In this document: piece by piece, positions 1 to 64,000 of the stretch
How positions within the stretch are numbered: the stretch's first letter is position 1
Layout of the letters: every line of letters begins with the position of its first letter
Origin: Candidatus Omnitrophota bacterium
GTDB lineage: Bacteria > Omnitrophota > Gorgyraeia > JACQQV01
Length of the DNA: 64,000 nt
Assembly (NCBI GenBank): GCA_016206785.1
Contig: JACQQV010000012.1
Location: 9,176 to 73,175, forward strand
Direction of reading: 5' to 3'
Made by a program: the position numbers and the translations under genes
The notes under the pieces: model-generated
Seen by the model: the letters and a program-made list of their open reading frames with translations, nothing else
What the model was told of the DNA's origin: nothing
The model's database searches: none

Positions 1-92
1 GGCAAGGGTGCCATCATAATCGAGGAAAAGGAGAAGATGTTTTGCTTGAGCGACCCGTTTTTGGAGGAAGGGCCAATGGATCCAAAGAGATT

Positions 93-431
93 TCACCCCA
101 CCACCTGTCGCGGACGGCCATAAGCCGTCCGGCTGAGCAGCCGCTTTTTGAAAAGTGCCAGCATCCTGGGATTGCGTTTGAGCGCTCGCTCACGACGTTT
201 CGCTTCTTCGACCGTTGGGTAAGTTTCAAAACCCATCAACTGCCACGGAGCCTTACGCCGCGTGTATCCGGAAAGGTGCTCGTTGTGCTCAGCCAGGCGG
301 CGCAAGATGTCCGTTGTCCATCCAACATAAGAAGTCCCATCGCAACGGCTTTGCAACAGGTACACATAGGCTATCTTTTTAGTTGGAGCGCCGCCTGCGC
401 GACAGGTGGTGAGGTCATTTCGCATGGACAT
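93..431 (-). CDS. GIY-YIG nuclease family protein (small UvrC N-terminal-like domain protein)
   Basis: The translation contains a GIY-YIG core, YVYLLQSRCDGTSYVGWTTDILRRLAEHN. The start was chosen at the internal Met (MSMRND) so that it does not run through the otsA stop at 415. Confidence 0.55.
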   Translation of the reverse strand: MSMRNDLTTCRAGGAPTKKIAYVYLLQSRCDGTSYVGWTTDILRRLAEHNEHLSGYTRRKAPWQLMGFETYPTVEEAKRRERALKRNPRMLALFKKRLLSRTAYGRPRQVVG

Positions 432-2691
432 CCCGCAGCGATGTCTCTTTCTGCCGTATCGGACGAAGTCGGGCAAGTTCACTCACAAGATCTGCTGCCC
501 AATGGTAGACATTGTTCTCTTCGAGGGCTTCATGCATCCGTGTCATCCTCGCCTTCTGTTCCTCGGGATTCATGGCTAAGGCGTAATGGATTGCGTCCGC
601 GACCTGCTCAATATCGTAAGGATTCACTAAAAGTGCATCCCGCAGTTCCCGGGAAGCCCCTGCAAATCGGCTAAGAATCAAGGCCCCACGATGATCTGTC
701 CGTGCCGCCACAAACTCCTTGGCCACAAGGTTCATTCCGTCGTGAAGTGAGGTCACCAAACAGAGGTCGGCGGCGCGGTAGAAAGGAAGGATCTCTTCGT
801 GGCTATGATGTTTTTTGAGGAACACGATCGGTTTCCATTGGCGCGTCTGGAATTTTTTGTTGATCCGTTCCGCCTCCTCGCTCAGTTCTGCACCGAGGTC
901 GTGGTATCGTTTGATGAGGGTCCTGCTGGGAGCCCCAAGTTCAATAAAAGTAAATTTTTCTCGAAAGAGGGGTCGTTTTTCCAAGAAGCGTTCGATGGCC
1001 CGGAAACGTTCGGCAATCCCTTTGGTATAGTCGATGCGGTCCACACCGACCCCCAGATACGTTGCGCTCACGCCGAGTTTCCGCAAGAGGGCCTCCCGCG
1101 TCTCCGTCACCGGCGGCTCGAGACGGAGATGAAGAGGGGTTTCTTCGACGGCAATGCTGATGGGAAACGGTTTCACCCACGTGGCATGGTCTGCGCGGTG
1201 AATGGCAAACTGCTCCCAATCAATCCTCGACTCGAGCATCCGATCGACCGTATCCAGAAAGTTATTGCAATGGAACTGAATATGGAAACCGAGGAGGTCG
1301 GCCCCTAACATCCCGTCCAAAAGCTCCCTCGCCCAAGGGCAGATGCCAAAGGCCTCCGGGTTCGGCCAAGGGATGTGCCAGAAAAGGGCCACTTTGGCGT
1401 CGGGACGTTTTTCTTTGATGAGTCGCGGCAACAGGGCGAAGTGATAATCCTGGATCAGGACGTACGGATTCTCTGTTCCTTCTAATTCTTCCAAGGTGGC
1501 CTGGGCGAACTTGGCATTGACGCGTTGGTATTGCATCCAGTCTTCGGTTCGAAAAAGAGGTCGTGTATGGGCGATATGGCACAAGGGCCAGAGTCCCTCG
1601 TTGGAAAATCCGTAGTAATAGCCTTCCTCTTCCTTTTGATCGAGCCAGACCCGCCTTAAGGTGTAGAGAGGCGCTTCCGGAGGAACTTTGAGTCTATCTT
1701 TGGAATCCACCATTTCGCGATCCACATTCCCTGCTCCATGAGCGACCCAGGTCCCTCCGCAGGCTCGAAGAATCGGTTCTACCGCCGTCACGAGTCCACT
1801 GGCCGGAACAATACATCGGGTCTCTTGGCCTTCCCGCACATGCATATACGGTTCCCGATTGGCAATCACAACAAGAGGTTTGCTTTCAAGGACTGTTCGC
1901 ACATGCTCTTTGAGTCGATCCGCAGTCCAGCGCGACTCCCCTGCATGTCGAAGTCTTGCCTCCTCCTCGGCGGCGGCGCGGGCCGTTGCAAGACTTACCG
2001 CCATGGAGGTGACCTCGCGCGCCAAAGGAGCAAACAGATCCCCTTTTGGTAACGCCTGATGTTCGGTAAACTCTCCGGAGCGGATACGCTTGATCCATTC
2101 GATGGTCTTTGCCATCGGTCGCACCAGTGTCCAACGAAGGACAAGAAGTGTGGTGAGCGAAATCACGAGGAGATGGAGCAACAAACGGATAAAGTTCTCC
2201 TTCCAGAGGCGGGTACAAGATTTTTCAATGTAACTGGCGTCGTGGAATAGAATCAAAACCCCTATTACTTTTTCTTCTTGATGGAAGGGAAGGGCTTGAA
2301 GGTGCCATCGTTTCCCATCATCGGGCAAGAAGACCCCCTGTCCCTGGTTCGTCTTCATCGCCTCGGACGCGGATTCCGGCAGGGTCTGAAATTTCGCCGG
2401 CAGACTCTGAGTCATCGCGAGGATCTTACCATCGCTCGCATAAATGGCGATACCGGCCAACCGCTCCCGGTCTCCGAACCGTTCGACCAAACGACGGAGT
2501 CCGCTCAGCTTTTCTCCTTGTACCAGGGGCTCCACCGATTCCTGAAGGCTTTCGGCCAGGACACCGGCCCGCCGCCCAAGTTCTTCCTCGAGACGCGCCT
2601 GTTCCTGTCGCACCTGGAGGGTGGCAAAGAGAGAGACAATGAGGGTGACCACGAAAACCAGTGAAAGGGTGAGTCGAAGGGTAATTCGCAT
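415..2691 (-). CDS. otsA: alpha,alpha-trehalose-phosphate synthase (GT20) carrying a ~300-aa N-terminal two-transmembrane sensor-like/HAMP-like extension
   Basis: The C-terminal ~460 aa has OtsA hallmarks (LWPLCHIAHTRP, VLIQDYHFALLPRL, ALFWHIPWP, GADLLGFHIQ). The N-terminus has TM1 (LTLSLVFVVTLIVSLFA), a ~180-aa extracytoplasmic segment and TM2 (LLLHLLVISLTTLLVLRW). Start set at MRITLRL (2691), immediately after the stop of the upstream gene at 2700; the longest ORF start is 2871. Confidence 0.75.
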   Translation of the reverse strand: MRITLRLTLSLVFVVTLIVSLFATLQVRQEQARLEEELGRRAGVLAESLQESVEPLVQGEKLSGLRRLVERFGDRERLAGIAIYASDGKILAMTQSLPAKFQTLPESASEAMKTNQGQGVFLPDDGKRWHLQALPFHQEEKVIGVLILFHDASYIEKSCTRLWKENFIRLLLHLLVISLTTLLVLRWTLVRPMAKTIEWIKRIRSGEFTEHQALPKGDLFAPLAREVTSMAVSLATARAAAEEEARLRHAGESRWTADRLKEHVRTVLESKPLVVIANREPYMHVREGQETRCIVPASGLVTAVEPILRACGGTWVAHGAGNVDREMVDSKDRLKVPPEAPLYTLRRVWLDQKEEEGYYYGFSNEGLWPLCHIAHTRPLFRTEDWMQYQRVNAKFAQATLEELEGTENPYVLIQDYHFALLPRLIKEKRPDAKVALFWHIPWPNPEAFGICPWARELLDGMLGADLLGFHIQFHCNNFLDTVDRMLESRIDWEQFAIHRADHATWVKPFPISIAVEETPLHLRLEPPVTETREALLRKLGVSATYLGVGVDRIDYTKGIAERFRAIERFLEKRPLFREKFTFIELGAPSRTLIKRYHDLGAELSEEAERINKKFQTRQWKPIVFLKKHHSHEEILPFYRAADLCLVTSLHDGMNLVAKEFVAARTDHRGALILSRFAGASRELRDALLVNPYDIEQVADAIHYALAMNPEEQKARMTRMHEALEENNVYHWAADLVSELARLRPIRQKETSLRDVHAK

Positions 2692-2699
2692 GGTAACTC

Positions 2700-4430
2700 T
2701 TAGTTTATCAGATGGAGCCTCTTCCCGTCCATCCCCTTTTGCCAAATCTTCAGAAACAGACCAAACAGGATGATGCCAGCAATACTCATCCAGAAACCGA
2801 GAAGGGGCCTCCCGAGAAGAAGATAGCCGGGTCCCAGCAAGCAGAGAAGAAAAGATGTTGTCACAACACACCAGGAGCCGATCCCTTGGAAAAGTTCCTG
2901 AAATGCCACACTTTTGCCTTCCGCAACCTTTCCCCAGAAAAGGGCGGGAGGTTTTACTTTCTCAAAAAACTCTTTTTGTCTTTGGAGGGAAGTGGGCGGC
3001 GTTAAAAAAGTGATGATGAGCGCAATTAAAAGAGACAGACTACAAGTTATGAGAAATCTGGTATCAAAGGCAAGTTTTGTCTGAGTTTCCAAAACGATGG
3101 CAATGACGAAAGAACTTGCCATGGTCCCCATCTCCGTATAAGCATTTACCCGCCACCAGATCCAGCGTAAAACGCGGACCGTCCCGAGCCCCGCCGTCAT
3201 CGCAAAGAGAAACTGCCAGACGCCCGCGATGGATTCCATCTGAAGCGCCAGCAAAAGCGCTGTCACGCCGAGGATAAGTTCTGTCACCTTTGCGGCCAGC
3301 ACATAATGTGTTGGACTTTCCCGGGGCCGTAAGAAACGGGCGTAGACATCGTGAATCAGATAACTTGTTCCCCAGTTGAGATGCGTGTCAATCGTGCTCA
3401 TGAAGGCGGCGACCATCGCTGTCACAAGGAGTCCCAGCATGCCTGCGGGAAGGACCTCTGTCATCATCTTGGGATACGCCATCTCCGGATCTTCCAGGCC
3501 AGGAAAAGTCACGGCTGCAACAAGTGCCGTCAGGATCCAGGGCCAGGTCCTCAAGACATAGTTCGCAAAGACAAACCAGAGGGTTCCTCGGTAGGCGTCC
3601 TTCTCTGACTTTGCCGCAAGCATCCGCTGCGAAAGGTAGCCGCCCCCTTCGATTTCCAATTTGTTCCACCACATGATGAGCACATAGGTGAAAAAAGCGG
3701 CCCAGGGAAGGGAAGGTCCCAGCGCATTTGCCGTCGGAAAAGGGGAAAGCATCGCCTCGGCACCCTGCGGACCAAAGTTCAGCTTAAGTTTCTCAAGAAG
3801 TCCCCCCAATCCCCCGACAGATTGGACAGACGCCCAGGCCAGGAAATACGAGCCTATCATCGCCATTGCAAATTGAAATAGATCCGTCATCACAACCCCC
3901 CAGAGACCTGAAAGAAGGGTGTATAGGATGACAAAAGAAAGAGAGAGGCTCATTGAAAAAAGAGGCTCCCATCCTAAAAGGACCTTGAGGATCTTTCCCA
4001 TCGCAAGGAGAACCCATCCCATCGTCATACAGTTGAGAAGAAGTCCGTGGTAGAGCGCTAAAAATCCCCTCAGGATACTTGCCTCTTTTCCGCTGTAACG
4101 AAGTTCGATGAGTTCTATATCCGTAAGAAGTTTAGCGCGCCGCCAAAGGGGGGCAAAGAGAACGGCAGAGGTAACCCCGGCAAACATCGCGGACCACCAG
4201 AGCCAGTTTCCGCTCACGCCATGTGTGAGGGTCAGTCCTGTGACGGCTAAGGGGGTATCGGCCGCAAAGGTTGTCGCGGCCATGCTCGTTCCCAAGATCC
4301 ACCAGGGGAGGGATCGGCCGGAGAGGAAATAGTGTTGGGGACTTAAGGAGGCCCGTTTTCGAAGGAGAAACGAGACACCGAGGGAAAGCAAAAGATAGGA
4401 AGCAAGGATAGTCCAATCAATAACATGCAT
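2700..4430 (-). CDS. sodium:solute symporter (SSF) family transporter
   Basis: A 576-aa polytopic membrane protein with an SSF-like N-terminus and overall pattern (GRSLPWWILGTSMAATTFAADTPLAVTG ... MSTIDTHLNW). Confidence 0.7.
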   Translation of the reverse strand: MHVIDWTILASYLLLSLGVSFLLRKRASLSPQHYFLSGRSLPWWILGTSMAATTFAADTPLAVTGLTLTHGVSGNWLWWSAMFAGVTSAVLFAPLWRRAKLLTDIELIELRYSGKEASILRGFLALYHGLLLNCMTMGWVLLAMGKILKVLLGWEPLFSMSLSLSFVILYTLLSGLWGVVMTDLFQFAMAMIGSYFLAWASVQSVGGLGGLLEKLKLNFGPQGAEAMLSPFPTANALGPSLPWAAFFTYVLIMWWNKLEIEGGGYLSQRMLAAKSEKDAYRGTLWFVFANYVLRTWPWILTALVAAVTFPGLEDPEMAYPKMMTEVLPAGMLGLLVTAMVAAFMSTIDTHLNWGTSYLIHDVYARFLRPRESPTHYVLAAKVTELILGVTALLLALQMESIAGVWQFLFAMTAGLGTVRVLRWIWWRVNAYTEMGTMASSFVIAIVLETQTKLAFDTRFLITCSLSLLIALIITFLTPPTSLQRQKEFFEKVKPPALFWGKVAEGKSVAFQELFQGIGSWCVVTTSFLLCLLGPGYLLLGRPLLGFWMSIAGIILFGLFLKIWQKGMDGKRLHLIN

Positions 4431-4456
4431 GGGACCTTTTCTGAATCACCCAACCG

Positions 4457-5422
4457 TCACTGAGGGCTCAAGGTCTTGAGATATTGATAGTAGTCGCTAT
4501 CCGTTGTGAGGATGACGACGGAATTCTCATCAATCGTCTTCTGATAGGTCTGAAGTGTCTTTAAAAAGGAGTAGAACTCTGGATCCTGGCTATACGCCTG
4601 GGCATAAATAGCCGTTGTCTCGGCGTCTGCCTTTCCCATAAGCCCCTGCGCTTGGCGATAGGCCTCCGAGGTGATTAATTTTAATTCCTTCCCGACCTGT
4701 CCTTCAATCTCAGCGGATTTCCCATGACCCTCTGAGCGGTATTTCTCGGCAGCGCGTTTCCTCTCGGCAGTCATCCTGTCGTAAACCTTGTTTCGGACAT
4801 TCTCCACATAATTGACCCGTTTGATGCGCATATCGATGATCTCGATGCCGTATTGAGGGGCGAGTATTTTGGCCTTATCCAAAATCGCGCGGGCGAGATC
4901 CTGCCTACCGACTCCAATGCGTTCAAGCGCCTCTTCAGACACAATGACATCCTCCCCCTCTTCCACTTTACTTTCCAAGATGCGGTTTGTGTTTCGGACC
5001 GCCTCAACCAACAGATGACCGGTGATCGCATCCCTTGTTGCGGAATTGATGATATCATCTAAGCGGGACTGTGCGCCTATTTCATTCCCCATCGACTGCA
5101 AAAATTTAAGGGCATCCACGATCTTCCAACGGGCTGTTGCATCCACCCAGATATATTTCTTGTCTTTGGTGGGAATCTGATTGGGTTCCCCGTCCCAAGC
5201 GAGGAGTCTCTTTTCGAAATAGTGCGCCGTTTGGATGAAGGGCGTTTTGAAGTGGAGTCCGCTTAAGACAATCGGTTTGCCGACCGGCTTCCCAAACTGG
5301 GTAATGACCACCTGTTTGGTCTCATCCACAATAAATAGCGCACCACTGGCAAATGCGGCGATGACTACAAAAAACAAGACGGCCACGATTCCTAAGACAG
5401 TTCCAAGGGTTCCTTCTTTCAT
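4457..5422 (-). CDS. hflC: protease modulator HflC (SPFH/band-7)
   Basis: An N-terminal TM anchor followed by an SPFH domain. It overlaps hflK by 4 nt in the conserved hflK-hflC order. Confidence 0.8.
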   Translation of the reverse strand: MKEGTLGTVLGIVAVLFFVVIAAFASGALFIVDETKQVVITQFGKPVGKPIVLSGLHFKTPFIQTAHYFEKRLLAWDGEPNQIPTKDKKYIWVDATARWKIVDALKFLQSMGNEIGAQSRLDDIINSATRDAITGHLLVEAVRNTNRILESKVEEGEDVIVSEEALERIGVGRQDLARAILDKAKILAPQYGIEIIDMRIKRVNYVENVRNKVYDRMTAERKRAAEKYRSEGHGKSAEIEGQVGKELKLITSEAYRQAQGLMGKADAETTAIYAQAYSQDPEFYSFLKTLQTYQKTIDENSVVILTTDSDYYQYLKTLSPQ

Positions 5423-6405
5423 TGTGCCGCTCCTTTCTTCGTGATATCTAACAAAGGTAGGATCGAAGATTGTTTTGGGTCAATGATATACTTGTCTTTG
5501 GCCTTGGGAAAGACCTCCGCGAGTGTTTCAAGATATAGCCTCTTTTTGGTCACCTGGGGCGCTTTCTTGTATTCGTTTAAAGTCACCAAAAATCTCTCGG
5601 CCTCCCCTTTTGCCCGGTTCACCTTATCCAAAGCATACCCTTCTGCCTCACGAATGGTCCTTTCCGCCTCCCCCTTCGCCTTGGGAATCACCTTGTTATA
5701 GGCCTCCCAGGCCTGGTTGATCATCTTCTCTTTTTCCTGTTTCGCCTCATTCACCTCGTTAAAGGCCGGCTTGACTTTCTCCGGGGGATTCACATCCAAG
5801 AGTTTCACGGTGACAATCTGGATGCCTGTGTCATACGCATCCAAGATTTTCTGTATCTCCTGCTGCGCCAGATGGTCGACCTCCTCTCTTTTGGTCGTCA
5901 GGACCTCATCGACGGTGTAATCTCCAGAAAAGCGGCGCATGACCACTTCGGAGATGTCCCGAATATTATCCTCAGGATCCCTCGTCTTAAAAAGCAATTT
6001 GACGGGATCTTTTACCTTAAACTGAACAATCCAGCGCACATCCAAGATATTGAGGTCTCCCGTGAGCATTAAAGATTCGTCGGGATAGGGCACTGGGGGA
6101 AACCCTGCTCTTGCGGTTCTACTCCCAAACTCCTCTTTAAAGATTTTTTCTACTTTGATGGGGGTCACTTTTTCAATGCCAAAGGGAATCTTGACATGCA
6201 AGCCGGGTGAACTTGAACCGATGTATTTGCCAAATCTCTGAATGACCCCCACTTCATCCGGGCCGATCGAATAGATGGCCCCCGCTAACCCTGTAAGGAC
6301 AAAAACGCCAAGGATAATCCACGGGAGAAACTTCCCCACGTTGCCCAACTTTCTTTTTCCCGCCTCGAGAATATCCTCTGGCCTTGGATTATCTTCCCAA
6401 ACCAT
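5419..6405 (-). CDS. hflK: protease modulator HflK (SPFH/band-7)
   Basis: A TM anchor plus SPFH domain (GPDEVGVIQRFGKY...) with a charged C-terminal tail. There is an AGGAGG Shine-Dalgarno upstream. Confidence 0.8.
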   Translation of the reverse strand: MVWEDNPRPEDILEAGKRKLGNVGKFLPWIILGVFVLTGLAGAIYSIGPDEVGVIQRFGKYIGSSSPGLHVKIPFGIEKVTPIKVEKIFKEEFGSRTARAGFPPVPYPDESLMLTGDLNILDVRWIVQFKVKDPVKLLFKTRDPEDNIRDISEVVMRRFSGDYTVDEVLTTKREEVDHLAQQEIQKILDAYDTGIQIVTVKLLDVNPPEKVKPAFNEVNEAKQEKEKMINQAWEAYNKVIPKAKGEAERTIREAEGYALDKVNRAKGEAERFLVTLNEYKKAPQVTKKRLYLETLAEVFPKAKDKYIIDPKQSSILPLLDITKKGAAQ

Positions 6406-6442
6406 CTCTCTCCTCCTTCTCTTTTTCCGAATCCGCCTCTAT

Positions 6443-7177
6443 TCAGCGCCGGCTTCGCACTTTGCTCAGGAGCCTTAGCATTTCAAGGTAGAGCCAGATG
6501 AGTGTCACCATGAGGCCAAACGCAGCATACCACTCCATATATTTCGGGACGCCCCGAGTGGCCCCCTGCTCGATAAAGTCGAAATCAAGGACCAAGTTAA
6601 GGGCCGCGATGACTACTACCACCAGGCTAAAACCGATGCCGATCGGGCTCGCTTCGTGGATGAGCGGGATTCTCCCGCCGAAAAAACTCATAATAAAACT
6701 GATGAGATAAACGAGGCAGATGCCGCCCGTCGCTGCGACAACGCCCAGCTTAAAGTTCTCAGTCGGTCTTATGAGGCGCGATGTATAGGCAAGTAGAAGC
6801 GCCAAGAGGGTCCCAAAGGTGAGTGCAACCGCTTGAATGACGACCCCTGGAAATTGGGCCTCAAAGACGGCGGAGATCCCACCTAGAAATAGCCCCTCCA
6901 GGGCGGCGTAGAGGGGCGCTGTCACAGGGGCCCATTCCTTTTTAAAGACGGTCGCGATCGCCACCACAAATCCTGCAAGAGCCCCTAACCATGCAAGCAC
7001 AGGGATGCCCGCCCCTGAAAGTGTCTTCCCCCAAACCCAGGATGCCGTCATGAAAAGAAGAAGGAGCGAGATTCCTGTTTTGTTCACGGTTCCTTGAATC
7101 GTCATCGCCTGGTCTGTCCTGACGGCGATGTTTGTAAAGGTCTGCGCATTCAGCGCAGGATTCGCTGTCCGCATCAT
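6443..7177 (-). CDS. Bax inhibitor-1/YccA family membrane protein (FtsH modulator family)
   Basis: A 244-aa protein with seven predicted TM segments and a BI-1/YccA-like N-terminus. It sits next to hflKC and has a good RBS (AGGAGG). Confidence 0.7.
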   Translation of the reverse strand: MMRTANPALNAQTFTNIAVRTDQAMTIQGTVNKTGISLLLLFMTASWVWGKTLSGAGIPVLAWLGALAGFVVAIATVFKKEWAPVTAPLYAALEGLFLGGISAVFEAQFPGVVIQAVALTFGTLLALLLAYTSRLIRPTENFKLGVVAATGGICLVYLISFIMSFFGGRIPLIHEASPIGIGFSLVVVVIAALNLVLDFDFIEQGATRGVPKYMEWYAAFGLMVTLIWLYLEMLRLLSKVRSRR

Positions 7178-7187
7178 CGGTAACCTC

Positions 7188-8219
7188 CTATTCTTTCTTT
7201 TCCTGTTCGTAATTGATCGCCCGGATTGGATAAGGAATCACGATTCCCTCTTTGGCATAGCGCTCATGGAGGCGTTTTACAAATTCGTGTTTGATGAGAT
7301 ATTGGTCAACGAATTCCTTTGCCCTTAAGATAACCGTGAAATTAATGCTCGAATCCCCAAAGGTGTGATACCGGATAAAGGGTTCAAAGGTCGGGACCCC
7401 CCCTTTGATTTCCTTCATGACTTCCTTCGCAACCTCGCAGGTCACCTGTTCCACCTTCTTTAAGTCACTATTATAGTGGACCCCCACCTGTACCAGGACC
7501 GCCAATTCTGTGTCGGGAAGATAATAATTCACAACGATCGCCTGGGCGAGTTTAGCGTTCGGAACCAAGACTATATTGTTGGGAAGCATCCGGATCTTGG
7601 TGGTGCGCCAGGTGATATCAATCACATATCCCTCCTCCCCGGACTCCAATTTGATATAGTCTCCGATTTTGATCTGTCTTGCGAGAGTCACATGGACTCC
7701 TGCAAAAAGGTTAGAAAGCGTATCCTGTAACCCTAACGCAACCGCAAGCCCCCCAATGCCTAAGGTGGCCAGAATCGGGGCAATGGAGATTCCGAGGCTT
7801 TGGAGAATGATTAAAAAACCGATACCGAAGACGACAATCCGGGTCATGTTTTCGGTGAGGGAGGTCGTTGGCAAAGCGCCCCCCATTTTTGCAGCATATC
7901 TCTTGACCAGCTGTGTGGAGATCTTGGCCAAGACCCATGTGATGGAAAATATCCCGAGTGAGAGCAAAATTTTCCCAGAGGCATCAACAACTTTCTCCGG
8001 AAGTTTGGAAAACTCAAGGGAAAAATAGACGGCCAATATCAAGCACCAGATCATAAATGGGCCCTTCATTGCAGAAATGACGATATCGCCAATTCCTGTT
8101 TTGGTCTTTTGAGCCCATCCGGACAGACGCCTCAACAACACATTGCGTAAGAGATACCCGATTAAAAGTGTCCCCAAGAAAATGATAAGAGGCATAAAGA
8201 CTTCGACCAACGTCAACAT
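7188..8219 (-). CDS. small-conductance mechanosensitive channel (MscS family)
   Basis: Three TM helices followed by an MscS beta-domain (LGLQDTLSNLFAGVHVTLARQIKIGDYIKLESGEEGYVIDITWRTTKIRMLPNNIVLVPNAKLAQAIVVNY). Strong Shine-Dalgarno AAGGAGGTGA. Confidence 0.8.
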   Translation of the reverse strand: MLTLVEVFMPLIIFLGTLLIGYLLRNVLLRRLSGWAQKTKTGIGDIVISAMKGPFMIWCLILAVYFSLEFSKLPEKVVDASGKILLSLGIFSITWVLAKISTQLVKRYAAKMGGALPTTSLTENMTRIVVFGIGFLIILQSLGISIAPILATLGIGGLAVALGLQDTLSNLFAGVHVTLARQIKIGDYIKLESGEEGYVIDITWRTTKIRMLPNNIVLVPNAKLAQAIVVNYYLPDTELAVLVQVGVHYNSDLKKVEQVTCEVAKEVMKEIKGGVPTFEPFIRYHTFGDSSINFTVILRAKEFVDQYLIKHEFVKRLHERYAKEGIVIPYPIRAINYEQEKKE

Positions 8220-8220
8220 C

Positions 8221-8373
8221 TCACCTCCTTGTTTTATCTTTCTCCCTGGCTTGGTTTTCGTTCTCTTCTTCTCTTCCGAGATGTCGTTTCAAGACCTTCC
8301 CAAACGAAAAGATCGCCAAACTCAGAATACATGTCCAAGCAAAGAGCATGAATATCCAACCGCTGATCCTCAT
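8221..8373 (-). CDS. hypothetical small membrane protein (50 aa)
   Basis: A start at MRISGWIF has a GGGG Shine-Dalgarno 6 nt upstream, and its stop overlaps the mscS RBS. The longer ORF annotation (start 8442) would run through a terminator hairpin, so the shorter form is preferred. Confidence 0.3.
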   Translation of the reverse strand: MRISGWIFMLFAWTCILSLAIFSFGKVLKRHLGREEENENQAREKDKTRR

Positions 8374-8384
8374 CGGAACCCCTT

Positions 8385-8433
8385 TTGTGGCATAAAACCA
8401 AAAACCGCCACCTGAGTTAAACTCAGATGGCGG
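8385..8433 (-). terminator. rho-independent terminator (copy 1 of a repeated hairpin element)
   Basis: Stem ccgccacctgagtt/aactcagatggcgg (8405-8433) is followed on the minus strand by tttttggtttta. Confidence 0.5.
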
Positions 8434-8678
8434 CCCGACCATCTAGAATACCTCCCCAGAAAAATACCTGGAGACCCAATTTTTTGCTATCTACTATTTA
8501 AGTTACAGAACTAGTATAAAGGAAATCCGGCTTAAATGCAAGAAAAATATGGCGGAGGAACTGGGATTCTCTAGGGTGGATAAAAACCTCACCCAGAAGC
8601 TGCCTAAAGACCCAACGATGCGTCTCTTCTAAGTGAGGAGGTGTTGGGTCGACGAAGCCTCTGGGTGAGTCGAGTGTT

Positions 8679-8873
8679 CTACCGACGGGTTGCCGGTTTG
8701 CTCGGCATCGTTGTTTTTGCAGCAGCAGGCTTTGAGGGTGTCGTGCTACTTTTGTAAGTGCTCTTTTTCTTTTCGGGTCGCCTCCCCATTGCCAGTGCAT
8801 CTGTTGTGACCATGCCGAACAGAAATGCCAGTACAGTCAGCAAACTGAGATACCTTTTCGCAACGTCGTCCAT
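8679..8873 (-). CDS. hypothetical small secreted/basic Ser-Thr-rich protein
   Basis: A signal-peptide-like N-terminus (LSLLTVLAFLFGMVTTDALA) with an AAGGAG Shine-Dalgarno 5 nt upstream of the ATG. Confidence 0.45.
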   Translation of the reverse strand: MDDVAKRYLSLLTVLAFLFGMVTTDALAMGRRPEKKKSTYKSSTTPSKPAAAKTTMPSKPATRR

Positions 8874-8922
8874 TTGCGCTTCTCCTTCTGTTTAGACCAC
8901 TACTATCCAACCGGTTCTTCCA

Positions 8923-9366
8923 CTAATCCAGATATGGTGCCAGCTTCATCCAGGTCTTTTTGCCGACGACCCCATCGGCCTTCAGACCATTTGCCTTCTG
9001 GAAAGCCTTGACGGCCTCTTTCGTTTTGGGTCCCATTTTGCCATCAATTGGGCCTTTGTAAAATCCGGCAGACTTCAAGGCGGTTTGGATCTGCTTAATT
9101 GATAGCGGCTGCGCGCTCGTTTCTCTACTTTCCTTCTTTTGTCTATCAGACCTCCGAGGGATTTCACGTCTCCTCTCTAATTTATCTTCCAGCCTTTCAA
9201 TTTCTTGATCCTTTCTATCTGACTCTGCCTCAAGAAGGCTAATATGTTGTTTCAACGCTGCTACTTGAGACTCCTGCTTCCTGTGGGGAGTCGCACACCC
9301 TCCTACAAGAAGGGTCAAAAGGATACTCACGACGACATTCCAAGCCAACCTTACGACTCCAGTCAT
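8923..9366 (-). CDS. peptidoglycan-binding (PG_binding_1) domain lipoprotein
   Basis: A lipobox (LLVGGCA), a coiled-coil segment, and a C-terminal PG-binding domain (LKSAGFYKGPIDGKMGPKTKEAVKAFQKANGLKADGVVGKKTW). Confidence 0.7.
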   Translation of the reverse strand: MTGVVRLAWNVVVSILLTLLVGGCATPHRKQESQVAALKQHISLLEAESDRKDQEIERLEDKLERRREIPRRSDRQKKESRETSAQPLSIKQIQTALKSAGFYKGPIDGKMGPKTKEAVKAFQKANGLKADGVVGKKTWMKLAPYLD

Positions 9367-10067
9367 TCTTCCAAATACCCCCTCAGTTCTTCCCAGGTTT
9401 TTGGACCTACGACCCCATCGGGAGCAAGACCTTTGGACCGCTGAAAGCCCCTGATGGCCTGTTTTGTTTGCGACCCTACTTTCCCATCAATGTCGCCCGT
9501 GTAAAATCCAGCTCTCTTCAGTGCTGTTTGAATTTTAATGCCCCTGTCTTTGGATTTAAGGCGGTAGCTCATAATTTCATCTTGAAGGTCGCTTTTTTCT
9601 GTCACTTCCCTCGTCTCTGCGATGTATGGTGCACTTTCTAAGGGAGCAAATGGTATCTCTTCTAAAATCGGATCTCCCAATGACGCTGTATCTAACGTGG
9701 ATACCGATTTTCTTCTTTCGTTGACTTGCGCCCATGTTTTAAAGTCCACGATGCCGGTGGACCGGAGTCTTTCCGCCTTTTGAAATTTTCGGATTGCATC
9801 CCTGGTCCTTGGACCCATCTCTCCGTCAATAGGACCAAGTTGGAATCCGATATCTTTCAAGATATTCTGCAATTCTCTAACGTGAGGGTTTCGCCCGGAG
9901 ACATCTCCCAGGACCTTCTCCTCCTCCGAGGCAACCCTTTCCTTAGAGAAAAAGTTGGTCACATGATTCCTTACAGGCTTAACAAACAGTAACGTCAAGA
10001 CGCCTGCAACAACGAGGATGCCTGTTGTCCTTAATAGATAACTTCTTCCAACATCGTTTTCTATCAC
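9363..10067 (-). CDS. protein with two peptidoglycan-binding (PG_binding_1) domains
   Basis: An N-terminal TM/signal segment followed by two PG_binding_1 repeats (LGPIDGEMGPRTRDAIRKFQ...; FYTGDIDGKVGSQTKQAIRGFQRSKGLAPDGVVGPKTW). Confidence 0.7.
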   Translation of the reverse strand: MIENDVGRSYLLRTTGILVVAGVLTLLFVKPVRNHVTNFFSKERVASEEEKVLGDVSGRNPHVRELQNILKDIGFQLGPIDGEMGPRTRDAIRKFQKAERLRSTGIVDFKTWAQVNERRKSVSTLDTASLGDPILEEIPFAPLESAPYIAETREVTEKSDLQDEIMSYRLKSKDRGIKIQTALKRAGFYTGDIDGKVGSQTKQAIRGFQRSKGLAPDGVVGPKTWEELRGYLEE

Positions 10068-10094
10068 TGCTGAACCCTATTTATAGAAGGGATC

Positions 10095-11057
10095 TTATTC
10101 AACAGGAATAAGTATCTTCTGGCCGGCCTTCAGGTTGTCAGGATTTTTGATTCTAGCCTTGTTCAATTCATAAAGGTATTTCCAACGGTGTCCGCTCCCA
10201 AGCTGTGTTTTAGCGATCTTCGAAAGGGAATCACCGGCTTGGACAGTATATTCTCTTGTTGAAACTTTAACGGCGGACTCGACTTTCTCTTGTCTTTCTT
10301 CGAGATATTTGCCCTCTTCAATCATTTTTATGCCTGTCACGGGGGGCGGCCCTTCATAAGGAAGCATAACATCTTCGACTTCAGCAATCATAAACTGGGC
10401 GTTTCGGTCTTTTTGCATTCCCACCAGGTCGGTAATCGGGGCGATCGCATCAAGTTTTCCCCGGCTGACGATACGGATACGGTCTTCGTCGATACCACGC
10501 TCAATTATAAATTTCTTAACCACTTCCGCGCGGCGCCGACCTAATCTTTCGTTATACGCCTCCGAGCCGCGGATATCGGCGCTTCCGGTAACCAAGATAC
10601 TTGCCTCCGGATTTCCTTTCAGCGCCTTGACCGCATTATTCAAAATAGGAATGTGATCTGTTCTCAAATCTGCTTTGTCAAAGTCAAAATAGATTTTCAC
10701 ATTTTTGATGATTTTCTTGATCAGCAAAGAGGGCCTCAGCTCCTTCGGTTTTGGCGGCGGCAATTCCTCCGCTTTGTAGTCAAAAATAATCTTGAAGACG
10801 TAGACATAGCCTCGATTCCCCCAAGGCCTTATCTTCCCTGGTTGGGTGGGCCACCACCAGTAGCCCCCGCGTTCCCTGTCTTTCACAGGATCTGGTTTGG
10901 CATCTGTCGGCCACCATTCAAAGCGCCTCTGAAGTGCTTCCATTTCCCGTTTTCTTTTTTCCTTGCGAGCTCCTTTATCCGCGGCATGAGAAAGTTGGAG
11001 TGAAGAAAACAGAAAGATCAATAGGATGGAAAAGGTGGTGAATTTTTGTCTACGCAT
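10095..11057 (-). CDS. OmpA-family peptidoglycan-associated protein with C-terminal LysM domain
   Basis: Signal peptide (LLIFLFSSLQLSHA), an OmpA_C-like core (ILVTGSADIRGSEAYNERLGRRRAEVV) and a LysM domain (YTVQAGDSLSKIAKTQL...ILIPV). Confidence 0.75.
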   Translation of the reverse strand: MRRQKFTTFSILLIFLFSSLQLSHAADKGARKEKRKREMEALQRRFEWWPTDAKPDPVKDRERGGYWWWPTQPGKIRPWGNRGYVYVFKIIFDYKAEELPPPKPKELRPSLLIKKIIKNVKIYFDFDKADLRTDHIPILNNAVKALKGNPEASILVTGSADIRGSEAYNERLGRRRAEVVKKFIIERGIDEDRIRIVSRGKLDAIAPITDLVGMQKDRNAQFMIAEVEDVMLPYEGPPPVTGIKMIEEGKYLEERQEKVESAVKVSTREYTVQAGDSLSKIAKTQLGSGHRWKYLYELNKARIKNPDNLKAGQKILIPVE

Positions 11058-11090
11058 CGTTTTTCGTTTTCATGGCTCATTTCTAATTAA

Positions 11091-11107
11091 AGCAAGTTGT
11101 GTGCCAA
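11091..11107 (-). promoter_or_regulatory. sigma-54 (-24/-12) promoter reading toward the OmpA-LysM/PG-binding operon
   Basis: The minus strand reads TTGGCAC-acaac-TTGCT, an exact TGGCAC-N5-TTGC match with canonical GG/GC spacing. It lies ~35 nt upstream of the ATG at 11057. Confidence 0.55.
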
Positions 11108-11152
11108 CCCTGATAAAAATAAGAAAGGCTTCTTAACTCATTGTAAGAAGCC
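11108..11152 (-). terminator. rho-independent terminator downstream of the response-regulator gene
   Basis: Stem ggcttctta/taagaagcc (11127-11152) is followed on the minus strand by tttcttatttttatc. Confidence 0.5.
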
Positions 11153-11241
11153 ATGTTATAGAAAAAGTCGATTTTCTACTGTCTCACAGATAATCTGGTA
11201 TGCTGTAAAAGAATTTGTCTGTCAGACAAGTTTTCTGCCTT

Positions 11242-12663
11242 TTAATCCTCTTGGATATGGACCTCCTTTCTGATACCCAGTTTGTTTATTTTATCTTTTA
11301 ACGTGGGGCGGCTAATTCCTAACAGTTTCGCCGCTTGGGTTTGGTTACCCTGCATCTTCTTCAGCACCTCAATGAGTAAGATTTTCTCGGTCTCTTCAAC
11401 AACGTTTGCATATAGTGAACCTTTCTTAGCGTCAACCTGTTGTCTAACCATTTGACGTAACGCGCTCTGGAACTGGCGCGGCGGTTCCTCTTGTCTGGTA
11501 CGATCTTCTTTCTCAATCGAGACACACTCTGGGAGAAGGGTGCTTCCCTTGCCAAGAAGGATCGCCCTTTTGATGACGTTTTCCAGTTCTCTCACATTCC
11601 CCGGCCAATCATACATCTGTAACGTCTGAAGCGCCTCAGGAGAAATCCTGCGTATCTCCTTCCCAAACTCCCTGTTGTATTTGACCAAGAAGTATTCTAC
11701 AAGCTGAGGGATGTCTTCCTTACGATCCCGTAGCGGCGGAATCATAATCGTCATGGCATTGAGTCTGTAGTATAAGTCTTCTCTGAACTTATTTTCTTTG
11801 ATAAGTGCCTCCAAATCTCTATTGGTCGCGGCAATTAGCCGGACATCGGCCCGAATGGAATTATTCCCGCCTAACCTTTCAAAAGATTTGTCTTCCAAGA
11901 TGCGCAAAACCTTTGCCTGGGTTGCATGGGACATATCCCCAATTTCATCCAAAAAGATTGTGCCACCATGGCACTGCTCCAGTCTCCCGATCCTGCGCTC
12001 TTTCGCATCGGTGAAGGCACCCTTTTCATATCCAAAGAGTTCGCTTTCTAAAAGGGAATCCGGGATCGCTGCTGAATTAATGATCAAAAAGGACTTATCT
12101 TTCCGTTTGGAGTGGTGATAGATCGCCCGGGCGATGAGTTCCTTGCCTGTTCCACTTTCGCCCCTTAAAAGGACAGTGACATCGCTTGCGGTAACACTGC
12201 CAACCAGCTTATACACCTGTTGCATGTTGAAGGAGGATCCGACGATCCTGTCCCCTTTGAAGGGTTCCTTGGGCTCATAGGTAACCTCTGTCCTCATGAT
12301 TCTTCCTACCTCAAGGGCCTCTTCAATTGTCTTTTTAATCTCACGGACATCAAATGGCTTGATCACATAGTCATAGGCACCCAGTCTCATCGCTTCAATC
12401 GCGGTCTCCGTTGTCCCAAAAGCAGTCATCAAAATAACCGGTATTTTATAGTCGATCTCTTTCAGTTTTGTAAATGCGTCCAACCCTGTCATCCCAGGCA
12501 TCCGGATATCCATAATGGTAAGGTCAATCGTCTGGCTTTTAGCGATAGAAAGTGCCTCTTGTGCATGATTGGCGGTAAGAACTTGATATCCGTCTTGTGC
12601 GAGGATCTTCTTGAAGGAAGAAAGCATATTTTTCTCGTCATCGACAACAAGGATTCTATTCAT
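11242..12663 (-). CDS. sigma-54-dependent Fis-family response regulator (NtrC/AtoC/ZraR type)
   Basis: A REC domain (ILVVDDEKNM...DLTIMDIRMPGMTGLD), an AAA+ sigma-54 activator domain (GESGTGKELIARAIH, GAFTDA, ESELFGYEKGAFTDA) and a C-terminal Fis-type HTH (AAKLLGISRPTLKDKINKLGI). Confidence 0.9.
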   Translation of the reverse strand: MNRILVVDDEKNMLSSFKKILAQDGYQVLTANHAQEALSIAKSQTIDLTIMDIRMPGMTGLDAFTKLKEIDYKIPVILMTAFGTTETAIEAMRLGAYDYVIKPFDVREIKKTIEEALEVGRIMRTEVTYEPKEPFKGDRIVGSSFNMQQVYKLVGSVTASDVTVLLRGESGTGKELIARAIYHHSKRKDKSFLIINSAAIPDSLLESELFGYEKGAFTDAKERRIGRLEQCHGGTIFLDEIGDMSHATQAKVLRILEDKSFERLGGNNSIRADVRLIAATNRDLEALIKENKFREDLYYRLNAMTIMIPPLRDRKEDIPQLVEYFLVKYNREFGKEIRRISPEALQTLQMYDWPGNVRELENVIKRAILLGKGSTLLPECVSIEKEDRTRQEEPPRQFQSALRQMVRQQVDAKKGSLYANVVEETEKILLIEVLKKMQGNQTQAAKLLGISRPTLKDKINKLGIRKEVHIQED

Positions 12664-12674
12664 TCAAAACCTCT

Positions 12675-14015
12675 TTAAGCCAACGTACCACTATCCTTCA
12701 ACGGAATGGGCAATCTCATGTTTAATCGAGTTCCTCCCCCTGCCTCGCTATTTATCGTAATGACCCCTTTATGCATCTGAATAATCCTAGAGGCAATAAA
12801 TAGCCCCAACCCTATCCCAGTCTGTTTGGTGGTAAAGAAGGGCTCAAATAATTTCTTCTTTAGATCAGGAGGTATCCCAACGCCCGTATCTTTGAACTCG
12901 ATGTCTAAAACGCCGGCTGATTTCCTGTCTCCGTTTTTCATGGAGGTGGATATCTCTAATCTTCCGCCATGGGGCATCGCCTCAATGGCATTTAGCAGGA
13001 TGTTTAAAAATGCCTGGCGCATCTGCTCCTTATCTATTTCAACTTCGAGGGAGACGGCTTCCCATCTCTTATGGATTTCGATTTTCTGGGAGGAGACTTT
13101 CGGTGAAAGAAAGTCAACGGTTGACTCTAACACACGGTGGATGTCAACCCTCTGAAGATTTGGCTCAGGAGGGCGCGCAAAATCAAGAAAGTTCTGCACG
13201 ATCTTCTCCATCCTATTTATCTCCTCGTTGATGACAGCCGTATCATCTTTTGCACTTAGATTTTCTTTAAGTTCCTCCTGTAGAGAATGGACTCTCATTT
13301 TAATGGCTGACAAGGGATTCCTGATCTCATGGGCAATCGTGGCAGAGAGTTGCCCCAAAGAGGCCATCTTGGCAGATTGGACCAGTTGTTCTCCGACCTT
13401 GCGCGCAATCAAAAACCCCATGACTAAACCGAGACAGAGGGTAATGAGAATGGTTACCCAAATCAGGGAGGTCATTTTGATCGCATTCCTTCGGGAAGAG
13501 GCCTCGGCCTTGACGATCAGCGATTCATTTGTGAGGATGAGGTCCTCACATTTTTGATAGAGCGCGTCAATGCTATTTTTCATGTCATTCAGGAGAATCC
13601 CTTTGGCTTCTGTTACATTGCCTCCTTGGTATAACCCAATGGCCCTGTTTCTCTGGTTATCATATACTTTATATAAGGCACGGATATCTTGGAGGATCCT
13701 TTTTTCCTCAGGGGTCAAGGCCACCTCTTGAGCGTTTTTAAACCAGATGTCAAAGTCCCTTTTCTTTTCCTCAAGCGTTCTAAGCCATTCTGGATTCCCA
13801 TCTAAAATATAACTTGATACCATCCCTTTTTGATTGAGTAAAGCCAGTTCCAATTCCTCGGCTGCTTTTAAGCTTGAGACATTCTCCTTCATAATGGATC
13901 GGGAGACATTCTGGAGATTTTTTGTTGTGATAAAGGTAAAATATCCAACTAAAATTAACAGGAATGCCATCACGGCGAGGCCACCGATGATCCTGTGGCT
14001 AAATGCGACTTTCAT
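12675..14015 (-). CDS. sensor histidine kinase (HisKA + HATPase_c, two-TM periplasmic sensor)
   Basis: Two TM segments flank a ~150-aa periplasmic domain. It has an H-box (HEIRNPLSAIKM), N-box (ILLNAIEAM) and G-boxes (DTGVGIP, GIGLGL). Confidence 0.85.
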   Translation of the reverse strand: MKVAFSHRIIGGLAVMAFLLILVGYFTFITTKNLQNVSRSIMKENVSSLKAAEELELALLNQKGMVSSYILDGNPEWLRTLEEKKRDFDIWFKNAQEVALTPEEKRILQDIRALYKVYDNQRNRAIGLYQGGNVTEAKGILLNDMKNSIDALYQKCEDLILTNESLIVKAEASSRRNAIKMTSLIWVTILITLCLGLVMGFLIARKVGEQLVQSAKMASLGQLSATIAHEIRNPLSAIKMRVHSLQEELKENLSAKDDTAVINEEINRMEKIVQNFLDFARPPEPNLQRVDIHRVLESTVDFLSPKVSSQKIEIHKRWEAVSLEVEIDKEQMRQAFLNILLNAIEAMPHGGRLEISTSMKNGDRKSAGVLDIEFKDTGVGIPPDLKKKLFEPFFTTKQTGIGLGLFIASRIIQMHKGVITINSEAGGGTRLNMRLPIPLKDSGTLA

Positions 14016-14154
14016 GATTCTTTGTTTTGGCCTCCTTTACTTTTTCCTTCTTTGCGCCTGCTCACAACAATCGCGTAAATGAAGAAGAAAATAACTGCTC
14101 CCAAAAGAATGTAAACAGGCCAATCTTTCTCCAGGTTCAACGAGATCATAAACG

Positions 14155-14198
14155 TTTTCCCTATTAAAAAGCCGCCATCTGACAGAGTCAGATGGCGG
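14155..14198 (-). terminator. rho-independent terminator (copy 2 of the repeated hairpin element)
   Basis: Perfect stem ccgccatctga/tcagatggcgg (14172-14198) followed on the minus strand by ctttttaatag. Confidence 0.5.
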
Positions 14199-14339
14199 CC
14201 CGACCATCTCGGTCTCCTCCAGAGGCGGAAAATCCGTCTCCGGACCCTTTGATCAATTATCTATTCCAAGATACCACTCTTCTTGAGAAATCGCAAAGAA
14301 AAATTTCAAAGGATATTACGGCAGAACTGGAGAGATGCC

Positions 14340-14624
14340 TTACTCCTTAGGATGAATTTCTGCTATGAGTTCCTCATAAATGGTCTTGCGAGGACCCACG
14401 CCTACTACTACGACCGTAATCACCTGGCGCTCGATTCGATAAACAATCCGAAAGCGTCTGGCACGAAAAGAATAGAGTCCCGCAAGCTCATCACGCAGGA
14501 GTTTTCCGATTGATGGGTCTCTGCGGATATCCTCTAGGGCTCCGCGAATGTAACGCTTAGTCTGTGGCGGGAAGGTGCGAAGCGCAGCTTCTACTTTTGG
14601 CGTAACGACAAGACGCCACGTCAC
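14340..14624 (-). CDS. type II toxin, RelE/ParE family
   Basis: A 94-aa protein with a RelE/ParE-like pattern (RFRIVYRIERQVITVVVVGVGPRK). It overlaps the upstream antitoxin gene by 4 nt. Confidence 0.75.
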   Translation of the reverse strand: MTWRLVVTPKVEAALRTFPPQTKRYIRGALEDIRRDPSIGKLLRDELAGLYSFRARRFRIVYRIERQVITVVVVGVGPRKTIYEELIAEIHPKE

Positions 14625-14896
14625 ATACGGCCCCAGCGAATTTTCTCCAGAGGAATTCCCTTACCCCCCCGACGAAAATACCGAAGGGAAGAGCGTATCT
14701 GGGCCATTAGTTTGGGGTCTTGTTTAATCGCGAGTGTTTCTGCAATGGACTCCCATTCATCATAAGAGACCAAGACCGCAGCAGGTTTTCCCTTGGCGGT
14801 AATGACCACTTCATCTCCTAAGCGATTCACCCGGCGCACCGCCTCCAAGGCATGGGTCCGAAACTCGGTTACCGGCACGACATTCAATAGTTTCAT
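14621..14896 (-). CDS. type II antitoxin, Phd/YefM family
   Basis: A 91-aa protein with a Phd/YefM-like N-terminus (VPVTEFRTHALEAVRRVNRLGDEVVITAKGKPAAVLVSYDEWESIAETL). Confidence 0.75.
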   Translation of the reverse strand: MKLLNVVPVTEFRTHALEAVRRVNRLGDEVVITAKGKPAAVLVSYDEWESIAETLAIKQDPKLMAQIRSSLRYFRRGGKGIPLEKIRWGRM

Positions 14897-14969
14897 CAGG
14901 AACCTCCAAAAGGAAGTGTAGCATAAAAATGAGCATTTGTCAATGGCTGTCCCGCTTGGACGTTATATG

Positions 14970-15989
14970 TTAGCTCTCTTTCAAGCGATAGATCGTGGGG
15001 CGGGTAGACGAAGCGATCACAACGCCGTTCTTCACCAAAGGTTGAAGGATCTTGTAGACCTGTGCCCGTTTCACCCCCATGAGACGTTCGAGTTCCTTCA
15101 CGGTGAAGCCCGGCCTTTCCCTTAACTCAAGCAGAAGCCTCTCTTGTTTCCGTGTGAGCACGATGCGCTTGGGCAATCTGGGCAGCGCCAGTTCTGAAAG
15201 GCGCTGTTGGGTCCGTTCAAGGGTCGTCTGAATGGCAAACGCACAATACTCCAGCCAGGAGGTTAAATCTCCTTTTTCTTTCCGAACCTGTTGGATTGCT
15301 TCATAATAGCCTTCGTGATCCTCTTTAAAAAACTGGTCCACCGCAAAAAGATGTTGTGTATCAAATCCACGGCGATACAGAATCCAAGTTGCCAGGGCGC
15401 GGGCCGCTCGACCATTCCCATCCAAAAAAGGGTGGATGCGTGCCAATTCATAGTGAGCACAGGCAGAGACGATAATGGGATGAACCTGTCTGCCCTCCTT
15501 CTCCAGCCAGTTTAGAAGTGCTTGCGTGAGTGGGTGTGCTTCCTTGGGGGGCGGAGGGGTACAGATCACTTTCCCTTTTGACATGATGACGTTCTGCCTC
15601 TTTTTATAACGGCCCGCTTGATCTTTGGGTAACAATCCAGAGGTCAGCAGTTTGTGGAGACGAAGAAGGTTTGATTCTGTAATTGGCGTTTCGGGGGACA
15701 CTCGTGCAATCCACCGAAGGCTGGTCAGATAGTTCAAAACCTCGCGCTTGGCCTCAACTTCTGCCGAAACTGGTTTTCCTCGCACCAAGGCTTCGACTTC
15801 AGGAAGTGTTAAGGGATTTCCTTCAATCGCTGTCGAGAAGTGGGCGCGTTTGATCATCGCCTCAAGGCGGACCTTCTCAAGCCACGCGACCTCTACAGGG
15901 GCCCTTGTAATTTGAACCTTAAGGGCCTCTGCCTCTGCCATGAGGATTGAAAGACGATTGGTGATATGGTAGTGAGGATGATAAGACAT
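14970..15989 (-). CDS. Fic family protein (AMPylator-type, class II with N-terminal inhibitory helix)
   Basis: Fic motif HPFLDGNGRAARALATW, an inhibitory [S/T]xxxE[G/N] motif (STAIEGN) near the N-terminus, and a C-terminal wHTH-like region. Confidence 0.85.
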   Translation of the reverse strand: MSYHPHYHITNRLSILMAEAEALKVQITRAPVEVAWLEKVRLEAMIKRAHFSTAIEGNPLTLPEVEALVRGKPVSAEVEAKREVLNYLTSLRWIARVSPETPITESNLLRLHKLLTSGLLPKDQAGRYKKRQNVIMSKGKVICTPPPPKEAHPLTQALLNWLEKEGRQVHPIIVSACAHYELARIHPFLDGNGRAARALATWILYRRGFDTQHLFAVDQFFKEDHEGYYEAIQQVRKEKGDLTSWLEYCAFAIQTTLERTQQRLSELALPRLPKRIVLTRKQERLLLELRERPGFTVKELERLMGVKRAQVYKILQPLVKNGVVIASSTRPTIYRLKES

Positions 15990-16064
15990 GCTCTCCCTTT
16001 TGGATTTTAGTGTCTCATTAGAGTCTACTTACTGTCTCGGCGGGTGTCAAGGACTTTTCGAGGT

Positions 16065-16138
16065 TGGCTGCCCCGTTTGGACTCGAACCAAAACTAACAG
16101 ATCCAGAGTCTGTCGTGCTACCATTACACTACGGGGCA
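16065..16138 (-). tRNA. tRNA-Gln (anticodon CUG)
   Basis: Manual fold of the reverse complement UGCCCCGUAGUGUAAUGGUAGCACGACAGACUCUGGAUCUGUUAGUUUUGGUUCGAGUCCAAACGGGGCAGCCA. It has a 7-bp acceptor stem with U1-A72, a D-stem GUGU/GCAC, anticodon stem ACAGA/UCUGU with loop CUCUGGA (anticodon CUG), T-stem UUUGG/CCAAA with loop UUCGAGU, discriminator G, and an encoded CCA. Confidence 0.85.
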
Positions 16139-16237
16139 TCGTTTCGTACATCGTCGTTCGTACTTCGTACATTGTATCCCAGGGACGTTTTCCGATGCGG
16201 AACCGACTCGTCCCTAGGGACGAGTCGGAAAACGTCC

Positions 16238-17548
16238 CTATTTCTGTTGGGAGGTGATCCAGTCTGCGGCGAAGCGAAGATTTTTTACCGTCTTCTCCTT
16301 CCCGGTCACGGCCAAAAGTTCAAAAAGGCCGGGACTCACCGTCCCGCCGGTCACCGCCACGCGCACCGGGTGGATGATCTCCTTTGCAGGAATGTTCCTT
16401 TCAGCAATGTATCCGCGGATGACTCCTTCGATTCGCTTCGCCTCAAAAGAGGAAAGCTCATCGAGACGGCGGGCGATTTCCTGAAAGTCGGAGGCTAGTT
16501 TTGGATTGCCCAATAGTTCTTTGGCTGCCGCTTCATCATACCGCACCTCTTCCGTAAAAAGAAACCGGCCCATCTCCAGGAGTTCCCGAAGGGTTTTAAG
16601 GCGCGTTTTAAAAAGGGTAAGGATCGCTTCCAGATGCTGATCATCGATCCGCGTTGAAAATCCCTCTTTCTCGAAAATGGAGCGGGTCAGTTTCACAAGA
16701 CGCTTGGCATCCGCTTCCTTCATATATTGGAGATTGATCCAGTCGAGTTTGTCGCTATTAAAAATCGCGGCGTTTTTATTCACTTTGACAATAGAGAATT
16801 CCTCGATCAACTCTTTCGGCGGGACCACCTCCCGATTATTCTTGGGACTCCACCCGAGAAGGGCCAAGTAATTGACAATCGCCTCTGGAAGATACCCCAG
16901 ATCGCGAAACTCCGTAATGGAAGTAGCACCGGTCCGTTTGGAAAGCCGCGACCGGTCCTCTCCCAAAATAAGTGGGATATGCGCAAAAAGAGGAACCGGA
17001 AAGTTAAGCGCCTCATAAATGGCAAGTTGTTTCGGCGTATTCGAAATGTGGTCATCCCCCCGGATCACATGCGTGATTTTCATAAGCGCATCATCGACCA
17101 CACAGGCAAAATTATAGGTCGGGGTGCCGTTTGATTTTGTAATCACGAGGTCTTCAAACTGCGCCTCGGCGGCAAGGTCAAAGACCATCTCTCCATGAAT
17201 CAGATCCTTGACCACCATCTTTTTCTTCGGCATCCGAAGCCGAACCGCCCCCTCGTCCAGATACGCCTTGTCCTGATGAAGGAGTTTCTTTGCAAAGTCG
17301 TCATAGAGTTCAAAACGGCTCGATTGAAGAAGGGGTCCCTCATCCCAATCCAGACCCAGCCATTCCAACGAGTCGAGGATTGTCTTCATGTGGCTCTCCT
17401 CCGAACGGACTACATCCGTGTCCTCGACACGGAGAATAAAGACCCCTTTCTCATGGCGGGCAAAGAGCCAGTTAAAAAGTGCGGTGCGTGCACTTCCGAT
17501 ATGGAGAGACCCGGTGGGGCTTGGGGCGAATCGGACACGTACAGACAT
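16238..17548 (-). CDS. gltX: glutamyl-tRNA synthetase
   Basis: HIGH motif (PSPTGSLHIGSART), a KMSKS-like RLSKR, and class-I GluRS catalytic-core similarity throughout. At 436 aa it is shorter than typical (~470 aa). Confidence 0.85.
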   Translation of the reverse strand: MSVRVRFAPSPTGSLHIGSARTALFNWLFARHEKGVFILRVEDTDVVRSEESHMKTILDSLEWLGLDWDEGPLLQSSRFELYDDFAKKLLHQDKAYLDEGAVRLRMPKKKMVVKDLIHGEMVFDLAAEAQFEDLVITKSNGTPTYNFACVVDDALMKITHVIRGDDHISNTPKQLAIYEALNFPVPLFAHIPLILGEDRSRLSKRTGATSITEFRDLGYLPEAIVNYLALLGWSPKNNREVVPPKELIEEFSIVKVNKNAAIFNSDKLDWINLQYMKEADAKRLVKLTRSIFEKEGFSTRIDDQHLEAILTLFKTRLKTLRELLEMGRFLFTEEVRYDEAAAKELLGNPKLASDFQEIARRLDELSSFEAKRIEGVIRGYIAERNIPAKEIIHPVRVAVTGGTVSPGLFELLAVTGKEKTVKNLRFAADWITSQQK

Positions 17549-17641
17549 GTTAAAACGAAGTTCGTGAAACGTGAAACGTGAAGCGTTGTTTGCTATACGA
17601 GATACGCTTCACGAGATACGAGCGACGAAACATGTATCGTC

Positions 17642-20600
17642 TCACAAGCGGGGGGCCTGACCTGCGGCAAAATGGACAGGGCGTTTGGGGTGAAGAAGTG
17701 AGGCAACGAGGGCCTGGGCCTCTTCCATCTTCGGATAACGGATCTGCCGATACCCTTTCACGATCTCGGGACTCTTCAGGGCTTCCACATGGGAGGCGTA
17801 ACTTTCTTCATCATAGTAATGGAATTTATGAATGAGTTCGATGTACCAGTCCCGGAACGCCTTCTCCCGACGGTGCCACTGCGGAAGGAGTCTTCTTAAA
17901 AATTTCATCCGTCTCATCATCTTGAGTTGCCAGTTCCGTGTGGTGATATCAAAACAGATGCTGCGCCCAAAAATCGTGAACTCCGGCCGGTTGAGATGTC
18001 GGTAAATCATCTGATCACCGTTTCGGGGATCTACATTATACCGGAGCTGGTCGCGGGCTATTTTTTCTTCACTCGTCAAAAGATACGATACATAGACCTC
18101 ATCCTTAATGACCATCACCTTATGGAGGTATTCAATGACCGCCCGCGTCGCCTCAAAACGATACGGTGCACGATCACGGCCGTACACCGACTTTACAAGT
18201 TCCGTGTAGCGGCGGGCATACGCCAAGTTTTCGTAGCGGATAAGATCATAAATCCGAAGTGCAAGGGCTTGATGGGTCGCATCGTCGAGCCGCAGATGAT
18301 CTATCGTCTCCTTCACCAGCGCCTGATACGCGAGAGAAAGTTTTTCCCCGCCGTCCCTTGAGAGAAGCATCATCTTCTGTGCAAGGATGGCCTTGCTACT
18401 TTCCATCGTCTCATCGACCGCCCCATAAGAGGAAGGGTGGATCACAACGTCCCGACCGATCCAGAAAGCCTTTAAGTTTTCCTTCAGCCGATCCGGTTTC
18501 ACCGATTGGGCGATCGCCCATTCCAAATTTTTAAGACCGAGCGGCAGTTGCCCTCTTTGATAGGCAATGCCGAGCATGACAAGGTTGGCGTAAAGTTTGT
18601 CTCCTAAAAGGCGCTGCGAGATTTCGGAAATATTCACCCCCAGATATTCTTCTTTGCGCGTATAGCTCTGGATTGTCTTTTCGAGTTCAAACACATCAAA
18701 GTCATCTTCTCCAATAAGGGTCCGGATCGTTGGGGTCTTCTCGGTATTGACGATCGCAGCGGTCCGATTGGGATGGGCGATCCGCATATTCATATGGGGA
18801 TCAAGACCCCGCACCCCCTCGAGGATGTCGATCGCCAGTATCAAATCCGCTTTCCCGTAAGGAATAATGGGGGAAATTGGCGCCCCATTCTTGGCGTAGG
18901 TAAGATGCGAGTAAACACCGCCATTCCGGATGGCAAGACCTTTTTTATCCGAGAAATGCACCGTGTATCCTTCTTGATGGCCGGCCCGTACCAGGATCGC
19001 TGTGATGACACCGATCCCCATGCCACCAACCCCTGCGATATAGACATTCCAGAGTTCCTCGAAAGACCTTGGAGAAACTTCTGGGAGCGGTTCCGCTTCT
19101 TCTTCCATGTCGCGGGGGGGCTTCCGACGTTTCACAATCACCTCTTCAAAAGAGGGGCAAACTTTTCCTTTGCTGCAGGCGCCATCCGCAACACAGTTGG
19201 TAAGGTCGGCCTGAATCTTTGGACCGTAAGGCGTCTTGACCACCGTAAGCCCCGGACAGCCGGTCGCCTTGGTGCATTCCAAACAAAACTCGCAGACCTC
19301 CGGCGTGATATTGATATGGCGTTTGACCGGCAGGAACCCTTTTTCTTTGAGAATCCGGTTTTCTTCATGAGCCATTTTTCGGTGGTACGTGATGCCGCAT
19401 TCCTTGTCAGCGATGATGACCTTGACACCGCCTTTGAGAATCGTCTCTTCCAAAAGTTCACGATACGTCTCGCGATAAGCAGGATTGATCCGCGTGATCG
19501 TGATGTTTGTTCCGTGAAGCATCCCACGGATCACTTCCTCAATACTTTGGGCAATGGTACTTCCTCCGGCGATATCGCAAGCGGTCCCCGGGGTCGGCTG
19601 GTGCCCGGTCATCGCCGTTGTTCCATTCTCAAGGATGATGAAGGTAATGTCTTGGTTGTGTTTCAAGGCATCGGAGATAGCAATCATGCCGCTATGGAAA
19701 AAGGTGGAGTCTCCCATAAAAACGACCTGTTTATTCGTAATAAAAGAGGTGATGCCGGCCCCTGTTCCGCCGCCAAGACCCATCCCCGAATAATTATGCA
19801 TGAGGGGCTTGTTCGGCTCGAACATGAGCATCGTGTAACAGCCGGTGTCTCCATGGAAGAGAAGATCGACCTTATCCCTCCCATGTTTTTTCCTCATATA
19901 GGCAGGATCCATAAAGGATTTTTTGACGTCGAGGAGTACGGTGGAAGAGTCACGGTGCGGACAGCCGGGGCAAAATGTGGGAGTCCTCTCCGGAATCTCC
20001 AACCGGTAAGCACCGGTCTGTTCAATCAATGTAATTTCTTCATTGATTCGAGAAACGGGAATCGGCACGTCCCTCACCATCTTGAGGACCGGTCCCAAAC
20101 GTTCCATGAGGACGGAGGGGTTTAAGCCCCTTGTCTTCGGAAAGGGGAGGAGGTTCTTCGGAAAGGTTTTCCCCCAAACAGGAATAAAACGATCGATGCG
20201 ATGCTGTTGATAGGCATCTTTCAGAATCGTTGCCACCTGGGATTCCAGAAAATCTCTTTTTTCCTCCACCACATAGATCTCTTTGACGGAGGAGGTGAAT
20301 TCAAGAAGAATCTCCGGATCGATGGGATAAGAGATCCCCAATTTCAAAATAGGAAATTTTCCAGAAAGACCGAATTCATACAGGGCATGTTCCAAATAGC
20401 GGTAGGCAAGTCCCGAAGCGATAAACCCGATGTCGTGCGACTTCTCCCGCTCGGCATGCAAAATCTGATTGACGGTATGGCGTACTTCCTGAAGGAGGAT
20501 GCGATAACGTGCCTCGAGCGTCTCTTCCTGCTCGGAGGTGCGGGGCGAAAGGATCACCGTCTCTTCGACGGGAATCAACTCCGTCTCAAGGGAAAAACGA

Positions 20601-21202
20601 TGTCGGGTATTGAGGGTCGGATAAACATTTGGATGGACCTGAACCGTTCCGCCGCCGTCCGCAAGGTTCGTGGTGACCAGATACGCGACGAAAAGTCCAG
20701 AACGGTTTGAGAGGAGGAAAGCGACGTTGAGCCAGTCCTTCATTTCTTGGAAAGAGGCGGGCTCCATCACCGGCATATGAAGGTGTTTGGAAAGATAGCG
20801 GGAATCGGTCGGAACCTGTGTGGAGTCGGACCAGGGGTCATCCCCGATCACGACCACCGCACCGCCCGTCCCTCTCCGCTTCGCGAGATTGCCGAGGGCA
20901 AGTCCGTCGGAGGCGACATGGGCGCCGACACTTTTAATGACAGACATCGCGCGGATGTCACCCATTTGGGAACCGTTCAGCCGCGCCGCAGAGAGCGCCT
21001 CGTTATTCGCCATCTGAAAAGCGATGCCATATTCCTTCAGGATCTGGCTATTCGCCTGGGCGACATTAAAGAAATCGGCGACGGGGGAACCGGGGTAACC
21101 GGTCATAAAAGCCACCCCCGCTTCAAGGGCCCCTTTAAAGAGAAGTTCGGTCCCGGTGTAGACTTGAGACTCTTCTTCCTGGGTGAACCGTTTATCGGGC
21201 AT
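17642..21202 (-). CDS. fused indolepyruvate/2-oxoacid:ferredoxin oxidoreductase family protein (alpha+beta fusion, 1186 aa)
   Basis: IorA-like N-terminus (TGTELLFKGALEAGVAFMTGYPGSPVADFF), a TPP-binding region (GDSTFFHSG), a Cys-rich 4Fe-4S segment (CEFCLECTKATGCPGL ... CVADGACSKGKVCP), and a beta/gamma-like C-terminal half. Confidence 0.8.
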   Translation of the reverse strand: MPDKRFTQEEESQVYTGTELLFKGALEAGVAFMTGYPGSPVADFFNVAQANSQILKEYGIAFQMANNEALSAARLNGSQMGDIRAMSVIKSVGAHVASDGLALGNLAKRRGTGGAVVVIGDDPWSDSTQVPTDSRYLSKHLHMPVMEPASFQEMKDWLNVAFLLSNRSGLFVAYLVTTNLADGGGTVQVHPNVYPTLNTRHRFSLETELIPVEETVILSPRTSEQEETLEARYRILLQEVRHTVNQILHAEREKSHDIGFIASGLAYRYLEHALYEFGLSGKFPILKLGISYPIDPEILLEFTSSVKEIYVVEEKRDFLESQVATILKDAYQQHRIDRFIPVWGKTFPKNLLPFPKTRGLNPSVLMERLGPVLKMVRDVPIPVSRINEEITLIEQTGAYRLEIPERTPTFCPGCPHRDSSTVLLDVKKSFMDPAYMRKKHGRDKVDLLFHGDTGCYTMLMFEPNKPLMHNYSGMGLGGGTGAGITSFITNKQVVFMGDSTFFHSGMIAISDALKHNQDITFIILENGTTAMTGHQPTPGTACDIAGGSTIAQSIEEVIRGMLHGTNITITRINPAYRETYRELLEETILKGGVKVIIADKECGITYHRKMAHEENRILKEKGFLPVKRHINITPEVCEFCLECTKATGCPGLTVVKTPYGPKIQADLTNCVADGACSKGKVCPSFEEVIVKRRKPPRDMEEEAEPLPEVSPRSFEELWNVYIAGVGGMGIGVITAILVRAGHQEGYTVHFSDKKGLAIRNGGVYSHLTYAKNGAPISPIIPYGKADLILAIDILEGVRGLDPHMNMRIAHPNRTAAIVNTEKTPTIRTLIGEDDFDVFELEKTIQSYTRKEEYLGVNISEISQRLLGDKLYANLVMLGIAYQRGQLPLGLKNLEWAIAQSVKPDRLKENLKAFWIGRDVVIHPSSYGAVDETMESSKAILAQKMMLLSRDGGEKLSLAYQALVKETIDHLRLDDATHQALALRIYDLIRYENLAYARRYTELVKSVYGRDRAPYRFEATRAVIEYLHKVMVIKDEVYVSYLLTSEEKIARDQLRYNVDPRNGDQMIYRHLNRPEFTIFGRSICFDITTRNWQLKMMRRMKFLRRLLPQWHRREKAFRDWYIELIHKFHYYDEESYASHVEALKSPEIVKGYRQIRYPKMEEAQALVASLLHPKRPVHFAAGQAPRL

Positions 21203-23093
21203 AACTTTTTGTTTTAAGTTCCGTTTTGGCGAAGAGAGCGATGTGCTTGGAGGTGAGTTCCGCCTCGATCAAAAGAAGTTCGCGGTCTCCATGTTCAATG
21301 AATCGGGACGAAAGACCCAATCGCCGTACCGGCACAGAGATGTGATGTTTCTCAAAACATTCGAGCACCGCACTCCCAAATCCCCCCTCCAGCACGCTTT
21401 CCTCGACGGTGATGATGGAAGGGGTGCGCTGCGCGACCTCGCACAAAAGCGCCTCATCCAGCGGCTTCACAAATCGCGCATTGACAACGCTTGCCTCGAT
21501 CCCTTCTTTGGACAAAAGGTCGGAGGCCACAAGGGCAGGATACACCATATGCCCATAGGCGACAAACGTGAGATCCGCCCCTTCCCGAACGACCTCGGCT
21601 TTTCCTAACACGATCGGTTGAGAGGGAGTGGCGATAACGGGATTTTTTCCGCGGGGATAACGGATCACGACAGGTCCCGGATGATGGAATGCAAAGCGAA
21701 GCATCTCGTCCAACTCAACCACATCTTTCGGTGCCATCGCGACGAGATTCGGGATGCACCGCATATACGCCACATCAAAAACGCCGTGATGGGTCGGGCC
21801 GTCTTCTCCGACAATCCCGGCACGGTCGATACAGAAAAGGACCGGCAGTTCTTGAAGACAGACGTCGTGGATGATCTGATCGTACGCACGCTGGAGAAAT
21901 GTCGAATAAATCGCGCAGACCGGACGGAGCCCCTTTCTGGCAAGACCTGCGGCAAATCCAATGCCATGCTGCTCGGCCATTCCGACGTCGAAGAAACGGT
22001 CCGGAAATTCCTTCGCAAACTGCGAAAGCCCTGTCCCCTCCGGCATCGCCGCGGTGATCGCCACGATCCGTTTATCCCGCTTGGCAAGCGAAAGAAGACT
22101 CCGCGTAAACGCATCCGTATAGGAAATATCATCGGAGTCTTTGTGATTTCTCGTTTTCTTGGAAAGGGGCCGCCCTGTTTCTACATCAAAAGGATCCATT
22201 TTATGAAATCGCTCGGGGTTTTTTTCGGCCGGAAGATACCCTTTCCCTTTTTTGGTTACGACATGAACAAAGCGGGGGCCTTTGAGCCGTTTCACATTCT
22301 CAAGGGTTGAGATGATCCGTTTGACGTCATGACCGTCGATCGGCCCGAAATAACGGAATCCGAGCTCTTCAAAAATCATGCCCGGGACAAGGAGTCCTTT
22401 TAAACTTTCTTCGAGTTTCTGTGCAGTGTGAACAATCTTCTTGCCGTAGCGGGGAAGTTTTTGAATGAGATCTTGGAGTTCCCCTTTAATCCGATTATAA
22501 ACCGGGGCGGTGATCACACGATTGAGGTATTTCCGGAATCCGCCGACCCCCGGCGCAATCGACATCCGGTTGTCATTCAAGATGAGAAGGAAATCTTTGT
22601 TCTCCAGATGTCCGACATGGTTCAGGGCTTCAAGCGCCATCCCTTCACAAAGGGCGGCATCCCCGATCACCGCGACAACCGCCTCCTCTGTCCCTTGAAG
22701 ATCTCGCGCCGCCAAAAGACCCAACGCCGTTGAAATCGCGGTTCCCCCATGGCCTGTCGTGAAAAGATCGTACGGGCTCTCGTCCTTATTGTAGAAAGGA
22801 CTTAAACCTCCCCGTTGCCGGAATGTTTCAAAGTTTTTGCGTCCGGTGAGAAGCTTATGGGCATACGCCTGATACCCCATGTCCCAGAGAATCTTATCCT
22901 GGGGGGCGTCGAAGACCCTGTGAAGCGCTAAGACAAGTTCCACCCCTCCCAGACTTGAGGCGAGATGGCCCCCGCTTTTGGAAATGGCCTGGATCAGAAA
23001 TTCCCGGATCTCCTGAGCGAGTACTGGAAGTTTCTCTTCGGGAAGTTTTTTGAAATCTGAAGGAGAATGGATTGCGTCAAGAAGTTTTGTCAC
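21192..23093 (-). CDS. dxs: 1-deoxy-D-xylulose-5-phosphate synthase
   Basis: N-terminus LDAIHSPSDFKKL...HLASSLGGVELVLALH, a TPP motif (GDAALCEGMALEALN), and the transketolase-like Pyr and C domains. Confidence 0.9.
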   Translation of the reverse strand: MTKLLDAIHSPSDFKKLPEEKLPVLAQEIREFLIQAISKSGGHLASSLGGVELVLALHRVFDAPQDKILWDMGYQAYAHKLLTGRKNFETFRQRGGLSPFYNKDESPYDLFTTGHGGTAISTALGLLAARDLQGTEEAVVAVIGDAALCEGMALEALNHVGHLENKDFLLILNDNRMSIAPGVGGFRKYLNRVITAPVYNRIKGELQDLIQKLPRYGKKIVHTAQKLEESLKGLLVPGMIFEELGFRYFGPIDGHDVKRIISTLENVKRLKGPRFVHVVTKKGKGYLPAEKNPERFHKMDPFDVETGRPLSKKTRNHKDSDDISYTDAFTRSLLSLAKRDKRIVAITAAMPEGTGLSQFAKEFPDRFFDVGMAEQHGIGFAAGLARKGLRPVCAIYSTFLQRAYDQIIHDVCLQELPVLFCIDRAGIVGEDGPTHHGVFDVAYMRCIPNLVAMAPKDVVELDEMLRFAFHHPGPVVIRYPRGKNPVIATPSQPIVLGKAEVVREGADLTFVAYGHMVYPALVASDLLSKEGIEASVVNARFVKPLDEALLCEVAQRTPSIITVEESVLEGGFGSAVLECFEKHHISVPVRRLGLSSRFIEHGDRELLLIEAELTSKHIALFAKTELKTKSYAR

Positions 23094-23101
23094 GTTTTTT
23101 C

Positions 23102-23917
23102 CTATTGGGTTCGGTGAAGGATGAGGTCTGCTAAATTTGCAAGGATCTCCCCCCGTGTGCCAAAGCGTTTCAAATGAGTTTTCGCTTTCAGGGTGAGCCG
23201 TTCCGCCTCGCGTTCGGCCCCCTTCCGATCAAAGAGAAGACAATATCCTTCACCGTCTATTATATCATCAACAATTTGAAAGGTAAATCCGATGTATTCC
23301 CCGAACTTGAAGAGCTCTTCCACCTCTTTGGGGCGACCGCCTCCCAAAATCCCACCCACTTTAAGACTTGCAGCAATGAGTGCCCCTGTTTTATGCGTAT
23401 GGATATATTCGAGCTTGGGAAGATCCAATTCCTTGCCGTTGAGTTCCAGTTCAGCCACCTGCCCTCCGATCATGCCGCGGGTGCCGATGGCGCGGGAAAG
23501 TTCCTGAGCGACCTGCACCTTTTTGGCGGGAGTCCCCTTCTTTAAAAGAAGCCCGAAGCCGATAGTGAGAAGCGCATCTCCTGCAAGAAGCGCAACCGCC
23601 TCCCCAAATTTTTTATGGACGGACGGTTGTCCTCTCCGGAAGTCATCATTGTCCATGCAGGGAAGATCGTCATGCACAAGACTAAAGGCATGAATGAGTT
23701 CAATCCCGCACGCCGCCGGAAGGGCCTCCTTTACTTTCCCTCCCACCGCTTCACAGGCAGCCAATGTAAGGATCGGGCGGATTCTTTTCCCCCCTTCTAA
23801 ACTATAATGAAGGGCCCGGTGGATACTGGGAGGATATTCTTCTTGGGAAGGGAGAAATTCCGTAAACGCCTTATCAATAAGCCCTCTTTTTTCTTCAAGA
23901 TAACGCTTAAGTCTCAT
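23102..23917 (-). CDS. ispA: (2E,6E)-farnesyl diphosphate synthase / geranyltranstransferase
   Basis: First and second aspartate-rich motifs are present (LVHDDLPCMDNDDFRRG; FQIVDDIID). It sits in the conserved xseB-ispA-dxs arrangement. Confidence 0.8.
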   Translation of the reverse strand: MRLKRYLEEKRGLIDKAFTEFLPSQEEYPPSIHRALHYSLEGGKRIRPILTLAACEAVGGKVKEALPAACGIELIHAFSLVHDDLPCMDNDDFRRGQPSVHKKFGEAVALLAGDALLTIGFGLLLKKGTPAKKVQVAQELSRAIGTRGMIGGQVAELELNGKELDLPKLEYIHTHKTGALIAASLKVGGILGGGRPKEVEELFKFGEYIGFTFQIVDDIIDGEGYCLLFDRKGAEREAERLTLKAKTHLKRFGTRGEILANLADLILHRTQ

Positions 23918-24174
23918 GCGCCCTCGTCGTCCCTCTCGTCCTCAAGGGATTTTGTGGCGAGCTTTCCATCCCCGCTTTTAAGGAGAAGTTCGATTTTTTT
24001 CTTCGCCTCTTCCAACCGCTTGGAACAGAGTTTGGAAAGGCGGATCCCCTCTTCATACCGTTTCATCGATTCATCCAGAGAAAGATCTCCTTCCTCCAGG
24101 TTCTCGACGATCTCTTCCAATTTTTTGAGTGCTTCTTCGAATTTCATCTCTTTTTTTTCTGTCTTCTCTGCCAT
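23914..24174 (-). CDS. xseB: exodeoxyribonuclease VII small subunit
   Basis: MAEKTEKKEMKFEEALKKLEEIVENLEEGDLSLDESMKRYEEGIRLSKLC is an XseB pattern. Start set at the internal Met, directly after the xseA stop. Confidence 0.8.
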   Translation of the reverse strand: MAEKTEKKEMKFEEALKKLEEIVENLEEGDLSLDESMKRYEEGIRLSKLCSKRLEEAKKKIELLLKSGDGKLATKSLEDERDDEGA

Positions 24175-24181
24175 TTTGTCC

Positions 24182-25420
24182 TCACTCAATGCGTTCGACA
24201 CGACTAACAAAGGTGCCGCGATGGAGACGCGTCGTCACCTTAGCACCCACGGATAAAGACGCCGTTTCCTGAAGGACTTCACCCCCCGGCCCATAGGTCA
24301 CGCTAAAACCGCGCTGAAGGACCCTTAAGGGGCTTAGCGTTTCAAGTTTCCCGACCTGAAGCAGAAAACGATTTTCCACCTCTGCCAGAACTCCCGCCAT
24401 CCTCTGAGACACCGTTTGAGTCAGATCATCGAGATGCTGTTCTTTTGGAAGAAAGAGTCTTTCCGGCTGACGGAAAAGAATATGTTTCCTCTGGGCCCGG
24501 AGCCTCTCGGCAAGGAACTCCACTTTTTCAAGGAGGGTGGAGCGCAAACGATGTATGCAGTCATCGACCGTTTCCAAAAGTTCCGCCTTATCGGGGACCA
24601 CCATTTCTGCTGCCATGGAAGGGGTTCCGGCCCGGAGATCCGCGACAAAATCGGCGATTGTAAAATCGAGTTCATGCCCCACGCAACTTATAATTGGAAT
24701 CTTTGATGCAAAAATCGCACGGGCTACAACCTCTTCATTAAAGGCCCAGAGGTCTTCCAGGCTTCCGCCGCCTCTTCCGACGAGAAGTACATCCACCTTC
24801 CCAAAGAGATTAAAATCACGGATCGCTTCAGCGATCTCCTCCGCGGCGCCCTCCCCCTGGACCCGCACATCCCGGATAAGTACGCGACTTTCTGTGAACC
24901 GTTCGCCGATCACTTTCAGAATATCCCGGATCGCTTTCCCGGAAAGACTGGTGACAAGGCCGATCCGATTCGGAAGAAAAGGGATCGGTTTCTTATGTTT
25001 CGGATCGAAGAGACCCTCTTTCTCTAATTTTTTCTTCAGTTGTTCAAAGGCGAGCTGTAGCGCCCCAAGACCCTGAGGCTCGATTTTTTCCACGATCAGC
25101 TGGTATTCGCCGCGCGGGGGATAAGTTGAAATCCCTCCGTAGCAAAGAACTTTAAGACCATTTTCCAGTCTGAATTTGACACTCCGGCCGCTTGAAGCAA
25201 AGAGGGCGCACTTTAAGAGGGCCGTTTCATCCTTCAGCGAAAAATAGGTATGCCCTTTTGCGGATTGGGAGAGATTCGTAATCTCCCCTTCCACCCAGAC
25301 CTCCGGAAAGGACTCTTCGAGGAGGGCTTGGATCTGGTGGGTGATTTCCGTGACGGTGTAAATTTTTTTAGAGCTTTTTTTGGATTCTGCGGACTGAATG
25401 AGCACGGCCCGTCTCCTCAT
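24182..25420 (-). CDS. xseA: exodeoxyribonuclease VII large subunit
   Basis: An OB-fold N-terminus (IYTVTEITHQIQALLEESFPEVWVEGEITNLSQSAKGHTYFSLKDE) and the XseA catalytic region. The start position is uncertain (range 25420-25471). Confidence 0.75.
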   Translation of the reverse strand: MRRRAVLIQSAESKKSSKKIYTVTEITHQIQALLEESFPEVWVEGEITNLSQSAKGHTYFSLKDETALLKCALFASSGRSVKFRLENGLKVLCYGGISTYPPRGEYQLIVEKIEPQGLGALQLAFEQLKKKLEKEGLFDPKHKKPIPFLPNRIGLVTSLSGKAIRDILKVIGERFTESRVLIRDVRVQGEGAAEEIAEAIRDFNLFGKVDVLLVGRGGGSLEDLWAFNEEVVARAIFASKIPIISCVGHELDFTIADFVADLRAGTPSMAAEMVVPDKAELLETVDDCIHRLRSTLLEKVEFLAERLRAQRKHILFRQPERLFLPKEQHLDDLTQTVSQRMAGVLAEVENRFLLQVGKLETLSPLRVLQRGFSVTYGPGGEVLQETASLSVGAKVTTRLHRGTFVSRVERIE

Positions 25421-26153
25421 CAATCTCAAAAATGGCGCCATGAAGCTGGACATTACCGGCCGCCACGTCAAAGCGTCTCGGCATCTGTGTCAAAAACCGT
25501 TCAAGGACCTGCTGGACTTCCCGGCCCAGGACAGAATCGTAAGAACCGGTCATGCCGAGGTCGGTGATATAGGCGGTTCCTTTCGGAAGAATTTTCTCAT
25601 CCGCCGTCTGGATGTGGGTGTGTGTTCCAAAAATAGCACTTACCTTCCCGTCGAGAAACCAGCCGAGGGCGATCTTTTCGCTCGTTGCTTCCGCATGGAT
25701 ATCGACGAGAATAATAGGGGTTTCTCGACGAAGTTCGGCAACCGCCTTCTCCGCTCCTTTAAACGGACAGTCAAAATGTTCACGCATAAAAACGCGGCCG
25801 ATCAGATTAAGGACTCCGACGGAAGTCCCTTTTTTCGAGCGGAGGAGGGATGCACCGCGACCCGGAATCCCATTGGGATAATTAAGGGGCCGAAGGATTC
25901 TTTTATCTTGATCGATAATCTCAAGGATTTCTTTCTTATCCCAGATATGGTCTCCGGACATGATGCAGTCCACACCGGCGCGGAAAAGTTCTTGAGCGGT
26001 TTGAGGGGTGACCCCCGAGCCCCCCGCGATATTTTCACCATTCACCACCACAAAATCGATCCCTTCTTCCTCCCGCATCATCGGAGCGAAGGTTTGAATG
26101 ATTTTGCGGCCCGGTTCTCCGACCGTATCCCCGATAGCAAGAATCTTCATCAT
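25368..26153 (-). CDS. ymdB: YmdB-family metallophosphoesterase (TIGR00282; 2',3'-cNMP phosphodiesterase-like)
   Basis: Collinear with B. subtilis YmdB ([13 protein letters not shown]...[13 protein letters not shown]...[15 protein letters not shown]...[28 protein letters not shown]). It lies immediately downstream of rny, as in Firmicutes. Confidence 0.85.
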
Positions 26154-27709
26154 TTTGCAAATTCCACGGCCCGCGTCTCCCGGACGACGGTCACTTTGAT
26201 CTGGCCCGGAAATTCGATCTCCCCTTCGACCCGTTTACGGATATCACGGGCGAGCGCAATCGCCTCCAGATCGTTCACCTGCTCGGGATTTACGATAATG
26301 CGGATTTCACGACCCGCCTGGATTGCAAAAGATCTCTCGACCCCTTTAAAGGAATTCGCGATCGACTCGAGCTGCTGGAGCCGACGGATATAGGCCTCCA
26401 GTGTTTCACCCCGCGCGCCGGGACGGCTCGCACTGATCGCATCCCCCGCTTGAATGAGAATCGCAAGCGTTGACTTAGGGTCAATCTCTCCATGATGGGC
26501 TTCAATCGCATTGGCGACAATCTCACTTTCTCCGAATTTTCGGGCGAGACTCCCACCGATGATGGCGTGTGTCCCCTCCACCTCCTGACTCACCGCCTTG
26601 CCGAGATCGTGAAGAAGCCCGATGCGTCTTGCTAAGTGGTAATCTTCCCCCAATTCCGCCGCCATCACTCCCATGAGATGCGCCACCTCTTTCAAATGTA
26701 CAAGGACATTCTGGCTGTAACTGGTGCGATACCGTAAACGCCCCAAAAGTTTTGTGATTTCCGGATGGACGTTCTGGCATCCGATTTCAAGGATCGCCTG
26801 TTCTCCCTCCTGCTTAATCTTTTCATCCATCTCCTGCTTCACACGGACGACTACCTCTTCAATCCGCGCCGGATGAATCCGTCCGTCGACAATGAGGCGC
26901 TCAAGGGCAAGCCGTGCAACTTCCCGACGGAGCATATCAAAACTGGAGAGGACGACCGATTCAGGAGTGTCATCAATCACCACATCAACGCCGGTAAGCG
27001 CCTCGAGTGCTCGGATATTCCGCCCCTCCTTGCCGATAATTCTTCCCTTCATCTCATCGTTTGGAAGATTGACGACGGTAATGGTCGACTCTGCCGTATA
27101 TTCTGCGGCGCAACGTCCGATGGCAAGGGCAAGAACCCTTTTCGCCTTGGAATCCGATTCCTCTTTGACCCGTTCCTCCATCTTCTGAATCAAAAGCTGT
27201 CCTTCCTGGGAGAGGTCTCCTTCCATCCTCTCCAAAAGAATCGCCTTCGCCTCCTCGGGAGAAAGGGAGGAGATGCGGGAAAGGCGGCTCTTCTCCTCGG
27301 AGATCAAAGTATCCAATTCTTGATTCCGCTTGTGAAGCACCGATGCTTTCTGTGAAAAGACTTTCTCGTTCTCGGTAAGTTCCTTTTCCTTTTTATCGAG
27401 GATCTCGACCTTCCGATCGATATTCTCCTCCCTCTGGAGAACCCGCTTCTCCAGGGTTAAAAGTTCTTGTCGGCGCTCTTCGGTTTCCTTTTCGAAATTT
27501 TCCCGCGACTGATAAAGAAGACGCTGCGCTTCTCGTTCGGCCTCTTTGAGAATCGTCTCGTTCTTTCTTTCCCCCTCTTCAAGAAGATCACGGACCTTTT
27601 TTTCGGCACTCTGAATCTTTCTTTCCGCCAGAAATCGCCGAGCGAAATAGCCGATAAGGAATAAAACGGCGCCTATCATGATTTGGACTATTAAAAAGGA
27701 TTGGGACAT
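26150..27709 (-). CDS. rny: ribonuclease Y
   Basis: N-terminal TM anchor, a coiled coil, a KH domain ([16 protein letters not shown]) and an HD domain ([15 protein letters not shown]). Length 519 aa. Confidence 0.9.
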
Positions 27710-27737
27710 TTTTTCTTTCTCAAACGCGATGAAATGT

Positions 27738-28289
27738 TTATGCCGTGATCACGGCACTAACGGGGACATCCCGCAAGGAGGTAGGAAGTTTTATGACTCT
27801 CTGAAATCGAAATGCGAGTCCGATGAGAGGAATCCGCCCTTTGAAGCGCTTCAGAAACCGGTCGTAGTAGCCGCCGCCGCGGCCGAGGCGGTTTCCCTTC
27901 GCGTCAAACGCGATCCCCGGCACGACGACCAGATCAATCTCTCGAGAGGAGACAAGGCGCCTTCTCCCCGACCGCGGTTCCAGAATGCCAAAGCGTTGAG
28001 GAGAAAGATCCTTTTTGAAATCAAGAACTTCGGCCGGCCTTATCCTTCTTCCCTCAAGGCTCGGCACGACGACCCGTTTCCCAAGCCGGAGGGCCAACCG
28101 GATCATGCGATACGTGTCAACCTCCTCGGGAAGCGACACATAAAACATGACCGTGTGGGAGCGCCGGAATTCTCTTCTCTGAAAGAGCTTCTTTTCAATG
28201 GTGCGACTTTTTTGGAGCCGCGCTTTACGACTCTGCTTCTTCAAACGCTCAAGGAGTGAGCAACGGATTTCTGATTTAAGGGACCGCAT
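27738..28289 (-). CDS. 5-formyltetrahydrofolate cyclo-ligase
   Basis: MTHFS motifs are present ([26 protein letters not shown]). Confidence 0.8.
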
Positions 28290-28741
28290 TAAATGTGAAA
28301 GGTGTAGCGATGTTCCATGAGTTCATCGAGGCCTAACCGCTTCACCTCTTCACACAGTTCCTTCAAGGAGGTTGCCTCTAAAACTTCCTTCATCCTTTGG
28401 GCAAGTTTCCCCCACACCAGATTCACGATCGGGTGAAGTCCATTTTTGCCATTCTGGATCTTCCCATCGTAAAGGGATTCAAGCCCATTTTCCAAGGTCC
28501 TCACAATCTCCCCGATCGTGATCGCCTCAGGCGGTTTCGCCAACCGGTATCCTCCCTTCGGCCCCCGCTCCGCCCCCACGAGTCCTTTTTTCTTAAGGCG
28601 ATTCAAGATCTGCTCAAGATAAGGAAGCGAGATCTTCTCTTTCTCAGCGATACTCGAGACAGAAATGGGGCCTTGCGGATACCGGAGGGCAAGCGCATAC
28701 ATCGCCAAAAGGCCGTAAGTCGATCGGGCTGAGAGTTTCAT
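28289..28741 (-). CDS. Rrf2-family transcriptional regulator (no Fe-S-ligand cysteine cluster)
   Basis: Rrf2 wHTH (ARSTYGLLAMYALAL...ISVSSIAEKEKISLPYLEQILNRLKKKGLVGAERGPKGGYRLAK). The cysteine cluster of IscR-type members is absent. Confidence 0.75.
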   Translation of the reverse strand: MKLSARSTYGLLAMYALALRYPQGPISVSSIAEKEKISLPYLEQILNRLKKKGLVGAERGPKGGYRLAKPPEAITIGEIVRTLENGLESLYDGKIQNGKNGLHPIVNLVWGKLAQRMKEVLEATSLKELCEEVKRLGLDELMEHRYTFHI

Positions 28742-28868
28742 CGCGAAAATGAGTGTAGCAAATTCCTACTATTTTTGTCAAGAATAAATTCCCTGCCTGC
28801 CGCCTGCCTGTCGGCAGACAGGGCAGGCAGGATACTTGTTAATCGACACAATATGTTGTTTTTGTCTC

Positions 28869-28897
28869 TTGTCTTAAGACCCCTTGTAAGGTATACT
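28869..28897 (+). promoter_or_regulatory. candidate sigma-70 promoter for the 1,598-aa ORF
   Basis: TTGTCT-N17-TATACT lies ~70 nt upstream of the ATG at 28968 in an AT-rich divergent region. Confidence 0.35.
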
Positions 28898-28967
28898 TTT
28901 ATGTTAAATTAGGTAAAAAGTAAGGACTATTTTTTATGCCCTGTAAGTTACATATTGGCAATAAGTT

Positions 28968-31900
28968 ATGAGAAGAGTCACTTCATTCCTCACCATTGAG
29001 TTCTTCCTTATATGTAGCCTCGGCGCTGATCCCGCTATAGCGCAATCTTCTTTCCCTCCCCAGGGCGGGCGAACCGGCCAACCCGTAAACAGGTTAACCC
29101 TTTCAGTCCAGACACACCTTCGACCCCCCTCCGGAATAGCCTCTTCCAAAGAAATTCAATCCGCTCTGGACGGGGGCGAAAAAAAGACCCCTCCCTCTTA
29201 CAGGCGAAGGACCGATGAGGAGGTAAAAATCGCGTATCTTTTTACACGCTTCGATACCCTGCATGGAGAAATCGACCGCGTCACCACACTCCTCACCCGT
29301 CTCAAAGGGAAAGTGACGGAGGAAGAAGAAGGAAGGATGCAACTTGAGTTTACCCGCCTCCTTGAAACGCTTAAAGCCCTTTCCAAGGAACTGCCCCCAA
29401 TGGATACTCTCCCAAAAGAGTTTACGGCCCTACAGGCAAAGAATAAGGAACTTGCAAAAGAAAGCCGGGCCCTCCGTCAAGAAATTTTGAAAGCGCATGA
29501 GAGAAAAGAGGACGATCGCCTCACGCAACTCAATACGGAGATCACGCAAAAACTGTGGCTTCGCTCCTGGATAGAACTGGAACTTGCTTATTCCTTCTTC
29601 ACCGATAAAAAGAACCCCACCGCTGCCCTCGCGCTTTTGATCGGCGTACGAAACAGAATGGCTGACCTCCAGACAGAATATTGGTGGCGCCGTGTCCGTA
29701 AGGTGATCGGCCAAAAGATTACCCACGAGATGCTAGAGGATTGGTTCAAAATCCCCGTAGAGGTCACTTATGTCGGTGATTACGACATCAAACTCTCAGA
29801 GAAGGGGGAGGTAACAATCTACAGAAGACATTGGAGAAAGCGAACTATCCCGACGGCCGGTGGGGAAATGGTTTCAGTGAATGAGCCTGAGGTTACCGCC
29901 TTCAAATTCCAAGATATGCCCACAGCGCTCCGGAGCGAAATTCATATTGTCATGAGTCAGGGAGAAGCCTATCGGGGGGTGTTACACGCCTTAAGTAATC
30001 TACAACATCTCCTTCTCCGGATGAAACAACAGAAGGAAAAAAGGGAGGCGATGCCTAAGAAGGAACTCCAGGCGGCCTTAGAGATCACCTACACGTGGGC
30101 CCATCGAGGGATTGCAAGTGATTTAAGAAGACGGGCCCTCCCGGACCTGGAAAACGGAGCGGCATATCTTGAGAAAGAATTGTACGAGGATGCGATGGCG
30201 GCGCTCGAGAGGGCAAAACAGAAGTTGCGTCACGCTCTCAAACGACAGGAAACAACGGGTGAGAGAACACGCGCCAGGGCTCTTGTCTTCCTCAATGAAT
30301 GGCGTTTTCTCCTTGAAAACCGGGAAAGACTCGTCGCCGGAGTCAAGGAGGCACTAGAACACGCTCATCCAAAAAATCCACTCGAATTCATACGTCGACT
30401 TGAAACCCTCAGGCAAGGGGTCTTCCGCACAAAACCGAGACTTTTAGCGCTTCAAGAGGTCTACAACCGTTTCAACCAGACGTTTGTCCTCCTTAGAAGA
30501 GCCTCGGAACTCTTAGCAAAAAAGGAAAGGGCGCCGAAAGAAGAAAGGCAGATCTATTCGCTCTCCAATGCTGCGAAAAAGAACCTAAGACTCATGCTAG
30601 GGGATCTTGAAAGGGATCAGAATAGAAAAACAGCCCGTGACGGGGCGGAGCAGAAGGAGGTATCCCCAGAAGTCCTTGCGTTCCAGGAGACCCTTGAAAT
30701 AGAATTCGCAGCACTTCTTGAAAAATGGGAGAAGGATGATGTGGAAAATCTTCCGGAGCATCTTGAAGAATGGGAGGCCTGGCTGGGCATCCAGAAGGAA
30801 AGATTCATCCGTTGGGGAAGGGGAAAGGTCATACCCCACTCCCCGCAGGCAGTGGCACTCCAACCACTCGTGGAGAAGTTCCTGGAACTGACCGATCGAG
30901 CCAAAACTCTTTTTGAAGCCCATCTTCTGGATGTGAAGGATATTGTTGGCCTTTCCTACATTCAGGCCGGAAATTTCTACCACTTCCTCCTGGAAGAGAC
31001 CGACCGCGCGGTCGAACTCTACGCCAAGGCCCCGGAAGAGCTCCGTCAGGACTATTTCGCAAGAGATGTCTTTTACGGGATCCGCCGCGCCTATGAAGCG
31101 CAGAAGGCCCGCGATGGCGGAAGGCGCGTTCCTCTTCCGGAATTCATGGCCGCTTATGAACGACTTTCACAAAGTGGAAAACCGCCCGATACCAAAATGC
31201 TTTCTGAAGCTCTGGGGATGTCGGCAAGCGCGGTAAGGCAACGGACAAACCGCCTCGGATTGAAACGATCCGGCGTACCGGTAAGCAACAAGGAATTCCA
31301 AAAAGCGTACCGCCTTTTGACAAAAGAGCTGAAACGGCCGCCTACCAAAGAAGAAATCGCTTCACATCTTGTCGACATTACTCCGGATGCAGCGAGAGAC
31401 CGGGCGCGGCATCGGGGTCTCAGACTTTCCAACCATAAAACAACGGAGATCGAATTCCGGAGTGCCTACCGACGCCTTCAACGCCGGCTCAAGAGAGCCC
31501 CGAACGCAGAGGAGATTGCCAAATTTCTTGTTCGGGGATCTGAAAAGCATATCCGGCACCGCAGTCATGTACTTGGCCTTGAATTGACTTCCATGCCCCT
31601 CGCCAGCCCTCTTTCGCGCTACCGAGATGGCCTCACCGACGAAGTTCCTCCGGACCACATTGCGCAACTGCGGCGAGCTTCGCGCGGCGCTCTTGCTCTT
31701 TCCCTTGCTGACGCCGAACTCGAAGGCTTCCCAGCATCCCTCGGAGAAGTGGGAAGTAAGGTCGTTGTTCATTTTGAACGGGTCAGAGGGAAGACGCGGG
31801 ATCTCATCGTCACTTTTAGACCGGTCCTCTCAGACGAAACGACAGAACCGCCGCATGCGATGCGTCGCCTTATCATCCGCGACGGAAGGATAAGGGTGGA

Positions 31901-33764
31901 GAAAAATCTCAACGGTCCGAATGCACTCCATGACCTCCGGCGGCTTCGGGCAAGGGGGATCAACTTTGATGCTCTTCCCCAATATGTCCGGAGAAACAGC
32001 CCTTCGGATGCCCTTTTAAAAGTGATGCTTTTTGAACAAAGGGGGTTTCTTCCGCTTTGGAGCTGGTTCCAATATTCGCCTACAACGATTCAAAAGCGCC
32101 TGAATGCCATCAGGCCGAACACATTACAGCGACTGTTGAATGCTGCAGAAAGAAAAGAAGAAGAACTCTCACAAAGAAGTACCGCGTTCAATGACAACAT
32201 TCCTTCTCTCTTTAAAGAGGGGGAGACCCCAGCCCAACTTGAGAAGATCGCCCTGCACGTTCCCTCCAAGAAGGATCCAAGACGGATCCTCAGGGAGTTC
32301 GAGCGCTTAGAAACCGCCTCCCTCGGAACGCACCTGATGCACCAAAGAAGAGGAATGCTCATTCCTTATAAGCAGATTCTCCGGGAACTGCCGGGGTTAT
32401 ATCTTATCGATTCTGAGCCCCTGCTCAAACGGGCCCTGGGAATTCTAGGGCACTATGGTTTTATTCTTTTGTATCAGAATGGCGGTGTGATGGTCCTTGA
32501 CACCCCTTTCCCAGCGAATACAGGGAATTATCCCTCTGCTTCCGCCCGCGACGGGGCCGATCGGCAAGCGGATGTACTCACCCGCCAACTCGAAGAAAAA
32601 TTTGGCCAGGGTCTTGAGAGAGGGGATGAAACAGTTATTCAAGATATCGTTACCTATCGCGACTCACTTCCACCAAGCACACCCACACGACAACTCCTTT
32701 ACGAGTGGCTACAACATCATGAATCGGCACTCGCTGCAAAGGCGATCGCAGCCATGGGACTCAATTGGCCAGGGGTTGTGTCGAAACTCCTTGATGTCAT
32801 CGAAGGAAAACGGGATGGAAACCCCCACGCAGCAGCACGACAACTTGATGAACTCGTAAGTGAAGGAAGGTATGGGGGACTCGTGGCACCCTTAGAAGTG
32901 ATTGAAGAAGCGAAAGATGTGTGGCACCGCCATTCAGGATTCTCAAAGCTTCTTGCACCTATCAAATTTCCCTCCTTTCCAACTCCTCTTTCTGAAAAAC
33001 CGGGTGTCCTTGTCCTTGTGCGTCACGGCGAAACCACCTGGAGTGAAGCGGTCCTCAATAAATGGGCTGGATGGCACGACGCGAAGGTGACTGAGAAAGG
33101 GCGAAAAGAGGCTTATGAAGCGGGAGAAAGAATCAAGGTAGAAGGCCTTCATTTCGATCAAGCCTACTCTTCAGACTTGTCGCGTGCGGAACAAACTCTC
33201 CTCCAAGCCCTTGCGGCGGTCGGACAAACCGACATACCGATTGTCCACGATAAGACCCTCCGTGAACGGAATTATGGAGATATGATCGGTTGGAACCGGA
33301 AGGATGTAGAAAGGATATTCGGACAAGATGTGTTAAAACGATGGCGACGCGGCTATTCTGGAAATGCCATCCGTCCGCCGGGCGGCGAAAATCTCGCGGA
33401 TGTGCAAGAGCGAACAGTCCCTTTCTTAGTTGAGCACATCCTTCGTGATGTGGCTGAAGGGAAAAATGTCATTGTCTCCGCACATGGAAACAGTCTCCGC
33501 TCTATCCTTGTGTCTCTTCGAGAACAAACAGAAGGTCGCAAGCTCAGTGAAGAGGAAATTCTGTCCCTCGAGGTTCCTCTCTCAACACCAATTGTCATCA
33601 CGTTCGCCGCGGAGTGGTACCATCAAGAACTTTGGGTTGATCAAGAGAAAAGAGCTGAGGACGTTTTGGGCTTCTTAACCTCCACCCGCGACGGGGCCGA
33701 GCGGCAGGTGCGTCCCCTCCTCCGAGAAATTCCTCGTTTGGAACCAGCCCTCCTCAGCCCCTAA
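28968..33764 (+). CDS. large orphan multidomain protein: signal-peptide-like N-terminus, ~700-aa region of unknown fold with coiled-coil-like stretches, three tandem sigma-70-region-3-like HTH repeats, C-terminal GpmA-like histidine phosphatase (dPGM-type) domain
   Basis: An uninterrupted 1,598-codon ORF. The N-terminus is MRRVTSFLTIEFFLICSLGADPAIA-QSS. Most of the protein has no match to any family I can name, with K/E/R-rich coiled-coil-like stretches in places. Three ~48-aa repeats (AYrrLxxxLkRpPtxEEIAxxL...LGL) resemble RpoD region 3. The C-terminal ~210 aa align with GpmA (LVRHGETTWSE...GWHD, ERNYGDMIGWN, WRRGY, SAHGNSLRSIL...EEEILSLEVPLSTPIV). Confidence 0.6.
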   Translation: MRRVTSFLTIEFFLICSLGADPAIAQSSFPPQGGRTGQPVNRLTLSVQTHLRPPSGIASSKEIQSALDGGEKKTPPSYRRRTDEEVKIAYLFTRFDTLHGEIDRVTTLLTRLKGKVTEEEEGRMQLEFTRLLETLKALSKELPPMDTLPKEFTALQAKNKELAKESRALRQEILKAHERKEDDRLTQLNTEITQKLWLRSWIELELAYSFFTDKKNPTAALALLIGVRNRMADLQTEYWWRRVRKVIGQKITHEMLEDWFKIPVEVTYVGDYDIKLSEKGEVTIYRRHWRKRTIPTAGGEMVSVNEPEVTAFKFQDMPTALRSEIHIVMSQGEAYRGVLHALSNLQHLLLRMKQQKEKREAMPKKELQAALEITYTWAHRGIASDLRRRALPDLENGAAYLEKELYEDAMAALERAKQKLRHALKRQETTGERTRARALVFLNEWRFLLENRERLVAGVKEALEHAHPKNPLEFIRRLETLRQGVFRTKPRLLALQEVYNRFNQTFVLLRRASELLAKKERAPKEERQIYSLSNAAKKNLRLMLGDLERDQNRKTARDGAEQKEVSPEVLAFQETLEIEFAALLEKWEKDDVENLPEHLEEWEAWLGIQKERFIRWGRGKVIPHSPQAVALQPLVEKFLELTDRAKTLFEAHLLDVKDIVGLSYIQAGNFYHFLLEETDRAVELYAKAPEELRQDYFARDVFYGIRRAYEAQKARDGGRRVPLPEFMAAYERLSQSGKPPDTKMLSEALGMSASAVRQRTNRLGLKRSGVPVSNKEFQKAYRLLTKELKRPPTKEEIASHLVDITPDAARDRARHRGLRLSNHKTTEIEFRSAYRRLQRRLKRAPNAEEIAKFLVRGSEKHIRHRSHVLGLELTSMPLASPLSRYRDGLTDEVPPDHIAQLRRASRGALALSLADAELEGFPASLGEVGSKVVVHFERVRGKTRDLIVTFRPVLSDETTEPPHAMRRLIIRDGRIRVEKNLNGPNALHDLRRLRARGINFDALPQYVRRNSPSDALLKVMLFEQRGFLPLWSWFQYSPTTIQKRLNAIRPNTLQRLLNAAERKEEELSQRSTAFNDNIPSLFKEGETPAQLEKIALHVPSKKDPRRILREFERLETASLGTHLMHQRRGMLIPYKQILRELPGLYLIDSEPLLKRALGILGHYGFILLYQNGGVMVLDTPFPANTGNYPSASARDGADRQADVLTRQLEEKFGQGLERGDETVIQDIVTYRDSLPPSTPTRQLLYEWLQHHESALAAKAIAAMGLNWPGVVSKLLDVIEGKRDGNPHAAARQLDELVSEGRYGGLVAPLEVIEEAKDVWHRHSGFSKLLAPIKFPSFPTPLSEKPGVLVLVRHGETTWSEAVLNKWAGWHDAKVTEKGRKEAYEAGERIKVEGLHFDQAYSSDLSRAEQTLLQALAAVGQTDIPIVHDKTLRERNYGDMIGWNRKDVERIFGQDVLKRWRRGYSGNAIRPPGGENLADVQERTVPFLVEHILRDVAEGKNVIVSAHGNSLRSILVSLREQTEGRKLSEEEILSLEVPLSTPIVITFAAEWYHQELWVDQEKRAEDVLGFLTSTRDGAERQVRPLLREIPRLEPALLSP

Positions 33765-33842
33765 TTTCTGGGTGACTTGCTTCCCCGTTTCCGTTTTGCT
33801 ATAGTAGGGTTACAGAACCCCACGAAAGGAGGGTAACTTATT

Positions 33843-34469
33843 ATGCCTGACCTCTATAGTAACGTACATCTTATCATCCGGTGGTTGCATGTCCTGGCGG
33901 GGATTGTCTGGATCGGGCACCTCTACTTTTTTAATTTCGTGAATGTACCCCTTCAGGGCACCTTGGATGATGCCACCAAGAAGTCGGTCAATCCGCAGTT
34001 ACTCCCGAGGGCCCTTTGGTGGTTTCGGTGGGGGGCTATGGTGACACTTTTGGCGGGGTTGATCCTCTTTGTGATGAATTACTTCTATGTAGGAGACGGC
34101 CGTTTCGGACCGACAAGCCTCCTTATCGACCCCTTGCTCGGACGGATCACGCACCGCGCGATGTGGATCTTCTTTGGGATGATCTTGGGGATTATTATGT
34201 GGTTTAATGTCTGGTTCGTCATCTGGCCGGCACAGAAAGCACTTCTTACAGGGAAGGTTCCCGCGGACAAGGCACCGGCTGTCCGCAAGCGGGCACTCCT
34301 TTTTTCAAGAACCAATACCTATCTCTCAGGACCGATGCTCTTCGGAATGCTCGCTCCGGCCCACTACGGGGCCATGAGTTTCCCTTCTTTGCTTTTAGCA
34401 ATTCTACTCGGGGTGATCGCTATCTGGGCGAGTATTCGATCTTCCGGTAAGGTGGGTAAACTAAAATAA
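33843..34469 (+). CDS. polytopic membrane protein, PuuD N-terminal (PF06181)-like / HemJ-CopD-like
   Basis: Motif VHLIIRWLHVLAGIVWIGHLYFFNFVNVP at the N-terminus with 4-5 predicted TM helices, and an AAGGAGG Shine-Dalgarno. The family assignment is tentative. Confidence 0.45.
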   Translation: MPDLYSNVHLIIRWLHVLAGIVWIGHLYFFNFVNVPLQGTLDDATKKSVNPQLLPRALWWFRWGAMVTLLAGLILFVMNYFYVGDGRFGPTSLLIDPLLGRITHRAMWIFFGMILGIIMWFNVWFVIWPAQKALLTGKVPADKAPAVRKRALLFSRTNTYLSGPMLFGMLAPAHYGAMSFPSLLLAILLGVIAIWASIRSSGKVGKLK

Positions 34470-34510
34470 GACCTAAGACTAAAGACACAAGACTCAGAGT
34501 CTTAGGTCTT
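34468..34510. terminator. nested palindromic hairpins between convergent genes (possible bidirectional terminator)
   Basis: aagacctaagact (34468-34480) pairs with agtcttaggtctt (34498-34510), with an inner aagactc/gagtctt hairpin. The structure overlaps both stop codons. Flanking T-tracts are weak. Confidence 0.4.
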
Positions 34511-35029
34511 GAGTCTTGAGCCTCTCAATGCGTTCACAATTGTCTCGCCGAAGGCCTTTGCCGACTGGGGTCCGTCTCCGGTAATAATCCGGCCGTCGAC
34601 CTCTACCGGCTTTCCTGTGAAAATCGCTCCTCCCTGTTTTAAGAGTTCGCTCTCCTCTGAGAAACTGGTCGCCCGTTTCCCTTTAAGAAGCCCGGTTTTG
34701 GCAAGCGTCCCGGGCGCTGCGCAGATCGCTCCGATAATCCGCTCGCCGGTTTCCGCCTCGCGCACGAGCCTGTGTGCCTCAGGGTCGTTGAAATAGGCCC
34801 TTGAACCTTGCCCGCCGATAAAAACAATGGCATCAAAATCTGTGGCATGCACTTCTTTGAGAAGTGAGTCCACCTCTACCTCAAGGCCGAATTTCCCGAC
34901 CGCCTTTCCAGAGCGTGAAGAGACCACCGTTACCACAATTCCGGCCTGTTCAAAAATTTTCCGCGGTTCCGTATATTCCTCGTCCCGGAACTGCTCTGGG
35001 GCAATCACCATCAGAATCCGTTTACTCAT
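34502..35029 (-). CDS. DJ-1/PfpI family protein
   Basis: Nucleophile-elbow motif (IGAICAAPGTLA) on a DJ-1/PfpI scaffold (ILMVIAPEQFRDEEY...AIVFIGGQG). Confidence 0.85.
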   Translation of the reverse strand: MSKRILMVIAPEQFRDEEYTEPRKIFEQAGIVVTVVSSRSGKAVGKFGLEVEVDSLLKEVHATDFDAIVFIGGQGSRAYFNDPEAHRLVREAETGERIIGAICAAPGTLAKTGLLKGKRATSFSEESELLKQGGAIFTGKPVEVDGRIITGDGPQSAKAFGETIVNALRGSRLKT

Positions 35030-35147
35030 TGAGAACCTCTGGAAAGTAAAAATTTAAAACGCAAAAGTCAAAACCACAATTCAAAACTTAAAACTTCTGA
35101 ATTTTGAATTTCAATTTTGCCTTTTTCGTTTTACCTTTTGACTTTAC

Positions 35148-35546
35148 TTAGATTGGTTTCCTCCCCTGGAATCCTCCATCCAGGGTATGCCAGTATTGGA
35201 CCACGTCTTCCCCCTCTTTCCAACAAAGATAGATGAGCTGCCCTTCCCTCACGGAGAAAAAATCGACGAGGCCCTGATCCAAATCCTTCACCTGACATCC
35301 CATATCTTCCAATTCCTCGAGACACTTATTGAATTCTCCCGCCATGTCATTGAGAGAAGACATCTCCTTGGTCATGCCGGTATCGACCACGATCCCCTGA
35401 CGTGGCACACCGACAATTTCGAGAAGATCCATCTCCAGTTTCTGGGCCTCAATTTTCTCTCGCAACATTCGGAGCTTTTGAAGCAGTTCTCGGATGCGGG
35501 GGATGAGATGATTCGCTTCTGCTAAAGAAAAGATTTTCGGCTCCAT
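35148..35546 (-). CDS. hypothetical protein (possibly DUF2203-like)
   Basis: A 132-aa ORF with no motif I can assign confidently. The family recollection is weak. Confidence 0.4.
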   Translation of the reverse strand: MEPKIFSLAEANHLIPRIRELLQKLRMLREKIEAQKLEMDLLEIVGVPRQGIVVDTGMTKEMSSLNDMAGEFNKCLEELEDMGCQVKDLDQGLVDFFSVREGQLIYLCWKEGEDVVQYWHTLDGGFQGRKPI

Positions 35547-35806
35547 TAAAACCGGATCCCCACCTGCCTCAAGAATTTTCTGTCCTGTTCCGTCAGTTCA
35601 AAGCGGAGGGAGGGTTTGCGCTTTCCCTTGGGTGGGCCCTTTTTTCCGGTGCGGAAAAGAACCGGAACAAGAAAGAGCCTCATCTCAAACTCCCCCTTTT
35701 CAAGAAGGGCACGGAGCTCTTCAGACTCCTTGGAGTGCGTGATAATTTTTCGTAAGATGCTGCTGAGCCGCCGGATATAACGCTCGAATTCGCGATCAAA
35801 GTCCAT
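35546..35806 (-). CDS. hypothetical small basic protein
   Basis: Internal start MDFDREFERYIRRL. The longer ORF would overlap the upstream gene, so the short form is given; no recognisable domain. Confidence 0.3.
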   Translation of the reverse strand: MDFDREFERYIRRLSSILRKIITHSKESEELRALLEKGEFEMRLFLVPVLFRTGKKGPPKGKRKPSLRFELTEQDRKFLRQVGIRF

Positions 35807-35840
35807 AGGATTTCCTCCTTCACCTACCTTATCAAAAATC

Positions 35841-36887
35841 TTATAAACGGGCAACTGTTTGTCTGGCCCGTTCGAGGACTCGAAGCGCATCCCCCTTTTT
35901 GAGCGACTCTTCCGCGATGGACAAGGCCTCCTGCATCGAACTTCGCTTTCCACTTGCAACAATAAGAAATGCGGCGTTCAAAATAAACAGCTCTTCCCAA
36001 GAGGAGACCTTCCCTTCAAGGGTCTTCAGTGTTTCTCCCGTATTTTCCTCGAGGGAACGCTGGGCGAATGCTTCATCCTGAACTTCCGGAAGCCCATAGG
36101 CCCTCGGGTCTATGACGGATGTTTCGCATTGACCTTCCTTCACTTCGACAACCGTCGTCGGATGAGAAAGTGAAAGCTCCATGGTTCCCTCAATCCCTTT
36201 GACGACCCAACCCTTCGCATGAAGGAGTGCCAATGCACCACTCATGGAGGCAAGATACGGCGGATGCGTAATGCCGAGAACGGTCACAGGGGCATGCGTA
36301 GGATTCATCAGTTTATGTACAGCGCTTAAAGGGGATCGTACGCCCACCTCCGCTGGAAATTCAAGAAGGTTTGCTACCGCCGGGCTAAATTTTCGGCAAG
36401 AAAGATAACCGATTCCGGTCTTTTGAATAAAGGCTTCGACCTCCCCCGGTTCTAGATCAACCGGAATGCCCATCGCCTCCAAAACTTCTTCGGGAGAGCG
36501 TCCCCGCTTGGGTGGAACGTGGCGAGCCCCATGCAGCATGACGGATACACCGGCTCCTGCCGCAACAAACGCTGCACCCACGATCAGGATATTAGTCCGC
36601 ACCTTTCCGTCGTAGGGATAGCCAAGATCGACGAGATAAGGAACCTTTGAAGAAACCAGGTGGCTATGCTCCCGGACCGCCTGCGTAAAGCCGGCCAGCT
36701 CCTCCGGGCTTTCTCCTTTCATCCGCATGGCAGCAAAAAAGGCGCCTGTTTGCATCGGCGTCGTCTTTCCTTCGAGAATCCTTCCGAGCATGTCGTAGGC
36801 CTCTTGTTCCTCGAGATGCTTGGAAAGTTTCTGCCCGGTCGCAACCTTTTTAATCAGGTACTGAAGAGAGCCCTTTGGCCATGCCAT
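35841..36887 (-). CDS. glycosyl transferase family 3 (TrpD-like) protein lacking the canonical GTGGD PRPP-binding motif
   Basis: TrpD-like N-terminal helices (LSKHLEEQEAYDMLGRILEGKTTPMQTGAFFAAMRMKGESPEELAGF). At the expected GTGGD position the sequence reads VDLGYPYDGKVRTNIL. Start set at MAWPKGS. Confidence 0.6.
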   Translation of the reverse strand: MAWPKGSLQYLIKKVATGQKLSKHLEEQEAYDMLGRILEGKTTPMQTGAFFAAMRMKGESPEELAGFTQAVREHSHLVSSKVPYLVDLGYPYDGKVRTNILIVGAAFVAAGAGVSVMLHGARHVPPKRGRSPEEVLEAMGIPVDLEPGEVEAFIQKTGIGYLSCRKFSPAVANLLEFPAEVGVRSPLSAVHKLMNPTHAPVTVLGITHPPYLASMSGALALLHAKGWVVKGIEGTMELSLSHPTTVVEVKEGQCETSVIDPRAYGLPEVQDEAFAQRSLEENTGETLKTLEGKVSSWEELFILNAAFLIVASGKRSSMQEALSIAEESLKKGDALRVLERARQTVARL

Positions 36888-37914
36888 ATTCTTTTTCCCA
36901 TGCCTCGAATTCAGGAGAAAAATATTTAATCCGAACCTTTTTATATTCCTTGGTGCTGTATAGTACTTTGTAATCAGAGACACCGATTTTCTCGGAAATC
37001 GCCTGCACCACCCGGTCACATTCCTCGACGGTACGGGAGTGAACCATCGTAAAAAGAGAATAGGGCCAATCGGGATAGGTCGGCCGCTCATAACAGTGAC
37101 TGACCTGCGGAAAGGCGGACGCCTTCATCCCGACCTCCTTGATCCGCGACGGCTCCACCTTCCAAACCCCCATGCCATTCGCGATAAACCCGGCGTTTCG
37201 ATGATAAAGGACCGCGGCATACCGACGGAGAATTCCTTTTTCCTTAAAGCGCCCCGCTACTTGAATCAATCCCTCTTCGGAAAGTTTAAGTCGCTCGGCA
37301 CTCTCCATAAAAGGCCGTTCGGTAAGAGCAAGGTCGGTTTGGAGTTCGCAAATTGCCGCGACATCCAACTCGGTTAAGGAGATGGGCTGAGGTGCGCATC
37401 CATCTGGGAAAATCGTTTTCCCGTCTTCCCGCGTCTCTTCTTGCGGCGGCTTTTCCTCCTCCATCTCCAGTTTCACGCCGATTTTAAAAAGTTTAAGCGT
37501 TGGAAGAGGCCGCGCCGACTCTCCTTCTGAAAGTTCCCGAAGTCTTTCCACCGTCGCCTCCAGGGAACGTCCCGGCGGAAGCGCAATCGTATACCAAAGA
37601 TTGAATGCATGATTCCGTGCATAATTGTGGCTTATCCCGGGGTGCTTATTGACCATTTTTGCCGCCTGGTCCAGACGGGAAGGCTCAACTTTCATCGCCA
37701 CAAGACTCGTCTGATACCCGAGCCTCCGGGTGTCAAAGATCGCACTGATATTCCGGATGATGCTCGATTGTTTCAGTGCGCGAATACGCGTTAAAACCTC
37801 CTCGCCTGAAATCCCGAGCTTTTCTCCCAACGCATGGTAAGGCTGCGCCGTGAGAGGAAACTGGTTCTGAACGAGATTCAAAAGTTTTTTATCGACCCCG
37901 TCCAGCATTTGCAT
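36850..37914 (-). CDS. fused siroheme decarboxylase (AhbA/AhbB, NirDL-type; two Lrp/AsnC-like halves)
   Basis: Two halves each with an HTH_AsnC-like N-terminus. The first half carries ISHNYARNHAFNLWYTI (AhbA-like) and the second carries VSHCYERP...YSLFTMVH (AhbB-like). The 3' end overlaps the TrpD-like gene start by ~38 nt, so one of the two start positions may be wrong. Confidence 0.6.
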   Translation of the reverse strand: MQMLDGVDKKLLNLVQNQFPLTAQPYHALGEKLGISGEEVLTRIRALKQSSIIRNISAIFDTRRLGYQTSLVAMKVEPSRLDQAAKMVNKHPGISHNYARNHAFNLWYTIALPPGRSLEATVERLRELSEGESARPLPTLKLFKIGVKLEMEEEKPPQEETREDGKTIFPDGCAPQPISLTELDVAAICELQTDLALTERPFMESAERLKLSEEGLIQVAGRFKEKGILRRYAAVLYHRNAGFIANGMGVWKVEPSRIKEVGMKASAFPQVSHCYERPTYPDWPYSLFTMVHSRTVEECDRVVQAISEKIGVSDYKVLYSTKEYKKVRIKYFSPEFEAWEKEYGMAKGLSSVPD

Positions 37915-37921
37915 AGTCACT

Positions 37922-38227
37922 TTAGGAAGAGACCCTTCTTTTAAGAAGCGTTTCGATTTTTTGAATCCGTCGGCGCAGAATCCCCTTCCGTCCCTTTGGA
38001 TCATCGACCTTGATGGTCGTCACGACGCGGGCCGATGCTCTGAGGAGAAGACGATGGCAGCGCTCAATGAGCGCAAAAATTTCTTTCCATTCCCCTTCCA
38101 CGATCGTCCCCATCTCCGTCACTTTGTAAGGAAGGCCGCTTTGATCCACAAGGTCAATGGCCTTGGCCACCTGCTTGGAAATGCTTACTCCCTTCCCGAT
38201 AGGGAGAACGCTAAATTCGACAATCAC
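37922..38227 (-). CDS. MTH1187/YkoF family (thiamine-binding-like) protein
   Basis: IVEFSVLPIGKGVSISKQVAKAIDLVDQSGLPYKVTEMGTIVEGEW matches the UPF0045/YkoF pattern. Confidence 0.65.
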   Translation of the reverse strand: MIVEFSVLPIGKGVSISKQVAKAIDLVDQSGLPYKVTEMGTIVEGEWKEIFALIERCHRLLLRASARVVTTIKVDDPKGRKGILRRRIQKIETLLKRRVSS

Positions 38228-39414
38228 GAGAATTCTCCTTTTAAAAATTTACCCATTAAGGTGAACCCTTCAGAAACCCAAAGTTTGGAGTGGGATGCCT
38301 CTTCTTCGGTATATGTTTTAAAACCATTTCCCTTCACCCCAGTTCCAAAAAGGGTAAAGGGAACAGGATCGTGGGTGTGGGTCCGGATTACTGTTGAAGT
38401 CATATGATCTGGTAAAAGTAAAAGTCGAAACTCCTTCATTTTTAAAAGACCTTCAAGAAGCGTCCCAACCAGGAGGTTATCGAAATCTTCAATCGCTTCC
38501 ACTTTAAGTTTCACATCCCCCATATGCCCTGCTTCATCAGTGGACTCTACATGAATAAAAAGAAAATCTTTTTTCTTGAGTGCTTCCAGGCCATACTGGG
38601 CTTTTGCCTTATAGTCCGTATCAAAATAACCGGTCGCCCCGGGGACCTGAATCACTTCAAGCCCCACACTTCGTCCCACCCCACGGACGAGATCGACTGC
38701 GCTAATGACCGAACCATCCAATCCGTACTGAGAGTTAAAACTGGGAAGGACCGGCCGGGTTCCCTGCCCCCAAAGCCAGATACTCGTCGCTGGATCTTTT
38801 CCCTCTTTTTTCCTTTTTTGATTTACCGGATGGTCAGAAAGAATTTTCTGAGATTCCTCCATGAGCTCTCGGAGTTCTTTTTCCCCTTCTCCCTTCGGGA
38901 AATAGGGCTCCACCTCTTTGCCAGCGATGTCATGAGGGGGAGTACATTTCACCTTTCCATAACGGCGCGACACAAGGAGGTGACGGTATTGGACTCCGGC
39001 ATAAAACTGAAACCCGTCTCCGCCCAACTTTTCCTGAAGCGTTGCGATAATTGCCTTCGCTTCTTCACTTGAGATATGCCCGGCGCTATAATCCTTCATT
39101 TTCCCTTTTTCAAGGGTGATGAGATTACAGCGGAAGACGACTTCCTCTTTTGAAAGGGAAATGCCGAGACTTGCCGCTTCAAGAGGGGCGCGACCGGTGT
39201 AATAGCGACGGGGATCATACCCCAAAAGGCTCATGCAGGCCACATCACTCCCCGACGGAAGTTCCTTTGGAACCGTCTGAACTTGTCCCAAGAGTCCCTT
39301 TTGGACGATCGTATCAAGGTTCTGCCTCTTGGCCGCCTCGAGGGGCGTTTTGTTTCCTAATTCGGGGATTGGTTTATCGGCGACACCGTCCGGAACGACA
39401 AGAATATATTTCAC
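38224..39414 (-). CDS. apgM: cofactor-independent phosphoglycerate mutase, archaeal type
   Basis: MKYILVVPDGVADKPIPELGNKTPLEAAKRQNLD...GSDVACMSLLGYDP is the ApgM-type N-terminus. Length 396 aa. Confidence 0.8.
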   Translation of the reverse strand: MKYILVVPDGVADKPIPELGNKTPLEAAKRQNLDTIVQKGLLGQVQTVPKELPSGSDVACMSLLGYDPRRYYTGRAPLEAASLGISLSKEEVVFRCNLITLEKGKMKDYSAGHISSEEAKAIIATLQEKLGGDGFQFYAGVQYRHLLVSRRYGKVKCTPPHDIAGKEVEPYFPKGEGEKELRELMEESQKILSDHPVNQKRKKEGKDPATSIWLWGQGTRPVLPSFNSQYGLDGSVISAVDLVRGVGRSVGLEVIQVPGATGYFDTDYKAKAQYGLEALKKKDFLFIHVESTDEAGHMGDVKLKVEAIEDFDNLLVGTLLEGLLKMKEFRLLLLPDHMTSTVIRTHTHDPVPFTLFGTGVKGNGFKTYTEEEASHSKLWVSEGFTLMGKFLKGEFS

Positions 39415-39650
39415 ACCGTGACCAGTTCCTTGACTTCTGGAATCTCTTCTTTCAAGGCCTGTTCAATCCCCATCCGAAGTGTCATGGTGGAACTGGGGCA
39501 GCCGCTGCAGGAACCGACAAGGTGAAGAGTCACGACCCCCTCCGGACTCACATCCACGAGTTCGCAATCCCCACCGTCTCCTTGAAGCGCAGGTCGAATC
39601 TTATCGAGGCATGCCTGAACTTTGTTTCGAAGATCGCTGTTTTCTGTCAT
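39411..39650 (-). CDS. NifU-like (Nfu) Fe-S cluster scaffold domain protein
   Basis: CxxC motif (LVGSCSGCPSSTMTL) in a 79-aa Nfu/NifU C-terminal fold. It is translationally coupled to apbC. Confidence 0.75.
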   Translation of the reverse strand: MTENSDLRNKVQACLDKIRPALQGDGGDCELVDVSPEGVVTLHLVGSCSGCPSSTMTLRMGIEQALKEEIPEVKELVTV

Positions 39651-39651
39651 C

Positions 39652-40722
39652 TTATTCTCCTTTTCTCTGCATACTATACACGCTTAATTTCGCGGCGACC
39701 TCTCCCGCAATCTCTTGAAATGCAAGAGCCACCTCGGATTTTGGCGCGCGGATTACAATCGGTCTCCCGGAATCTCCCCCTTCCCGGATTTCCGGCACAA
39801 GAGGGATCTGTCCCAATAATGGAATATTAAACTCCTTCGCCAATTTCTCCCCGCCCCCTTCTCCAAAAATCGGGGTGCCCTTTTCGCAATGGGGGCAGAT
39901 GAAGTTGGACATATTTTCGACAACACCGAGGATGTAGCAATTCACTTTCTGAAACATAAAGATCGCCTTTTCGACATCCAAGAGCGCCACATCTTGGGGA
40001 GTCGTGACCAAAACCACGCAGGTGAGCGGCAAACTCTGCGACAAAGAAAGCTGCACATCTCCTGTCCCCGGCGGAAGATCGACGACGAGGTAATCGAGCT
40101 CCCCCCATGCCACATCCCCCAAAAACTGCTGAAGCGCTTTGTGAAGCATGGGGCCCCGCCAGATGACCGCCTGACCCGGCTCCATGAAAAAAGCGATGGA
40201 CATGAGTTTCAATCCATACTTCTCCGGCGGAACAATCTTTTCGTTCTGAAGTGTCTTTGGAAAATCAGAAATCCCCATCATGAGGGGAACGTTTGGCCCG
40301 TAAAGATCGGCATCCAGAAGCCCCACCTTTGCCCCGCTTTGGGCGAGCGCAATCGCCAAGTTCACACTCACCGTCGATTTTCCGACACCCCCTTTGCCAC
40401 TCGCGACCGCGATCACATTTTTAACTCCCGGGACAAAGCTTTTTTCAAGTTCCGGACTCCCCCGCCGGACATTCGCTCCGAAGGTGAGGGTCACCGCTTC
40501 GAAACCAGGAAGAGTGGAAAGTTCCTTTTTGATCTCGGACTCAATGGCGCTTTTCAAAGGGCAAGCGGGGGTTGTGAGTTCCACCAGAAAGGAAATTTTC
40601 CCTCCATCGATGGCAAGATTTTTGATCATCCCCAAAGAGACAAGGTCCCGATTGAGCTCCGGGTCATTCACGCGCCGGAGCCTTTCCAAAACCTCCTCTT
40701 CTCGAATGGCTACTTTGGTCAT
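39652..40722 (-). CDS. apbC: Mrp/NBP35 family Fe-S cluster carrier ATPase (ApbC) with N-terminal MIP18/DUF59 domain
   Basis: A DUF59 segment (VNDPELNRDLVSLGMI), a deviant Walker A (VASGKGGVGKSTVSVNLAIAL), and a CxxC cluster-binding site (CPHCEKG). Confidence 0.9.
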   Translation of the reverse strand: MTKVAIREEEVLERLRRVNDPELNRDLVSLGMIKNLAIDGGKISFLVELTTPACPLKSAIESEIKKELSTLPGFEAVTLTFGANVRRGSPELEKSFVPGVKNVIAVASGKGGVGKSTVSVNLAIALAQSGAKVGLLDADLYGPNVPLMMGISDFPKTLQNEKIVPPEKYGLKLMSIAFFMEPGQAVIWRGPMLHKALQQFLGDVAWGELDYLVVDLPPGTGDVQLSLSQSLPLTCVVLVTTPQDVALLDVEKAIFMFQKVNCYILGVVENMSNFICPHCEKGTPIFGEGGGEKLAKEFNIPLLGQIPLVPEIREGGDSGRPIVIRAPKSEVALAFQEIAGEVAAKLSVYSMQRKGE

Positions 40723-40795
40723 ACTTAGAGATTACCATACCAGACCATTTCTGTCAACCTATATACATAACTCATTATAGAAAAAAGTGTTACGG

Positions 40796-42145
40796 TTAAT
40801 AGGAAGGGGCGAAGGGGAGGTTGACGGAGACCAGCCGGTCGAAGAGAGAGCCCCGCTTGCTTCCGCGGCCCAGTTCCATGTCAGAGACAAGGACCCGGAA
40901 CGTCTTCACCCCTTTTTCCCTGAGGAGGGTCTTGCGGCGGTAGCCGGCGGTTGAATGAAGGACATACTGGCGGTTATCCCGTTTTCCGAGATAGAGCATG
41001 AGGTGGTTATCGAGTTTCACAAAAGTCGTTGCCGGAATCGCTTGATTAAGCGCTTGTTGTTTCCCCTCTTTTTTTGCATCTTTTGAAAAGGTGGCAAGGA
41101 TTTTCCCGATCCTGGACTGGGGCCCTGAATTCCTGGGAAGTTCCACGCCCATCGTGGCAAAGACGTCTCGTAAAAAACTAGAACAGTCCCACCCCCCTTG
41201 GAGTCCTCCCCATCCGTAAGGGGCGCCGTGAAGTTTGAAGGCCTGCGTCAAAATCTGGCGCGACGTTAAGGGAAGAAAATCGGTCTGGACAGTCTTCTTC
41301 CGGAGAAAGGCGTGGGTCAAAAGAACTCTGCCGTCCGGTCTTCGCTCGGGGCGGTGAATCAGAAAGAAATCCCCGTCCTCCAGAAGGAGATCGGTATGCA
41401 ACACCGTTCCCATTTTCCAAGAGGTCACCGGCTCTCCGTCGCGGTTTTCAAATACCGGGACCTCCCGCTCGGTCACGACAATTTTTGGAAAGGAAAGATG
41501 CTTGAAAAGGGCCTCTTTGTTTTCGAAAAAGGCGACCGATTCCTTCTTCGCCCACCCTCGAAGAAGTTTTGAGGCGAGATAAAGCCATTTTCCATCCTGG
41601 CTCTCCCACAAAAGTGCAACCGGCGTCCCTGGAGAGAGAGTGGTCTGCTGAAGAAGATCGAAGGCAACGTCTCCCCGCTTTTCCACAACCGGTTCTGTTG
41701 TCGGAAACGTGCGTACAGAACATTCCTCAATGATGAGACCAAACCGAACCGGGAGAAGATCGGGGAGATTTCGAAGCGCGCACAAGGACTTTAGATTATT
41801 CAAAAAAGGTTTCCGTACAAGATGCCCACGATGGTCATATAATTTCTTTTGTAATAAAGCGGCCTCTTCCTTCTCAAGGGCTGCGAGGAGAAAAGAGGTG
41901 CCTACCCTTTCTTCAAGAGCCAGGGGATCCACCGCTGTTGGCTCTGCGCGAAGAAATTTTTGATTAAGGGTTTCGATCTGGCGGAGACTTAAAATGACCC
42001 TATCGGCCTCAGAAAGTTGTGTGACCCAATAGTCTGCATGTTCCATCTCCGGCAGAACGTGTGGAATTTTCTGAGCGGCATGGACACACGTCGGAAGAGC
42101 GCAAAAAAAGCAAAGACTCAAGAGGAGAGTGATTTTCTTTCTCAT
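40796..42145 (-). CDS. NlpC/P60 (C40) family secreted peptidase with N-terminal SH3-like region
   Basis: Signal peptide (LLLSLCFFCALPTCVHA). The C-terminus has the catalytic Cys context GAPYGWGGLQGGWDCSSFLRDVF. Confidence 0.7.
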   Translation of the reverse strand: MRKKITLLLSLCFFCALPTCVHAAQKIPHVLPEMEHADYWVTQLSEADRVILSLRQIETLNQKFLRAEPTAVDPLALEERVGTSFLLAALEKEEAALLQKKLYDHRGHLVRKPFLNNLKSLCALRNLPDLLPVRFGLIIEECSVRTFPTTEPVVEKRGDVAFDLLQQTTLSPGTPVALLWESQDGKWLYLASKLLRGWAKKESVAFFENKEALFKHLSFPKIVVTEREVPVFENRDGEPVTSWKMGTVLHTDLLLEDGDFFLIHRPERRPDGRVLLTHAFLRKKTVQTDFLPLTSRQILTQAFKLHGAPYGWGGLQGGWDCSSFLRDVFATMGVELPRNSGPQSRIGKILATFSKDAKKEGKQQALNQAIPATTFVKLDNHLMLYLGKRDNRQYVLHSTAGYRRKTLLREKGVKTFRVLVSDMELGRGSKRGSLFDRLVSVNLPFAPSY

Positions 42146-42176
42146 GAGGATCGTTTTATTATATCATGGGAATAAG

Positions 42177-43271
42177 ATGCGAGAGATTTTTAAGTATATT
42201 CCGATCCCCTTTTGGTGTTACGTCCTTCCGATGATAGGGCGCACCTTTGGCCTCCTCCCCGACGAGACCGTCTTCTATGAAAAAGGGGTTGCGCTTCTTC
42301 TCCCCGGCGCCCTGATCCTTCTTCTCCTCTCCACACAACTCACCTCCCTATTCAAGATAGGGAACTTGTCTCTTTTGACGATGATCGTCGGTTCCTTAGG
42401 GATTGTCGTCGGTGGTCCACTCAGTCTCCGCTGCTTTCGTTTCCTCTTACCAGAAGATGCCTGGATGGGGTTTGGCACATTGGCAGGAAGTTGGATCGGG
42501 GGAAGTATCAATATGGCGGCTTTGAAGGAAGCGATCGGAACGCCGAGTCATCTCTTTTCTCCGATGGTCTTTGTCGATTCCATGATCGCCTACGGCTGGA
42601 TGGCGTTCCTTCTTTCACTGGCACCCTATCAAACGGCCTTTGACCGCTGGAATCGCTCGAAACGCAGTTTCCTGGATGAAACGGATGAAAAACTTAAAAT
42701 GCTTTCTCCAAAAAAAGAGGGTGTTTCCCTTAAAACGCCGGGGCATCTCCTCGTTCTTTTCGGAGTGGCTGCGGCGGGAACGCTCCTTACTTTTTCTCTT
42801 TCAAAACTCATCCCACCGATGGGAACATTTTTAACCCAAAAGACGATTTTTGTCCTTCTGGCAACGGCTCTTGCGATGGGTCTTTCCTTCACTCCGCTTT
42901 CCCGTCTGGAAGAATGGGGAGCGAGTCGACTCGGGACTCTTTTTCTTTACCTCATGCTCATCGCGATGGGCTCGCAGGCCGATTTAAAAGGGCTTGCCCA
43001 CTTTCCGATCTTTGTCCTCGTCGGTTTAGTGTGGGTCATGATTCACGGCGTGATTCTTTTTGCTTTTGGGAAGGTGTTTAGGATTCCTCTTTTTTTCCTG
43101 GCGACGGCGAGTCAGGCGAATATCGGCGGGGTTGTCTCAGCGCCGATCGTCGCCGCCTGTTATGAGAAACGCCTTGCGCCCCTCGGCCTTCTCCTTGCCA
43201 TCTTCGGAAACCTCACCGGGACCTTCCTCGGCCTCCTTTCGGCCCACCTCATGCGGCTTGTAACAAGCTAA
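42177..43271 (+). CDS. DUF819-like polytopic membrane protein
   Basis: ~10 predicted TM helices. Start set at MREIFKYIP, which avoids overlap with the divergent NlpC/P60 start. The family call is tentative. Confidence 0.5.
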   Translation: MREIFKYIPIPFWCYVLPMIGRTFGLLPDETVFYEKGVALLLPGALILLLLSTQLTSLFKIGNLSLLTMIVGSLGIVVGGPLSLRCFRFLLPEDAWMGFGTLAGSWIGGSINMAALKEAIGTPSHLFSPMVFVDSMIAYGWMAFLLSLAPYQTAFDRWNRSKRSFLDETDEKLKMLSPKKEGVSLKTPGHLLVLFGVAAAGTLLTFSLSKLIPPMGTFLTQKTIFVLLATALAMGLSFTPLSRLEEWGASRLGTLFLYLMLIAMGSQADLKGLAHFPIFVLVGLVWVMIHGVILFAFGKVFRIPLFFLATASQANIGGVVSAPIVAACYEKRLAPLGLLLAIFGNLTGTFLGLLSAHLMRLVTS

Positions 43272-43338
43272 CACGAGTAAGCGGGTGGCGACTGGTTGTG
43301 GTGAGACGCATGTCGTGAGTAGCACAAGCGGCACAAGC

Positions 43339-43414
43339 GGGACTAAGTCCCTTTTCGCCTTAGAAGGTGTACCGAAGGAACAGGTCTAACCGTCTTTGGG
43401 ACTTAGTCCCTTTT
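43339..43414 (+). repeat. two copies of a 20-nt palindromic hairpin + T-tract unit (tandem terminator-like elements)
   Basis: gggactaagtcccttttcgc (43339-43358) and gggacttagtcccttttggg (43398-43417), located downstream of the plus-strand gene and bracketed by gcgggtg/cacccgc. Confidence 0.4.
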
Positions 43415-43430
43415 GGGCACCCGCCTGCCG

Positions 43431-44744
43431 TTACTTTGCCATCCGTGAGGAGATCGCGTAGAGAGGAAAACCGAGGGCGACGATGGCGAGGCCGAAAAGG
43501 GATTGTTTCGGCTCTGTGAGGCAGGCGTTCAGAATAAACAATAAAGTTGTCAAGATAAAAAGGAGGGGAATGACCGGATACCCCCACACCTTGTAACGCC
43601 TCTTCCGATCCGGATACTTTTTTCTTAAAAGAATGACGGAATACCCCGCCATGCCGAAGAAAACCGAGATCGCCACCGTCGTGTAGGTGAGAATCTCTTC
43701 AAAACTTTTCGTCAGGATGAGTAAGATCGCGATGGCGGCATTAAACCAAAGAGCGATATTCGGCGTATGAAAATCGGGGTGAAGTTTTGCCAACCTTCCA
43801 AAGAGCGGATGATCTTCACCCAATGCATAAAGGATCCTTGCCCCGGTTAAAATATACCCATTGAGTGCCCCAAAAGCGGAAAAGGCGACCATCAGAGAAA
43901 CCAAATTCCCCCCGAATCCTCCCACCATTTTTTGAACGGCCGTGGCCGCTACGAGTTTATCAGAGGCCATTTCCCCGATAGGAATGTAGTACAAATAAAC
44001 GCCATTCACGAGAAGATAAAGACCCATCGTCAGGAGAACTCCAAAGACGATCGCGCGGGGAAGATTTCTCTCGGGGTCCTTCACCTCTTCTGCCACATAG
44101 GAGGCCTCGGTCCACCCCCCATACGTCCATAACACAAAGATGAGTGCTACCCCCAAAGATTGAATCGTCTCTAAAGAGAAAGTCTCCGGGAAAAAGGGGT
44201 GCCAAGAGGAAGGGACGACGGGAGCGCGAAGGATTCCAAAAAGGATGATCCCGAGAATCGCCCCCACCTTTAAAAGCGTAAAGCAGTTCTGCACATACTT
44301 CCCGAAACGGACCCCGATGATATTGGCGACCGTTAAAAGGAGAATGGCAAGGGAGGCGATTCCTTTTAAGGTCTCTTCTCCATAATGAAAAATGAACCGG
44401 AGATATTCCGCAAAGACAAAGGCAAGGATGGCAATCGTCCCGGTCCGTTCGATAAAAAGTTTTGTCCACCCAAAAAGAAAACCAGTAAGACGACCGTACG
44501 CCTCTCCCAGATAGATGTAATCACCCCCTGTTTTGGGAAAGGAGGAGGCGAGTTCTGCATAGCAAAGAGCGCCGCAGAGGGAGAAAAGTCCCCCAAAGAG
44601 CCAGATGAGAAGGATGAGAAAAGGTTCATGAACAGAGGTGGAGATCGTGGCGGGGGTACGGAAAATGCCGGCTCCGATAATGCACCCGACGACGAGGAGA
44701 GAGGCATCGAGTAGATTCAGTTCTTGGAGAAATCCCTTTTTCAA
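43431..44744 (-). CDS. APC-family amino acid permease
   Basis: 12-TM APC pattern (LLVVGCIIGAGIFRTPA ... CYAELASSFPKTGGDYIYL). Confidence 0.85.
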   Translation of the reverse strand: MKKGFLQELNLLDASLLVVGCIIGAGIFRTPATISTSVHEPFLILLIWLFGGLFSLCGALCYAELASSFPKTGGDYIYLGEAYGRLTGFLFGWTKLFIERTGTIAILAFVFAEYLRFIFHYGEETLKGIASLAILLLTVANIIGVRFGKYVQNCFTLLKVGAILGIILFGILRAPVVPSSWHPFFPETFSLETIQSLGVALIFVLWTYGGWTEASYVAEEVKDPERNLPRAIVFGVLLTMGLYLLVNGVYLYYIPIGEMASDKLVAATAVQKMVGGFGGNLVSLMVAFSAFGALNGYILTGARILYALGEDHPLFGRLAKLHPDFHTPNIALWFNAAIAILLILTKSFEEILTYTTVAISVFFGMAGYSVILLRKKYPDRKRRYKVWGYPVIPLLFILTTLLFILNACLTEPKQSLFGLAIVALGFPLYAISSRMAK

Positions 44745-45565
44745 TTTTGCCTTTTGCGTTTTATATTTTGATTTTGCTTTTCAAAGTGCCAATGCCACGG
44801 TTCAAAACTGGTCCCCCAGGGATTGTCCCGCGGATAAGAGAGGAAAAAACCGTAGCGCTTGGCGTGACGGGTAAGCCACTCGTACTCAGGAAGTGTTTCA
44901 AATTCTTCAGGATGCTCCTCTCCATTTATCCCTTCTTCGTTGATGAAATCGATCGCCTGACGATGAGGCGCCCCATGCTCACTATGGCCGGGCAGCGCAA
45001 CAAAACGGTTCGTTTCTCTCAGGGAGTAGTCATGTTTTCGGAGGTAATAGAGGAAGAGATAAAGCTGGTAGGCGTGCGATCGATAGCCGGATTCCACATA
45101 AAGCCTCTTACCGATGTCTGCGTGCATCGCCGTCATCATCTCTTCATACGCCTCGTATACCTCTTTGGGAAGATATTGTTTAGGAAGTGTGGCGAGAGAG
45201 CCGCTGCGATGGATGCCCTGATCCGGAAGCTGCACGAAAAGAACATCCGGAGACGCGTTATCGAAGGTGTGGGCTGTCGCACCCAGAATTTTTGGATCGG
45301 CGCTTCGGATCCCCTCCAAAAAATTCTTTTGTTCAGGAGCCAAGGGCGTATAAAGTTCGTCAAAGGTTAAAAGATTCATCGAGCCGTTTGACTTGCGTGG
45401 ATCGATGGAGAGTTTTAAAGCCTTAAGGGTTGTCTTAGCCAGATGTCGTTCGGTAGGGGTCAGACGTTCAAGATCGAGGGAAAAGGCGGTTCCGGCGAAT
45501 GAAGTCAGAACAAACACGATTGAGACAAAAAAATTACTTTCTTTGATCAATTGGAATATACGCAA
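44741..45565 (-). CDS. peptidase M15 (VanY-like D-Ala-D-Ala carboxypeptidase) family protein
   Basis: SGYRSHAYQ and PGHSEHGAPHRQAIDF Zn-ligand motifs, with an N-terminal signal-like segment. The start is uncertain because the ORF overlaps the citrate synthase 3' end. Confidence 0.7.
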   Translation of the reverse strand: MRIFQLIKESNFFVSIVFVLTSFAGTAFSLDLERLTPTERHLAKTTLKALKLSIDPRKSNGSMNLLTFDELYTPLAPEQKNFLEGIRSADPKILGATAHTFDNASPDVLFVQLPDQGIHRSGSLATLPKQYLPKEVYEAYEEMMTAMHADIGKRLYVESGYRSHAYQLYLFLYYLRKHDYSLRETNRFVALPGHSEHGAPHRQAIDFINEEGINGEEHPEEFETLPEYEWLTRHAKRYGFFLSYPRDNPWGTSFEPWHWHFEKQNQNIKRKRQN

Positions 45566-46667
45566 GATCCATCGGCCCCGTGTAGTTGGACAGGGGTCGG
45601 ATGAGCCGATTGTTGGCGTATTGCTCTAAGACATGGGCGATCCATCCGGAGATCCGCGACATCGCAAACAGGGGGGTAAAGAAAGCAACAGGGAGGCCGA
45701 GATAATAAAGAAGTGGAGCCGAATAAAAATCGACGTTCACATAGAGCCCCTTCTCCCGATGAGCGACCTCTTTCACCTTTTCGGCAATCGTCACCCACTT
45801 GTCTTCCCTCTTCATCTCGCTCATCTTAATCGCCATCTGTCTTAAGTAGGGTGCCCGGGCATCTTCGGTTTTGTAGACCCGATGGCCAAAGCCCATGATC
45901 TTCTTCTTCTGAGCCAGTTTTTCCTTGATATAGCCTTCGGCTTTCTCCACCGATCCGATTTCAAGGAATGTCTCCATCGCCCGTTGGTTCGCGGAACCGT
46001 GGAGATCCCCTTTGAGGGCCCCAATGGCGGCGACGATGGCCGAATGAAGATCGGAGAGGGTGGCGGCCGTGGTCCGGGCGGTAAAGGTGGAGGCATTAAA
46101 CTCGTGGTCAGCCAGAAGAATGAGATACGATTCAAGGGCCTTGATGGAAGTCTCGTCGGGCAACTGGCCAGAAAGCATATAAAGGAAATTGGCGGAATGC
46201 GAGAGGTCTTTCCGCGGGGTGAGGAATGGTTTTCCTTCTCTTGCGCGGATTAAACAGGCGATAATTGCCGGAAATTGAGAAACAAGGCGGATCCCTTTCC
46301 GAAGATTTGCTTCCAGAGAATTATTTTCCGCATCGGGATCGTAGAGGCCGAGGAGGGATACGGCACTCCGAAGGGCCGCCATCGGTGGACCTTCTTTCGG
46401 AAAACGGAGGATCGCATCTAAAACAGGGGCGGGAAGGTCGCGGGCGGTGGAAAGTTTCTTCTCCCATTCCGAAAGTTGCACACGGTTCGGGAGACTTCCA
46501 AACCAAAGGAGATAAACAATTTCTTCGTAGTGCGTCTTAAAAACAAGTTCCCCGATGTCGTAGCCGCGATAGACGAGTCGACCCCTTTTGCCGTCGATAT
46601 AACAGATCTGGCTGTCGCCGGCAATGACGTCTTCCAACCCTCGCAGCATGACTTTTTCTTCCGCCAT
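45534..46667 (-). CDS. citrate synthase (short ~375-aa form; citrate/2-methylcitrate synthase family)
   Basis: GFGHRVYKTEDARAPYL, with catalytic His/Asp contexts and overall collinearity with the family. Confidence 0.85.
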   Translation of the reverse strand: MAEEKVMLRGLEDVIAGDSQICYIDGKRGRLVYRGYDIGELVFKTHYEEIVYLLWFGSLPNRVQLSEWEKKLSTARDLPAPVLDAILRFPKEGPPMAALRSAVSLLGLYDPDAENNSLEANLRKGIRLVSQFPAIIACLIRAREGKPFLTPRKDLSHSANFLYMLSGQLPDETSIKALESYLILLADHEFNASTFTARTTAATLSDLHSAIVAAIGALKGDLHGSANQRAMETFLEIGSVEKAEGYIKEKLAQKKKIMGFGHRVYKTEDARAPYLRQMAIKMSEMKREDKWVTIAEKVKEVAHREKGLYVNVDFYSAPLLYYLGLPVAFFTPLFAMSRISGWIAHVLEQYANNRLIRPLSNYTGPMDLAYIPIDQRK

Positions 46668-46775
46668 TCTTGCTCTCCTAACAAGGAAGTCCGCTTTATA
46701 TTATCGGAATTAAAATTCAAACGCAAGAATTTTTTTATAATTTCCATAATCTATTAAAAATAAATGAGTTATGAT

Positions 46776-47564
46776 CTACCCTGAGGCCCCGATGAGCACG
46801 AAATCGGTGATCATGGCCACAAAAAATCCGACAAGGAGTCCAATTTCTACAACCGACTCTTCCTTCAGCTGACGGCCCAAGTGCAAGAGTTCTCCCACAA
46901 TATAAAGAATCGTTCCAGAAGCGAGTGCCAGACAAAATGTCTCTGTCGGCTTACTGACCCACCACCCGCCGATGACCGCGCCCAGAAATGTGGGACCCCC
47001 GCCGATGAGCCCTGTGAGGGCCAGAAACTTCCAACTCACCTCATGACCGGAGAGTGGAGCAGCGATGCCAAACCCTTCTGTTGCATTATGGAGGGCAAAT
47101 CCAATCGCGAGAAGCCACGCAAGGTGAAGAGCCCCGGAGGCATACCCTTGACCGATGGCGAGTCCCTCGCTCAAATTATGAAGTCCTAAGCCGATTGCGA
47201 TCATCATCGCCACCTGTTTTGCCCGGGTCTTGGGAGTGATCCCATTTTTCGCTGTCCCTAGAAAACGTCGCTCAAAATAGACAAGGCCGAGAAGTCCAAG
47301 CGAAAATCCCACCGCAAACAACCCCCCTAATTGAAATGCCCCTGTCCATGACGCCCCATGCTCAAGAGCCTCCTCGATCAGTTCTTCAATCTCCTCGAGG
47401 AGGTGCCCTGTGATCTCCACCAGCAAGAAGATCAGAATACCGGTTGAAACGGCATTGAGAAATGCCTTCGTCTTGGTTGCGACATTTCGTAAACGCGCAA
47501 CAGGTAACCCGAGAAAAATGGTTCCTCCTGCAAGAAGCCCCAACACCCAAGGAATTTGATTCAT
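46776..47564 (-). CDS. ZIP-family divalent metal transporter (ZupT-like)
   Basis: LGLHNLSEGLAIGQG and HNATEGF metal-binding TM motifs. Start set at MNQIPWV, directly after the tonB stop. Confidence 0.8.
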   Translation of the reverse strand: MNQIPWVLGLLAGGTIFLGLPVARLRNVATKTKAFLNAVSTGILIFLLVEITGHLLEEIEELIEEALEHGASWTGAFQLGGLFAVGFSLGLLGLVYFERRFLGTAKNGITPKTRAKQVAMMIAIGLGLHNLSEGLAIGQGYASGALHLAWLLAIGFALHNATEGFGIAAPLSGHEVSWKFLALTGLIGGGPTFLGAVIGGWWVSKPTETFCLALASGTILYIVGELLHLGRQLKEESVVEIGLLVGFFVAMITDFVLIGASG

Positions 47565-48127
47565 TGCTTCCCCTCCGGGATCAGTTGAAATGTGATAGGA
47601 ATTTCTACCCATACGGTAACCGGATTGTTTCCACGCTTGGCAGGTTTAAATTGCCATCCTTTTACCGCCTTCGCCGCAGCCCCATCGAGTAGCGGAAAAC
47701 CCGAAGAAGAAAGTATTGTCAACTGTCCAGTGCGGCCCGTTGGAAGGACCTCCGCCTTTAAGAGAACTGTTCCTTCTTCCCCACGCTGGCGGGAAAGGAG
47801 GGGATAGATCGGTGCGGGATTGCGGAGATACCCCGGCAGAACCTCGGTGAGCGCCCCTTTAATTTCTGGTGCCACGACTGTCTGTGGTATGGGATCAGGC
47901 TCCTGAACGACCTCGGCGGTCGTCTTAGGTTTTACCTCGACGACAGGCAGTTCGGGGAGTGCCTGTGGAGTTATAGGATCGGTTCGCGGGGCGACCAGCC
48001 TTATCTCAACACTCGTCGGTGCCCGTTCTACATCAAATTGAACGGGGGTCGTCGTCGGCCATCCGAAAAAGAGGCCGGTATGGATCCCCAATGAGATGGC
48101 CAAAGCGCTTTTAAGTGTCCCGGTCAC
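47561..48127 (-). CDS. tonB: energy transducer TonB
   Basis: N-terminal anchor, a Pro-rich spacer (PELPVVEVKPKTTAEVVQEPDPIP), and a TonB_C domain (GEEGTVLLKAEVLPTGRTGQLTILSSSGFPLLDGAAAKAVKGWQFKPA). Confidence 0.75.
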   Translation of the reverse strand: MTGTLKSALAISLGIHTGLFFGWPTTTPVQFDVERAPTSVEIRLVAPRTDPITPQALPELPVVEVKPKTTAEVVQEPDPIPQTVVAPEIKGALTEVLPGYLRNPAPIYPLLSRQRGEEGTVLLKAEVLPTGRTGQLTILSSSGFPLLDGAAAKAVKGWQFKPAKRGNNPVTVWVEIPITFQLIPEGKQ

Positions 48128-48531
48128 GACCGATCTCCTTCTGTCTGAAATGACACGCGTGCAAGGCCCGCTTGACGAACCGCATCCAAAACCGCCATCA
48201 CCGTTCCATGAGCTGTACGGCGGTCTGCGTTAATCGTCACGAGCGGATCGGCCGCGCGAAGTCGATGTTGACGAAGCGAGCCAGAAAGGTCATTGAGGGC
48301 TATTGGCTCTTGGTTTAGAAAAAGTGATCCCTCAGCAGTCACGGTAATGGTGAGAGATTCTTCTGTCGTGGTGACCGCCGTTTCGGCGGCGGGAAGATCT
48401 ACAATGAGGCCTTCCTGCATCGTCATGGAAAAAACCCCAAAGATGAAAAACACCAGCAAAAGGAAAAACATATCGATGAGCGGCACCATCTCAATCCGCG
48501 GACGTTTAGACGGAAACGCCTTGATCTGCAT
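48124..48531 (-). CDS. exbD: biopolymer transport protein ExbD/TolR
   Basis: A single TM (PLIDMFFLLLVFFIFGVF) followed by an ExbD periplasmic domain. It overlaps tonB by 4 nt. Confidence 0.8.
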   Translation of the reverse strand: MQIKAFPSKRPRIEMVPLIDMFFLLLVFFIFGVFSMTMQEGLIVDLPAAETAVTTTEESLTITVTAEGSLFLNQEPIALNDLSGSLRQHRLRAADPLVTINADRRTAHGTVMAVLDAVRQAGLARVSFQTEGDRS

Positions 48532-49132
48532 GTTTGGTCTTTCCCTTCTGACACAGAATTTGGAAGTTGGTCACATGGGTTGAAATCTGGCTGGCCGCAT
48601 CCTCGACTCTCGCACAAAAATAGTTATAGGCGATCACCGTCGGGATTGCGATGGCGAGCCCCGCTACTGTCGTGATAACCGCCTGCGCAATTCCTGCGGC
48701 AACGATCTTGGGGTCCGGAATCCGGCCTTCCAATGAACCAAAGGCGACGAGAATTCCGGTCACCGTTCCAAAGATACCCAAAAGAGGGGCTACAGTGATG
48801 ATGGTATCCAGAACCCCCAGATAGCGCTTCATCCGCTTGAGCTCCGCGTGAACCACCACCTCGAGCGCCCCTTCGAGGGAAAAGTGGTGGTGCTCCAAGC
48901 CGTTAAGGATAATCCGGGCCACAGGATCTTTGCTTTCTCTGGCACTCGCAGCCGCTTCTTCAAAAAGTCCTCGTTCAACCAGATGGAGCAGTTTGTGGAC
49001 AAGTGCGGACTCTTGGATTCGGCTCTCCTTCACCCAAAAAAGAAGTCGTTCAATGATCACACCGAGTGCAATCACGGAACAGAGTAAGAGAGGCCACATG
49101 ACCGGCCCGCCCTTCAGAAACCAGTGCCACAT
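48506..49132 (-). CDS. exbB: MotA/TolQ/ExbB proton-channel protein
   Basis: Three-TM ExbB pattern (LGVLDTIITVAPLLGIFGTVTGIL). Confidence 0.8.
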   Translation of the reverse strand: MWHWFLKGGPVMWPLLLCSVIALGVIIERLLFWVKESRIQESALVHKLLHLVERGLFEEAAASARESKDPVARIILNGLEHHHFSLEGALEVVVHAELKRMKRYLGVLDTIITVAPLLGIFGTVTGILVAFGSLEGRIPDPKIVAAGIAQAVITTVAGLAIAIPTVIAYNYFCARVEDAASQISTHVTNFQILCQKGKTKHADQGVSV

Positions 49133-49151
49133 AACCTTTGATTCTCCTTTC

Positions 49152-51251
49152 TCAGAATTTTACCCCAGCCCGTACACCCCCATAGAAATTCCGTTCGTAG
49201 GCCGGATCGATGCCTTCACTGCGAATCCGGGCGTAGTAGCGCTCATCAAAAAGATTATTGATCCCACCGAAGAGCGCCACATACTCTTTCCATACCTTCA
49301 GTTCTCCGGTCAGATCCCAGACCTTGTAGGATGGGATCGTTCGGTTTGTTGTATTAGCATCATCTGCAAAGTGATCGTCGACAAAGGTGCTTCCGAGACG
49401 CGCTTTGGCGCGATCCTTGAAGGCATATTCGACCCCGAATCGGATCGTGTACTGGGGCGCATGCTGCGGTGTCTTACCGTCCTGCGGGCCTTCGGTAAAT
49501 TTCGCATCCAGAAGCATCAGATTCACGTAGGGACTTACCGAACCGACCCGATCCCCGCCCATCAGATCGACCTCCGTAGCAAATTCCACACCCTGGTGGA
49601 GCGCGTCGCCGACGTTCTCGATCGTGTTACCCGAAGTCCCGATCTGGTCACTAAAATTCAGAAGGAAATAACTCGCGTCCCAAGTAAGCGCCTCCCAATG
49701 TCGCCCGCGCATCCCGACGTCAAACGTCCAACTTTTTCCTTCTTCAAGATCGCTGTTAAGGACTTGACTCGCCCCTGTCGGAACCGCCTGGGTAAATATT
49801 TTCGGCCGGTAGGATTGTGAAAGGTTTGTGTATAAATCGATCTCCGGGGTCACGTCCAGATTGATCCCGACGCCAAAGAGCGGCACGAAATCAAATTCAT
49901 CAACGTCTGCAAGGGGAGTTCCCACCCCGGCCTTGTCCGCATTCACATCTTCTTTCACATGTTGCCAGATGTTTTCGAGTCTAACACCGGGTGTTACGGA
50001 TAATTTCCCGAACCGAAACAGATGTTCGGCAAAAAGCGAGAGATACTCCATTTTCCGGTCACTTTTGTTGCGCAGGGCCCCGGAATCTGCATCTGGCGCT
50101 GTTCCCCGCTGATCTTCTCGCGGAGAATCGGAGAAATAGGTCAAAAGCCCCGCCGTCAGGGTGTGGCCTTCTTGTCCAAATGCATCATAGGTGCGCCGAA
50201 ACCGAGGTTCGAATCCGACGGTATAGAAATCCTGTTCCTCAATGCTGTTAGTAGAGGAGGCACTTCCTGTCGGCAACGTTCCAAACCCCCCTCCTCGCTG
50301 ACGCTTGCTGTATCGGCGGTAATGCCCACCGAACGTTCTGAAATCAAACCGGGTCTCTTCGCCGATGTCGCGCTCATAGATCAGCGTCCCATAGTAACGC
50401 TCGAGACGGAACCGGTCGTTAAACCGTGTCGTTGCATCACGGCCCTCACTGTCCGCCACCGCTTTCGTCAATCCTCCCGGCTCTCCATGTTCCTCATGGT
50501 ATTCGTCATAGCCCACGATCCATCGGGAATCGGTTGTTTGCCCGATGGTCATCTTGAGCCCTCCGCCAAGAACCTCGAAGTCGCTGTTTGCCTCGCGAAA
50601 ACCGTTTCCTTCCCGTTCATGGAAGTAGCCCCGATAGCCGAGCGGCTGTGACAATCCGGTGACCGCTGTATAATGCGAAAAAAGTTCATCGGTTCCAAAA
50701 CTGTTTTCGGTGTAGGCCGCAAACGGGGTATCCGTCGCCGGTTCCTTTGTAATGAAATTGAGCGCTCCTCCAGGCTGGGGGCCGTACATGAGCGATGCGC
50801 CTCCGTGTATGAATTCGATATGGTCGATACTTTGAAGCGGCGGAACATAGTACGCCTCGGGGTAGCCAAACATCTCCGCATGGATCGGGATGCCATCCTT
50901 GAGGACCTGTGTAAACTGGGCCCGGTGCGGCTCAAGCCCTCGATACCCTACGCTCAAAAGCGGGGTTGTTTCCTCACTCAGCAGCAACCCCGGCGTCTTG
51001 GCCAAGACCTGACGGTAGTTGTTGTTGACAATCGTGGGCTGGGCTTGGAGGTCGATGACTTCAGTCTTTTTACCAGAGTAAATGCGCGTCCCTGTGACGT
51101 CGGGTAAGAAACGCTTGCCCGCCCGCACCTCCTCAGCCCGAACAGTCACTTCCTCCATCCGATACGTTCTCTCTTCCGCAGCCTGACAAACCACCGCCCA
51201 CCCCCCTAACAGCACAAAAACTCCCGACCAGACAACTTCTTTTCGCAACAT
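49152..51251 (-). CDS. TonB-dependent outer-membrane receptor (siderophore/metal-chelate type)
   Basis: Signal peptide (VFVLLGGWAVVCQA), a plug domain, and a beta-barrel ending in an aromatic residue (...GVRAGVKF). Start set at MLRKEV (51251), which avoids overlap with the YezD-like gene; the longest ORF starts at 51338. Confidence 0.85.
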   Translation of the reverse strand: MLRKEVVWSGVFVLLGGWAVVCQAAEERTYRMEEVTVRAEEVRAGKRFLPDVTGTRIYSGKKTEVIDLQAQPTIVNNNYRQVLAKTPGLLLSEETTPLLSVGYRGLEPHRAQFTQVLKDGIPIHAEMFGYPEAYYVPPLQSIDHIEFIHGGASLMYGPQPGGALNFITKEPATDTPFAAYTENSFGTDELFSHYTAVTGLSQPLGYRGYFHEREGNGFREANSDFEVLGGGLKMTIGQTTDSRWIVGYDEYHEEHGEPGGLTKAVADSEGRDATTRFNDRFRLERYYGTLIYERDIGEETRFDFRTFGGHYRRYSKRQRGGGFGTLPTGSASSTNSIEEQDFYTVGFEPRFRRTYDAFGQEGHTLTAGLLTYFSDSPREDQRGTAPDADSGALRNKSDRKMEYLSLFAEHLFRFGKLSVTPGVRLENIWQHVKEDVNADKAGVGTPLADVDEFDFVPLFGVGINLDVTPEIDLYTNLSQSYRPKIFTQAVPTGASQVLNSDLEEGKSWTFDVGMRGRHWEALTWDASYFLLNFSDQIGTSGNTIENVGDALHQGVEFATEVDLMGGDRVGSVSPYVNLMLLDAKFTEGPQDGKTPQHAPQYTIRFGVEYAFKDRAKARLGSTFVDDHFADDANTTNRTIPSYKVWDLTGELKVWKEYVALFGGINNLFDERYYARIRSEGIDPAYERNFYGGVRAGVKF

Positions 51252-51264
51252 CTTATGATCCTTT

Positions 51265-51447
51265 CTATGGTGAAGTTCCTCCGGTTGTCTGGTCGGAATT
51301 CTCTTTTTTCTCCAAACGGACCTTTTCGATACGTTCAATCTGCGTCACTTTTCCATCATGCACAACAAGATGGAGTGAGCCGTACCGCAACCCTTTTGAA
51401 AGGGTATTTAAACGCCGTCTGACCTGATCGTCTATGACTTCGCTCAT
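51265..51447 (-). CDS. YezD-like small protein (DUF2292)
   Basis: LRYGSLHLVVHDGKVTQIERIEKVRL matches the DUF2292 pattern. It sits between fur and the TonB-dependent receptor. Confidence 0.5.
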   Translation of the reverse strand: MSEVIDDQVRRRLNTLSKGLRYGSLHLVVHDGKVTQIERIEKVRLEKKENSDQTTGGTSP

Positions 51448-51487
51448 AAATGAAATTGCGACTCAATCTCAATAATAGAGAAAAAAA

Positions 51488-51910
51488 TTAATTCCCTACC
51501 CTACACCGATGGCACAGCCCGTAAATTTTGTGAGAATGGGACACGATCTTAAAGTGATAATGCCTCGCCACTTTTTCCTGCTCTGATTCGATATCCGGAT
51601 TCTCAAATTCAGTGATCCGCCCGCATTTCAAACAGACGAGGTGATCATGGTGATGTCGCCCGAGCCGGCTTTCATAGAGGTGATAACCCCGGTCAAAATC
51701 ATGGACATCCAGGACGTCGTGGGCAGCCAAGAGTTTCAATGTCCGATAGACGGTTGCCCGTGAAATCCCTGCCCGCTTCTGACGAAGCGTCTCGTACAGC
51801 TCTTCTGCACTAAAGTGCTTGTGCTGGAGAAGAGCCTTTTCAAGGAGTCTCCTCCTCTGCTCTGTAAGTTTAACCCCCTTTTCCTTTAGAACCGCATCGA
51901 GCTCCCCCAT
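51488..51910 (-). CDS. fur: Fur-family transcriptional regulator (ferric uptake regulator)
   Basis: A wHTH followed by HHDHLVCLKCGRITEF and HYHFKIVSHSHKIYGLCHRC metal sites. There is a GAGGA Shine-Dalgarno upstream. Confidence 0.85.
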   Translation of the reverse strand: MGELDAVLKEKGVKLTEQRRRLLEKALLQHKHFSAEELYETLRQKRAGISRATVYRTLKLLAAHDVLDVHDFDRGYHLYESRLGRHHHDHLVCLKCGRITEFENPDIESEQEKVARHYHFKIVSHSHKIYGLCHRCRVGN

Positions 51911-51924
51911 GGCATCCTCACTTT

Positions 51925-51974
51925 GAGACTGAGTCTCACTTTCATATGTTAATGGATTTCCGAAATCCTGTCAA
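51925..51974 (-). promoter_or_regulatory. candidate fur promoter with two operator-like palindromes
   Basis: The minus strand reads TTGACA (51969-51974), a 17-nt spacer, then TAACAT (51946-51951). A perfect 15-nt palindrome ggatttc-c-gaaatcc sits in the spacer (51954-51968). A 13-nt palindrome gagact-g-agtctc sits at about +2..+14 (51925-51937). Confidence 0.4.
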
Positions 51975-51983
51975 GAGATTTTT

Positions 51984-52658
51984 TTACGGAAGGAAACGGA
52001 GGATCGCCCAGAAGGTCTGGAGGCTGGCGGAGAGGCGGCCCCGGAAACTGCCGCTCAGTTTGGACTCCCCCACCCGCTTTCGATAGCGCACTGGCACCTC
52101 AAGGACTTTCGCATTCTTTTTCGCAACCTTGAGTTGCATTTCAACGTGCCAAGCGTAGGAATGGTCACGCATCTTTAAAGTTTCTAACACAGGGTAGCGG
52201 ATTGCGCGGAAAGGACCGACATCGGTATACCGCTTCTTGAAAAAAGCATTTATCAAGAGACAGGCGAGACGATTTCTCCAGAGAACCTGGGACGGGATGG
52301 ATCCTTTTTCCCAATTCCCAAGTATTCGTGAGCCGACGACAAAATCGGCTTCCCCTTGAGTGATCGGAGCGATCAGTTGAGGAAGTTCCTCCGGAAAGTC
52401 GCTCAAGTCTCCATTCAGAAAAACAACCACGTCGGGATGACTCAACGTACGAAGCGCGGTGAGACAAGCCCGCCCGTAACCCCGGCGGAGTTCATGAACC
52501 ACCTTTGCCCCTTTGGAGCGGGCAATGAGCGCACTTTGATCGCTTGACCCGTTGTCCACCACAACGATTTCATTCACCATGTTTTTTGGAATGGCATCGA
52601 TCACTGCACCGATCGATTTTTCTTCATTCAAGACTGGGATAATGATAGAGACTCTCAT
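51984..52658 (-). CDS. glycosyltransferase family 2 (polyprenol-phosphate sugar transferase-like)
   Basis: VSIIIPVLNEEKSI...VVVDNGSSD and a DxD-like GDLSD segment. Confidence 0.8.
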   Translation of the reverse strand: MRVSIIIPVLNEEKSIGAVIDAIPKNMVNEIVVVDNGSSDQSALIARSKGAKVVHELRRGYGRACLTALRTLSHPDVVVFLNGDLSDFPEELPQLIAPITQGEADFVVGSRILGNWEKGSIPSQVLWRNRLACLLINAFFKKRYTDVGPFRAIRYPVLETLKMRDHSYAWHVEMQLKVAKKNAKVLEVPVRYRKRVGESKLSGSFRGRLSASLQTFWAILRFLP

Positions 52659-53149
52659 CTTTCTTCTAAAAGAGGGAGGATAAGTTGCTCCAGCTCCTCT
52701 TTTTCCTTATATCCAAAGAGTTTTCTCCGCATAAACCCTTTCCGATCGATCAGAAAGGCGGTTGGTAAGAAAACGATGCCCCGATAATCCTCAATAATTT
52801 TGTCGTCTCCCAGGACAACCGGATAGGTGACCTGTTTCTCCTTTACAAAATGTTCGAGAGACCTTTTTGAATCACCGAGGGAAACCCCAACGATAACCAG
52901 TCCTTTCTCTTTGTAGGTATTATAAAGAGACACAAGATGGGGAACCTCTTCAATGCAAGGGGGACACCAGGCTCCCCAAAAATCCAGATAAACGACTTTC
53001 CCTGAAAAATCCTCCAGATGCACCGTGTTGCCGTCGAGACGAGGGAGGCTAAAAGAGGGGGCTTTTTGAAGTTCCGGATCACCCCAGCTGAAGCGTTGCA
53101 TTCCTAAAAGAGCAACGCCACACAAAAGGAACATGAGCGCTCTTCTCAA
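52655..53149 (-). CDS. TlpA/ResA-like periplasmic thiol-disulfide oxidoreductase
   Basis: A signal peptide followed by a thioredoxin fold with WCPPC (VYLDFWGAWCPPCIEEVP). Confidence 0.8.
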   Translation of the reverse strand: MRRALMFLLCGVALLGMQRFSWGDPELQKAPSFSLPRLDGNTVHLEDFSGKVVYLDFWGAWCPPCIEEVPHLVSLYNTYKEKGLVIVGVSLGDSKRSLEHFVKEKQVTYPVVLGDDKIIEDYRGIVFLPTAFLIDRKGFMRRKLFGYKEKEELEQLILPLLEER

Positions 53150-53160
53150 CTGAACACCTC

Positions 53161-53910
53161 CTATAAATTAAACAAGCGGACCAAAGGGGCAAGGGTCTTA
53201 TTGAGAAAATTGGTCAACCAAAAAAGGGCGTTGGTCACAAGGAGTACCCCGATGCCCATGAGGAGGACCCCACTGCCCACCTCTATCCAATGAAGATACC
53301 GTTTTATTTTCTGAAAAGAAGAGAGAAAAAGGTTCATGGCAAGTGCGGACAGCAAGAACGGAATCCCAAGACCGAGAGAGTAGACGGAAAGATAAAAGAT
53401 CCCCTGTTGGAAACTCTGGGAAGCGCCTGCCAGGACAAGAATCGATCCTAAGATCGGGCCCACACACGGAGTCCACCCAAATGCAAAAATGGTCCCAACA
53501 AGGAAAGAACCTAAAAACCCCGTGGGATGGGCGGGTAAGGAAAATTTCTTCTCCCGCATGAGAAAGGTAGGCTTGAGAAACCCAGCGAGGGTGGCTCCTA
53601 AGAGAATGATAAAGACCCCGCCAATTTGACGGAACCGTTTTTGATGCTGTGCAAAAAGCTGGCCCAGGACACTGGCCGAGGCACCCAAAATGACAAAAAT
53701 AACGGAGAAACCCAGGATAAAAAGGAGCGCATGGAAGCCCACCTTCCGCCAGGATCCCCTGCGGGAACCCGACTGTGTGAGTTCCTCGACAGAAAGGCCC
53801 GTGATATAGGAAAGGTAGGAAGGAATTAAAGGAAGCACACAGGGCGAAAGAAAAGAAGCAACCCCTGCCAAAAACGAAAATGTGATACTGACTGATCCTG
53901 AGGGAACCAA
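53161..53910 (-). CDS. ccdA: cytochrome c-type biogenesis protein CcdA (DsbD transmembrane domain)
   Basis: SFLSPCVLPLIPSY and a second Cys (GWTPCVGPILGS) in a six-TM core. Confidence 0.85.
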   Translation of the reverse strand: MVPSGSVSITFSFLAGVASFLSPCVLPLIPSYLSYITGLSVEELTQSGSRRGSWRKVGFHALLFILGFSVIFVILGASASVLGQLFAQHQKRFRQIGGVFIILLGATLAGFLKPTFLMREKKFSLPAHPTGFLGSFLVGTIFAFGWTPCVGPILGSILVLAGASQSFQQGIFYLSVYSLGLGIPFLLSALAMNLFLSSFQKIKRYLHWIEVGSGVLLMGIGVLLVTNALFWLTNFLNKTLAPLVRLFNL

Positions 53911-54594
53911 TTACGCCTCCAATTCCGAAAGGATGCGATAGGTTCGTTGGGGGAGTTCTCTTTCTGCATGACGATACAGGTACTCCAGGTGCCCCTTTAA
54001 GAGGACAAGGGCCTCCGGGGTATCCACATCATACCAAGGTCCCAAAAGACCGATGCTTCCTTCGAGATGACGATTCTGAAAGATCGTTTTCTGAAAAACT
54101 TCTTCTTCCCCCCAAGGGATATCGTTAAAAAGTTCTGGGTGAAGTTTCCTCATTCCGAGGAGGTAATACCCCCCGTCGATACTCGGCCCGATCACCACTT
54201 CATAAGGATCCAAGAGGGCAAAGGCCTCCTCCAGGTAAGCGGTTGGGAGGGTGGGGCTATCTGAACCGATCACGATACTCTTCCTTGCGCCTTGTTCAAA
54301 ACTCCAAGAAAAATAATTTCTCATTCTCTCCCCGAGATCCCTTCCCTGTTGCGGCCAGAATTTCACTTCACCCACTTTAGAAGAAAAAAAATCCCTGGCG
54401 GGGGGAACCCCCAGATAAGAGATGACCTTCACATCACAGGAAAAGTCGGAAAGTCTTTCAAGGATATCCTCGACAAAGGCTTTATAAAGACGCACCGCGT
54501 CTTCTCTTGGCAAGGCCCGCATCAAGCGGGTCTTTACCTCTTCTGCATCAGGCGTTTTCATGAAAACAGAAAGATAATTTTTCGTCTCGCTCAT
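53911..54594 (-). CDS. DUF2064 / TIGR04282-family nucleotidyltransferase-like protein
   Basis: VFMKTPDAEEVKTRLMRALPREDAVRLYKAF...VIGSDSPTL...DGGYYLLG is a MobA-like/DUF2064 pattern. Confidence 0.6.
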   Translation of the reverse strand: MSETKNYLSVFMKTPDAEEVKTRLMRALPREDAVRLYKAFVEDILERLSDFSCDVKVISYLGVPPARDFFSSKVGEVKFWPQQGRDLGERMRNYFSWSFEQGARKSIVIGSDSPTLPTAYLEEAFALLDPYEVVIGPSIDGGYYLLGMRKLHPELFNDIPWGEEEVFQKTIFQNRHLEGSIGLLGPWYDVDTPEALVLLKGHLEYLYRHAERELPQRTYRILSELEA

Positions 54595-55760
54595 GGTGCC
54601 AACGCATAATGCGGGATCTGTTCAAGCACATACTTCCGAATCCGGTCTACTTTGGGAAATGGATGTTTCACCCTCTTCCGGTCGATGACCCGCTCGAGAA
54701 GTTCCTCCCGCTTTCCCCCACAATGGCAATGGCGATATCGCGACGTCTGCGTGAGCGGTACAACCAGAGAAGCGTAACAGCGATGACACCGAAGAACCGA
54801 TTTTGCGCCGGAAAGTTTTCCCCGCTTGGCAAAGGGCTCCCCCTCCACCTCCACAATGTCCATCGCAAAGTCGATGCTAGAAGCGCAACTTAAGGCGGTG
54901 CCGATGCCATACCCATAGACCCAAGGGTTGAGTTTCGGAAGGTCCTCCTCATCGAGGCCGCCACTCACAAAGATCTTGACATGGGAGTGGCCGCGGAGGT
55001 CAAGTTCCCACCGAACCTCTTTGAGGATCTCAACAAAATTCCCCCGACGACTGGAAGGGGTATCCAGCCGTACCCCAAAAAGATTTTTCCCCAAAACCTC
55101 TGCGGCACGGATCGCCTCAAATTTTTCATCGGAGAGGGTATCCACGAGACAGATCCGCTTGACCTTTTTGTCGATGACCTCATGAAACGCACGAATCGCT
55201 TCTTCCGAACTTCCTAAAAGAAGAATGAGGGAATGGGGCATGGTTCCCACCGGGGCTATGCCGATAAAAGAAGCCCCCTTCGCCGAAGAAACCCCATCAC
55301 ACCCTCCCAGATAAGCGCTCCGCTCTACCATCGGTGCAAGGGCAGGGTGCATTCGACGGGACCCGAAACTGAAAAGCATCCGGTCTCCCGAAAGTTGCCG
55401 AAGGCGACTCGCCTTCGTGGCGATCCCGGAGGCTTGACAGAGAAACCCTAAAAGAGCGGTCTCAAATTGAAGAAACGAAAGGTAATCCCCTTCGAGAATG
55501 ATGACCGGCTCCCCCGTTCTGAAAACGGTCCCTTCCGGCATCGCCCAGACCGTGACAGGGAGTCGTGCAAGAAGCCTGCACGCTTCCTCTACACCGGCCA
55601 ACACCCCGTAGGGCCACTGGTGGGGAAATTTTTTCACCACAAACTCTGCTTTGACCCGACGATGGAGTTTCTTCTTCTCAAGAATCTCTTTCGCCCGGAG
55701 AAAATAGACATCGGTGACTTTCCCCCGGAGAATCTCTTCTTCTTTTGCGATATGAAGCAT
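54591..55760 (-). CDS. nicotinate phosphoribosyltransferase family protein with C-terminal Cys-rich zinc-ribbon-like tail
   Basis: NAPRTase-like motifs (FSFGSRRMHPALAPMVERSAYLGGCDGVS; GIAPVGTMPHSL) plus CHRC...CHCGG at the C-terminus. Confidence 0.65.
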   Translation of the reverse strand: MLHIAKEEEILRGKVTDVYFLRAKEILEKKKLHRRVKAEFVVKKFPHQWPYGVLAGVEEACRLLARLPVTVWAMPEGTVFRTGEPVIILEGDYLSFLQFETALLGFLCQASGIATKASRLRQLSGDRMLFSFGSRRMHPALAPMVERSAYLGGCDGVSSAKGASFIGIAPVGTMPHSLILLLGSSEEAIRAFHEVIDKKVKRICLVDTLSDEKFEAIRAAEVLGKNLFGVRLDTPSSRRGNFVEILKEVRWELDLRGHSHVKIFVSGGLDEEDLPKLNPWVYGYGIGTALSCASSIDFAMDIVEVEGEPFAKRGKLSGAKSVLRCHRCYASLVVPLTQTSRYRHCHCGGKREELLERVIDRKRVKHPFPKVDRIRKYVLEQIPHYALAP

Positions 55761-55773
55761 TTTCTTTAAGGAA

Positions 55774-55974
55774 TCAATTTGCCCGGAACCGTATTTTTTT
55801 CAGTTCCGCCTTGATTTCCTGAAGGTCTTGGAGCATCTTCTCTTGATTCTTCAAGATGCGCCCCACTTGTGAAGAAAAGTCCTCCTCTGCACTGACCCGA
55901 GGGGCGGGCCGCACCCAGAGAAGAGCTCCTCCCAGTACCAGCGCTAAAAGGATCATTAAAATTTTTTTTGTCAT
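55774..55974 (-). CDS. hypothetical small secreted protein
   Basis: Signal peptide (ILMILLALVLGGALLWV) with a GGGGAGG Shine-Dalgarno 4 nt upstream. It is the last gene of the csoR-permease unit. Confidence 0.4.
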   Translation of the reverse strand: MTKKILMILLALVLGGALLWVRPAPRVSAEEDFSSQVGRILKNQEKMLQDLQEIKAELKKIRFRAN

Positions 55975-56024
55975 GGTTACCTCCCCTATTCATTATACTT
56001 TGAAAAGAAAGCGCTGTAAATCGC

Positions 56025-57158
56025 TTAAAAGATAGTGTTAAAGAGGGCTCCGAGGAGAAGGACTTGGGGGATTGTTAAAAGAACGGTCCAGAGGGCGGTC
56101 CGTTTCCCGATATTGGCCCAGAGGAGACTGATTTCCGTGTAGTCGGTGATGACGCCGGCCATGAGAAAGACGAAACTATTTCCAAAGGCGCCTGTGGAAC
56201 GATAGAGTTCGAAGGCGAGGGGGGAACTTCCTTCGGAACAGGTCTCGATCGCCGTAGCAGCCACAAGGGTGCTTAAAAGACCAAGGGGGGTGGGGCCAAA
56301 GAAACGATGAAAGATTTCTTTCGGGATAAAGGCAGAAACCGCTCCTGCCAAAACAACACCTAAAAGAACCCACGGAAGCACCATTTCGGAAAGAAACCCC
56401 ATACTCTTCAGCGTCCCTTTCAGATCTTTTCGCCACGTGGCCAATGACCATTCTCTGGCTCGAAGACGCTTCTTGAAATCTTGCCAAATGGAAAAATCAC
56501 CGGAAACACTGACGGTATTCGGATTCCTCTCTACCCACCCTCGACGAGAAAGTCCCTGAAAAAGGACCCCTGTCACCAGTGCAACTCCCATGGCGGAGAG
56601 GATGAAGACCCACCCTTTGAGGCCAAAAAGTCCTAACAAAAGAAAAGTGACGGAGAGGTTCGCCCAGGGACTTGCGAGAAGAAAGGTGACCACCGAGGCT
56701 GCAGAGGCCCCCTTTTTGTACAGGGCCATGGAAAGGGCGAGGATCCCGTGGCTACAGGCACTCGCCAGAAATCCTAAAAGTGTCGCATGCACAAGGGTTT
56801 TTCTGGAAGAACCAGCCAACACAGAAGAAATATATTCTTTTGGGATATAGTAATCGATGAGCCCTCCTAAAAAGAGACCGAGTGTTACCGCCCACCAGAT
56901 GATTTTAAGATACACGAACAGACCGTGGCGTAGGGGTTGAAGAGAGGAGAAAAGAAAGGTTAAGAATAGAAGGAGGACAAGAAGCGCAAGACTGACCATG
57001 GTTTTGGTGAGGATGCCTGTAGAAGTTGAATCCCCTTCCTGTCCAATAAACTTTTTCTGACATCTCGCAGAACAGAAAAAGTATTTTTCCCCTTTCTGTG
57101 TGGTTTGAAAGGGGGCTGTTTCCAAAACAGTCATCCCGCAGATCGGATCTTTTGGCAT
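56025..57158 (-). CDS. YHS/TRASH-domain-fused permease (DUF318/ArsP-like two-repeat membrane transporter)
   Basis: N-terminal metal-binding YHS domain (DPICGMTV...KYFFCSARCQKKF) followed by ~8 TM helices. It sits directly downstream of csoR. Confidence 0.6.
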   Translation of the reverse strand: MPKDPICGMTVLETAPFQTTQKGEKYFFCSARCQKKFIGQEGDSTSTGILTKTMVSLALLVLLLFLTFLFSSLQPLRHGLFVYLKIIWWAVTLGLFLGGLIDYYIPKEYISSVLAGSSRKTLVHATLLGFLASACSHGILALSMALYKKGASAASVVTFLLASPWANLSVTFLLLGLFGLKGWVFILSAMGVALVTGVLFQGLSRRGWVERNPNTVSVSGDFSIWQDFKKRLRAREWSLATWRKDLKGTLKSMGFLSEMVLPWVLLGVVLAGAVSAFIPKEIFHRFFGPTPLGLLSTLVAATAIETCSEGSSPLAFELYRSTGAFGNSFVFLMAGVITDYTEISLLWANIGKRTALWTVLLTIPQVLLLGALFNTIF

Positions 57159-57160
57159 CC

Positions 57161-57430
57161 CTATTTCACAAATTGGTTAATGGTGGCCATCAGTTCATCA
57201 ATCTTTGTGCTCCCTTTCCCTTCCTTGACCGCGCTTGCGACACAACTTTCAATATGGCGTTTCATGACCGAAAGCGCCACCTGATCCAGCGCCCGCTGGG
57301 CTGCGGTAATCTGATTGATGATGTCGACGCAATATTTTTCTTCGTCGACCATCTTGAGAATACCCTTGATCTGCCCTTCAATCTTCCGGAGCCGCAGCAG
57401 GGCATCCTCTTTGACTTCACGGTTGATCAT
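57161..57430 (-). CDS. csoR: CsoR/RcnR/FrmR-family metal-sensing transcriptional repressor
   Basis: C-H-C signature (CVDIINQITAAQRALDQVALSVMKRHIESC). The ATG start at 57430 has a GGTGAGG Shine-Dalgarno; the ORF table uses a GTG at 57439. Confidence 0.8.
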   Translation of the reverse strand: MINREVKEDALLRLRKIEGQIKGILKMVDEEKYCVDIINQITAAQRALDQVALSVMKRHIESCVASAVKEGKGSTKIDELMATINQFVK

Positions 57431-57445
57431 TGACCTCACCTTCCT

Positions 57446-57898
57446 TTAATCTAAATGGCTATGAGACACTGTTATTTTCCCGACATCGAATTCATAAACG
57501 AGTCGTCCTCCCAAGTAGGCCCCAAAACCTAAAACTGAAACCACTCCTGCCAATAGAATCAGATAGACGATTCGTTGAAACGGAATCTTCCATTTTAAAC
57601 TCACTAACCACCAGACACTTAACGCCGAAGAGGTGGCGAGAACCGAAATTCCTAACTTCTTGTGAAGGTTCATCACCTGATGAATTTCAAAACTATGTTT
57701 TGCGACCGCCTCTGCTCTTAAACCGCTCCAGACGGACGCCGCTGCCCCCAGGGCACCAGCCACAAGACACCATCGCGCGGTGAGCCGCCACGCCTCGATG
57801 CGGAAAACCCAAGCAAGGCATTCAAATAAAAGTGAGGCAATGAGGAGCGCGATCGGAAAATGGACAATGAGTGGATGAACGCTTTGCATCGGAAGCAT
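57446..57898 (-). CDS. DUF2231-like membrane protein
   Basis: HPLIVHFPIALL N-terminal motif with four predicted TM helices. Confidence 0.45.
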   Translation of the reverse strand: MLPMQSVHPLIVHFPIALLIASLLFECLAWVFRIEAWRLTARWCLVAGALGAAASVWSGLRAEAVAKHSFEIHQVMNLHKKLGISVLATSSALSVWWLVSLKWKIPFQRIVYLILLAGVVSVLGFGAYLGGRLVYEFDVGKITVSHSHLD

Positions 57899-58296
57899 CA
57901 GCGTACCCCGATGTGCTCCACAGCGATAAACTTCATTCCGTCCTGTTCCGTTACCTTTCCATGAACGGTGACTTCCTTGCCCGCAAAATTTGCAAGCGTC
58001 TGATTGGCGGGACTATGGTCAGACATCGTTGCAAGGTAAAGCTGGTCGTTGGAACGGATGGCGACCGGAAGTCCTCCCAAGATACATTTCTTGGCGCAAT
58101 CGGCATGCTTCGGGCCCAGTCCCTCTTTCCCGTGACTCATGTAGCAGAGAACATCGACGACTTCACCGGTCAAGCCTGCCATGCCTTCCTCTTTTTGTGA
58201 CGCCGCGTGGTGCTCTTCATCGGCCAGGGCAAGCCCCCACGTCATGAACGTGACCACCGAAAACAAAATGAACGCCTTTAAAACGCTCTGGTACAT
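57898..58296 (-). CDS. hypothetical periplasmic Cys/His-containing protein
   Basis: Signal peptide (FILFSVVTFMTWGLALA), a CYMSHGKEG...HADCAKKC segment, and an AAAGGGGG Shine-Dalgarno. Confidence 0.45.
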   Translation of the reverse strand: MYQSVLKAFILFSVVTFMTWGLALADEEHHAASQKEEGMAGLTGEVVDVLCYMSHGKEGLGPKHADCAKKCILGGLPVAIRSNDQLYLATMSDHSPANQTLANFAGKEVTVHGKVTEQDGMKFIAVEHIGVR

Positions 58297-58345
58297 CTGT
58301 TCCCCCTTTCTTAAGGTCGAGAATACTTAACGTTCGATTCTTCCG

Positions 58346-58993
58346 TCACGGCTTCTTCGCGATAAGCCGCATCATGCCATAGTGCGGCGGCGCTATGAAG
58401 TGACCCACATGGGTGACGAAGAGCCCTCCGGTCTCCAGCATCTTTCTGACCTCCTCCACACGAAACATCTTGACATACGTACGATCTGTAAGTTGCAGCC
58501 ACCGATGCATCACACGGTAAAACCAGAAGTCCCGGCACCAGTCCACGAGAACAAACCGGCCATTCGGGCGCAGCATCCTTGCGCATTCCTGAATGAACGT
58601 GGCAGGTTTGCGGACATTGTGGAGCATGTTGGCACAGAGGACCCTGTCGAATGTCTCCGGTCTGAAAGGGAGACGCTCCGCTTGAGCCATCAGGAGGGCT
58701 ACCTGCGGAAAAGAGGCGAGTCTTTTCTGCGCGATGTTGAGCATGCTTCGGGAGATATCCATTCCTATGATGCTGACGGTATCAAAGCGCTCCACAACCA
58801 TCTGTTCGAACTTTCCTGTCCCACAGCCTACGTCTAAGATATGTTCACCCCCAGAAAGATCCAGGCATTCAAATATGGCTTTAAACGTCCGCTCGCTATA
58901 ACTCCTCCATCGTCGATCGTAGTCTACTGCAAGCCGGTCGTAGTGGCCGACGGTTTCATCATAGATCGGCACTTTTTGTGCGATACATTTCAT
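58346..58993 (-). CDS. class I SAM-dependent methyltransferase
   Basis: Motif I ILDVGCGTGKF and a post-I acidic residue. Start set at MKCIAQK, giving a 4-nt overlap with the ATPase stop. Confidence 0.75.
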   Translation of the reverse strand: MKCIAQKVPIYDETVGHYDRLAVDYDRRWRSYSERTFKAIFECLDLSGGEHILDVGCGTGKFEQMVVERFDTVSIIGMDISRSMLNIAQKRLASFPQVALLMAQAERLPFRPETFDRVLCANMLHNVRKPATFIQECARMLRPNGRFVLVDWCRDFWFYRVMHRWLQLTDRTYVKMFRVEEVRKMLETGGLFVTHVGHFIAPPHYGMMRLIAKKP

Positions 58994-61683
58994 TCCAAAC
59001 TCCGACGAGAACTGCCCGCGCGGGGCAGGGCTTTGACGATTTCCATTCCCCACAATGGAAGAGACGAAACGGCGACCATGATTCCCCAATCCAACATGGA
59101 GAGAGGTTCAGTCTTGAAAACGGGCCAGGCCCAGGGGAAATAGACAATGATATTCTGCAGGATAAATGAAATGAGGATCGCTCCGATGAGCTTCATATTT
59201 GAAAAAAGGCCGAGTGTAAAAATGGAGAGCCGCTCGCTCCGGCAATTTAAAGAATGAAAAAGTTGTGAGAGGACCAAAACGCCGAAGGCAAACGTTCTCG
59301 CCCGACCTAAGTCTTCCTTTTCGATCCACAAAACAAAGGCAAATCCGAGAAGGGTGGAAAGAGCGATGAGGGAGCCAATACCGACCATCCGGCGTAAAAA
59401 GGTGGGGGTGATGAGTTCTGTGGTAGAGCGCCGTTTCATCAGGCCCGGTTCGACTGGATCGACGCCGAGGGCAAGCGCCGGAAGCCCATCTGTCGCGATG
59501 TTGACCCAGAGGATATGAATAGGGAAAAGGGGCAGGGGCCACCCCAGAAGGGCCGCTACAAACATCGTGAGAACCTCGCCAGCGTTGCAGGAGAGAAGAT
59601 AAAAAACAAACTTTTTGATGTTTTCAAAAATGGCGCGGCCCTCTTCCACTGCTGCCACGATCGAGGCAAAATTGTCATCGGTGACGACCATGTCAGAGGC
59701 CTCCTTGGTCACATCGGTCCCGGTAATTCCCATCGCAACCCCGATATGGGCCTCTTTCACAGCAGGGGCGTCGTTTACCCCGTCGCCTGTCATCGCGACG
59801 ATTGCGCCCTGTTTTTTCCACGCTTTCACGATGCGTAACTTATGCTCTGCGGAGACACGGGCATAGACCGAAATATTCTTCACCTTCGACTCAAGCGCCT
59901 CTTGAGAAAGTGTATCTAACTGAGCCCCTGTCAAAACCTCCTCTCCCCCCCGCAAGATCCCTAATTCTTTGGCAATGGCGGATGCCGTATTGGGATGGTC
60001 TCCTGTAATCATGACGCTCCGGATCCCCGCCTCGACACAGTCCGAAACCGCGCGCTTCACCTCTTCCCGAGGAGGATCCATCATGGCCAGAAGACCTACA
60101 TAGACAAGATCTTTCTCGATCATCTGGGGCTCTATTCTTCTTGGAAGTTCTGAAATCCGGCGGTACGCTATCATCAACACGCGGAGGGCTTGCGTTGCAA
60201 GTTCTGCATTCTTATTGAGAATTGCCTCTCGGTCTTCCTCTTTTAAGGGACGGGCCTCCCCGTCGATCATCCAGTGCGTGCATTCTTTCAATACAATATC
60301 TGGCGCTCCTTTGACAAAGACAACCAGCCCCTCTTCCTCTTTCCGAATCACGGACATCTTTTTCCGTTCAGAATCAAAAGGGATTTCGGCCACCAAGGGG
60401 AAAGCTTCCTCCAATTCCTTCTTCCAAAGTCCAGCCTTTGCGGCAACGGTCAAGAGGGCCCCCTCCGTCGGGTCTCCGATAACCTCCCAATCGTTTCCCT
60501 TCTTCTGAAGATGGGCACTGTTACAGAGAATGCCGATCCGTAAAAGAAGTTCGACGTCCGAAAATTCCTTTGGAGAAACTTCCGTCTCTCCGTGATGGTA
60601 CTTCCCCTCAGGGGCATATCCTCTTCCGGAAACCGTGAGGAGTTTTTGCCCAACCACCATGGCCCTTACCGTCATCTCATTCTTGGTCAACGTCCCTGTC
60701 TTATCGGAACAGATGACCGTGGCAGAACCAAGCGTCTCAACGGAAGGGAGTTTTCGGATCAGGGCGTTTCGTTTCACCATCCGCTGGACGCCGAGCGCAA
60801 GGGATATCGTCACAACCGCAGGGAGCCCTTCCGGAATGGCTGCGACCGCAAGACTCACCGCGGTTAAGAAAAGTTCCAGAGGATCCCCCTTCCGCCAGAG
60901 CCCCAAGAAAAAAACAACGGCAACAATCCCGAAGCAGATATACACAAGGATCTTCCCGAACTTCTCGAGGCGTTCTTTGAGGGGAGTGGTTTCTTCTTCA
61001 ACGGTCTGGACGAGTTCTGCAATTTTTCCAAGTTCGGTCTGCATACCGGTAGCCACCGCGACAGCCCGACCCTTCCCCGAGGTGAGTATGGTGCCCTGAT
61101 ACACCATTGAAAACCGGTCTCCCAAGGAGGCGTTTTCCGGCGCCGGATCGGGGCGTTTCTCGACGGGGAGAGATTCTCCTGTCAGCGCCGCCTCTTGCGC
61201 CTTGAGGACGTAGCTCACGGTGATGCGCGCATCGGCTGGTACATGATCCCCCGCCTCAAGTTCCAGAAGATCCCCTACCACCACTTCCCGAGAAGGGACA
61301 AAACGCACTGCCCCATCGCGGATGATCTTCGCTCGGGGGGCTGAAAGTTTTTTCAAGGCGGCGAGTGCTTTTTCGGCACGGTATTCTTGAATAAATCCAA
61401 GAATGGCGTTCAAAATCACGATGGCAATAATAGCGAGCGCATCAATCCATTCCTTCAAAAATCCTGAAACCGCTGCCGCACCGATCAAAACCCAGATGAT
61501 AAAATCCTTGAACTGGTCCAAAAAGATTCCAAATGCGGTTGGCCCTTTTTTCTCCTTCAGTTCATTGGGACCGTCGCGCAAAAGTCGCTGGCTTGCCTCT
61601 GAAGCAGAAAGCCCCCTCGAGAGACCTGTCGAAAGAACTTGAACGATCTCTTCGATAGACGCGGCATGCCAATGTTGCGTCAC
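58990..61683 (-). CDS. P-type ATPase, type IIA (Ca2+/cation-transporting, SERCA/PMCA-like)
   Basis: DKTGTLT phosphorylation site, TGES, PEGL in TM4 (a type II signature; there is no CPC motif), and [10 protein letters not shown]. Length 897 aa. Confidence 0.9.
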
Positions 61684-64000
61684 TTTTTATCTCCTTGTCT
61701 TGCGAGACCGAAATCCCCCTTCCAGATCGTATAAATCGCGGGAAGGACGATGAGGGTAAGAATCATTGAGGAAGTGAGCCCTCCGATCAGGGGGGCGGCG
61801 ATCCGTTTCATGACATCGGCGCCCGTTCCTGTTGAAAGCATGACCGGCATAAGCCCCAAGATATTCGCGCCCACCGTCATCAGTTTTGGACGGAGCCTTT
61901 GAGCGGAACCTTCCATCACGGCGTCGTAAAGATCCTGCATCGTTTTCATTTTCCCGTCCTGTTTACGGCGATTGAAGGCTTCATCCAGGTACACAATCAT
62001 AATCGAACCGGTTTCGGCCGCCACCCCCGCAAGGGCAATAAGCCCCACCCACACGGCAATACTCATGTTGTATCGTAAAAAGAAAAGGTACCAGATGCCG
62101 CCTACAAGGGCGAAGGGGACTGAGAGCATCACGATCAAGGTTTCTGTGACAGACTGGAATGTAAAATAATAGAGGACAAAAATAATAAGAAGGGTGAGCG
62201 GCACAAAAACCTTCAAGCGATTTTTGACCCTCTCCATATATTCATACTGACCGCTCCAGGAGAGGGCGTACCCGGTTGGAAGCTTTATTTTTTCACGGAC
62301 GATCCGCTTGGCCTCGGTAACATATCCCCCCACATCCCTCCCGGCCATATCCACGTAAACATAACCGGAGAGGAGACCGTTCTCATCCCGAATCATCGAA
62401 GGGCCTGAGGTAAAATGGATATCGGCAATGAGAGAAATAGGAATTTGGACTCCGGACGGGATTTGAATCAAGACGCGTTTGAGACTATCCAGGTCGTCCC
62501 TCAGCTCCCGGGCATACCGGACATTCACCGGATACCGCTCGCGTCCCTCGATGGTGGTTGTGATATTTTCACCCCCGATTGCAGACATAATGACCATCTG
62601 CGCCTCTTCGACCGAAAGCCCATAGCGGGCAAGTGCTTCCCGATTTAAATCAAAATCCAAAAAATAGCCGCCGGCAACCCGCTCGGCGTAGACACTCCGG
62701 GTTCCTTTGACCTCTTTAAGGGCCTTTTCAATCTTTTCGCCGATTCGTTCAATTTCTTTAAGATCTGATCCATAAATTTTAATTCCGATGGGGGTTCGAA
62801 CACCCGTGGATAACATGTCAATCCGATTTTTAATCGGCATCGTCCAGGCATTCGTTTGTCCTGGGAGCTGAAGTTTTTTATCCATCTCATCAACCAATTT
62901 CTCCCAAGTTATTCCCTTGCGCCAAGACTTTTTGTCTTTGAGAATGACCGTTGTCTCCACCATGGAGAAGGGAGCCGGGTCCGTTGAAGTTTCGGCACGT
63001 CCGACTTTACCAAAAACCCGCTCAACCTCTGGAAAACCCCTTAGAATTTTATCCTGAACCTGCAAAAGTTTTCCGGCCTCGGTTACAGAAAGCCCCGGAA
63101 GGGTGGTCGGCATATAAAGGATACTCCCTTCATTCAAGGGGGGCATAAACTCTGAGCCCATCATGAGAAATGCGGGAGTGGTCATCAGCATACCGAGGAA
63201 GGCAAACACCACAATCATTTTCCTGTGTTCAATGGCCTTATGAACCAGGGGGGTATAAAGCCGGATGAGCCATTGACTGATGGGATGTTTATCCTCCGAG
63301 ATAATTTTTCCTCGTAAGAAAACCATAATAAGGGCAGGGGTTAAGGTAATCGCCAAAAGGGCCGAGAAAAAGATCGCATAATTTTTAGTAAAGGCAAGCG
63401 GTTTAAAAAGCCGTCCCTCCTGGGCTTCGAGGGTAAAGATGGGGATAAAGGCAACCGCCAAAACAACAAGAGAAGCAAAAATCGGAGGGCCCACCTCTTT
63501 CATCGACTGAATCAAAATTTCCTCCCGTGTTCCTTTGCGAATTCCTTTCCCCCACTCATCGAGTCTCTTGTGGGCATTCTCGACGAAGACAATTGAAGCG
63601 TCCACCATATCGCCAATCGCGACCACGATCCCGCCGAGAGACATGATATTGGCGGTGAGCCTCATCCAACTCATCGGGAGAAAGGCAATGAGGGTCGCGA
63701 TGGGAAGCGTAATAATCGGAATCATTGCGGAGGGGATATGAAGAAGGAAAAAAAGAATCATGACACTTACGATGATAAGTTCTTGAATGAGATTCTGTTT
63801 CACTGTATCGATAGAACGTTTGATAAGGTCCCCGCGGTCATAGGTCGTCAGAATCCTAACCCCTTCGGGAAGTGAGGGTTCAATCTCTTTAAGTTTCACT
63901 TTAACCCGGTCGATCACCCGAAGGGCATTCTCCCCATAGCGCATGACAACGATTCCTCCAACCACCTCCCCTTCCCCATCGAGTTCTGAAAGCCCTCTCC
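61680..64000 (-). CDS. heavy-metal efflux RND permease (CusA/CzcA HME family), partial - N-terminus lies beyond the window edge
   Basis: HME-RND pattern (VVMRYGENALRVIDRVKVKLKEI) and multiple TM clusters. The reading frame stays open to position 64000. Confidence 0.85.
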   Translation of the reverse strand, partial: RGLSELDGEGEVVGGIVVMRYGENALRVIDRVKVKLKEIEPSLPEGVRILTTYDRGDLIKRSIDTVKQNLIQELIIVSVMILFFLLHIPSAMIPIITLPIATLIAFLPMSWMRLTANIMSLGGIVVAIGDMVDASIVFVENAHKRLDEWGKGIRKGTREEILIQSMKEVGPPIFASLVVLAVAFIPIFTLEAQEGRLFKPLAFTKNYAIFFSALLAITLTPALIMVFLRGKIISEDKHPISQWLIRLYTPLVHKAIEHRKMIVVFAFLGMLMTTPAFLMMGSEFMPPLNEGSILYMPTTLPGLSVTEAGKLLQVQDKILRGFPEVERVFGKVGRAETSTDPAPFSMVETTVILKDKKSWRKGITWEKLVDEMDKKLQLPGQTNAWTMPIKNRIDMLSTGVRTPIGIKIYGSDLKEIERIGEKIEKALKEVKGTRSVYAERVAGGYFLDFDLNREALARYGLSVEEAQMVIMSAIGGENITTTIEGRERYPVNVRYARELRDDLDSLKRVLIQIPSGVQIPISLIADIHFTSGPSMIRDENGLLSGYVYVDMAGRDVGGYVTEAKRIVREKIKLPTGYALSWSGQYEYMERVKNRLKVFVPLTLLIIFVLYYFTFQSVTETLIVMLSVPFALVGGIWYLFFLRYNMSIAVWVGLIALAGVAAETGSIMIVYLDEAFNRRKQDGKMKTMQDLYDAVMEGSAQRLRPKLMTVGANILGLMPVMLSTGTGADVMKRIAAPLIGGLTSSMILTLIVLPAIYTIWKGDFGLARQGDKK

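Follow-up and report, generated by a model that had tools for sequence, protein, structure and literature searches.

Does a two-component system encoded directly beside a sigma-54-type promoter switch on the envelope genes behind that promoter, and what in turn governs the two-component system? I addressed this question in a window of 64,000 nt, the whole stretch of DNA analysed, from the Candidatus Omnitrophota contig JACQQV010000012.1 (GCA_016206785.1, forward-strand positions 9,176 to 73,175); the host of the module is an uncultivated Omnitrophota bacterium. With a probability of about 0.72, the elements described below form a three-tier cascade for envelope proteins, running from a riboswitch to a kinase and activator and from these to a sigma-54 envelope operon.

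Kinase, activator and envelope genes

The kinase, activator, hairpin, -24/-12 element and envelope operon all lie on the minus strand. Open reading frames and Pfam matches give the following genes, listed together with the hairpin behind them:

14012 to 14149, minus strand: 45-aa single-pass membrane protein, its stop codon overlapping the kinase start codon (ATGA); gene call in L002
12675 to 14015, minus strand: sensor histidine kinase whose periplasmic sensor is a four-helix bundle (Pfam 4HB_MCP_1 1e-16, HisKA 3e-16, HATPase_c 6e-24)
11242 to 12663, minus strand: NtrC-family response regulator and sigma-54 enhancer-binding protein (Pfam REC, AAA+, HTH_8; GAFTDA loop)
10095 to 11057, minus strand: secreted OmpA_C-like and LysM peptidoglycan-binding protein (Pfam OmpA 6e-16, LysM 1e-10)
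9363 to 10067, minus strand: protein anchored at its N-terminus and carrying PG_binding_1 twice (Pfam 8e-37 over two stretches)
8923 to 9366, minus strand: probable lipoprotein, coiled coil plus a single PG_binding_1 domain (Pfam 4e-21; LVGGC lipobox read from the translation)
8679 to 8873, minus strand: 64-aa secreted basic protein, AAGGAG 8 nt before its ATG
8580 to 8670, minus strand: long compound hairpin with TTTTT behind it, where the sigma-54 operon probably ends (dG -45.3 kcal/mol, z = -4.7)

An initial annotation of this DNA had already placed the NtrC-type regulator and the kinase at these coordinates, followed by an OmpA_C+LysM gene and two PG_binding_1 genes separated by a 27-nt gap and a 4-nt overlap, all of which the open reading frames and Pfam confirm. 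A fourth gene, that of the 64-aa protein, probably belongs to the envelope operon as well, as a 62% identical homologue occupies the same position after the last PG_binding gene in L102/L095. The N-terminal region of the OmpA-LysM protein is rich in Trp and highly conserved within Omnitrophota; genomes contain 424 relatives of the protein, and over 1300 were matched in the protein database, at about 60-85% identity. The poor Shine-Dalgarno sequence at the start codon of this first target gene is counted against the cascade.

The activator matches Response_reg, Sigma54_activat (1e-68), AAA_lid_14 and HTH_8, and it has a complete receiver (D8, D9, D52, T80, K102) and Walker A and Walker B motifs. 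Its loop reads GAFTDA instead of GAFTGA, as it does in all orthologues. The same natural variant is recorded in the sigma-54 activator DVU2106 (PMC4641369), and uncertainty over such a loop change has been noted for VfmH (PMC10714721); I count the substitution against the cascade. More than 100 orthologues share 53-82% identity with the activator, and those with a named source are labelled Omnitrophota/Omnitrophica or an unclassified 'bacterium', apart from one, at 53%, from Thermodesulfobacteriota. The translations compared (the window, L085 and L092) hardly differ in the HTH_8 segment. The activator falls short of the equivalog cutoffs for NtrC, AtoC and ZraR, and the kinase of the cutoffs for AtoS and ZraS.

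The sigma-54 promoter

11091 to 11106, minus strand: sigma-54 promoter TGGCAC-N5-TTGCT, exact consensus, conserved in orthologous loci

The element (TGGCACACAACTTGCT, 11106-11091) carries GG at 11105-11104 and GC at 11093-11092 and ends 33 nt upstream of the ATG at 11057, with a transcription start predicted near 11080. It had been described as an exact -24/-12 consensus (11091-11107, TTGGCAC-acaac-TTGCT), and a promoter scan bears this out: exact TGGCAC-N5-TTGCW matches once across the 64 kb, where shuffles predict 0.01 matches. Once one or two mismatches are allowed the match counts are at chance level, so that the exact site alone stands out.

The gene neighbourhood is conserved too: of 15 distinct orthologous Omnitrophota loci, 14 have the element behind the activator gene, and the fifteenth has TGGCAC-N5-TTGT. 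About 75 loci with the OmpA-LysM gene but not this activator lack the element; the sole match among them has two mismatches and lies, weak and misplaced, 236 nt upstream. The element keeps its position between diverged intergenic flanks, next to activators that share only 55-82% identity. In L092/L105 the activator gene is followed by an inserted P-type ATPase gene, and promoter and dyad (see below) still stand together before the envelope operon. The targets of the promoter across loci are always proteins that bind or modify peptidoglycan (OmpA-LysM, PG_binding_1, GHL10, Amidase_3), which agrees with the signal-responsive cell-wall module originally suggested.

If the motif were non-functional here, transcription of the envelope operon would fall to a housekeeping sigma factor or to read-through, as is presumably the case in the approximately 75 motif-less relatives with an orthologous gene. 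The GAFTDA loop fits such an explanation, as does the absence of rpoN from the 64-kb window, which is also counted against the cascade. However, an exact consensus is hardly expected by chance, it is conserved in place between diverged flanks, the intergenic region upstream of the OmpA-LysM gene yielded no sigma-70-like site, a terminator lies upstream, and rpoN adjoins the module in seven relatives, convergent and directly behind the PG_binding genes in L012, L085, L090, L104, L108 and L109 and further downstream in L007. I therefore consider a non-functional motif highly improbable, the least probable of the explanations weighed here.

Candidate enhancer and terminator

11215 to 11229, no strand: candidate enhancer (UAS), palindrome TTGTC-TGACA-GACAA, local copy of a conserved dyad TTNNC-N5-GNNAA
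11204 to 11209, minus strand: TTTACA, possible third half-site (TTNNC), conserved in most loci, 5 nt after the dyad
11113 to 11152, minus strand: intrinsic terminator ending the kinase/activator operon, a 9-bp hairpin with T-tract, between enhancer and promoter

The palindrome TTGTCTG-N-CAGACAA, 15 nt long, is perfect and unique in the window. Its position and perfection had been noted correctly, with the plus strand quoted; read along the coding (minus) strand, the palindrome has A at its centre. When up to two mismatches are allowed, 18 of 100 shuffles contain a match, so the palindrome alone is not very improbable and owes its significance to conservation. Only six positions of the dyad are specified, and its definition followed inspection of the sequences. 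In 10 of the 11 loci used for training and 3 of the 4 held out for testing, it begins 119-125 nt before the T of TGGCAC; the remaining test locus has it at -122 with one mismatch, and the figure for shuffles is 0.13 of 11. This fixed position supports its candidacy as an enhancer, to which I infer that the activator binds, and the palindrome first proposed in that role appears to be the local form of a dyad held about 120 nt upstream of the -24 element. The possible third half-site reads TTTACA in 9 of 15 distinct loci and TTTGCA, TTTCCA, TTAACC or CTTACA in the others (alignment A1 and later loci).

Another enhancer-binding protein could serve TGGCAC-N5-TTGCT, with the adjacent activator acting on other targets and the palindrome being an unrelated operator or a remnant. 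The dyad is indeed degenerate, and the sequence of the perfect palindrome is not kept among relatives, being degraded even in the closest one (L101). However, the promoter strictly accompanies the activator (it is present in 14-15 of 15 loci that have the activator and in 0-1 of about 75 that lack it), and the distance from dyad to promoter is held even where the ATPase gene splits the promoter from the activator gene, which makes a foreign activator improbable. Kinase and activator adjoin the promoter that they most likely switch on.

The hairpin reported earlier at 11127-11152 is present and is followed by a T-tract: 9 bp (11152-11127), then TTTCTTATTTTTAT, with dG -12.3 kcal/mol and z = -3.6. 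It is kept with paired changes (CCT/AGG) in L085/L087/L104/L108/L109 and is weak or absent in L007, L090, L092, L103 and L110; in L107 an unrelated hairpin takes its place. A terminator at this site would stop read-through, and the output of the envelope operon would thereby depend on the activator.

nhaA-I riboswitches

14190 to 14247, minus strand: nhaA-I class (Li+/Na+) riboswitch aptamer heading the kinase/activator operon (Rfam RF03057, 51.4 bits; gathering score 37)
14166 to 14199, minus strand: riboswitch expression platform, an intrinsic terminator GCCGCCAUCUGAC / GUCAGAUGGCGGC followed by UUUUU
8425 to 8477, minus strand: second nhaA-I aptamer, heading the adjacent small-ORF-MscS operon (RF03057, 52.3 bits)

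The module had been called self-contained, a description that fails on two counts, as a riboswitch heads the two-component operon and the window contains no rpoN. In helix P1 of the aptamer, 6 of 8 pairs have both sides changed among 11 Omnitrophota copies. The 3' strand of helix P2 is at the same time the 5' arm of the platform terminator, the minimum-energy fold consists of P1 and a 13-15 bp terminator (dG -48.3 kcal/mol, z = -5.2), and this architecture is identical in every copy inspected. The second riboswitch has its terminator at 8402-8436, its operon probably also includes BaxI, two Band_7 genes and SSF, and L061 has the same arrangement.

An nhaA-I RNA lies directly upstream of kinase orthologues in L007/L089, L084, L088, L090, L091 and L107; in L005 it directly precedes the OmpA-LysM operon, and in L016 an OmpR-type regulator-kinase pair upstream of that operon. 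The 45-aa membrane protein matches nothing in Pfam or NCBIfam, and its homologues stand behind nhaA-I riboswitches in L084, L019 and L107. Upstream of the kinase the riboswitch is missing in about 11 of 18 assessable loci, and the first tier is therefore lineage-specific.

This absence would also suit an incidental riboswitch, controlling the small membrane protein only or acting as a general leader, with the two-component system expressed constitutively from an internal promoter such as the sigma-70-like TTTACA-16-TATTTT (9/12) inside the small ORF (14115-14088). However, promoter-like matches in the region are rarer than in shuffles (3 vs 7.3), the stop of the small ORF overlaps the kinase start in the window, and in L007, L088, L090 and L091 the riboswitch terminator lies about 12-25 nt before the kinase start codon with no small ORF between, leaving no room for another promoter. 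An incidental riboswitch is thus unlikely, though it is the strongest of the competing explanations.

Proposed cascade

In the preferred three-tier cascade, a weak sigma-70-like promoter would transcribe the riboswitch (14247-14190). As long as no ligand is bound, the P2 3' strand would pair downstream into the strong intrinsic terminator; with a cation (Na+ and/or Li+) bound, P2 would form, the terminator would not, and transcription would proceed into the 45-aa membrane protein, kinase and activator. Using its four-helix-bundle domain, the kinase would then sense a signal from the periplasm or envelope and phosphorylate D52 of the activator. Finally, the phosphorylated activator would assemble on TTGTC-N5-GACAA and the adjacent TTTAC, the dyad centre being about 140 nt upstream of the predicted start, and spend ATP to open the sigma-54 holoenzyme at TGGCAC-N5-TTGCT, yielding a transcript for four envelope proteins (OmpA_C+LysM, the anchored double PG_binding_1 protein, the PG_binding_1 lipoprotein and the small basic secreted protein). 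If this is true, the likely outcome is more envelope-to-wall tethering under ionic or osmotic stress.

Comparison with known systems

Like NtrB-NtrC and glnAp2, the module combines a REC-AAA+-HTH_8 regulator and a cognate HisKA kinase with a GG-N10-GC promoter and a dyad enhancer about 100-150 nt upstream. However, the activator is not an NtrC orthologue (480 bits vs a cutoff of 558.6), the kinase has a periplasmic 4HB sensor where NtrB is cytoplasmic and PAS/PII-controlled, the targets are envelope proteins rather than nitrogen assimilation genes, and the loop is GAFTDA. The glnAp2 enhancer consists of tandem sites, whereas one dyad and one half-site were detected here. As in ZraS-ZraR/zraP and PspF/pspA, a sigma-54 activator adjoins an envelope-related operon under its putative control, the output being envelope proteins in an envelope or ion stress response. 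Unlike these, the scores fall far below the cutoffs (174 of 479 for ZraS, 385 of 760 for ZraR), the gene order is tandem with a terminator between instead of divergent as in the enterobacterial ZraSR and PspF systems, and the targets bind peptidoglycan (OmpA_C, LysM, PG_binding_1), in contrast to ZraP and PspA. Sigma-54 is reportedly a controller of the bacterial exterior, a survey-level generalisation ascribed to Francke et al. 2011, whose survey is said not to cover Omnitrophota or this operon; a sigma-54 promoter before cell-envelope and peptidoglycan genes follows that pattern. Each inferential step behind the sigma-54 module, whose function is presumed from sequence, has gained comparative support; the module itself is ordinary in kind, and the surrounding cascade from riboswitch to two-component system is unreported.

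In sequence and structure the aptamer scores above the Rfam gathering score of the nhaA-I RNAs, which comprise Li+-I riboswitches and their Na+-II variants (White et al. 2022, PMC9646797). It shares with the validated D. propionicus Na+-II RNA a terminator-type ON platform formed from the P2 3' strand, and its P1 base (UCC...GGA) resembles that of the same RNA. Unlike Na+-II, in which the P2-loop nucleotide is C, it has a U (GGUCGGGCC), as do Li+-I and the M4 mutant, which leaves the ligand (Na+ vs Li+) uncertain. Terminator-bearing variants were reported in Deltaproteobacteria only, upstream of hypothetical genes, whereas the present copies are from Omnitrophota, and the association table of the same study lists no kinase, response regulator, OmpA or peptidoglycan-binding gene (PMC9646797). 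It does contain mscS and trehalose genes, and the genes surrounding the module have an ion/osmotic theme (MscS, trehalose synthesis, Na+/H+ exchangers, P-type ATPase, sodium:solute symporter) that counts in favour of the cascade; the riboswitch ahead of the kinase-activator operon would tie the module to salt or osmotic stress.

Results

The initial annotation of this window was correct in recognising a sigma-54 two-component system, and it missed two riboswitches of the nhaA-I class (Rfam RF03057, the Li+-I / Na+-II class), which an Rfam scan detects with 51.4 and 52.3 bits against a gathering threshold of 37. Kinase, activator, hairpin, promoter and OmpA-LysM/PG_binding_1 operon all lie where they had been placed, as open reading frames, Pfam matches and the intergenic sequence agree, and the operon has the 27-nt gap and the 4-nt overlap that were claimed for it.

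Features of the module and its riboswitches in the window
14247-14190, minus strand: nhaA-I riboswitch 1
14012-14149, minus strand: 45-aa membrane-protein ORF downstream of riboswitch 1, its stop overlapping the kinase start
12675-14015, minus strand: histidine kinase gene (ORF listing; Pfam 4HB_MCP_1, HisKA, HATPase_c)
11242-12663, minus strand: NtrC-type activator gene (Pfam Response_reg, Sigma54_activat, AAA_lid_14, HTH_8)
10095-11057, minus strand: OmpA_C + LysM gene (OmpA 59 bits, cutoff 27.2; LysM 41, cutoff 20.9)
9363-10067, minus strand: double PG_binding_1 gene (126 bits, cutoff 23)
8923-9366, minus strand: single PG_binding_1 gene (75 bits, cutoff 23)
8679-8873, minus strand: gene for a 64-aa secreted basic protein, with a homologue likewise placed in the relatives' loci L102/L095
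8477-8425, minus strand: nhaA-I riboswitch 2
8221-8373, minus strand: 50-aa membrane-protein ORF downstream of riboswitch 2
7188-8219, minus strand: MscS gene, following the 50-aa ORF

Kinase and activator

In the translation of the activator, the receiver domain (Response_reg, 2e-32, Pfam) has D8, D9, D52, T80 and K102 all in place, and the AAA+ domain covers positions 1-167 of 168 of Sigma54_activat (1e-68), with GESGTGKE and FLDEIGD as Walker A and Walker B sequences. The whole protein is identical to an NCBI entry from a Candidatus Omnitrophica MAG. The C-terminal Fis-type helix-turn-helix (HTH_8, 3e-12, residues 422-461, Pfam) is near-identical in the orthologue translations compared (window, L085, L092), which fits a common recognition motif. 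The sigma-54 contact loop, residues 223-228, reads GAFTDA instead of GAFTGA, and does so in all orthologues found. GAFTDA is given as a natural variant for the sigma-54 regulator DVU2106 (PMC4641369), and for VfmH the consequence of a variant of this type was called unknown (PMC10714721). A paralogue in locus L096, 41% identical to the activator, has the loop GAFTGA. Measured against the NCBIfam equivalog cutoffs, orthology of the activator to NtrC (480.5 < 558.6), AtoC (470.5 < 714) or ZraR (384.6 < 760) was rejected, as was orthology of the kinase to AtoS (230 < 646) or ZraS (174 < 479). The pair differs from NtrBC, AtoSC and ZraSR in falling under every equivalog cutoff of these groups, and judged by its sequence the module is a further system of the ordinary NtrC-family/sigma-54 class, not an orthologue of any of the three.

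The promoter and its probable tie to the activator

Read 5' to 3', the intergenic region contains the activator stop, the palindrome, TTTACA, a 9-bp hairpin with a T-tract, the element TGGCACACAACTTGCT (11106-11091) and the ATG at 11057. The element had been described as an exact -24/-12 consensus, and exact TGGCAC-N5-TTGCW is indeed found only once in 64 kb (0.01 expected), 33 nt before the ATG and facing the gene, with its GG and GC dinucleotides 10 nt apart; the window has no second exact copy, and matches with one or two mismatches occur there at chance level. As the five genes are in place, the exact promoter is unique and a sigma-70 scan flagged no sigma-70-like site in the activator/OmpA-LysM intergenic region, I consider the observation confirmed. 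No convincing IHF-type site (WATCAA-N4-TTR) was seen by eye between enhancer candidate and promoter.

In a first set of 80 genome loci centred on OmpA-LysM orthologues, I inspected the region upstream of the gene (L001 and L002, copies of the window from a separate exact look-up, stand outside these 80). L007 is the only one with kinase and activator orthologues upstream, and also the only one in which a close -24/-12 element is correctly placed; the roughly 75 assessable loci that lack the pair yield a single match, with two mismatches and 236 nt upstream. The second set, gathered via the kinase and the activator, consists of 15 distinct orthologous loci with activators 55-82% identical. L106 (activator 59% identical) was taken as paralogous, with its glycosyltransferase neighbours and an intergenic region without -24/-12 element, and was excluded from the locus counts. 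TGGCA(C/T)-N5-(T/C/G)(T/C/G)GC(W/G) is located 107-147 nt after the activator stop codon in 14 of the 15 loci, and the fifteenth, L111, has the variant TGGCAC-N5-TTGT. Even where a P-type cation ATPase gene is inserted after the activator (L092/L105), the promoter is still found before the envelope operon, 2.8 kb away. This co-occurrence across loci is the strongest argument, and supports the reading that the -24/-12 promoter is functional and served by the adjacent activator. That the promoter is non-functional, or that it is used by some other activator, is disfavoured by the co-occurrence and by the spacing data that follow.

A conserved dyad at a fixed distance

The perfect palindrome TTGTCTG-A-CAGACAA (11229-11215), of which the window has no other copy, was initially proposed as enhancer (UAS). 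It can be dismissed as an RNA hairpin on sequence grounds, because a loop of 1 nt does not allow the 7-bp arms to fold. As a perfect palindrome it is not conserved in relatives either; across the aligned loci only six symmetric positions are kept, TTNNC-N5-GNNAA (even with an activator 82% identical, L101 reads TTACC-GAATA-GCCAA at this place), and it is in this dyad form, at a fixed distance from the promoter, that the proposal is supported. Measured from the T of TGGCAC, the dyad begins 119-124 nt upstream in 10 of 11 loci, versus 0.13 of 11 for shuffled regions. Since the motif was set post hoc, after these 11 loci had been seen, four more loci were fetched as a hold-out: three have the dyad at -123, -123 and -125, and the fourth (L111) has it at -122 with one mismatch. 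Taking all loci together, 13 of 15 carry it at -119 to -125, with one mismatch each in L111 and, at the aligned position, in L085. The distance holds in L092, with its promoter set apart from the activator gene, and in L103, whose dyad and stop codon overlap. A conserved TTTACA 5 nt past the dyad results in three alternating half-sites with 10-bp spacing, and the dyad is centred some 140 nt before the predicted start, a usual distance for an enhancer. These patterns support the dyad as candidate enhancer of the activator, and put a promoter/enhancer pair with a candidate recognition motif on record for an uncharacterised activator family.

The hairpin between dyad and promoter (11152-11127; 9 bp plus T-tract, dG -12.3 kcal/mol, z = -3.6) is kept with paired changes (CTT/AAG to CCT/AGG) in L085, L087, L104, L108 and L109; L107 has an unrelated strong hairpin at the same place, and in five loci it is weak or absent. 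It behaves as a predicted intrinsic terminator, which would insulate the target operon from the kinase/activator transcript.

The target operon

Each of the three target genes has an export feature in its translation: OmpA-LysM has a signal peptide, the double PG_binding_1 protein is anchored N-terminally, and the third carries a lipobox. Orthology to Pal or OmpA was rejected, all scores being under the equivalog cutoffs. Reference genomes contain 424 relatives of OmpA-LysM, almost all of them labelled Candidatus Omnitrophota (Ca. Velamenicoccus archaeovorus among them), and the protein database gives over 1300 homologues across the phylum, with identities of about 60-85%. The protein also occurs on two Logan contigs that match the window exactly. 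Its Trp-rich residues ~40-120 (FEWWPTDA...GGYWWWP...PWGNRGYVYV...EELPPP) are near-invariant across Omnitrophota; this N-terminal segment matches no Pfam family, and in an AlphaFold2 model (mean pLDDT 63) the N-terminal region is of low confidence, at 34-55.

The targets of the promoter differ by locus, yet always bind or modify peptidoglycan: OmpA-LysM and PG_binding_1 in most, PG_binding_1 only in L103, a GHL10 glycosidase-like protein in L085, L104, L108 and L109, and Amidase_3 in L107. In the window, the gene of the 64-aa protein, followed by a long hairpin with a T-run, is probably the fourth gene of the operon. A stand-alone receiver protein is encoded right after OmpA-LysM in L007 (4960-5301), L089 (4426-4767), L090 (9127-9468), L105 (13287-13676) and L111 (9643-10014), and right before it in L016 (5362-5748); the gene is absent from the window. 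Its presence within the sigma-54 operon of relatives hints at a phosphorelay branch or feedback.

Riboswitches before the kinase and the MscS unit

Both window RNAs have the P1 and P2 helices and the conserved GGGU, AGG and GGUCGGGCCGCC nucleotides of nhaA-I, and in the alignment 92.7% of cells are paired, with six P1 pairs changed on both sides. In both, the 3' strand of P2 can pair downstream to give a 13-16 bp terminator with U-tract, which is the minimum-energy fold; a terminator overlapping this strand was present in 11 of 11 copies inspected. The validated ON-switch of the D. propionicus Na+-II riboswitch has the same terminator design (PMC9646797), and its P1 base is common to the Omnitrophota copies. 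The Na+-II terminator platform is thus present, whereas the C at the P2-loop position is not: all Omnitrophota copies have U (GGUCGGGCC) where D. propionicus has C (GCCGGGCC; C54 of the construct). Because U rather than C occupies this specificity-linked position, the ligand could be Li+, Na+ or both. The C54U mutant of the D. propionicus RNA responds to Li+, Na+ and NH4+ (PMC9646797). Upstream of the two riboswitches a sigma-70 scan gave no hit; weak promoters can be read by eye at 14296-14268 (TTGCGA-17-TATCTT) and 8541-8513 (TTGCAT-17-TATACT).

MscS is followed on the same strand, with short gaps, by BaxI (6443-7177), two Band_7 genes and a sodium:solute symporter (2700-4430). These gaps suggest that all belong to the MscS unit, which looks like one riboswitch-headed osmotic/ion-stress operon beside the sigma-54 operon.

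All loci were searched with a covariance model made from 11 copies. The riboswitch is located directly before the kinase in L007/L089, L084, L088, L090, L091 and L107. In L016, one copy precedes an OmpR-type regulator and a 4HB-HAMP kinase, a pair itself upstream of the OmpA-LysM operon, and a second precedes an OmpA-family gene and an OtsA-like gene; in L005 the riboswitch stands directly before the OmpA-LysM/PG_binding operon. Elsewhere it is found before MscS, OtsA-like, Band_7, OmpA-family and transporter genes. Of the loci whose kinase lacks the riboswitch, three (L109, L110, L111) have a cation transporter immediately upstream; in the L085 subclade a tRNA gene stands there, and in L103-L105 and L108 an unrelated gene. 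These co-occurrences and the spacing data disfavour the reading in which the riboswitch has nothing to do with the two-component system.

Features in relatives' loci
L016, 2956-3015 and 8561-8617: riboswitch copies
L005, 2450-2505: riboswitch
L110, 3975-6973; L111, 4259-6999; L109, 2746-6999; L092, 4434-7007: cation transporters
L084, 387-624; L019, 5704-5986; L107, 14752-14862; L005, 2227-2361 and 5058-5144: small membrane ORFs
L085, 9184-10524; L012, 2288-3703; L104, 12883-14217; L108, 11611-12951; L109, 11608-12951; all minus strand: rpoN

In riboswitch-less relatives, the gene before the kinase can be a Na+/H+ exchanger (overlapping the kinase start), a CitMHS/NhaB-like transporter or a P-type cation ATPase. 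Such cation-gene neighbours reinforce the link of the two-component system to cation homeostasis.

The small membrane ORFs form two single-pass families (~45 and ~50 aa, with DWP[VI]YILLGAV and SGWIFM motifs) directly downstream of nhaA-I, sometimes in tandem, and match neither Pfam nor NCBIfam. They may explain some of the 'hypothetical' genes in the published nhaA-I association table. This table is without any kinase, regulator or peptidoglycan-binding gene, and terminator-type variants are stated for Deltaproteobacteria only (PMC9646797). Within the literature library searched, no paper connects Omnitrophota with sigma-54 function or with nhaA-I riboswitches.

Sigma-54 in the lineage

No rpoN was detected in the 64-kb window, either by an RpoN-box regex or by tblastn with three RpoN sequences from Omnitrophota. 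In L012, L085/L086, L090, L104, L108 and L109, complete or partial rpoN is convergent directly after the PG_binding genes, and L007 has a C-terminal fragment some 2 kb further downstream, where the locus ends. Sigma-54 is therefore present in the lineage, and its gene frequently adjoins the module. Tblastn finds no trace of rpoN at the equivalent position of the window (8478-8922), which is occupied only by the 64-aa ORF, a terminator-like hairpin and the second riboswitch.

Discussion

The most likely mechanism is a cascade in which a cation riboswitch would permit synthesis of kinase and activator, the kinase would contribute an envelope signal, and the activator, bound to the dyad, would open the sigma-54 promoter, so that peptidoglycan-binding envelope proteins are made beside the neighbouring riboswitch-controlled MscS/osmoprotection unit. 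I put the odds slightly above even (about 0.55) that a Na+/Li+ riboswitch tops this hierarchy, gating the synthesis of a sigma-54 two-component system that in turn controls peptidoglycan-tethering proteins, and that the link from riboswitch to envelope operon has been rewired in three ways across Omnitrophota: direct (L005), via an OmpR-type system (L016) and via the sigma-54 activator (window).

The sigma-54 module alone would be a textbook arrangement in an uncultivated phylum; what is new, moderately so, is the riboswitch-headed hierarchy with its three alternative wirings. Until now tied almost only to cation transporters, the nhaA-I class here heads a two-component operon, and if the proposal is true this would be the first described control of signal transduction and wall-anchoring proteins by this class, with terminator-type variants extending beyond Deltaproteobacteria. 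A riboswitch heading the peptidoglycan-binding operon in relatives would tie intracellular Na+/Li+ sensing to envelope-wall tethering, and the different control of one conserved operon would amount to a series of alternative regulatory solutions found in nature. Omnitrophota, which are ultra-small and often depend on a host, have an envelope biology of which very little has been described; an OmpA-LysM protein that is highly conserved throughout the phylum and would be under stress control offers a concrete entry to it. The parts of the module are short enough for work in a heterologous host.

Directly upstream of the module, all on the minus strand, are a ParE/Phd (YefM) toxin-antitoxin pair (14340-14896), a Fic-domain protein (14970-15989; the Pfam label is from the gene table of L002) and a tRNA gene (16068-16138), a stretch that may represent a variable or mobile junction.

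Follow-up and report, generated by a model that had tools for sequence, protein, structure and literature searches.

The long plus-strand gene at positions 28968–33764 of the window (the whole 64-kb stretch of DNA that was analysed) represents one of the alleles found at a hypervariable locus of a Candidatus Omnitrophota lineage. The gene is a recombining, motif-delimited mosaic, made from a leader, a set of self-contained modules and a tail of about 20 aa. Every junction bears an eight-residue motif, [ST]-A-x-D-G-[AG]-x-[RK], that is kept at the protein level. The motif-bounded units are complete proteins; genomes acquire, lose and duplicate them and exchange them with one another.

The open reading frame (ORF) encodes an intact protein of 1,598 aa, identical to GenBank MBI4436245.1, a protein from a Candidatus Omnitrophota MAG. 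It starts with an ATG, and a stop codon lies one codon upstream of that ATG. In nr, the protein carries the name GpmA, a misleading label, since it is taken from only the last 13% of the protein. The name, together with the unusual size and mix of domains, might suggest an artefact, in the form of a chimeric assembly, a row of separate genes with frameshifts or a pseudogene in decay. However, this explanation is scarcely credible. A Logan assembly made independently contains the same ORF (99.98% over 6,144 nt), which makes a chimera or a frameshift very unlikely. Intact ORFs of 580–1,598 aa with the same ends occur at five loci, and dN/dS lies between 0.09 and 0.24. Moreover, the reading frame runs for 1,598 codons without a stop at 51% GC. 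The original prediction thus holds in taking the ORF as real, intact and on the plus strand, and in stating that the architecture belongs to no described family, relatives keeping pieces of it but never the whole. It had also called the protein an orphan, which does not apply to a protein already in nr and with four syntenic relatives. Nor is this the only long plus-strand gene in the region, as had been claimed: the Urate_ox_N gene (33843–34469) and the DUF819 gene (42129–43271) are also real and lie on the plus strand.

The comparison covers five loci of one lineage (the window and four related genomes) and one further lineage. At the five loci, the genes for RNase Y, 5-FTHF ligase and an Rrf2-family regulator are followed by the variable gene and then by DJ-1 and, further on, apgM. 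The Rrf2 gene (28289–28741, minus strand; Pfam Rrf2, 8e-33) is divergent from the mosaic ORF, as originally described, and this arrangement is kept in every orthologous locus for which the upstream flank is at hand, with the same order in L022, L024 and L025. With only a single Cys, the Rrf2 protein shows no Fe-S ligand triad in its sequence. On the right, the variable locus is bounded by the DJ-1/PfpI gene (34502–35029, minus strand; Pfam 7.5e-40), a flank conserved by synteny, and the separate apgM gene at 38224–39414 is present as predicted. Between the mosaic ORF and DJ-1/PfpI, the window has a gene for a Urate_ox_N-like membrane protein (33843–34469, plus strand; Pfam 3.2e-24) that is shared with L021 and L024 and missing from L022 and L025. 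Its dS is 0.72, against saturated values in the flanking genes, and on these figures it looks recently exchanged.

The divergent promoter region (28742–28967, GC 0.43) contains promoter-like elements on both strands and a 40-nt GC-rich palindrome (28791–28831) that is found in the window alone among four aligned loci. Consensus scanning picks out TTGTCT-N17-TATACT on the plus strand (28869–28897) and TTGACA-N18-TACACT on the minus strand (28781–28752), and in the four-locus alignment GGTATACTTT and the TTGACA block are invariant. The TTGTCT-N17-TATACT promoter had been proposed before; by itself, the match is no better than chance, but its -10 block is kept in three orthologous loci.

All four related genomes have a syntenic gene with the common leader (signal peptide, xLRPxS and SALDGG) and a tail of about 20 aa, and what lies between differs. 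One relative encodes a Trypsin_2 domain and a guanylate kinase, another the N-domain (the first module of the window allele) by itself, while P0024 has two HTH+X modules and no N-domain. The sister allele has neither the HTH repeats of the window allele nor its domain resembling 2,3-BPG-dependent phosphoglycerate mutase (dPGM). In a blastn comparison with the sister locus (L001/L021), DNA homology stops at 30651, within a delimiter, and restarts at 33770. The N-domain has a dS of 0.35 where the flanking genes are saturated, which implies that the module was exchanged recently. Foreign base composition was considered as a mark of the modules and rejected, as GC is 0.50–0.54 all along the ORF.

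That the units are whole proteins can be seen from free-standing counterparts. P0025 is a free-standing gene of 376 aa that matches the module made of the Y domain and the dPGM domain at 60% identity and 92% coverage. It starts with M-DGS, aligned to R-DGA of the delimiter, and ends one residue short of the next DGA. Likewise, residues 4–198 of the guanylate kinase (Gmk) module align with residues 4–186 of a 208-aa kinase, so that the whole kinase is covered.

The protein begins with a Sec-type signal-peptide-like segment (28968–29042; aa 1–25), consisting of the n-region MRR, the h-region FLTIEFFLICSLG and the c-region AIA|Q. This is the sole strongly hydrophobic stretch in the protein and bears out, as judged by eye, the signal-peptide-like N-terminus that had been proposed. 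Despite low identity, four of five orthologues have equivalent n, h and c regions, in which positions -3 and -1 are occupied by small residues. A signal of the type IV pilin kind (F-x-T-[IL]-E) was rejected, since, besides the window, only L022 would suit it and the remaining three orthologues do not. The conserved leader that follows (29043–29177; aa 26–70) contains HLRPPS as well as SALDGG (aa 65–70), which is the first delimiter, and is kept in P0024, P0004 and L025. Distant proteins with the N-domain also have ALRP...AL(D/E)(G/S)G after the signal peptide. At the other end is the conserved tail (33699–33761), ERQVRPLLREIPRLEPALLSP; it shares 81% identity with that of L024, and all five orthologues end in related tails.

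Beyond the one in the leader, the window allele has four delimiters: TARDGAEQ (30630–30653; aa 555–562), where the sister-locus homology ends, KARDGGRR (31104–31127; aa 713–720), SARDGADR (32541–32564; aa 1192–1199) and, last, STRDGAER (33681–33704; aa 1572–1579). The five proteins together contain 21 copies of DG[AG], where 1.84 would be expected and 5,000 shuffles gave at most 8, and 17 copies of A.DG[AG], where 0.14 would be expected. Of the 21 DG[AG] sites, 20 fall at borders of modules or homology blocks. Module ends with their delimiters are disordered in both AF2 models (pLDDT < 50), as is SARDGADR itself. The motif is written with several synonymous codons at every position, which disfavours the idea that the motif exists as a recombination site in the DNA. 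Tandem or near-tandem delimiters also occur, as AADGA-ARDGA in L022 and with a 19-aa spacer in L025. In the further lineage, the distant Omnitrophota protein P0146 (3,945 aa, with a signal peptide) has another motif, RSExR, which it carries in 12 copies where 0.14 would be expected. There, RSExR borders the same N-domain and a PfkB kinase, and 20–42 aa separate near-tandem copies.

Two other kinds of site were considered for the motif and rejected. The GG/GA in the delimiters brings to mind the double-glycine leader sites of C39 peptidases, which have a pattern of hydrophobic residues at -4 and -7, but the internal sites do not show this pattern. There is also no NPGP that would indicate 2A-like ribosome skipping.

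The first two modules confirm the helical region that had been noticed after the N-terminus. Module 1, the N-domain (29178–30647; aa 71–560), consists of helical bundles with a β-sheet insert. A scan of GTDB species representatives with the N-domain returned no relative, and the viral-contig scan found none either. Module 2 (30648–31121; aa 561–718) is a delimiter-bounded helical unit of 158 aa with a TPR-like end, for which no Pfam, PDB or database match and no homologue was found.

Module 3 starts with three tandem HTH-like repeats of about 50 aa each (31131–31595; aa 722–876), with limits at aa 722–770, 771–823 and 824–876 by self-alignment. These are the three tandem repeats resembling sigma-70 region 3 of the original prediction, and Sigma70_r3 (PF04539) matches them at 32.5 bits against a cutoff of 25.3, but only over 28-residue stretches of a 78-position model. 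There are weak matches to HNH_repeat and HTH_AsnC as well. AF2 models the repeats as three-helix units (pLDDT 70–82), and the best Foldseek matches, all weak (E ≥ 0.09), are sigma factors, Myb and DtxR. The protein is not a sigma factor, since Sigma70_r2 and Sigma70_r4 have no match in it even at E ≤ 1. The second part of module 3 is the X domain (31596–32558; aa 877–1197), a β domain followed by helices. Two copies in P0024 share 41% identity with it, no PDB or Pfam entry matches it, and confidence in its model is low. Module 3 as a whole is modelled with low confidence (pLDDT 65, pTM 0.31), with no significant match by Foldseek or profile search.

Module 4 opens with the Y domain (32559–32996; aa 1198–1343), followed by the dPGM-like histidine-phosphatase domain (32997–33614; aa 1344–1549). 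The likeness of the latter to GpmA, already proposed from the sequence, is clear: His_Phos_1 (PF00300) matches aa 1348–1519 (E 1.9e-31; 109.7 bits against a cutoff of 21.7), TIGR01258 scores 157.2 bits against a cutoff of 81.7, and the best solved structure is the Schizosaccharomyces pombe PGM (1fzt, 1.6e-37). Alignment to 1fzt and 4emb shows RHGE, SRA, RERNYG, WRRGY and AHGNSLR in place. The domain aligns with short-form GpmA over its full length and retains both catalytic His motifs and most substrate-binding residues. It differs from short-form GpmA in its score against the best equivalog, NF002339 (189.6 bits, below the cutoff of 316), in the first substrate loop, in the 146-aa Y domain in front of it and in being embedded in a 1,598-aa chain. 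In place of the canonical WN...NRFTGW, the loop reads TTWSEAVLNKWAGW, with Ser at the position of Asn17 and 2 aa inserted, and Arg stands where Lys100 would be. Both changes are common to P0025 and absent from the stand-alone GpmA matches. A tblastn search of plasmids found ordinary gpmA genes only, and PHROGs matched the PGM domain only.

The presence of HTH repeats and a dPGM domain within one ORF had led to the idea of one integrated signalling device behind a secretion signal, with a functional link between a phosphatase or phosphotransferase of the dPGM type and DNA-binding repeats of the sigma-like kind. Both types of domain are truly there, but such a device is very improbable. Relatives keep the leader and the tail and swap the modules wholesale; the sister allele does without either domain, and in the window allele a delimiter separates the repeats from the dPGM domain. 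Since HTH+X is found without dPGM in P0024 and Y+dPGM stands free as P0025, their co-occurrence here is incidental to shuffling. Homologue searches found no case in which HTH repeats and dPGM are adjacent in one motif-free unit. The combination is a product of shuffling and not an integrated device, because the modules are complete and are exchanged between genomes. The apparent conflict between a secreted location and DNA-binding repeats would disappear if each module is a cargo of its own.

The best explanation of the mosaic, and one that the sequence comparisons make somewhat probable, is export of the chain, cleavage at the delimiters and release of the exchangeable modules. The chain would be exported by Sec, and a putative protease would cut it at the exposed delimiters. 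Once freed, each module would act by itself, perhaps in or on the cells of a host or of prey; this site of action is proposed because an episymbiotic or predatory lifestyle has been proposed for the phylum. No protease that recognizes the motif was found within the window, and a search of its 64 kb revealed no S8 or S1 protease signature. A retropepsin-like gene lies beside two of the five alleles only and has no homologue in the window, for which reason it was rejected as a universal processing protease. Also counting against export and cleavage is that phosphoglycerate mutase and guanylate kinase have no obvious extracellular substrate.

The missing protease would fit a protein that is never cut, a multidomain surface or secreted scaffold in which the delimiter is a flexible hinge or a junction for module recombination. 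The tandem delimiters of L022, L025 and P0146 do look like recombination scars, and module exchange itself is demonstrated. However, the synonymous codon variation speaks against a signal at the DNA level, and a plain hinge does not need eight conserved positions with an invariant D-G amid so much change. The modules, moreover, equal complete free-standing proteins. On balance, an uncleaved scaffold is somewhat unlikely.

Another possibility overlaps with export and cleavage and adds an antagonistic role, namely that a predatory or episymbiotic bacterium uses the protein as a polymorphic effector or toxin, whose conserved ends would serve delivery and whose swappable modules would be aimed at the cytoplasm of prey or host. 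Cytoplasmic-type enzymes would be sensible only inside a cell, and predation and host dependence have been proposed for the phylum. The ends are conserved and the modules variable, with a junction motif between them; modules are exchanged between lineages, and dN/dS, at 0.24, exceeds the 0.06–0.12 of neighbouring genes. Nevertheless, no module resembles a known toxin, PADLOC has no match for the protein, and RTX repeats, CPD, Rhs and haemagglutinin domains were not found. The genes downstream are Urate_ox_N, DJ-1 or a retropepsin/DUF5678 pair, which do not co-vary with the modules, and module-matched immunity genes are not among them. An antagonistic role is thus rather doubtful.

Several known systems share parts of this organization. 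The MARTX toxins of Vibrio have conserved ends and strain-variable effector domains that are swapped by recombination and freed by proteolysis. The likeness, variable modules between conserved ends, is one of organization only, by analogy. MARTX toxins use a type I signal and known effectors, whereas the protein described here would be exported by a Sec-type signal and has housekeeping-like modules, and Pfam scans of this protein and P0002 found neither RtxA glycine-rich repeats nor a C80 cysteine protease domain. In CdiA and Rhs proteins, which are encoded at hypervariable loci, a short peptide motif (VENN and PxxxxDPxGL, respectively) marks the border of the variable module, much as the delimiters do here. 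However, the motif differs from VENN and DPxGL, there are several delimiters instead of one, and the variable parts are internal, with a conserved tail after them. Toxin homology and cognate immunity genes downstream are also lacking. Viral polyproteins likewise consist of one ORF with several complete proteins and a short conserved motif in disordered linkers, but the mosaic gene is on a bacterial chromosome, has no relative on viral contigs and no protease in the window allele, and its cleavage is only inferred. A literature search on bacterial polyproteins or GGIDL found nothing relevant.

In the cyanobactin precursors, peptide cassettes precede an A-x-D-G (AYDG) motif that is recognized by the subtilisin-like macrocyclase PatG (PMC10043927). 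The multi-cassette precursor and A-x-D-G are shared with the mosaic protein, a resemblance of motif only that may serve as a lead to the kind of protease. Cyanobactin cassettes are peptides of 6–8 residues, as opposed to proteins of 150–490 aa; x is a conserved Tyr there and variable here, and no S8 protease was found in the window.

The closest likeness in kind is to the long mosaic proteins of the Omnitrophota. These "multi-enzyme" proteins mostly have a signal peptide or TM helices (2026 preprint 10.64898/2026.06.07.730766), and they share with the present protein the phylum and the tiling of housekeeping-type enzyme and regulator domains behind a signal-peptide-like start. The N-domain also occurs inside Omnitrophota proteins of 4–5 kaa together with PfkB, GlnD, VTC, PHP, ThiS and HTH domains. 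However, they are 10–100 times as long as the present protein, which apart from its signal-peptide-like start has no TM helices. Published length statistics concern proteins of at least 10 kaa (10.64898/2026.06.07.730766), and 1,598 aa falls short of the multi-kaa length of the catalogue. For the giant proteins, cleavage has been proposed, although the points at which they would be cut are not known (West-Roberts et al. 2023, bioRxiv 10.1101/2023.11.21.568195). Delimiter motifs, a conserved leader and tail and the allelic replacement of modules at one locus are reported in neither 10.1101/2023.11.21.568195 nor 10.64898/2026.06.07.730766, and "cleav", "linker" and "polyprotein" do not occur in the latter.

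Far longer mosaic proteins of the Omnitrophota may also be exported and cleaved in this manner, each lineage using delimiters of its own, RSExR being one example. It is conceivable, if still on the doubtful side, that Omnitrophota make true bacterial polyproteins, that is, exported chains of enzymes and regulators that are cut at lineage-specific motifs (A-x-D-G-[AG]-x-R in the lineage of the window and R-S-E-x-R in another) and whose cassettes are traded. The phylum is known for enormous mosaic proteins, and whether and where they are cut is an explicit open question. The 1.6-kaa gene offers a small and tractable model of them: five alleles occur naturally at one locus, the modules equal known free-standing proteins and the junction motif is statistically unambiguous, which together make the cleavage hypothesis directly testable. 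The gene also documents that genomes exchange whole proteins as in-frame cassettes. If the cleavage hypothesis is true, the delimiters would be the missing cleavage points by which the giant proteins of the phylum, 10–150 kaa in length, could be parsed into their products.

The open reading frame at 28968-33764 (+) comprises 1,598 uninterrupted codons, with a stop codon one codon 5' of its ATG. The independent Logan assembly SRR12113385 matches 6,144 nt, including the entire ORF, at 99.98%, in agreement with the ORF being intact. The adjacent RNase Y has ~60% identity to homologues in Omnitrophota MAGs, and dN/dS for the conserved part of the protein is 0.09-0.24. The nr database holds an identical protein, MBI4436245.1, from a 78-kb contig. 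Together, these observations make an assembly chimera, frameshift or pseudogene very unlikely, and the ORF is a genuine Omnitrophota gene; with independent assemblies and intact orthologues both speaking against it, an artefact has next to no probability. The nr entry is titled 'MAG: 2,3-bisphosphoglycerate-dependent phosphoglycerate mutase [Candidatus Omnitrophota bacterium]', a public name given to the whole 1,598-aa protein from a domain that makes up ~13% of its length.

The ORF is divergent from an Rrf2 gene and distinct from a separate apgM, both as originally predicted, and the hexamers then named are present in the AT-rich intergenic region. It is not the only long plus-strand gene, as had been claimed, since Urate_ox_N (33843-34469) and DUF819 (42129-43271) genes on the same strand are also genuine. 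A 40-nt GC-rich imperfect palindrome (28791-28831; CCCTGCCTGCCG...CGGCAGACAGGG and CCTGCCTG...CAGGCAGG) separates the divergent promoters. This insertion is particular to this genome and missing from the otherwise well conserved intergenic regions of the orthologous loci L022, L024 and L025. Elsewhere in the window, two matches to the nhaA-I RNA riboswitch (RF03057; gathering score 37) sit 5' of minus-strand genes, at 8425-8477 (-) with 52.3 bits and 14190-14247 (-) with 51.4 bits.

The domains that had been read from the sequence are borne out. The C-terminal domain matches Pfam His_Phos_1 (aa 1348-1519, E 1.9e-31) and is grouped with short-form GpmA by NCBIfam, scoring 157 bits with TIGR01258 (cutoff 81.7) and 189.6 bits with NF002339, under the equivalog cutoff of 316. 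Its closest solved structure is the 211-aa S. pombe PGM (1fzt, 1.6e-37). The catalytic residues are retained, and the first substrate loop is altered in the same way as in P0025, a free-standing relative. The domain could act as a mutase or as a specialised phosphatase. Three tandem, mutually alignable repeats of 49-53 aa each occupy aa 722-876, where Sigma70_r3 matches two short stretches (32.5 bits; cutoff 25.3). They look like tandem three-helix units that bind DNA or protein. The sole strongly hydrophobic segment of the protein is its N-terminus (MRR, FLTIEFFLICSLG, AIA/Q), which resembles a signal peptide. The signal segment also reads S/FLTIE in the window protein (28983-29003, aa 6-12) and A/FFTLE in that of L022, placing F at +1 and E at +5 as in type IV pilin-like (class III) signals. 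This pattern is absent from the other three orthologues and is probably coincidental.

AF2 models of the N-domain (module 1; pLDDT 81.6) and of the helix-turn-helix (HTH) module 3 (pLDDT 65) place disorder at the ends that bear the junction motif described below. The N-domain is modelled as helical bundles with a beta insert, and a search for its structural neighbours returned none that were informative. The Y-domain segment (32559-32996) of module 4 has a GC3 of 0.38, compared with 0.50-0.62 in the other modules, at a uniform overall GC of 0.50-0.54.

The gene had been called an orphan, but four more metagenomic loci hold a plus-strand gene at the equivalent position, giving a close family of five loci among the matches listed. 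As far as the contigs extend, the gene order is RNase Y, 5-FTHF cyclo-ligase and Rrf2 (-), the variable gene, then DJ-1/PfpI, DUF2203 and, further on, apgM. All five proteins share a leader and a tail, and nothing else. The leader consists of a signal-peptide-like segment, xLRPxS, ~10 aa and SALDGG, and the tail has the form R..P(L/F)L..(I/L)....P.(L/I).(S/N)P-COOH. Between them, the window protein carries the N-domain, a 158-aa unit, three HTH repeats with a domain X, and Y+dPGM. The sister allele L021/L001 (P0002) has the N-domain, a unit with Trypsin_2, a guanylate kinase and a 206-aa unknown; L024 (P0004) has a 203-aa unknown followed by the N-domain; L025 (P0003, whose true start is upstream) has 19 aa and the N-domain; and L022 (P0024), without an N-domain, has a long HTH+X, X and 5 aa. 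The sister allele is represented by two independent JGI contigs that both end at the identical point (position 1) within the leader-coding region, which may reflect strain heterogeneity or an upstream repeat.

Each of the borders between these blocks is marked by a short peptide motif. D-G-[AG] occurs 21 times in the five proteins, where composition predicts 1.84 (maximum 8 in 5,000 shuffles), and A-x-D-G-[AG] occurs 17 times against an expected 0.14. Twenty of the 21 occurrences fall exactly on homology-block borders, and the motif can be extended to the consensus [ST]-A-x-D-G-[AG]-x-[RK]. Whatever modules adjoin it, the N-domain aligns between genomes over residues 2-490 of 490. At the DNA level, the window resembles the sister locus from 29149 to 30651; the similarity ends within the TARDGAE delimiter and restarts only at 33770, just past the stop codon. 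Since multiple synonymous codons are used at each position of the delimiter, the constraint acts on the peptide and not on the DNA.

The delimited modules correspond to whole proteins. Module 4 shares 60% identity, at 92% coverage of its length, with P0025, a 376-aa protein encoded at L026 2560-3690, 3' of a P-II gene in another MAG and preceded by a stop codon and a spacer. P0025 starts with M-D-G-S, aligned with R-D-G-A, and terminates in ...FLRQNR, one residue short of the next D-G-A position, so that both ends are in exact register with the module 4 delimiters. This register points either to a gene derived from a polyprotein module or to cleavage immediately before the Asp. Likewise, the guanylate-kinase module of the sister allele aligns, over its residues 4-198, with a 208-aa kinase (residues 4-186). 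In the comparison of the window with L021, dS is 0.35 for the N-domain (29178-30647) and 0.72 for the downstream Urate_ox_N gene, whereas the flanking genes are saturated (DJ-1 undefined, apgM 3.3), which points to recent lateral exchange into a conserved locus. In its tail, the window protein agrees with L024 and not with L021. The gene is thus a recombining mosaic of motif-delimited cassettes, framed by a leader of export type and a tail that are both conserved. The original prediction had coupled the phosphatase and the HTH repeats in one integrated signalling protein; these parts are distributed independently of one another among the relatives, which makes that view highly improbable, and their combination in one chain is incidental.

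An exhaustive HMMER search found only 22 representative N-domain homologues. Several are embedded in 4-5 kaa proteins labelled Candidatus Omnitrophota, together with a PfkB kinase; AAA_12 helicase and ThiS; EamA, PHP and HTH; or GlnD, ACT, Rce1 and VTC. One of them, P0146 (MDD5670519.1; 3,945 aa, with an N-terminal signal peptide), contains R-S-E-x-R 12 times against 0.14 expected. This second delimiter type, known from one protein cluster, divides P0146 into units of 240-529 aa and short spacers, with the PfkB kinase as one unit and the N-domain as another. The motif is often paired, at a spacing of 20-42 aa. Weaker hints of other delimiters are PRGPP in P0010 and SSSP[VI] or GGID strings in P0006, P0011, P0019, P0026 and P0018. 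In P0026 (aa 205-225), the dPGM module of another lineage is followed by GASSSINTKPGGIDF; SSS...GGID-type strings repeat in P0018 (aa 1860-1880 and 2770-2790), and SSSP[VI] repeats in P0006, P0011 and P0019. These strings may be further lineage-specific delimiters.

We consider it about an even call that the delimiters serve as protease sites, which would make the product a polyprotein: the chain would be exported by Sec, and cleavage at the delimiters would then release the modules. This reading is suggested by an eight-residue motif conserved at the peptide level within disordered linkers, by modules that equal whole proteins, with P0025 beginning and ending at the motif, and by a different motif in the same role in another lineage, as expected of substrate-protease co-evolution. 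It is possible, but rather unlikely, that the chain stays uncleaved as a scaffold and that the motif is a hinge or recombination junction. The tandem delimiters do resemble scars, and no protease candidate was found within the 64-kb window, where S8 and S1 signatures are absent; synonymous codon variation in the delimiters and the match of modules to whole proteins argue against it. An antagonistic multi-effector, which overlaps with the polyprotein reading, would agree with the organisation and the proposed lifestyle, yet it is doubtful in view of the absence of toxin homology and immunity genes.

Two alleles out of the five have a gene for a retropepsin-like aspartyl protease, with a DSGA motif, immediately after the variable gene (L021 4300-4704 (-) and L024 11665-12066 (-); 86% identity), accompanied in L024 by a DUF5678 gene (12038-12244 (-)). 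It was rejected as a universal processing protease, being found beside these two alleles only, with no homologue in the window; for the latter reason, the pair has the look of a small mobile cassette made up of two genes.

Omnitrophota giant proteins have been proposed to undergo post-translational cleavage, as judged from C39 and S8 peptidase domains; the same authors describe the cleavage points as not known (West-Roberts et al. 2023, bioRxiv 10.1101/2023.11.21.568195). A 2026 preprint (10.64898/2026.06.07.730766) describes 'multi-enzyme' long proteins, of which 94% carry a signal peptide or TM helices; 'cleav', 'linker' and 'polyprotein' have zero occurrences in its text. As a lead only, cyanobactin precursors provide a precedent for A-x-D-G as a protease recognition motif, AYDG being recognised by the subtilisin-like protease PatG (PMC10043927). 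The window protein is a small and tractable example of the mosaic proteins of Omnitrophota, one in which the module delimiters are explicit, the leader and tail are conserved, and cassettes are exchanged between alleles.

What the first reader, a model, noticed from the sequence alone, without database searches (positions are those of the whole stretch)
31150..31595. Three tandem sigma-70-region-3-like HTH repeats inside the orphan protein
Repeat A is AYERLSQSGKPPDTKMLSEALGMSASAVRQRTNRLGLKRSG. Repeat B is AYRLLTKELKRPPTKEEIASHLVDITPDAARDRARHRGLRLSN. Repeat C is AYRRLQRRLKRAPNAEEIAKFLVRGSEKHIRHRSHVLGLELTS. All three share AYrrL...LkRpPtxEEIA...LGL, closely resembling RpoD region 3.0 (...LGREPTPEEIAxxMxMPxxKVRKVLKI...). 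A triplicated region-3 module outside a sigma factor is unusual. It could bind DNA or RNA polymerase, or mimic sigma (anti-sigma or decoy function).
Basis: seen in the sequence. Interest (0 to 1): 0.6.

Follow-up and report, generated by a model that had tools for sequence, protein, structure and literature searches.

The report
Three tandem helix-turn-helix DNA-binding-type repeats
The three repeats are real, separately folding, strongly basic helix-turn-helix units that most likely form a nucleic-acid-binding arm rather than a sigma-factor mimic; they sit at the front of one cassette of an unusual cassette-swapping exported protein of an uncultured Omnitrophota bacterium.

Summary
Residues 722-879 of a 1598-aa ORF (window 28968-33764, +) contain three 51-54-aa repeats (nt 31131-31604). 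Pairwise scores lie 8.5-15 SD above shuffles. There is no DNA-level repeat, so the triplication is old.

The sigma-70 region-3 resemblance is real but partial. Pfam Sigma70_r3 passes its cut-off only as a summed score, and only profile positions ~7-35 of 78 are matched. No sigma regions 2 or 4 are present.

The same unit is homologous over its full length (hhalign 98.7%) to long tandem arrays whose best Pfam match is the homing-endonuclease-associated repeat PF18780. The best fold matches for the module model are phage endonuclease and transposase proteins.

AlphaFold models three independent three-helix units (pLDDT 85-93) joined by ~10-aa linkers, not a TPR-like solenoid. The region has pI 11.1.

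Relatives carry one such unit in front of a conserved beta-domain plus winged-helix module. This genome alone has three.

My reading is a multivalent nucleic-acid-binding arm. Sigma mimicry is unlikely.

Context is the more unusual part. The host gene is a signal-peptide-bearing mosaic whose cassettes are swapped between five syntenic Omnitrophota loci and bounded by an A-x-D-G-[G/A] motif.

The parts
28968..33764 (+). 1598-aa mosaic ORF that contains the repeats
   Evidence: Single ORF. An almost identical protein, P0001, exists in a Logan assembly. The neighbouring DXS gene places the organism in Candidatus Omnitrophota (74% identity to an Omnitrophota MAG).
28968..29162 (+). Leader (aa 1-65): basic N-terminus, the only hydrophobic segment of the protein (aa 4-20), an A-I-A-Q signal-peptidase-like site, then LRPPSG...EIQS
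   Evidence: Hydropathy scan. The same leader pattern is present in the five orthologous loci. No signal-peptide predictor was available, so export is inferred.
29163..29177 (+). Junction motif 1 (ALDGG, aa 66-70)
29178..30632 (+). Cassette M1, a ~490-aa helical module of unknown function
   Evidence: 86% identical to P0002 and 52% to P0003. No Pfam hit.
30633..30647 (+). Junction motif 2 (ARDGA, aa 556-560)
   Evidence: DNA similarity to locus L065 stops here, at nt 30651.
30648..31106 (+). Cassette M2, an acidic helical module (aa 561-713) of unknown function
   Evidence: No family hit. pI 4.8.
31107..31121 (+). Junction motif 3 (ARDGG, aa 714-718), immediately before the HTH repeats
   Evidence: In relatives the HTH unit also begins 5-8 residues after a DGG junction.
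31131..31283 (+). HTH repeat A (aa 722-772); helices at aa 723-736, 742-749 and 753-763
   Evidence: 68.6 bits against the unit profile.
31284..31442 (+). HTH repeat B (aa 773-825); helices at aa 774-788, 794-800 and 806-815
   Evidence: Best Sigma70_r3 stretch, profile positions 7-35.
31443..31604 (+). HTH repeat C (aa 826-879); helices at aa 827-841, 847-854 and 859-868. This copy corresponds to the single unit of relatives.
31608..31901 (+). Conserved 'RYRDGLT..PPD' beta-rich domain (aa 881-978, seven strands)
   Evidence: AlphaFold model, pLDDT mostly 80-95. Conserved in 14 homologous segments, including giant proteins. No Pfam or PDB sequence match.
31902..32357 (+). Helical middle region of the cassette (aa 979-1130); variable in length among relatives
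32358..32501 (+). C-terminal winged-helix-like domain of the cassette (aa 1131-1178)
   Evidence: The model shows helix, helix, then a two-strand hairpin. Conserved 'LKRALGxLSxxGFxxxY..G..VLD'.
32544..32558 (+). Junction motif 4 (ARDGA, aa 1193-1197)
   Evidence: The model is disordered here (pLDDT below 50 for model residues 467-479).
33003..33614 (+). Cofactor-dependent phosphoglycerate-mutase-like (histidine phosphatase) domain, aa 1346-1549, in the last cassette
   Evidence: Pfam His_Phos_1 E 1.9e-31. TIGR01258 157 bits against a cut-off of 81.7.
33684..33698 (+). Junction motif 5 (TRDGA, aa 1573-1577)
33699..33761 (+). Conserved C-terminal tail ERQVRPLLREIPRLEPALLSP
   Evidence: The same tail type is present in all five orthologous loci.
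28289..28741 (-). Divergent Rrf2-family regulator; the conserved left neighbour of the mosaic gene
   Evidence: Pfam Rrf2 E 8e-33. 75-84% identical in L001, L066 and L068.

Best explanation
The three repeats are three independently folded, strongly basic, three-helix helix-turn-helix domains joined like beads on a string by ~10-residue linkers. They arose by an old tandem triplication of the single HTH unit that normally heads a conserved cassette (HTH, then a 'RYRDG' beta domain, a helical region and a winged helix). This cassette is found in a small group of Omnitrophota proteins. I propose that the array is a multivalent nucleic-acid-binding arm, most probably for double-stranded DNA. It would increase the avidity or footprint with which the rest of the cassette is tethered to its target. 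Tandem HTH arrays of homing endonucleases and Myb-type repeats work this way. The cassette is one of several interchangeable cassettes in a signal-peptide-bearing mosaic protein, so the target is probably outside the producer's cytoplasm (extracellular, host or prey nucleic acid). Shown here: the repeats, their statistics, the three-helix fold prediction, the basic charge, the homology to PF18780-type arrays and to the first half of sigma region 3, and the cassette architecture with its variation between loci. Inferred: nucleic-acid binding, export, and the benefit of having three copies.
For: The repeats are real and specific. Each unit is modelled as helix(14)-turn-helix(8)-turn-helix(10) with pLDDT 85-93. 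The units are separated by non-helical linkers, and pTM is only 0.38, which fits mobile beads. A single-sequence model gave the same secondary structure. The region has 34 K+R against 17 D+E and pI 11.1, with a conserved R-x-R in the third helix. Besides Sigma70_r3, Pfam lists only DNA-binding HTH families for the units (HTH_24, HTH_17, HTH_5, Fe_dep_repress, LexA_DNA_bind and others). hhalign of the 11-unit profile against the 22 units of the all-repeat proteins P0014 and P0020 gives probability 98.7% and E 1.9e-16 over 54 of 57 columns. Those arrays score 184.6 and 110.1 bits on PF18780, the homing-endonuclease-associated repeat. Their 12 units each match the window-derived profile independently, at 19-38 bits. 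Foldseek against viral models gives its best hits over 160-180 columns, about the length of the three-unit array. They are a phage endonuclease (E 9e-4), an HTH psq-type protein, a mismatch endonuclease, a LAGLIDADG endonuclease and transposases. Relatives carry exactly one unit directly before the same beta domain (P0004, P0005 twice, P0010, P0011, P0015, P0017, P0019). The unit is therefore an accessory head of that cassette, and the window's three copies are a copy-number expansion. The cassette also ends in a winged-helix-like domain.
Against: There is no experimental or direct computational evidence of DNA binding. No PDB fold match is significant (best E 0.2). The viral hits are borderline (E about 1e-3), and I could not see which residues were aligned. 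An N-terminal signal-like segment puts a DNA-binding array outside the cytoplasm, which is unusual and needs an external nucleic-acid target. No nuclease or other DNA-acting domain was recognised in the cassette. The conserved basic third helix could equally bind RNA or another polyanion. The word-indexed homology searches returned nothing for this region, so the family context rests on 17 HMMER hits.
Confidence: 0.5

Rival explanations
1. Sigma mimicry. The units are derived sigma domain-3 modules that bind RNA polymerase core, or an anti-sigma factor, and act as a decoy or competitor.
For: Sigma70_r3 is the best Pfam family for the segment (43.6 bits) and for 6 of 11 homologous units. Sigma factors dominate the PDB sequence hits of the unit profile, always at region 3. 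The low-confidence model superposes locally on the sigma-F domain-3 fragment seen bound to the anti-sigma factor SpoIIAB (1l0o_C, rmsd 1.8 A over 39 columns, but E 1.8).
Against: Only profile positions ~7-35 of 78 match. Profile positions 1-6 and 36-78 are unmatched; I infer, from my own memory of where the extended -10 contacts and region 3.2 lie in E. coli sigma-70 (not tested here), that these are among the missing parts. There are no sigma region 2 or 4 hits. The same N-terminal signature ('GR-P-T..E-I-A') is shared with PF18780-type arrays, to which the units are homologous over their full length. Fold matches favour endonuclease and transposase HTH arrays. The signal-peptide-like leader points to export away from the producer's own RNA polymerase.
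Confidence: 0.07
2. The units do not bind nucleic acid. The three-helix units serve as protein-protein adaptors, as binders of another anionic polymer (cell-wall or surface polysaccharide, polyphosphate), or simply as a spacer that holds the downstream domain away from the preceding cassette.
For: The extracytoplasmic location is implied by the leader. No nuclease or DNA-modifying domain is present in the cassette. The same residues of helix 3 are conserved across paralogues and orthologues, which suggests one common ligand rather than diverse DNA sequences. The downstream domain also occurs in giant, signal-peptide-bearing Omnitrophota proteins. Published work proposes that Omnitrophota giant proteins act on prey cell surfaces (preprint 10.1101/2023.11.21.568195).
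Against: All sequence-family and fold similarities are to DNA-binding HTH domains. The very basic charge is typical of nucleic-acid binders. A second DNA-binding-type fold (winged helix) is present in the same cassette.
Confidence: 0.25
3. The apparent repeats are a compositional or chance similarity, or part of a generic helical (TPR-like) solenoid.
For: The protein is rich in helices and charged residues. Foldseek against the PDB found nothing significant.
Against: Shuffle z-scores are 8.5-15, with 0 of 2000 shuffles reaching the observed score. There are twelve invariant columns. Independent homologous units exist in eight other proteins. The model shows three-helix units with non-helical linkers, not paired-helix stacking.
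Confidence: 0.01

Closest known systems
PF18780 'homing endonuclease associated repeat' (HNH_repeat) type tandem HTH arrays, represented here by P0014 (12 units) and P0020 (10 units) and by phage endonuclease HTH arrays
   Same: Unit length and period (53-57 aa). The same H1, 'GR-P-x' turn, H2, turn, H3 layout ending in 'G[LV].L'. Tandem arrangement. Full-length profile-profile homology (98.7%). Best fold matches to phage endonucleases.
   Different: The window units themselves score only 18.4 bits on PF18780 (cut-off 26). There are three copies rather than 10-12. No HNH or other nuclease domain accompanies them. They head a beta-domain plus winged-helix cassette inside a signal-peptide-bearing mosaic protein.
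Sigma-70 region 3 (Pfam PF04539; sigma domain 3)
   Same: The first helix, the 'REPT..EEIA' turn and the second helix, partly the third, align significantly. Both are three-helix HTH bundles.
   Different: Only about the first 30-50 of 78 profile positions are matched. No region 3.2. No flanking regions 2 and 4. Repeated three times. Present in an apparently exported protein. RNA polymerase binding is untested.
Tandem tri-helical DNA-binding repeats such as Myb R1-R2-R3 or paired/psq HTH arrays (a functional analogy, from general knowledge)
   Same: Several small three-helix HTH units on flexible linkers that together read or clamp a longer stretch of DNA. Weak Foldseek hits to c-Myb (1h88_C) and to an HTH psq-type protein.
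   Different: No detectable sequence relationship, and the matches are not significant.
Mosaic multi-effector proteins and polymorphic toxins (MARTX toxins, Rhs and CdiA with junction motifs), and double-glycine (C39 peptidase) processing sites; relevant to the host protein, not the repeats (comparison from general knowledge)
   Same: Constant N- and C-termini with interchangeable internal cassettes at one conserved locus. A short conserved motif lies at every cassette border. The G-G / G-A at the end of the motif resembles double-glycine cleavage sites.
   Different: The motif A-x-D-G-[GA] is not a described junction or cleavage motif as far as I know. Internal sites lack the hydrophobic -4/-7 pattern of double-glycine leaders. 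No C39 peptidase, immunity gene or secretion-system gene was found next to it. Cleavage is untested.

Membership tests
Sigma-70 region 3 (PF04539) | Score at or above the Pfam gathering cut-off (25.3 bits) | tested here: inconclusive
   The whole protein scores 32.5 bits and the 187-aa segment 43.6 bits, summed over 2-3 partial stretches. Unit B alone scores 21.7 bits, below the cut-off. One unit of relative P0005 reaches 27.6 bits.
Sigma-70 region 3 (PF04539) | Match across the whole 78-position domain (regions 3.0, 3.1, 3.2) | tested here: not met
   Matched profile positions are 7-35 of 78 in the window and at most 5-53 in P0005.
Sigma-70 region 3 (PF04539) | Located in a sigma factor between regions 2 and 4 | tested here: not met
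   No Sigma70_r2, r4 or r4_2 hit for the protein at E up to 10. The neighbours within the protein are a beta domain and a histidine phosphatase.
Sigma-70 region 3 (PF04539) | Three-helix bundle containing an HTH | tested here: met
   AlphaFold model, three helices per unit, pLDDT 85-93.
Sigma-70 region 3 (PF04539) | Binds RNA polymerase core and extended -10 promoter DNA | not testable with these tools
   Needs pull-down, two-hybrid or transcription assays.
PF18780 homing-endonuclease-associated repeat (HNH_repeat) | Score at or above the Pfam gathering cut-off (26 bits) | tested here: not met
   18.4 bits for the segment and 14.9 for unit B. Homologous arrays P0014 and P0020 score 184.6 and 110.1 bits.
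PF18780 homing-endonuclease-associated repeat (HNH_repeat) | Full-length unit homology to bona fide members of the repeat family | tested here: met
   hhalign of A6 against A8: probability 98.7%, E 1.9e-16, 54 columns. The three window units alone give 95.7%, E 9e-9.
PF18780 homing-endonuclease-associated repeat (HNH_repeat) | Head-to-tail tandem copies with a ~54-57-aa period | tested here: met
   Three copies with a period of 51-53 aa.
PF18780 homing-endonuclease-associated repeat (HNH_repeat) | Association with an HNH or other homing-endonuclease catalytic domain | tested here: not met
   No nuclease family in Pfam, NCBIfam, PHROGs or PADLOC for this protein. The profile of the downstream domain has no PDB match.
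TPR-like / generic alpha-solenoid repeat | Paired antiparallel helices stacking into a continuous superhelix | tested here: not met
   Three-helix units are separated by 10-11 non-helical residues, and no TPR family was hit.
Double-glycine (C39 peptidase) processed precursor (considered for the host protein) | G-G, G-A or G-S at positions -2/-1 of the site | tested here: met
   D-G-G or D-G-A at all five junctions of the window protein and all junctions of four orthologues.
Double-glycine (C39 peptidase) processed precursor (considered for the host protein) | Hydrophobic residues at -4 and -7 in an amphipathic leader, and a C39 peptidase or ABC exporter nearby | tested here: not met
   Internal sites have R, S, A or P at -4. 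No C39 domain in the ten large window ORFs checked or in the immediate neighbours. The rest of the genome was not available.

The most novel reading that the evidence does not exclude
The HTH triplet heads one cassette of a secreted polyprotein. In this reading, a small clade of host-dependent Omnitrophota keeps a single hypervariable locus between Rrf2 and DJ-1. Its product has a fixed leader and tail and shuffles internal cassettes: a nucleic-acid-binding HTH / beta-domain / winged-helix module, phosphoglycerate-mutase-like phosphatase, guanylate kinase, trypsin-like protease and methyltransferase. Every cassette is bounded by A-x-D-G-[G/A], which would be a previously undescribed double-glycine-like cleavage or recombination junction. 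The released HTH cassette would then act on host or prey nucleic acid, or even on host transcription through its sigma-3-like surface.
Probability: 0.2. Interest if true: 0.8.

Novelty: new variant of a known kind. Interest (0 to 1): 0.42.

Why it matters
The repeats themselves add a small, divergent branch to a known kind of DNA-binding module: tandem three-helix HTH units sharing the 'GR-P-T..E-I-A' signature of sigma region 3 and of homing-endonuclease-associated repeats. They also correct the tempting reading that a sigma-like motif implies sigma mimicry.

The setting matters more. HTH and winged-helix domains, together with normally cytoplasmic enzymes, appear as interchangeable cassettes of a signal-peptide-bearing protein in uncultured, reportedly host-dependent Omnitrophota. 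Every cassette border carries a sharply defined junction motif.

If that motif is a cleavage site, it would supply the cleavage points that published work on Omnitrophota giant proteins says are unknown (preprint 10.1101/2023.11.21.568195). It would also give a concrete, testable effector candidate.

Tried and rejected
1. Word-indexed homology searches with the cassette and with the 11-unit alignment returned nothing, not even the query's own cluster. The family picture therefore rests on the exhaustive HMMER search.

2. A genome-contig scan with the M1 alignment found no relative in 185,579 species genomes. A metagenome scan found only the P0002 contig.

3. The single-sequence AlphaFold model of aa 701-901 was poor (pLDDT 53). 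I used it only for secondary structure and one cautious Foldseek run.

5. tblastn of the three-unit segment against 50,697 phage genomes gave only E of about 0.08 hits to Aeromonas phage rIIB. I rejected these as chance.

6. No sigma-70 gene exists in the window or in the 1.1 Mb of fetched loci, so a local region-3 alignment for hhalign could not be built.

7. A profile of the downstream domain against PDB sequences gave nothing significant. PHROGs and PADLOC gave nothing for the cassette.

8. I considered a lipoprotein signal and a type IV pilin-like signal for the leader. There is no lipobox. The hydrophobic stretch is only ~14-17 residues, and an A-x-A-like site follows it. An ordinary Sec signal is therefore favoured, although the conserved Glu inside the hydrophobic segment is unexplained.

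9. I considered the retropepsin-like protease next to the gene in L001 and L065 as the processing enzyme. It is absent from the window and from L066, so it cannot be a general partner.

10. I asked whether DNA-level conservation of the junction points to a recombination site. Synonymous positions vary, so the constraint is mainly on the protein.
Full report
**1. What is there**

The finding lies inside one long +-strand ORF, window 28968-33764 (1598 aa).

Each string is preceded by a conserved 'EF..AY' helix start. The true units are therefore A = aa 722-772, B = 773-825 and C = 826-879 (nt 31131-31604).

Pairwise local alignment scores are 8.5, 9.5 and 15 standard deviations above shuffled controls, and 0 of 2000 shuffles reached them. 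Twelve columns are invariant. There is no fourth copy in the protein or anywhere else in the window.

Tandem Repeats Finder sees nothing at the DNA level, and the nucleotide copies are well diverged. The triplication is therefore old and visible only at the protein level.

**2. What the units are**

- **Pfam.** Sigma70_r3 scores 32.5 bits for the protein (cut-off 25.3) and 43.6 bits with three stretches for the 187-aa segment. Each stretch covers only profile positions ~7-35 of 78. Weaker hits are all DNA-binding HTH families, plus PF18780, the homing-endonuclease-associated repeat. No sigma region 2 or 4 is found.
- **Other copies of the unit.** An exhaustive HMMER search with the surrounding cassette (aa 716-1194) against 1.84 billion representatives gave 17 hits. 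From them I recovered eight further copies of the unit, in P0004, P0005 (two), P0010, P0011, P0015, P0017 and P0019.
- **Per-unit family hits.** Scanned one by one, 6 of the 11 units hit Sigma70_r3 (best E 4.6e-6), more than any other family.
- **PDB sequence hits.** The 11-unit profile finds mainly sigma factors in the PDB, always at region 3, at E 6e-5 to 1e-2.

The sigma-region-3 resemblance is therefore real. It is confined to helix 1, the 'R-x-P-T..E-I-A' turn, helix 2 and part of helix 3.

Two of the 17 hits, P0014 and P0020, consist of nothing but 12 and 10 tandem ~56-aa units. Their best Pfam family is PF18780 (184.6 and 110.1 bits), with Sigma70_r3 second (about 108 bits).

Profile-profile comparison of my 11 units with their 22 units gives 98.7% probability and E 1.9e-16 over the whole unit. 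The three window units alone give 95.7%. Each P0014 unit independently matches the window-derived profile.

The unit therefore belongs to a wider class of tandem HTH repeats. This class shares an N-terminal signature with both PF18780 and sigma region 3. A repeated 'region-3-like' module outside a sigma factor is not unprecedented.

**3. Structure**

A single-sequence model was poor (pLDDT 53) but already showed three helices per unit.

With a 15-row alignment of homologous cassettes, AlphaFold2 gave mean pLDDT 83. It shows:

- three separate helix(14)-turn-helix(8)-turn-helix(10) units (pLDDT 85-93) joined by 10-11 non-helical residues;
- then a seven-strand beta domain;
- then a helical region;
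- then a C-terminal winged-helix-like domain.

The pTM of 0.38 fits domains on flexible linkers.

Foldseek against the PDB gave nothing significant. The weak list mixes sigma factors, DtxR/MntR repressors and Myb.

Against viral models, the best matches align over 160-180 columns, about the length of the three-unit array (I could not see which residues were aligned). They are a phage endonuclease (E 9e-4), an HTH psq-type protein, a mismatch endonuclease, a LAGLIDADG endonuclease and transposases.

**4. Anatomy of the cassette and copy number**

In every relative, a single unit sits directly in front of the conserved 'RYRDGLT..PPD' beta domain. It aligns with the window's repeat C.

That beta domain plus winged helix also occurs, often repeatedly, in giant proteins of 1,872-7,822 aa. 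It has no Pfam or PDB sequence match.

The HTH is thus an accessory head of a conserved cassette, and it can be absent: the second cassette of P0004 lacks it. Only this genome has three copies. The triplet region is very basic (34 K+R, 17 D+E, pI 11.1), with a conserved R-x-R in helix 3.

**5. Context**

The neighbouring DXS gene is 74% identical to that of a Candidatus Omnitrophota MAG, and most of the closest relatives are Omnitrophota.

The protein starts with a basic N-terminus. It has a single hydrophobic segment, the only one in the protein, followed by an A-x-A-like site. This reads as a Sec signal peptide. That is an inference, because no predictor was available.

Five loci carry a gene with the same leader and the same C-terminal tail (..RPLL.E[IL]..[LF]EP.L..P): the window, L001, L065, L066 and L068. 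In each it sits between the same neighbours, Rrf2 (75-84% identical) and DJ-1 / Urate_ox_N (77-83% identical). The interiors are completely different:

| Locus | Protein | Interior |
|---|---|---|
| window | 1598-aa ORF | M1, M2, [3x HTH cassette], [unknown + cofactor-dependent phosphoglycerate-mutase-like phosphatase] |
| L065 | P0002 | M1, trypsin-like protease, guanylate kinase, another module |
| L001 | P0003 | a 200-aa module, then M1 |
| L066 | P0004 | two copies of the beta-domain/winged-helix cassette; only the first has an HTH |
| L068 | P0005 | two copies of the HTH cassette |

Every cassette border carries [ST]-A-[RLSAP]-D-G-[GA]. In the window the motif occurs only in this ORF. The background in six-frame ORFs of all fetched loci is about 30 per 850,000 residues, and those counts include these genes themselves.

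DNA similarity between the window and L065 ends exactly at junction 2 and resumes after the stop codon. Synonymous positions in the motif vary, so the constraint is mainly on the protein.

A 2023 preprint proposes that Omnitrophota giant proteins are cleaved by C39-type (double-glycine) peptidase domains, and states that the cleavage points are unknown (10.1101/2023.11.21.568195). The G-G / G-A ending of the junction motif is suggestive. However, the internal sites lack the hydrophobic -4/-7 pattern, and I found no C39 domain in the window.

**6. How it most likely works**

Best explanation (confidence 0.5): the triplet is a multivalent nucleic-acid-binding arm, most probably for dsDNA. It consists of three independent basic HTH domains and tethers the rest of its cassette to its target. 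This is analogous to the tandem HTH arrays of homing endonucleases or to Myb repeats. Three copies would give a longer footprint or higher avidity than the single copy of relatives. Because the host protein appears to be exported, the target is probably outside the producer's cytoplasm.

- **Shown:** the repeats, the fold prediction, the charge, the homologies, and the cassette architecture with its variability.
- **Inferred:** binding, export, and the advantage of three copies.

Rivals:

- **Sigma mimicry or RNAP binding (0.07).** The profile hits support it. The partial coverage, the missing sigma regions, the full-length homology to PF18780-type arrays, the endonuclease-type fold matches and the signal peptide all count against it.
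- **A non-nucleic-acid adaptor or polyanion binder (0.25).** The extracytoplasmic setting and the lack of any DNA-acting enzyme domain favour it. Every family and fold similarity is to DNA-binding HTH domains, which disfavours it.
- **Chance or a solenoid (0.01).** Refuted.

**7. Comparison and novelty**

- **Works like:** tandem HTH DNA-binding arrays.
- **PF18780 membership:** homologous at profile level and in arrangement, but below the Pfam cut-off and without a nuclease.
- **Sigma70_r3 membership:** the summed score passes, but domain coverage and sigma context fail. I do not file it as a sigma domain.

I rate it a new variant of a known kind. The repeats are moderately interesting on their own (0.42). 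The mosaic, junction-delimited host protein is the more novel lead (see the novel case).

Noticed in passing
window 28968-33764; L001 9365-11656; L065 5-4303; L066 7301-10234; L068 715-3810: One conserved locus (Rrf2 | gene | DJ-1 / Urate_ox_N; neighbours 75-84% identical) carries a gene with the same leader and the same C-terminal tail but entirely different internal cassettes in five related Omnitrophota genomes. DNA identity between the window and L065 stops exactly at a cassette junction (nt 30651).
   Followed up: partly
window 29163-29177, 30633-30647, 31107-31121, 32544-32558, 33684-33698: The motif [ST]-A-[RLSAP]-D-G-[GA] marks every cassette border in the window protein and its four orthologues. 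It occurs in no other ORF of the window. It may be a double-glycine-like cleavage site or a junction signature. No C39 peptidase was found among the window ORFs checked.
   Followed up: partly
window 33699-33761 and 28968-29162: The conserved C-terminal tail (RPLL.E[IL]..[LF]EP.L..P, always ending in Pro) and the conserved leader are shared by all five orthologues. The leader has a Glu inside the hydrophobic segment, then A-[LI]-[AG]-Q, LRP[RP][SA]G and E-I-Q-S-A-L-D-G-G. The tail is not hydrophobic and matches no sorting signal I know.
   Followed up: no
L001 11665-12244 (-); L065 4300-4704 (-): A 133-134-aa retropepsin-like aspartyl protease (Pfam gag-asp_proteas / Asp_protease_2) lies convergent to, and abutting, the mosaic gene in two loci. 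In L001 a DUF5678 gene accompanies it. Both are absent from the window and from L066.
   Followed up: partly
window 33003-33614 (+) and 38224-39414 (-): A cofactor-dependent phosphoglycerate-mutase-like domain (intact RHG and AHGNS motifs) is a cassette of the exported mosaic protein, while the genome also encodes a separate cofactor-independent phosphoglycerate mutase 5 kb away. P0002 carries guanylate kinase and a trypsin-like protease as cassettes, and P0010 a methyltransferase.
   Followed up: partly
window 31608-32501: The 'RYRDGLT..PPD' seven-strand beta domain plus winged-helix-like domain has no Pfam or PDB sequence match. It recurs, sometimes several times, in giant proteins of up to 7,822 aa. 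An E-P-P-H motif is nearly invariant.
   Followed up: partly
window 8425-8477 (-) and 14190-14247 (-): Two nhaA-I (sodium-responsive) riboswitch matches above the Rfam gathering score. One lies upstream of an MscS-type mechanosensitive channel gene (7188-8219). The other lies upstream of a histidine kinase (12675-14015) that is followed by a sigma-54-dependent response regulator (11242-12663).
   Followed up: no
window 31455-31457 (aa 830): The only difference between the window protein and its database twin P0001 (Logan assembly) is F830S, at the otherwise invariant Phe of the 'EF' motif of repeat C.
   Followed up: no
L069 193-2310 (P0014): A 705-aa protein made only of 12 tandem ~56-aa HTH units (best Pfam family PF18780), on a 2.7-kb JGI contig. 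P0020 is similar, with 10 units. Their organism and neighbours are unknown.
   Followed up: partly
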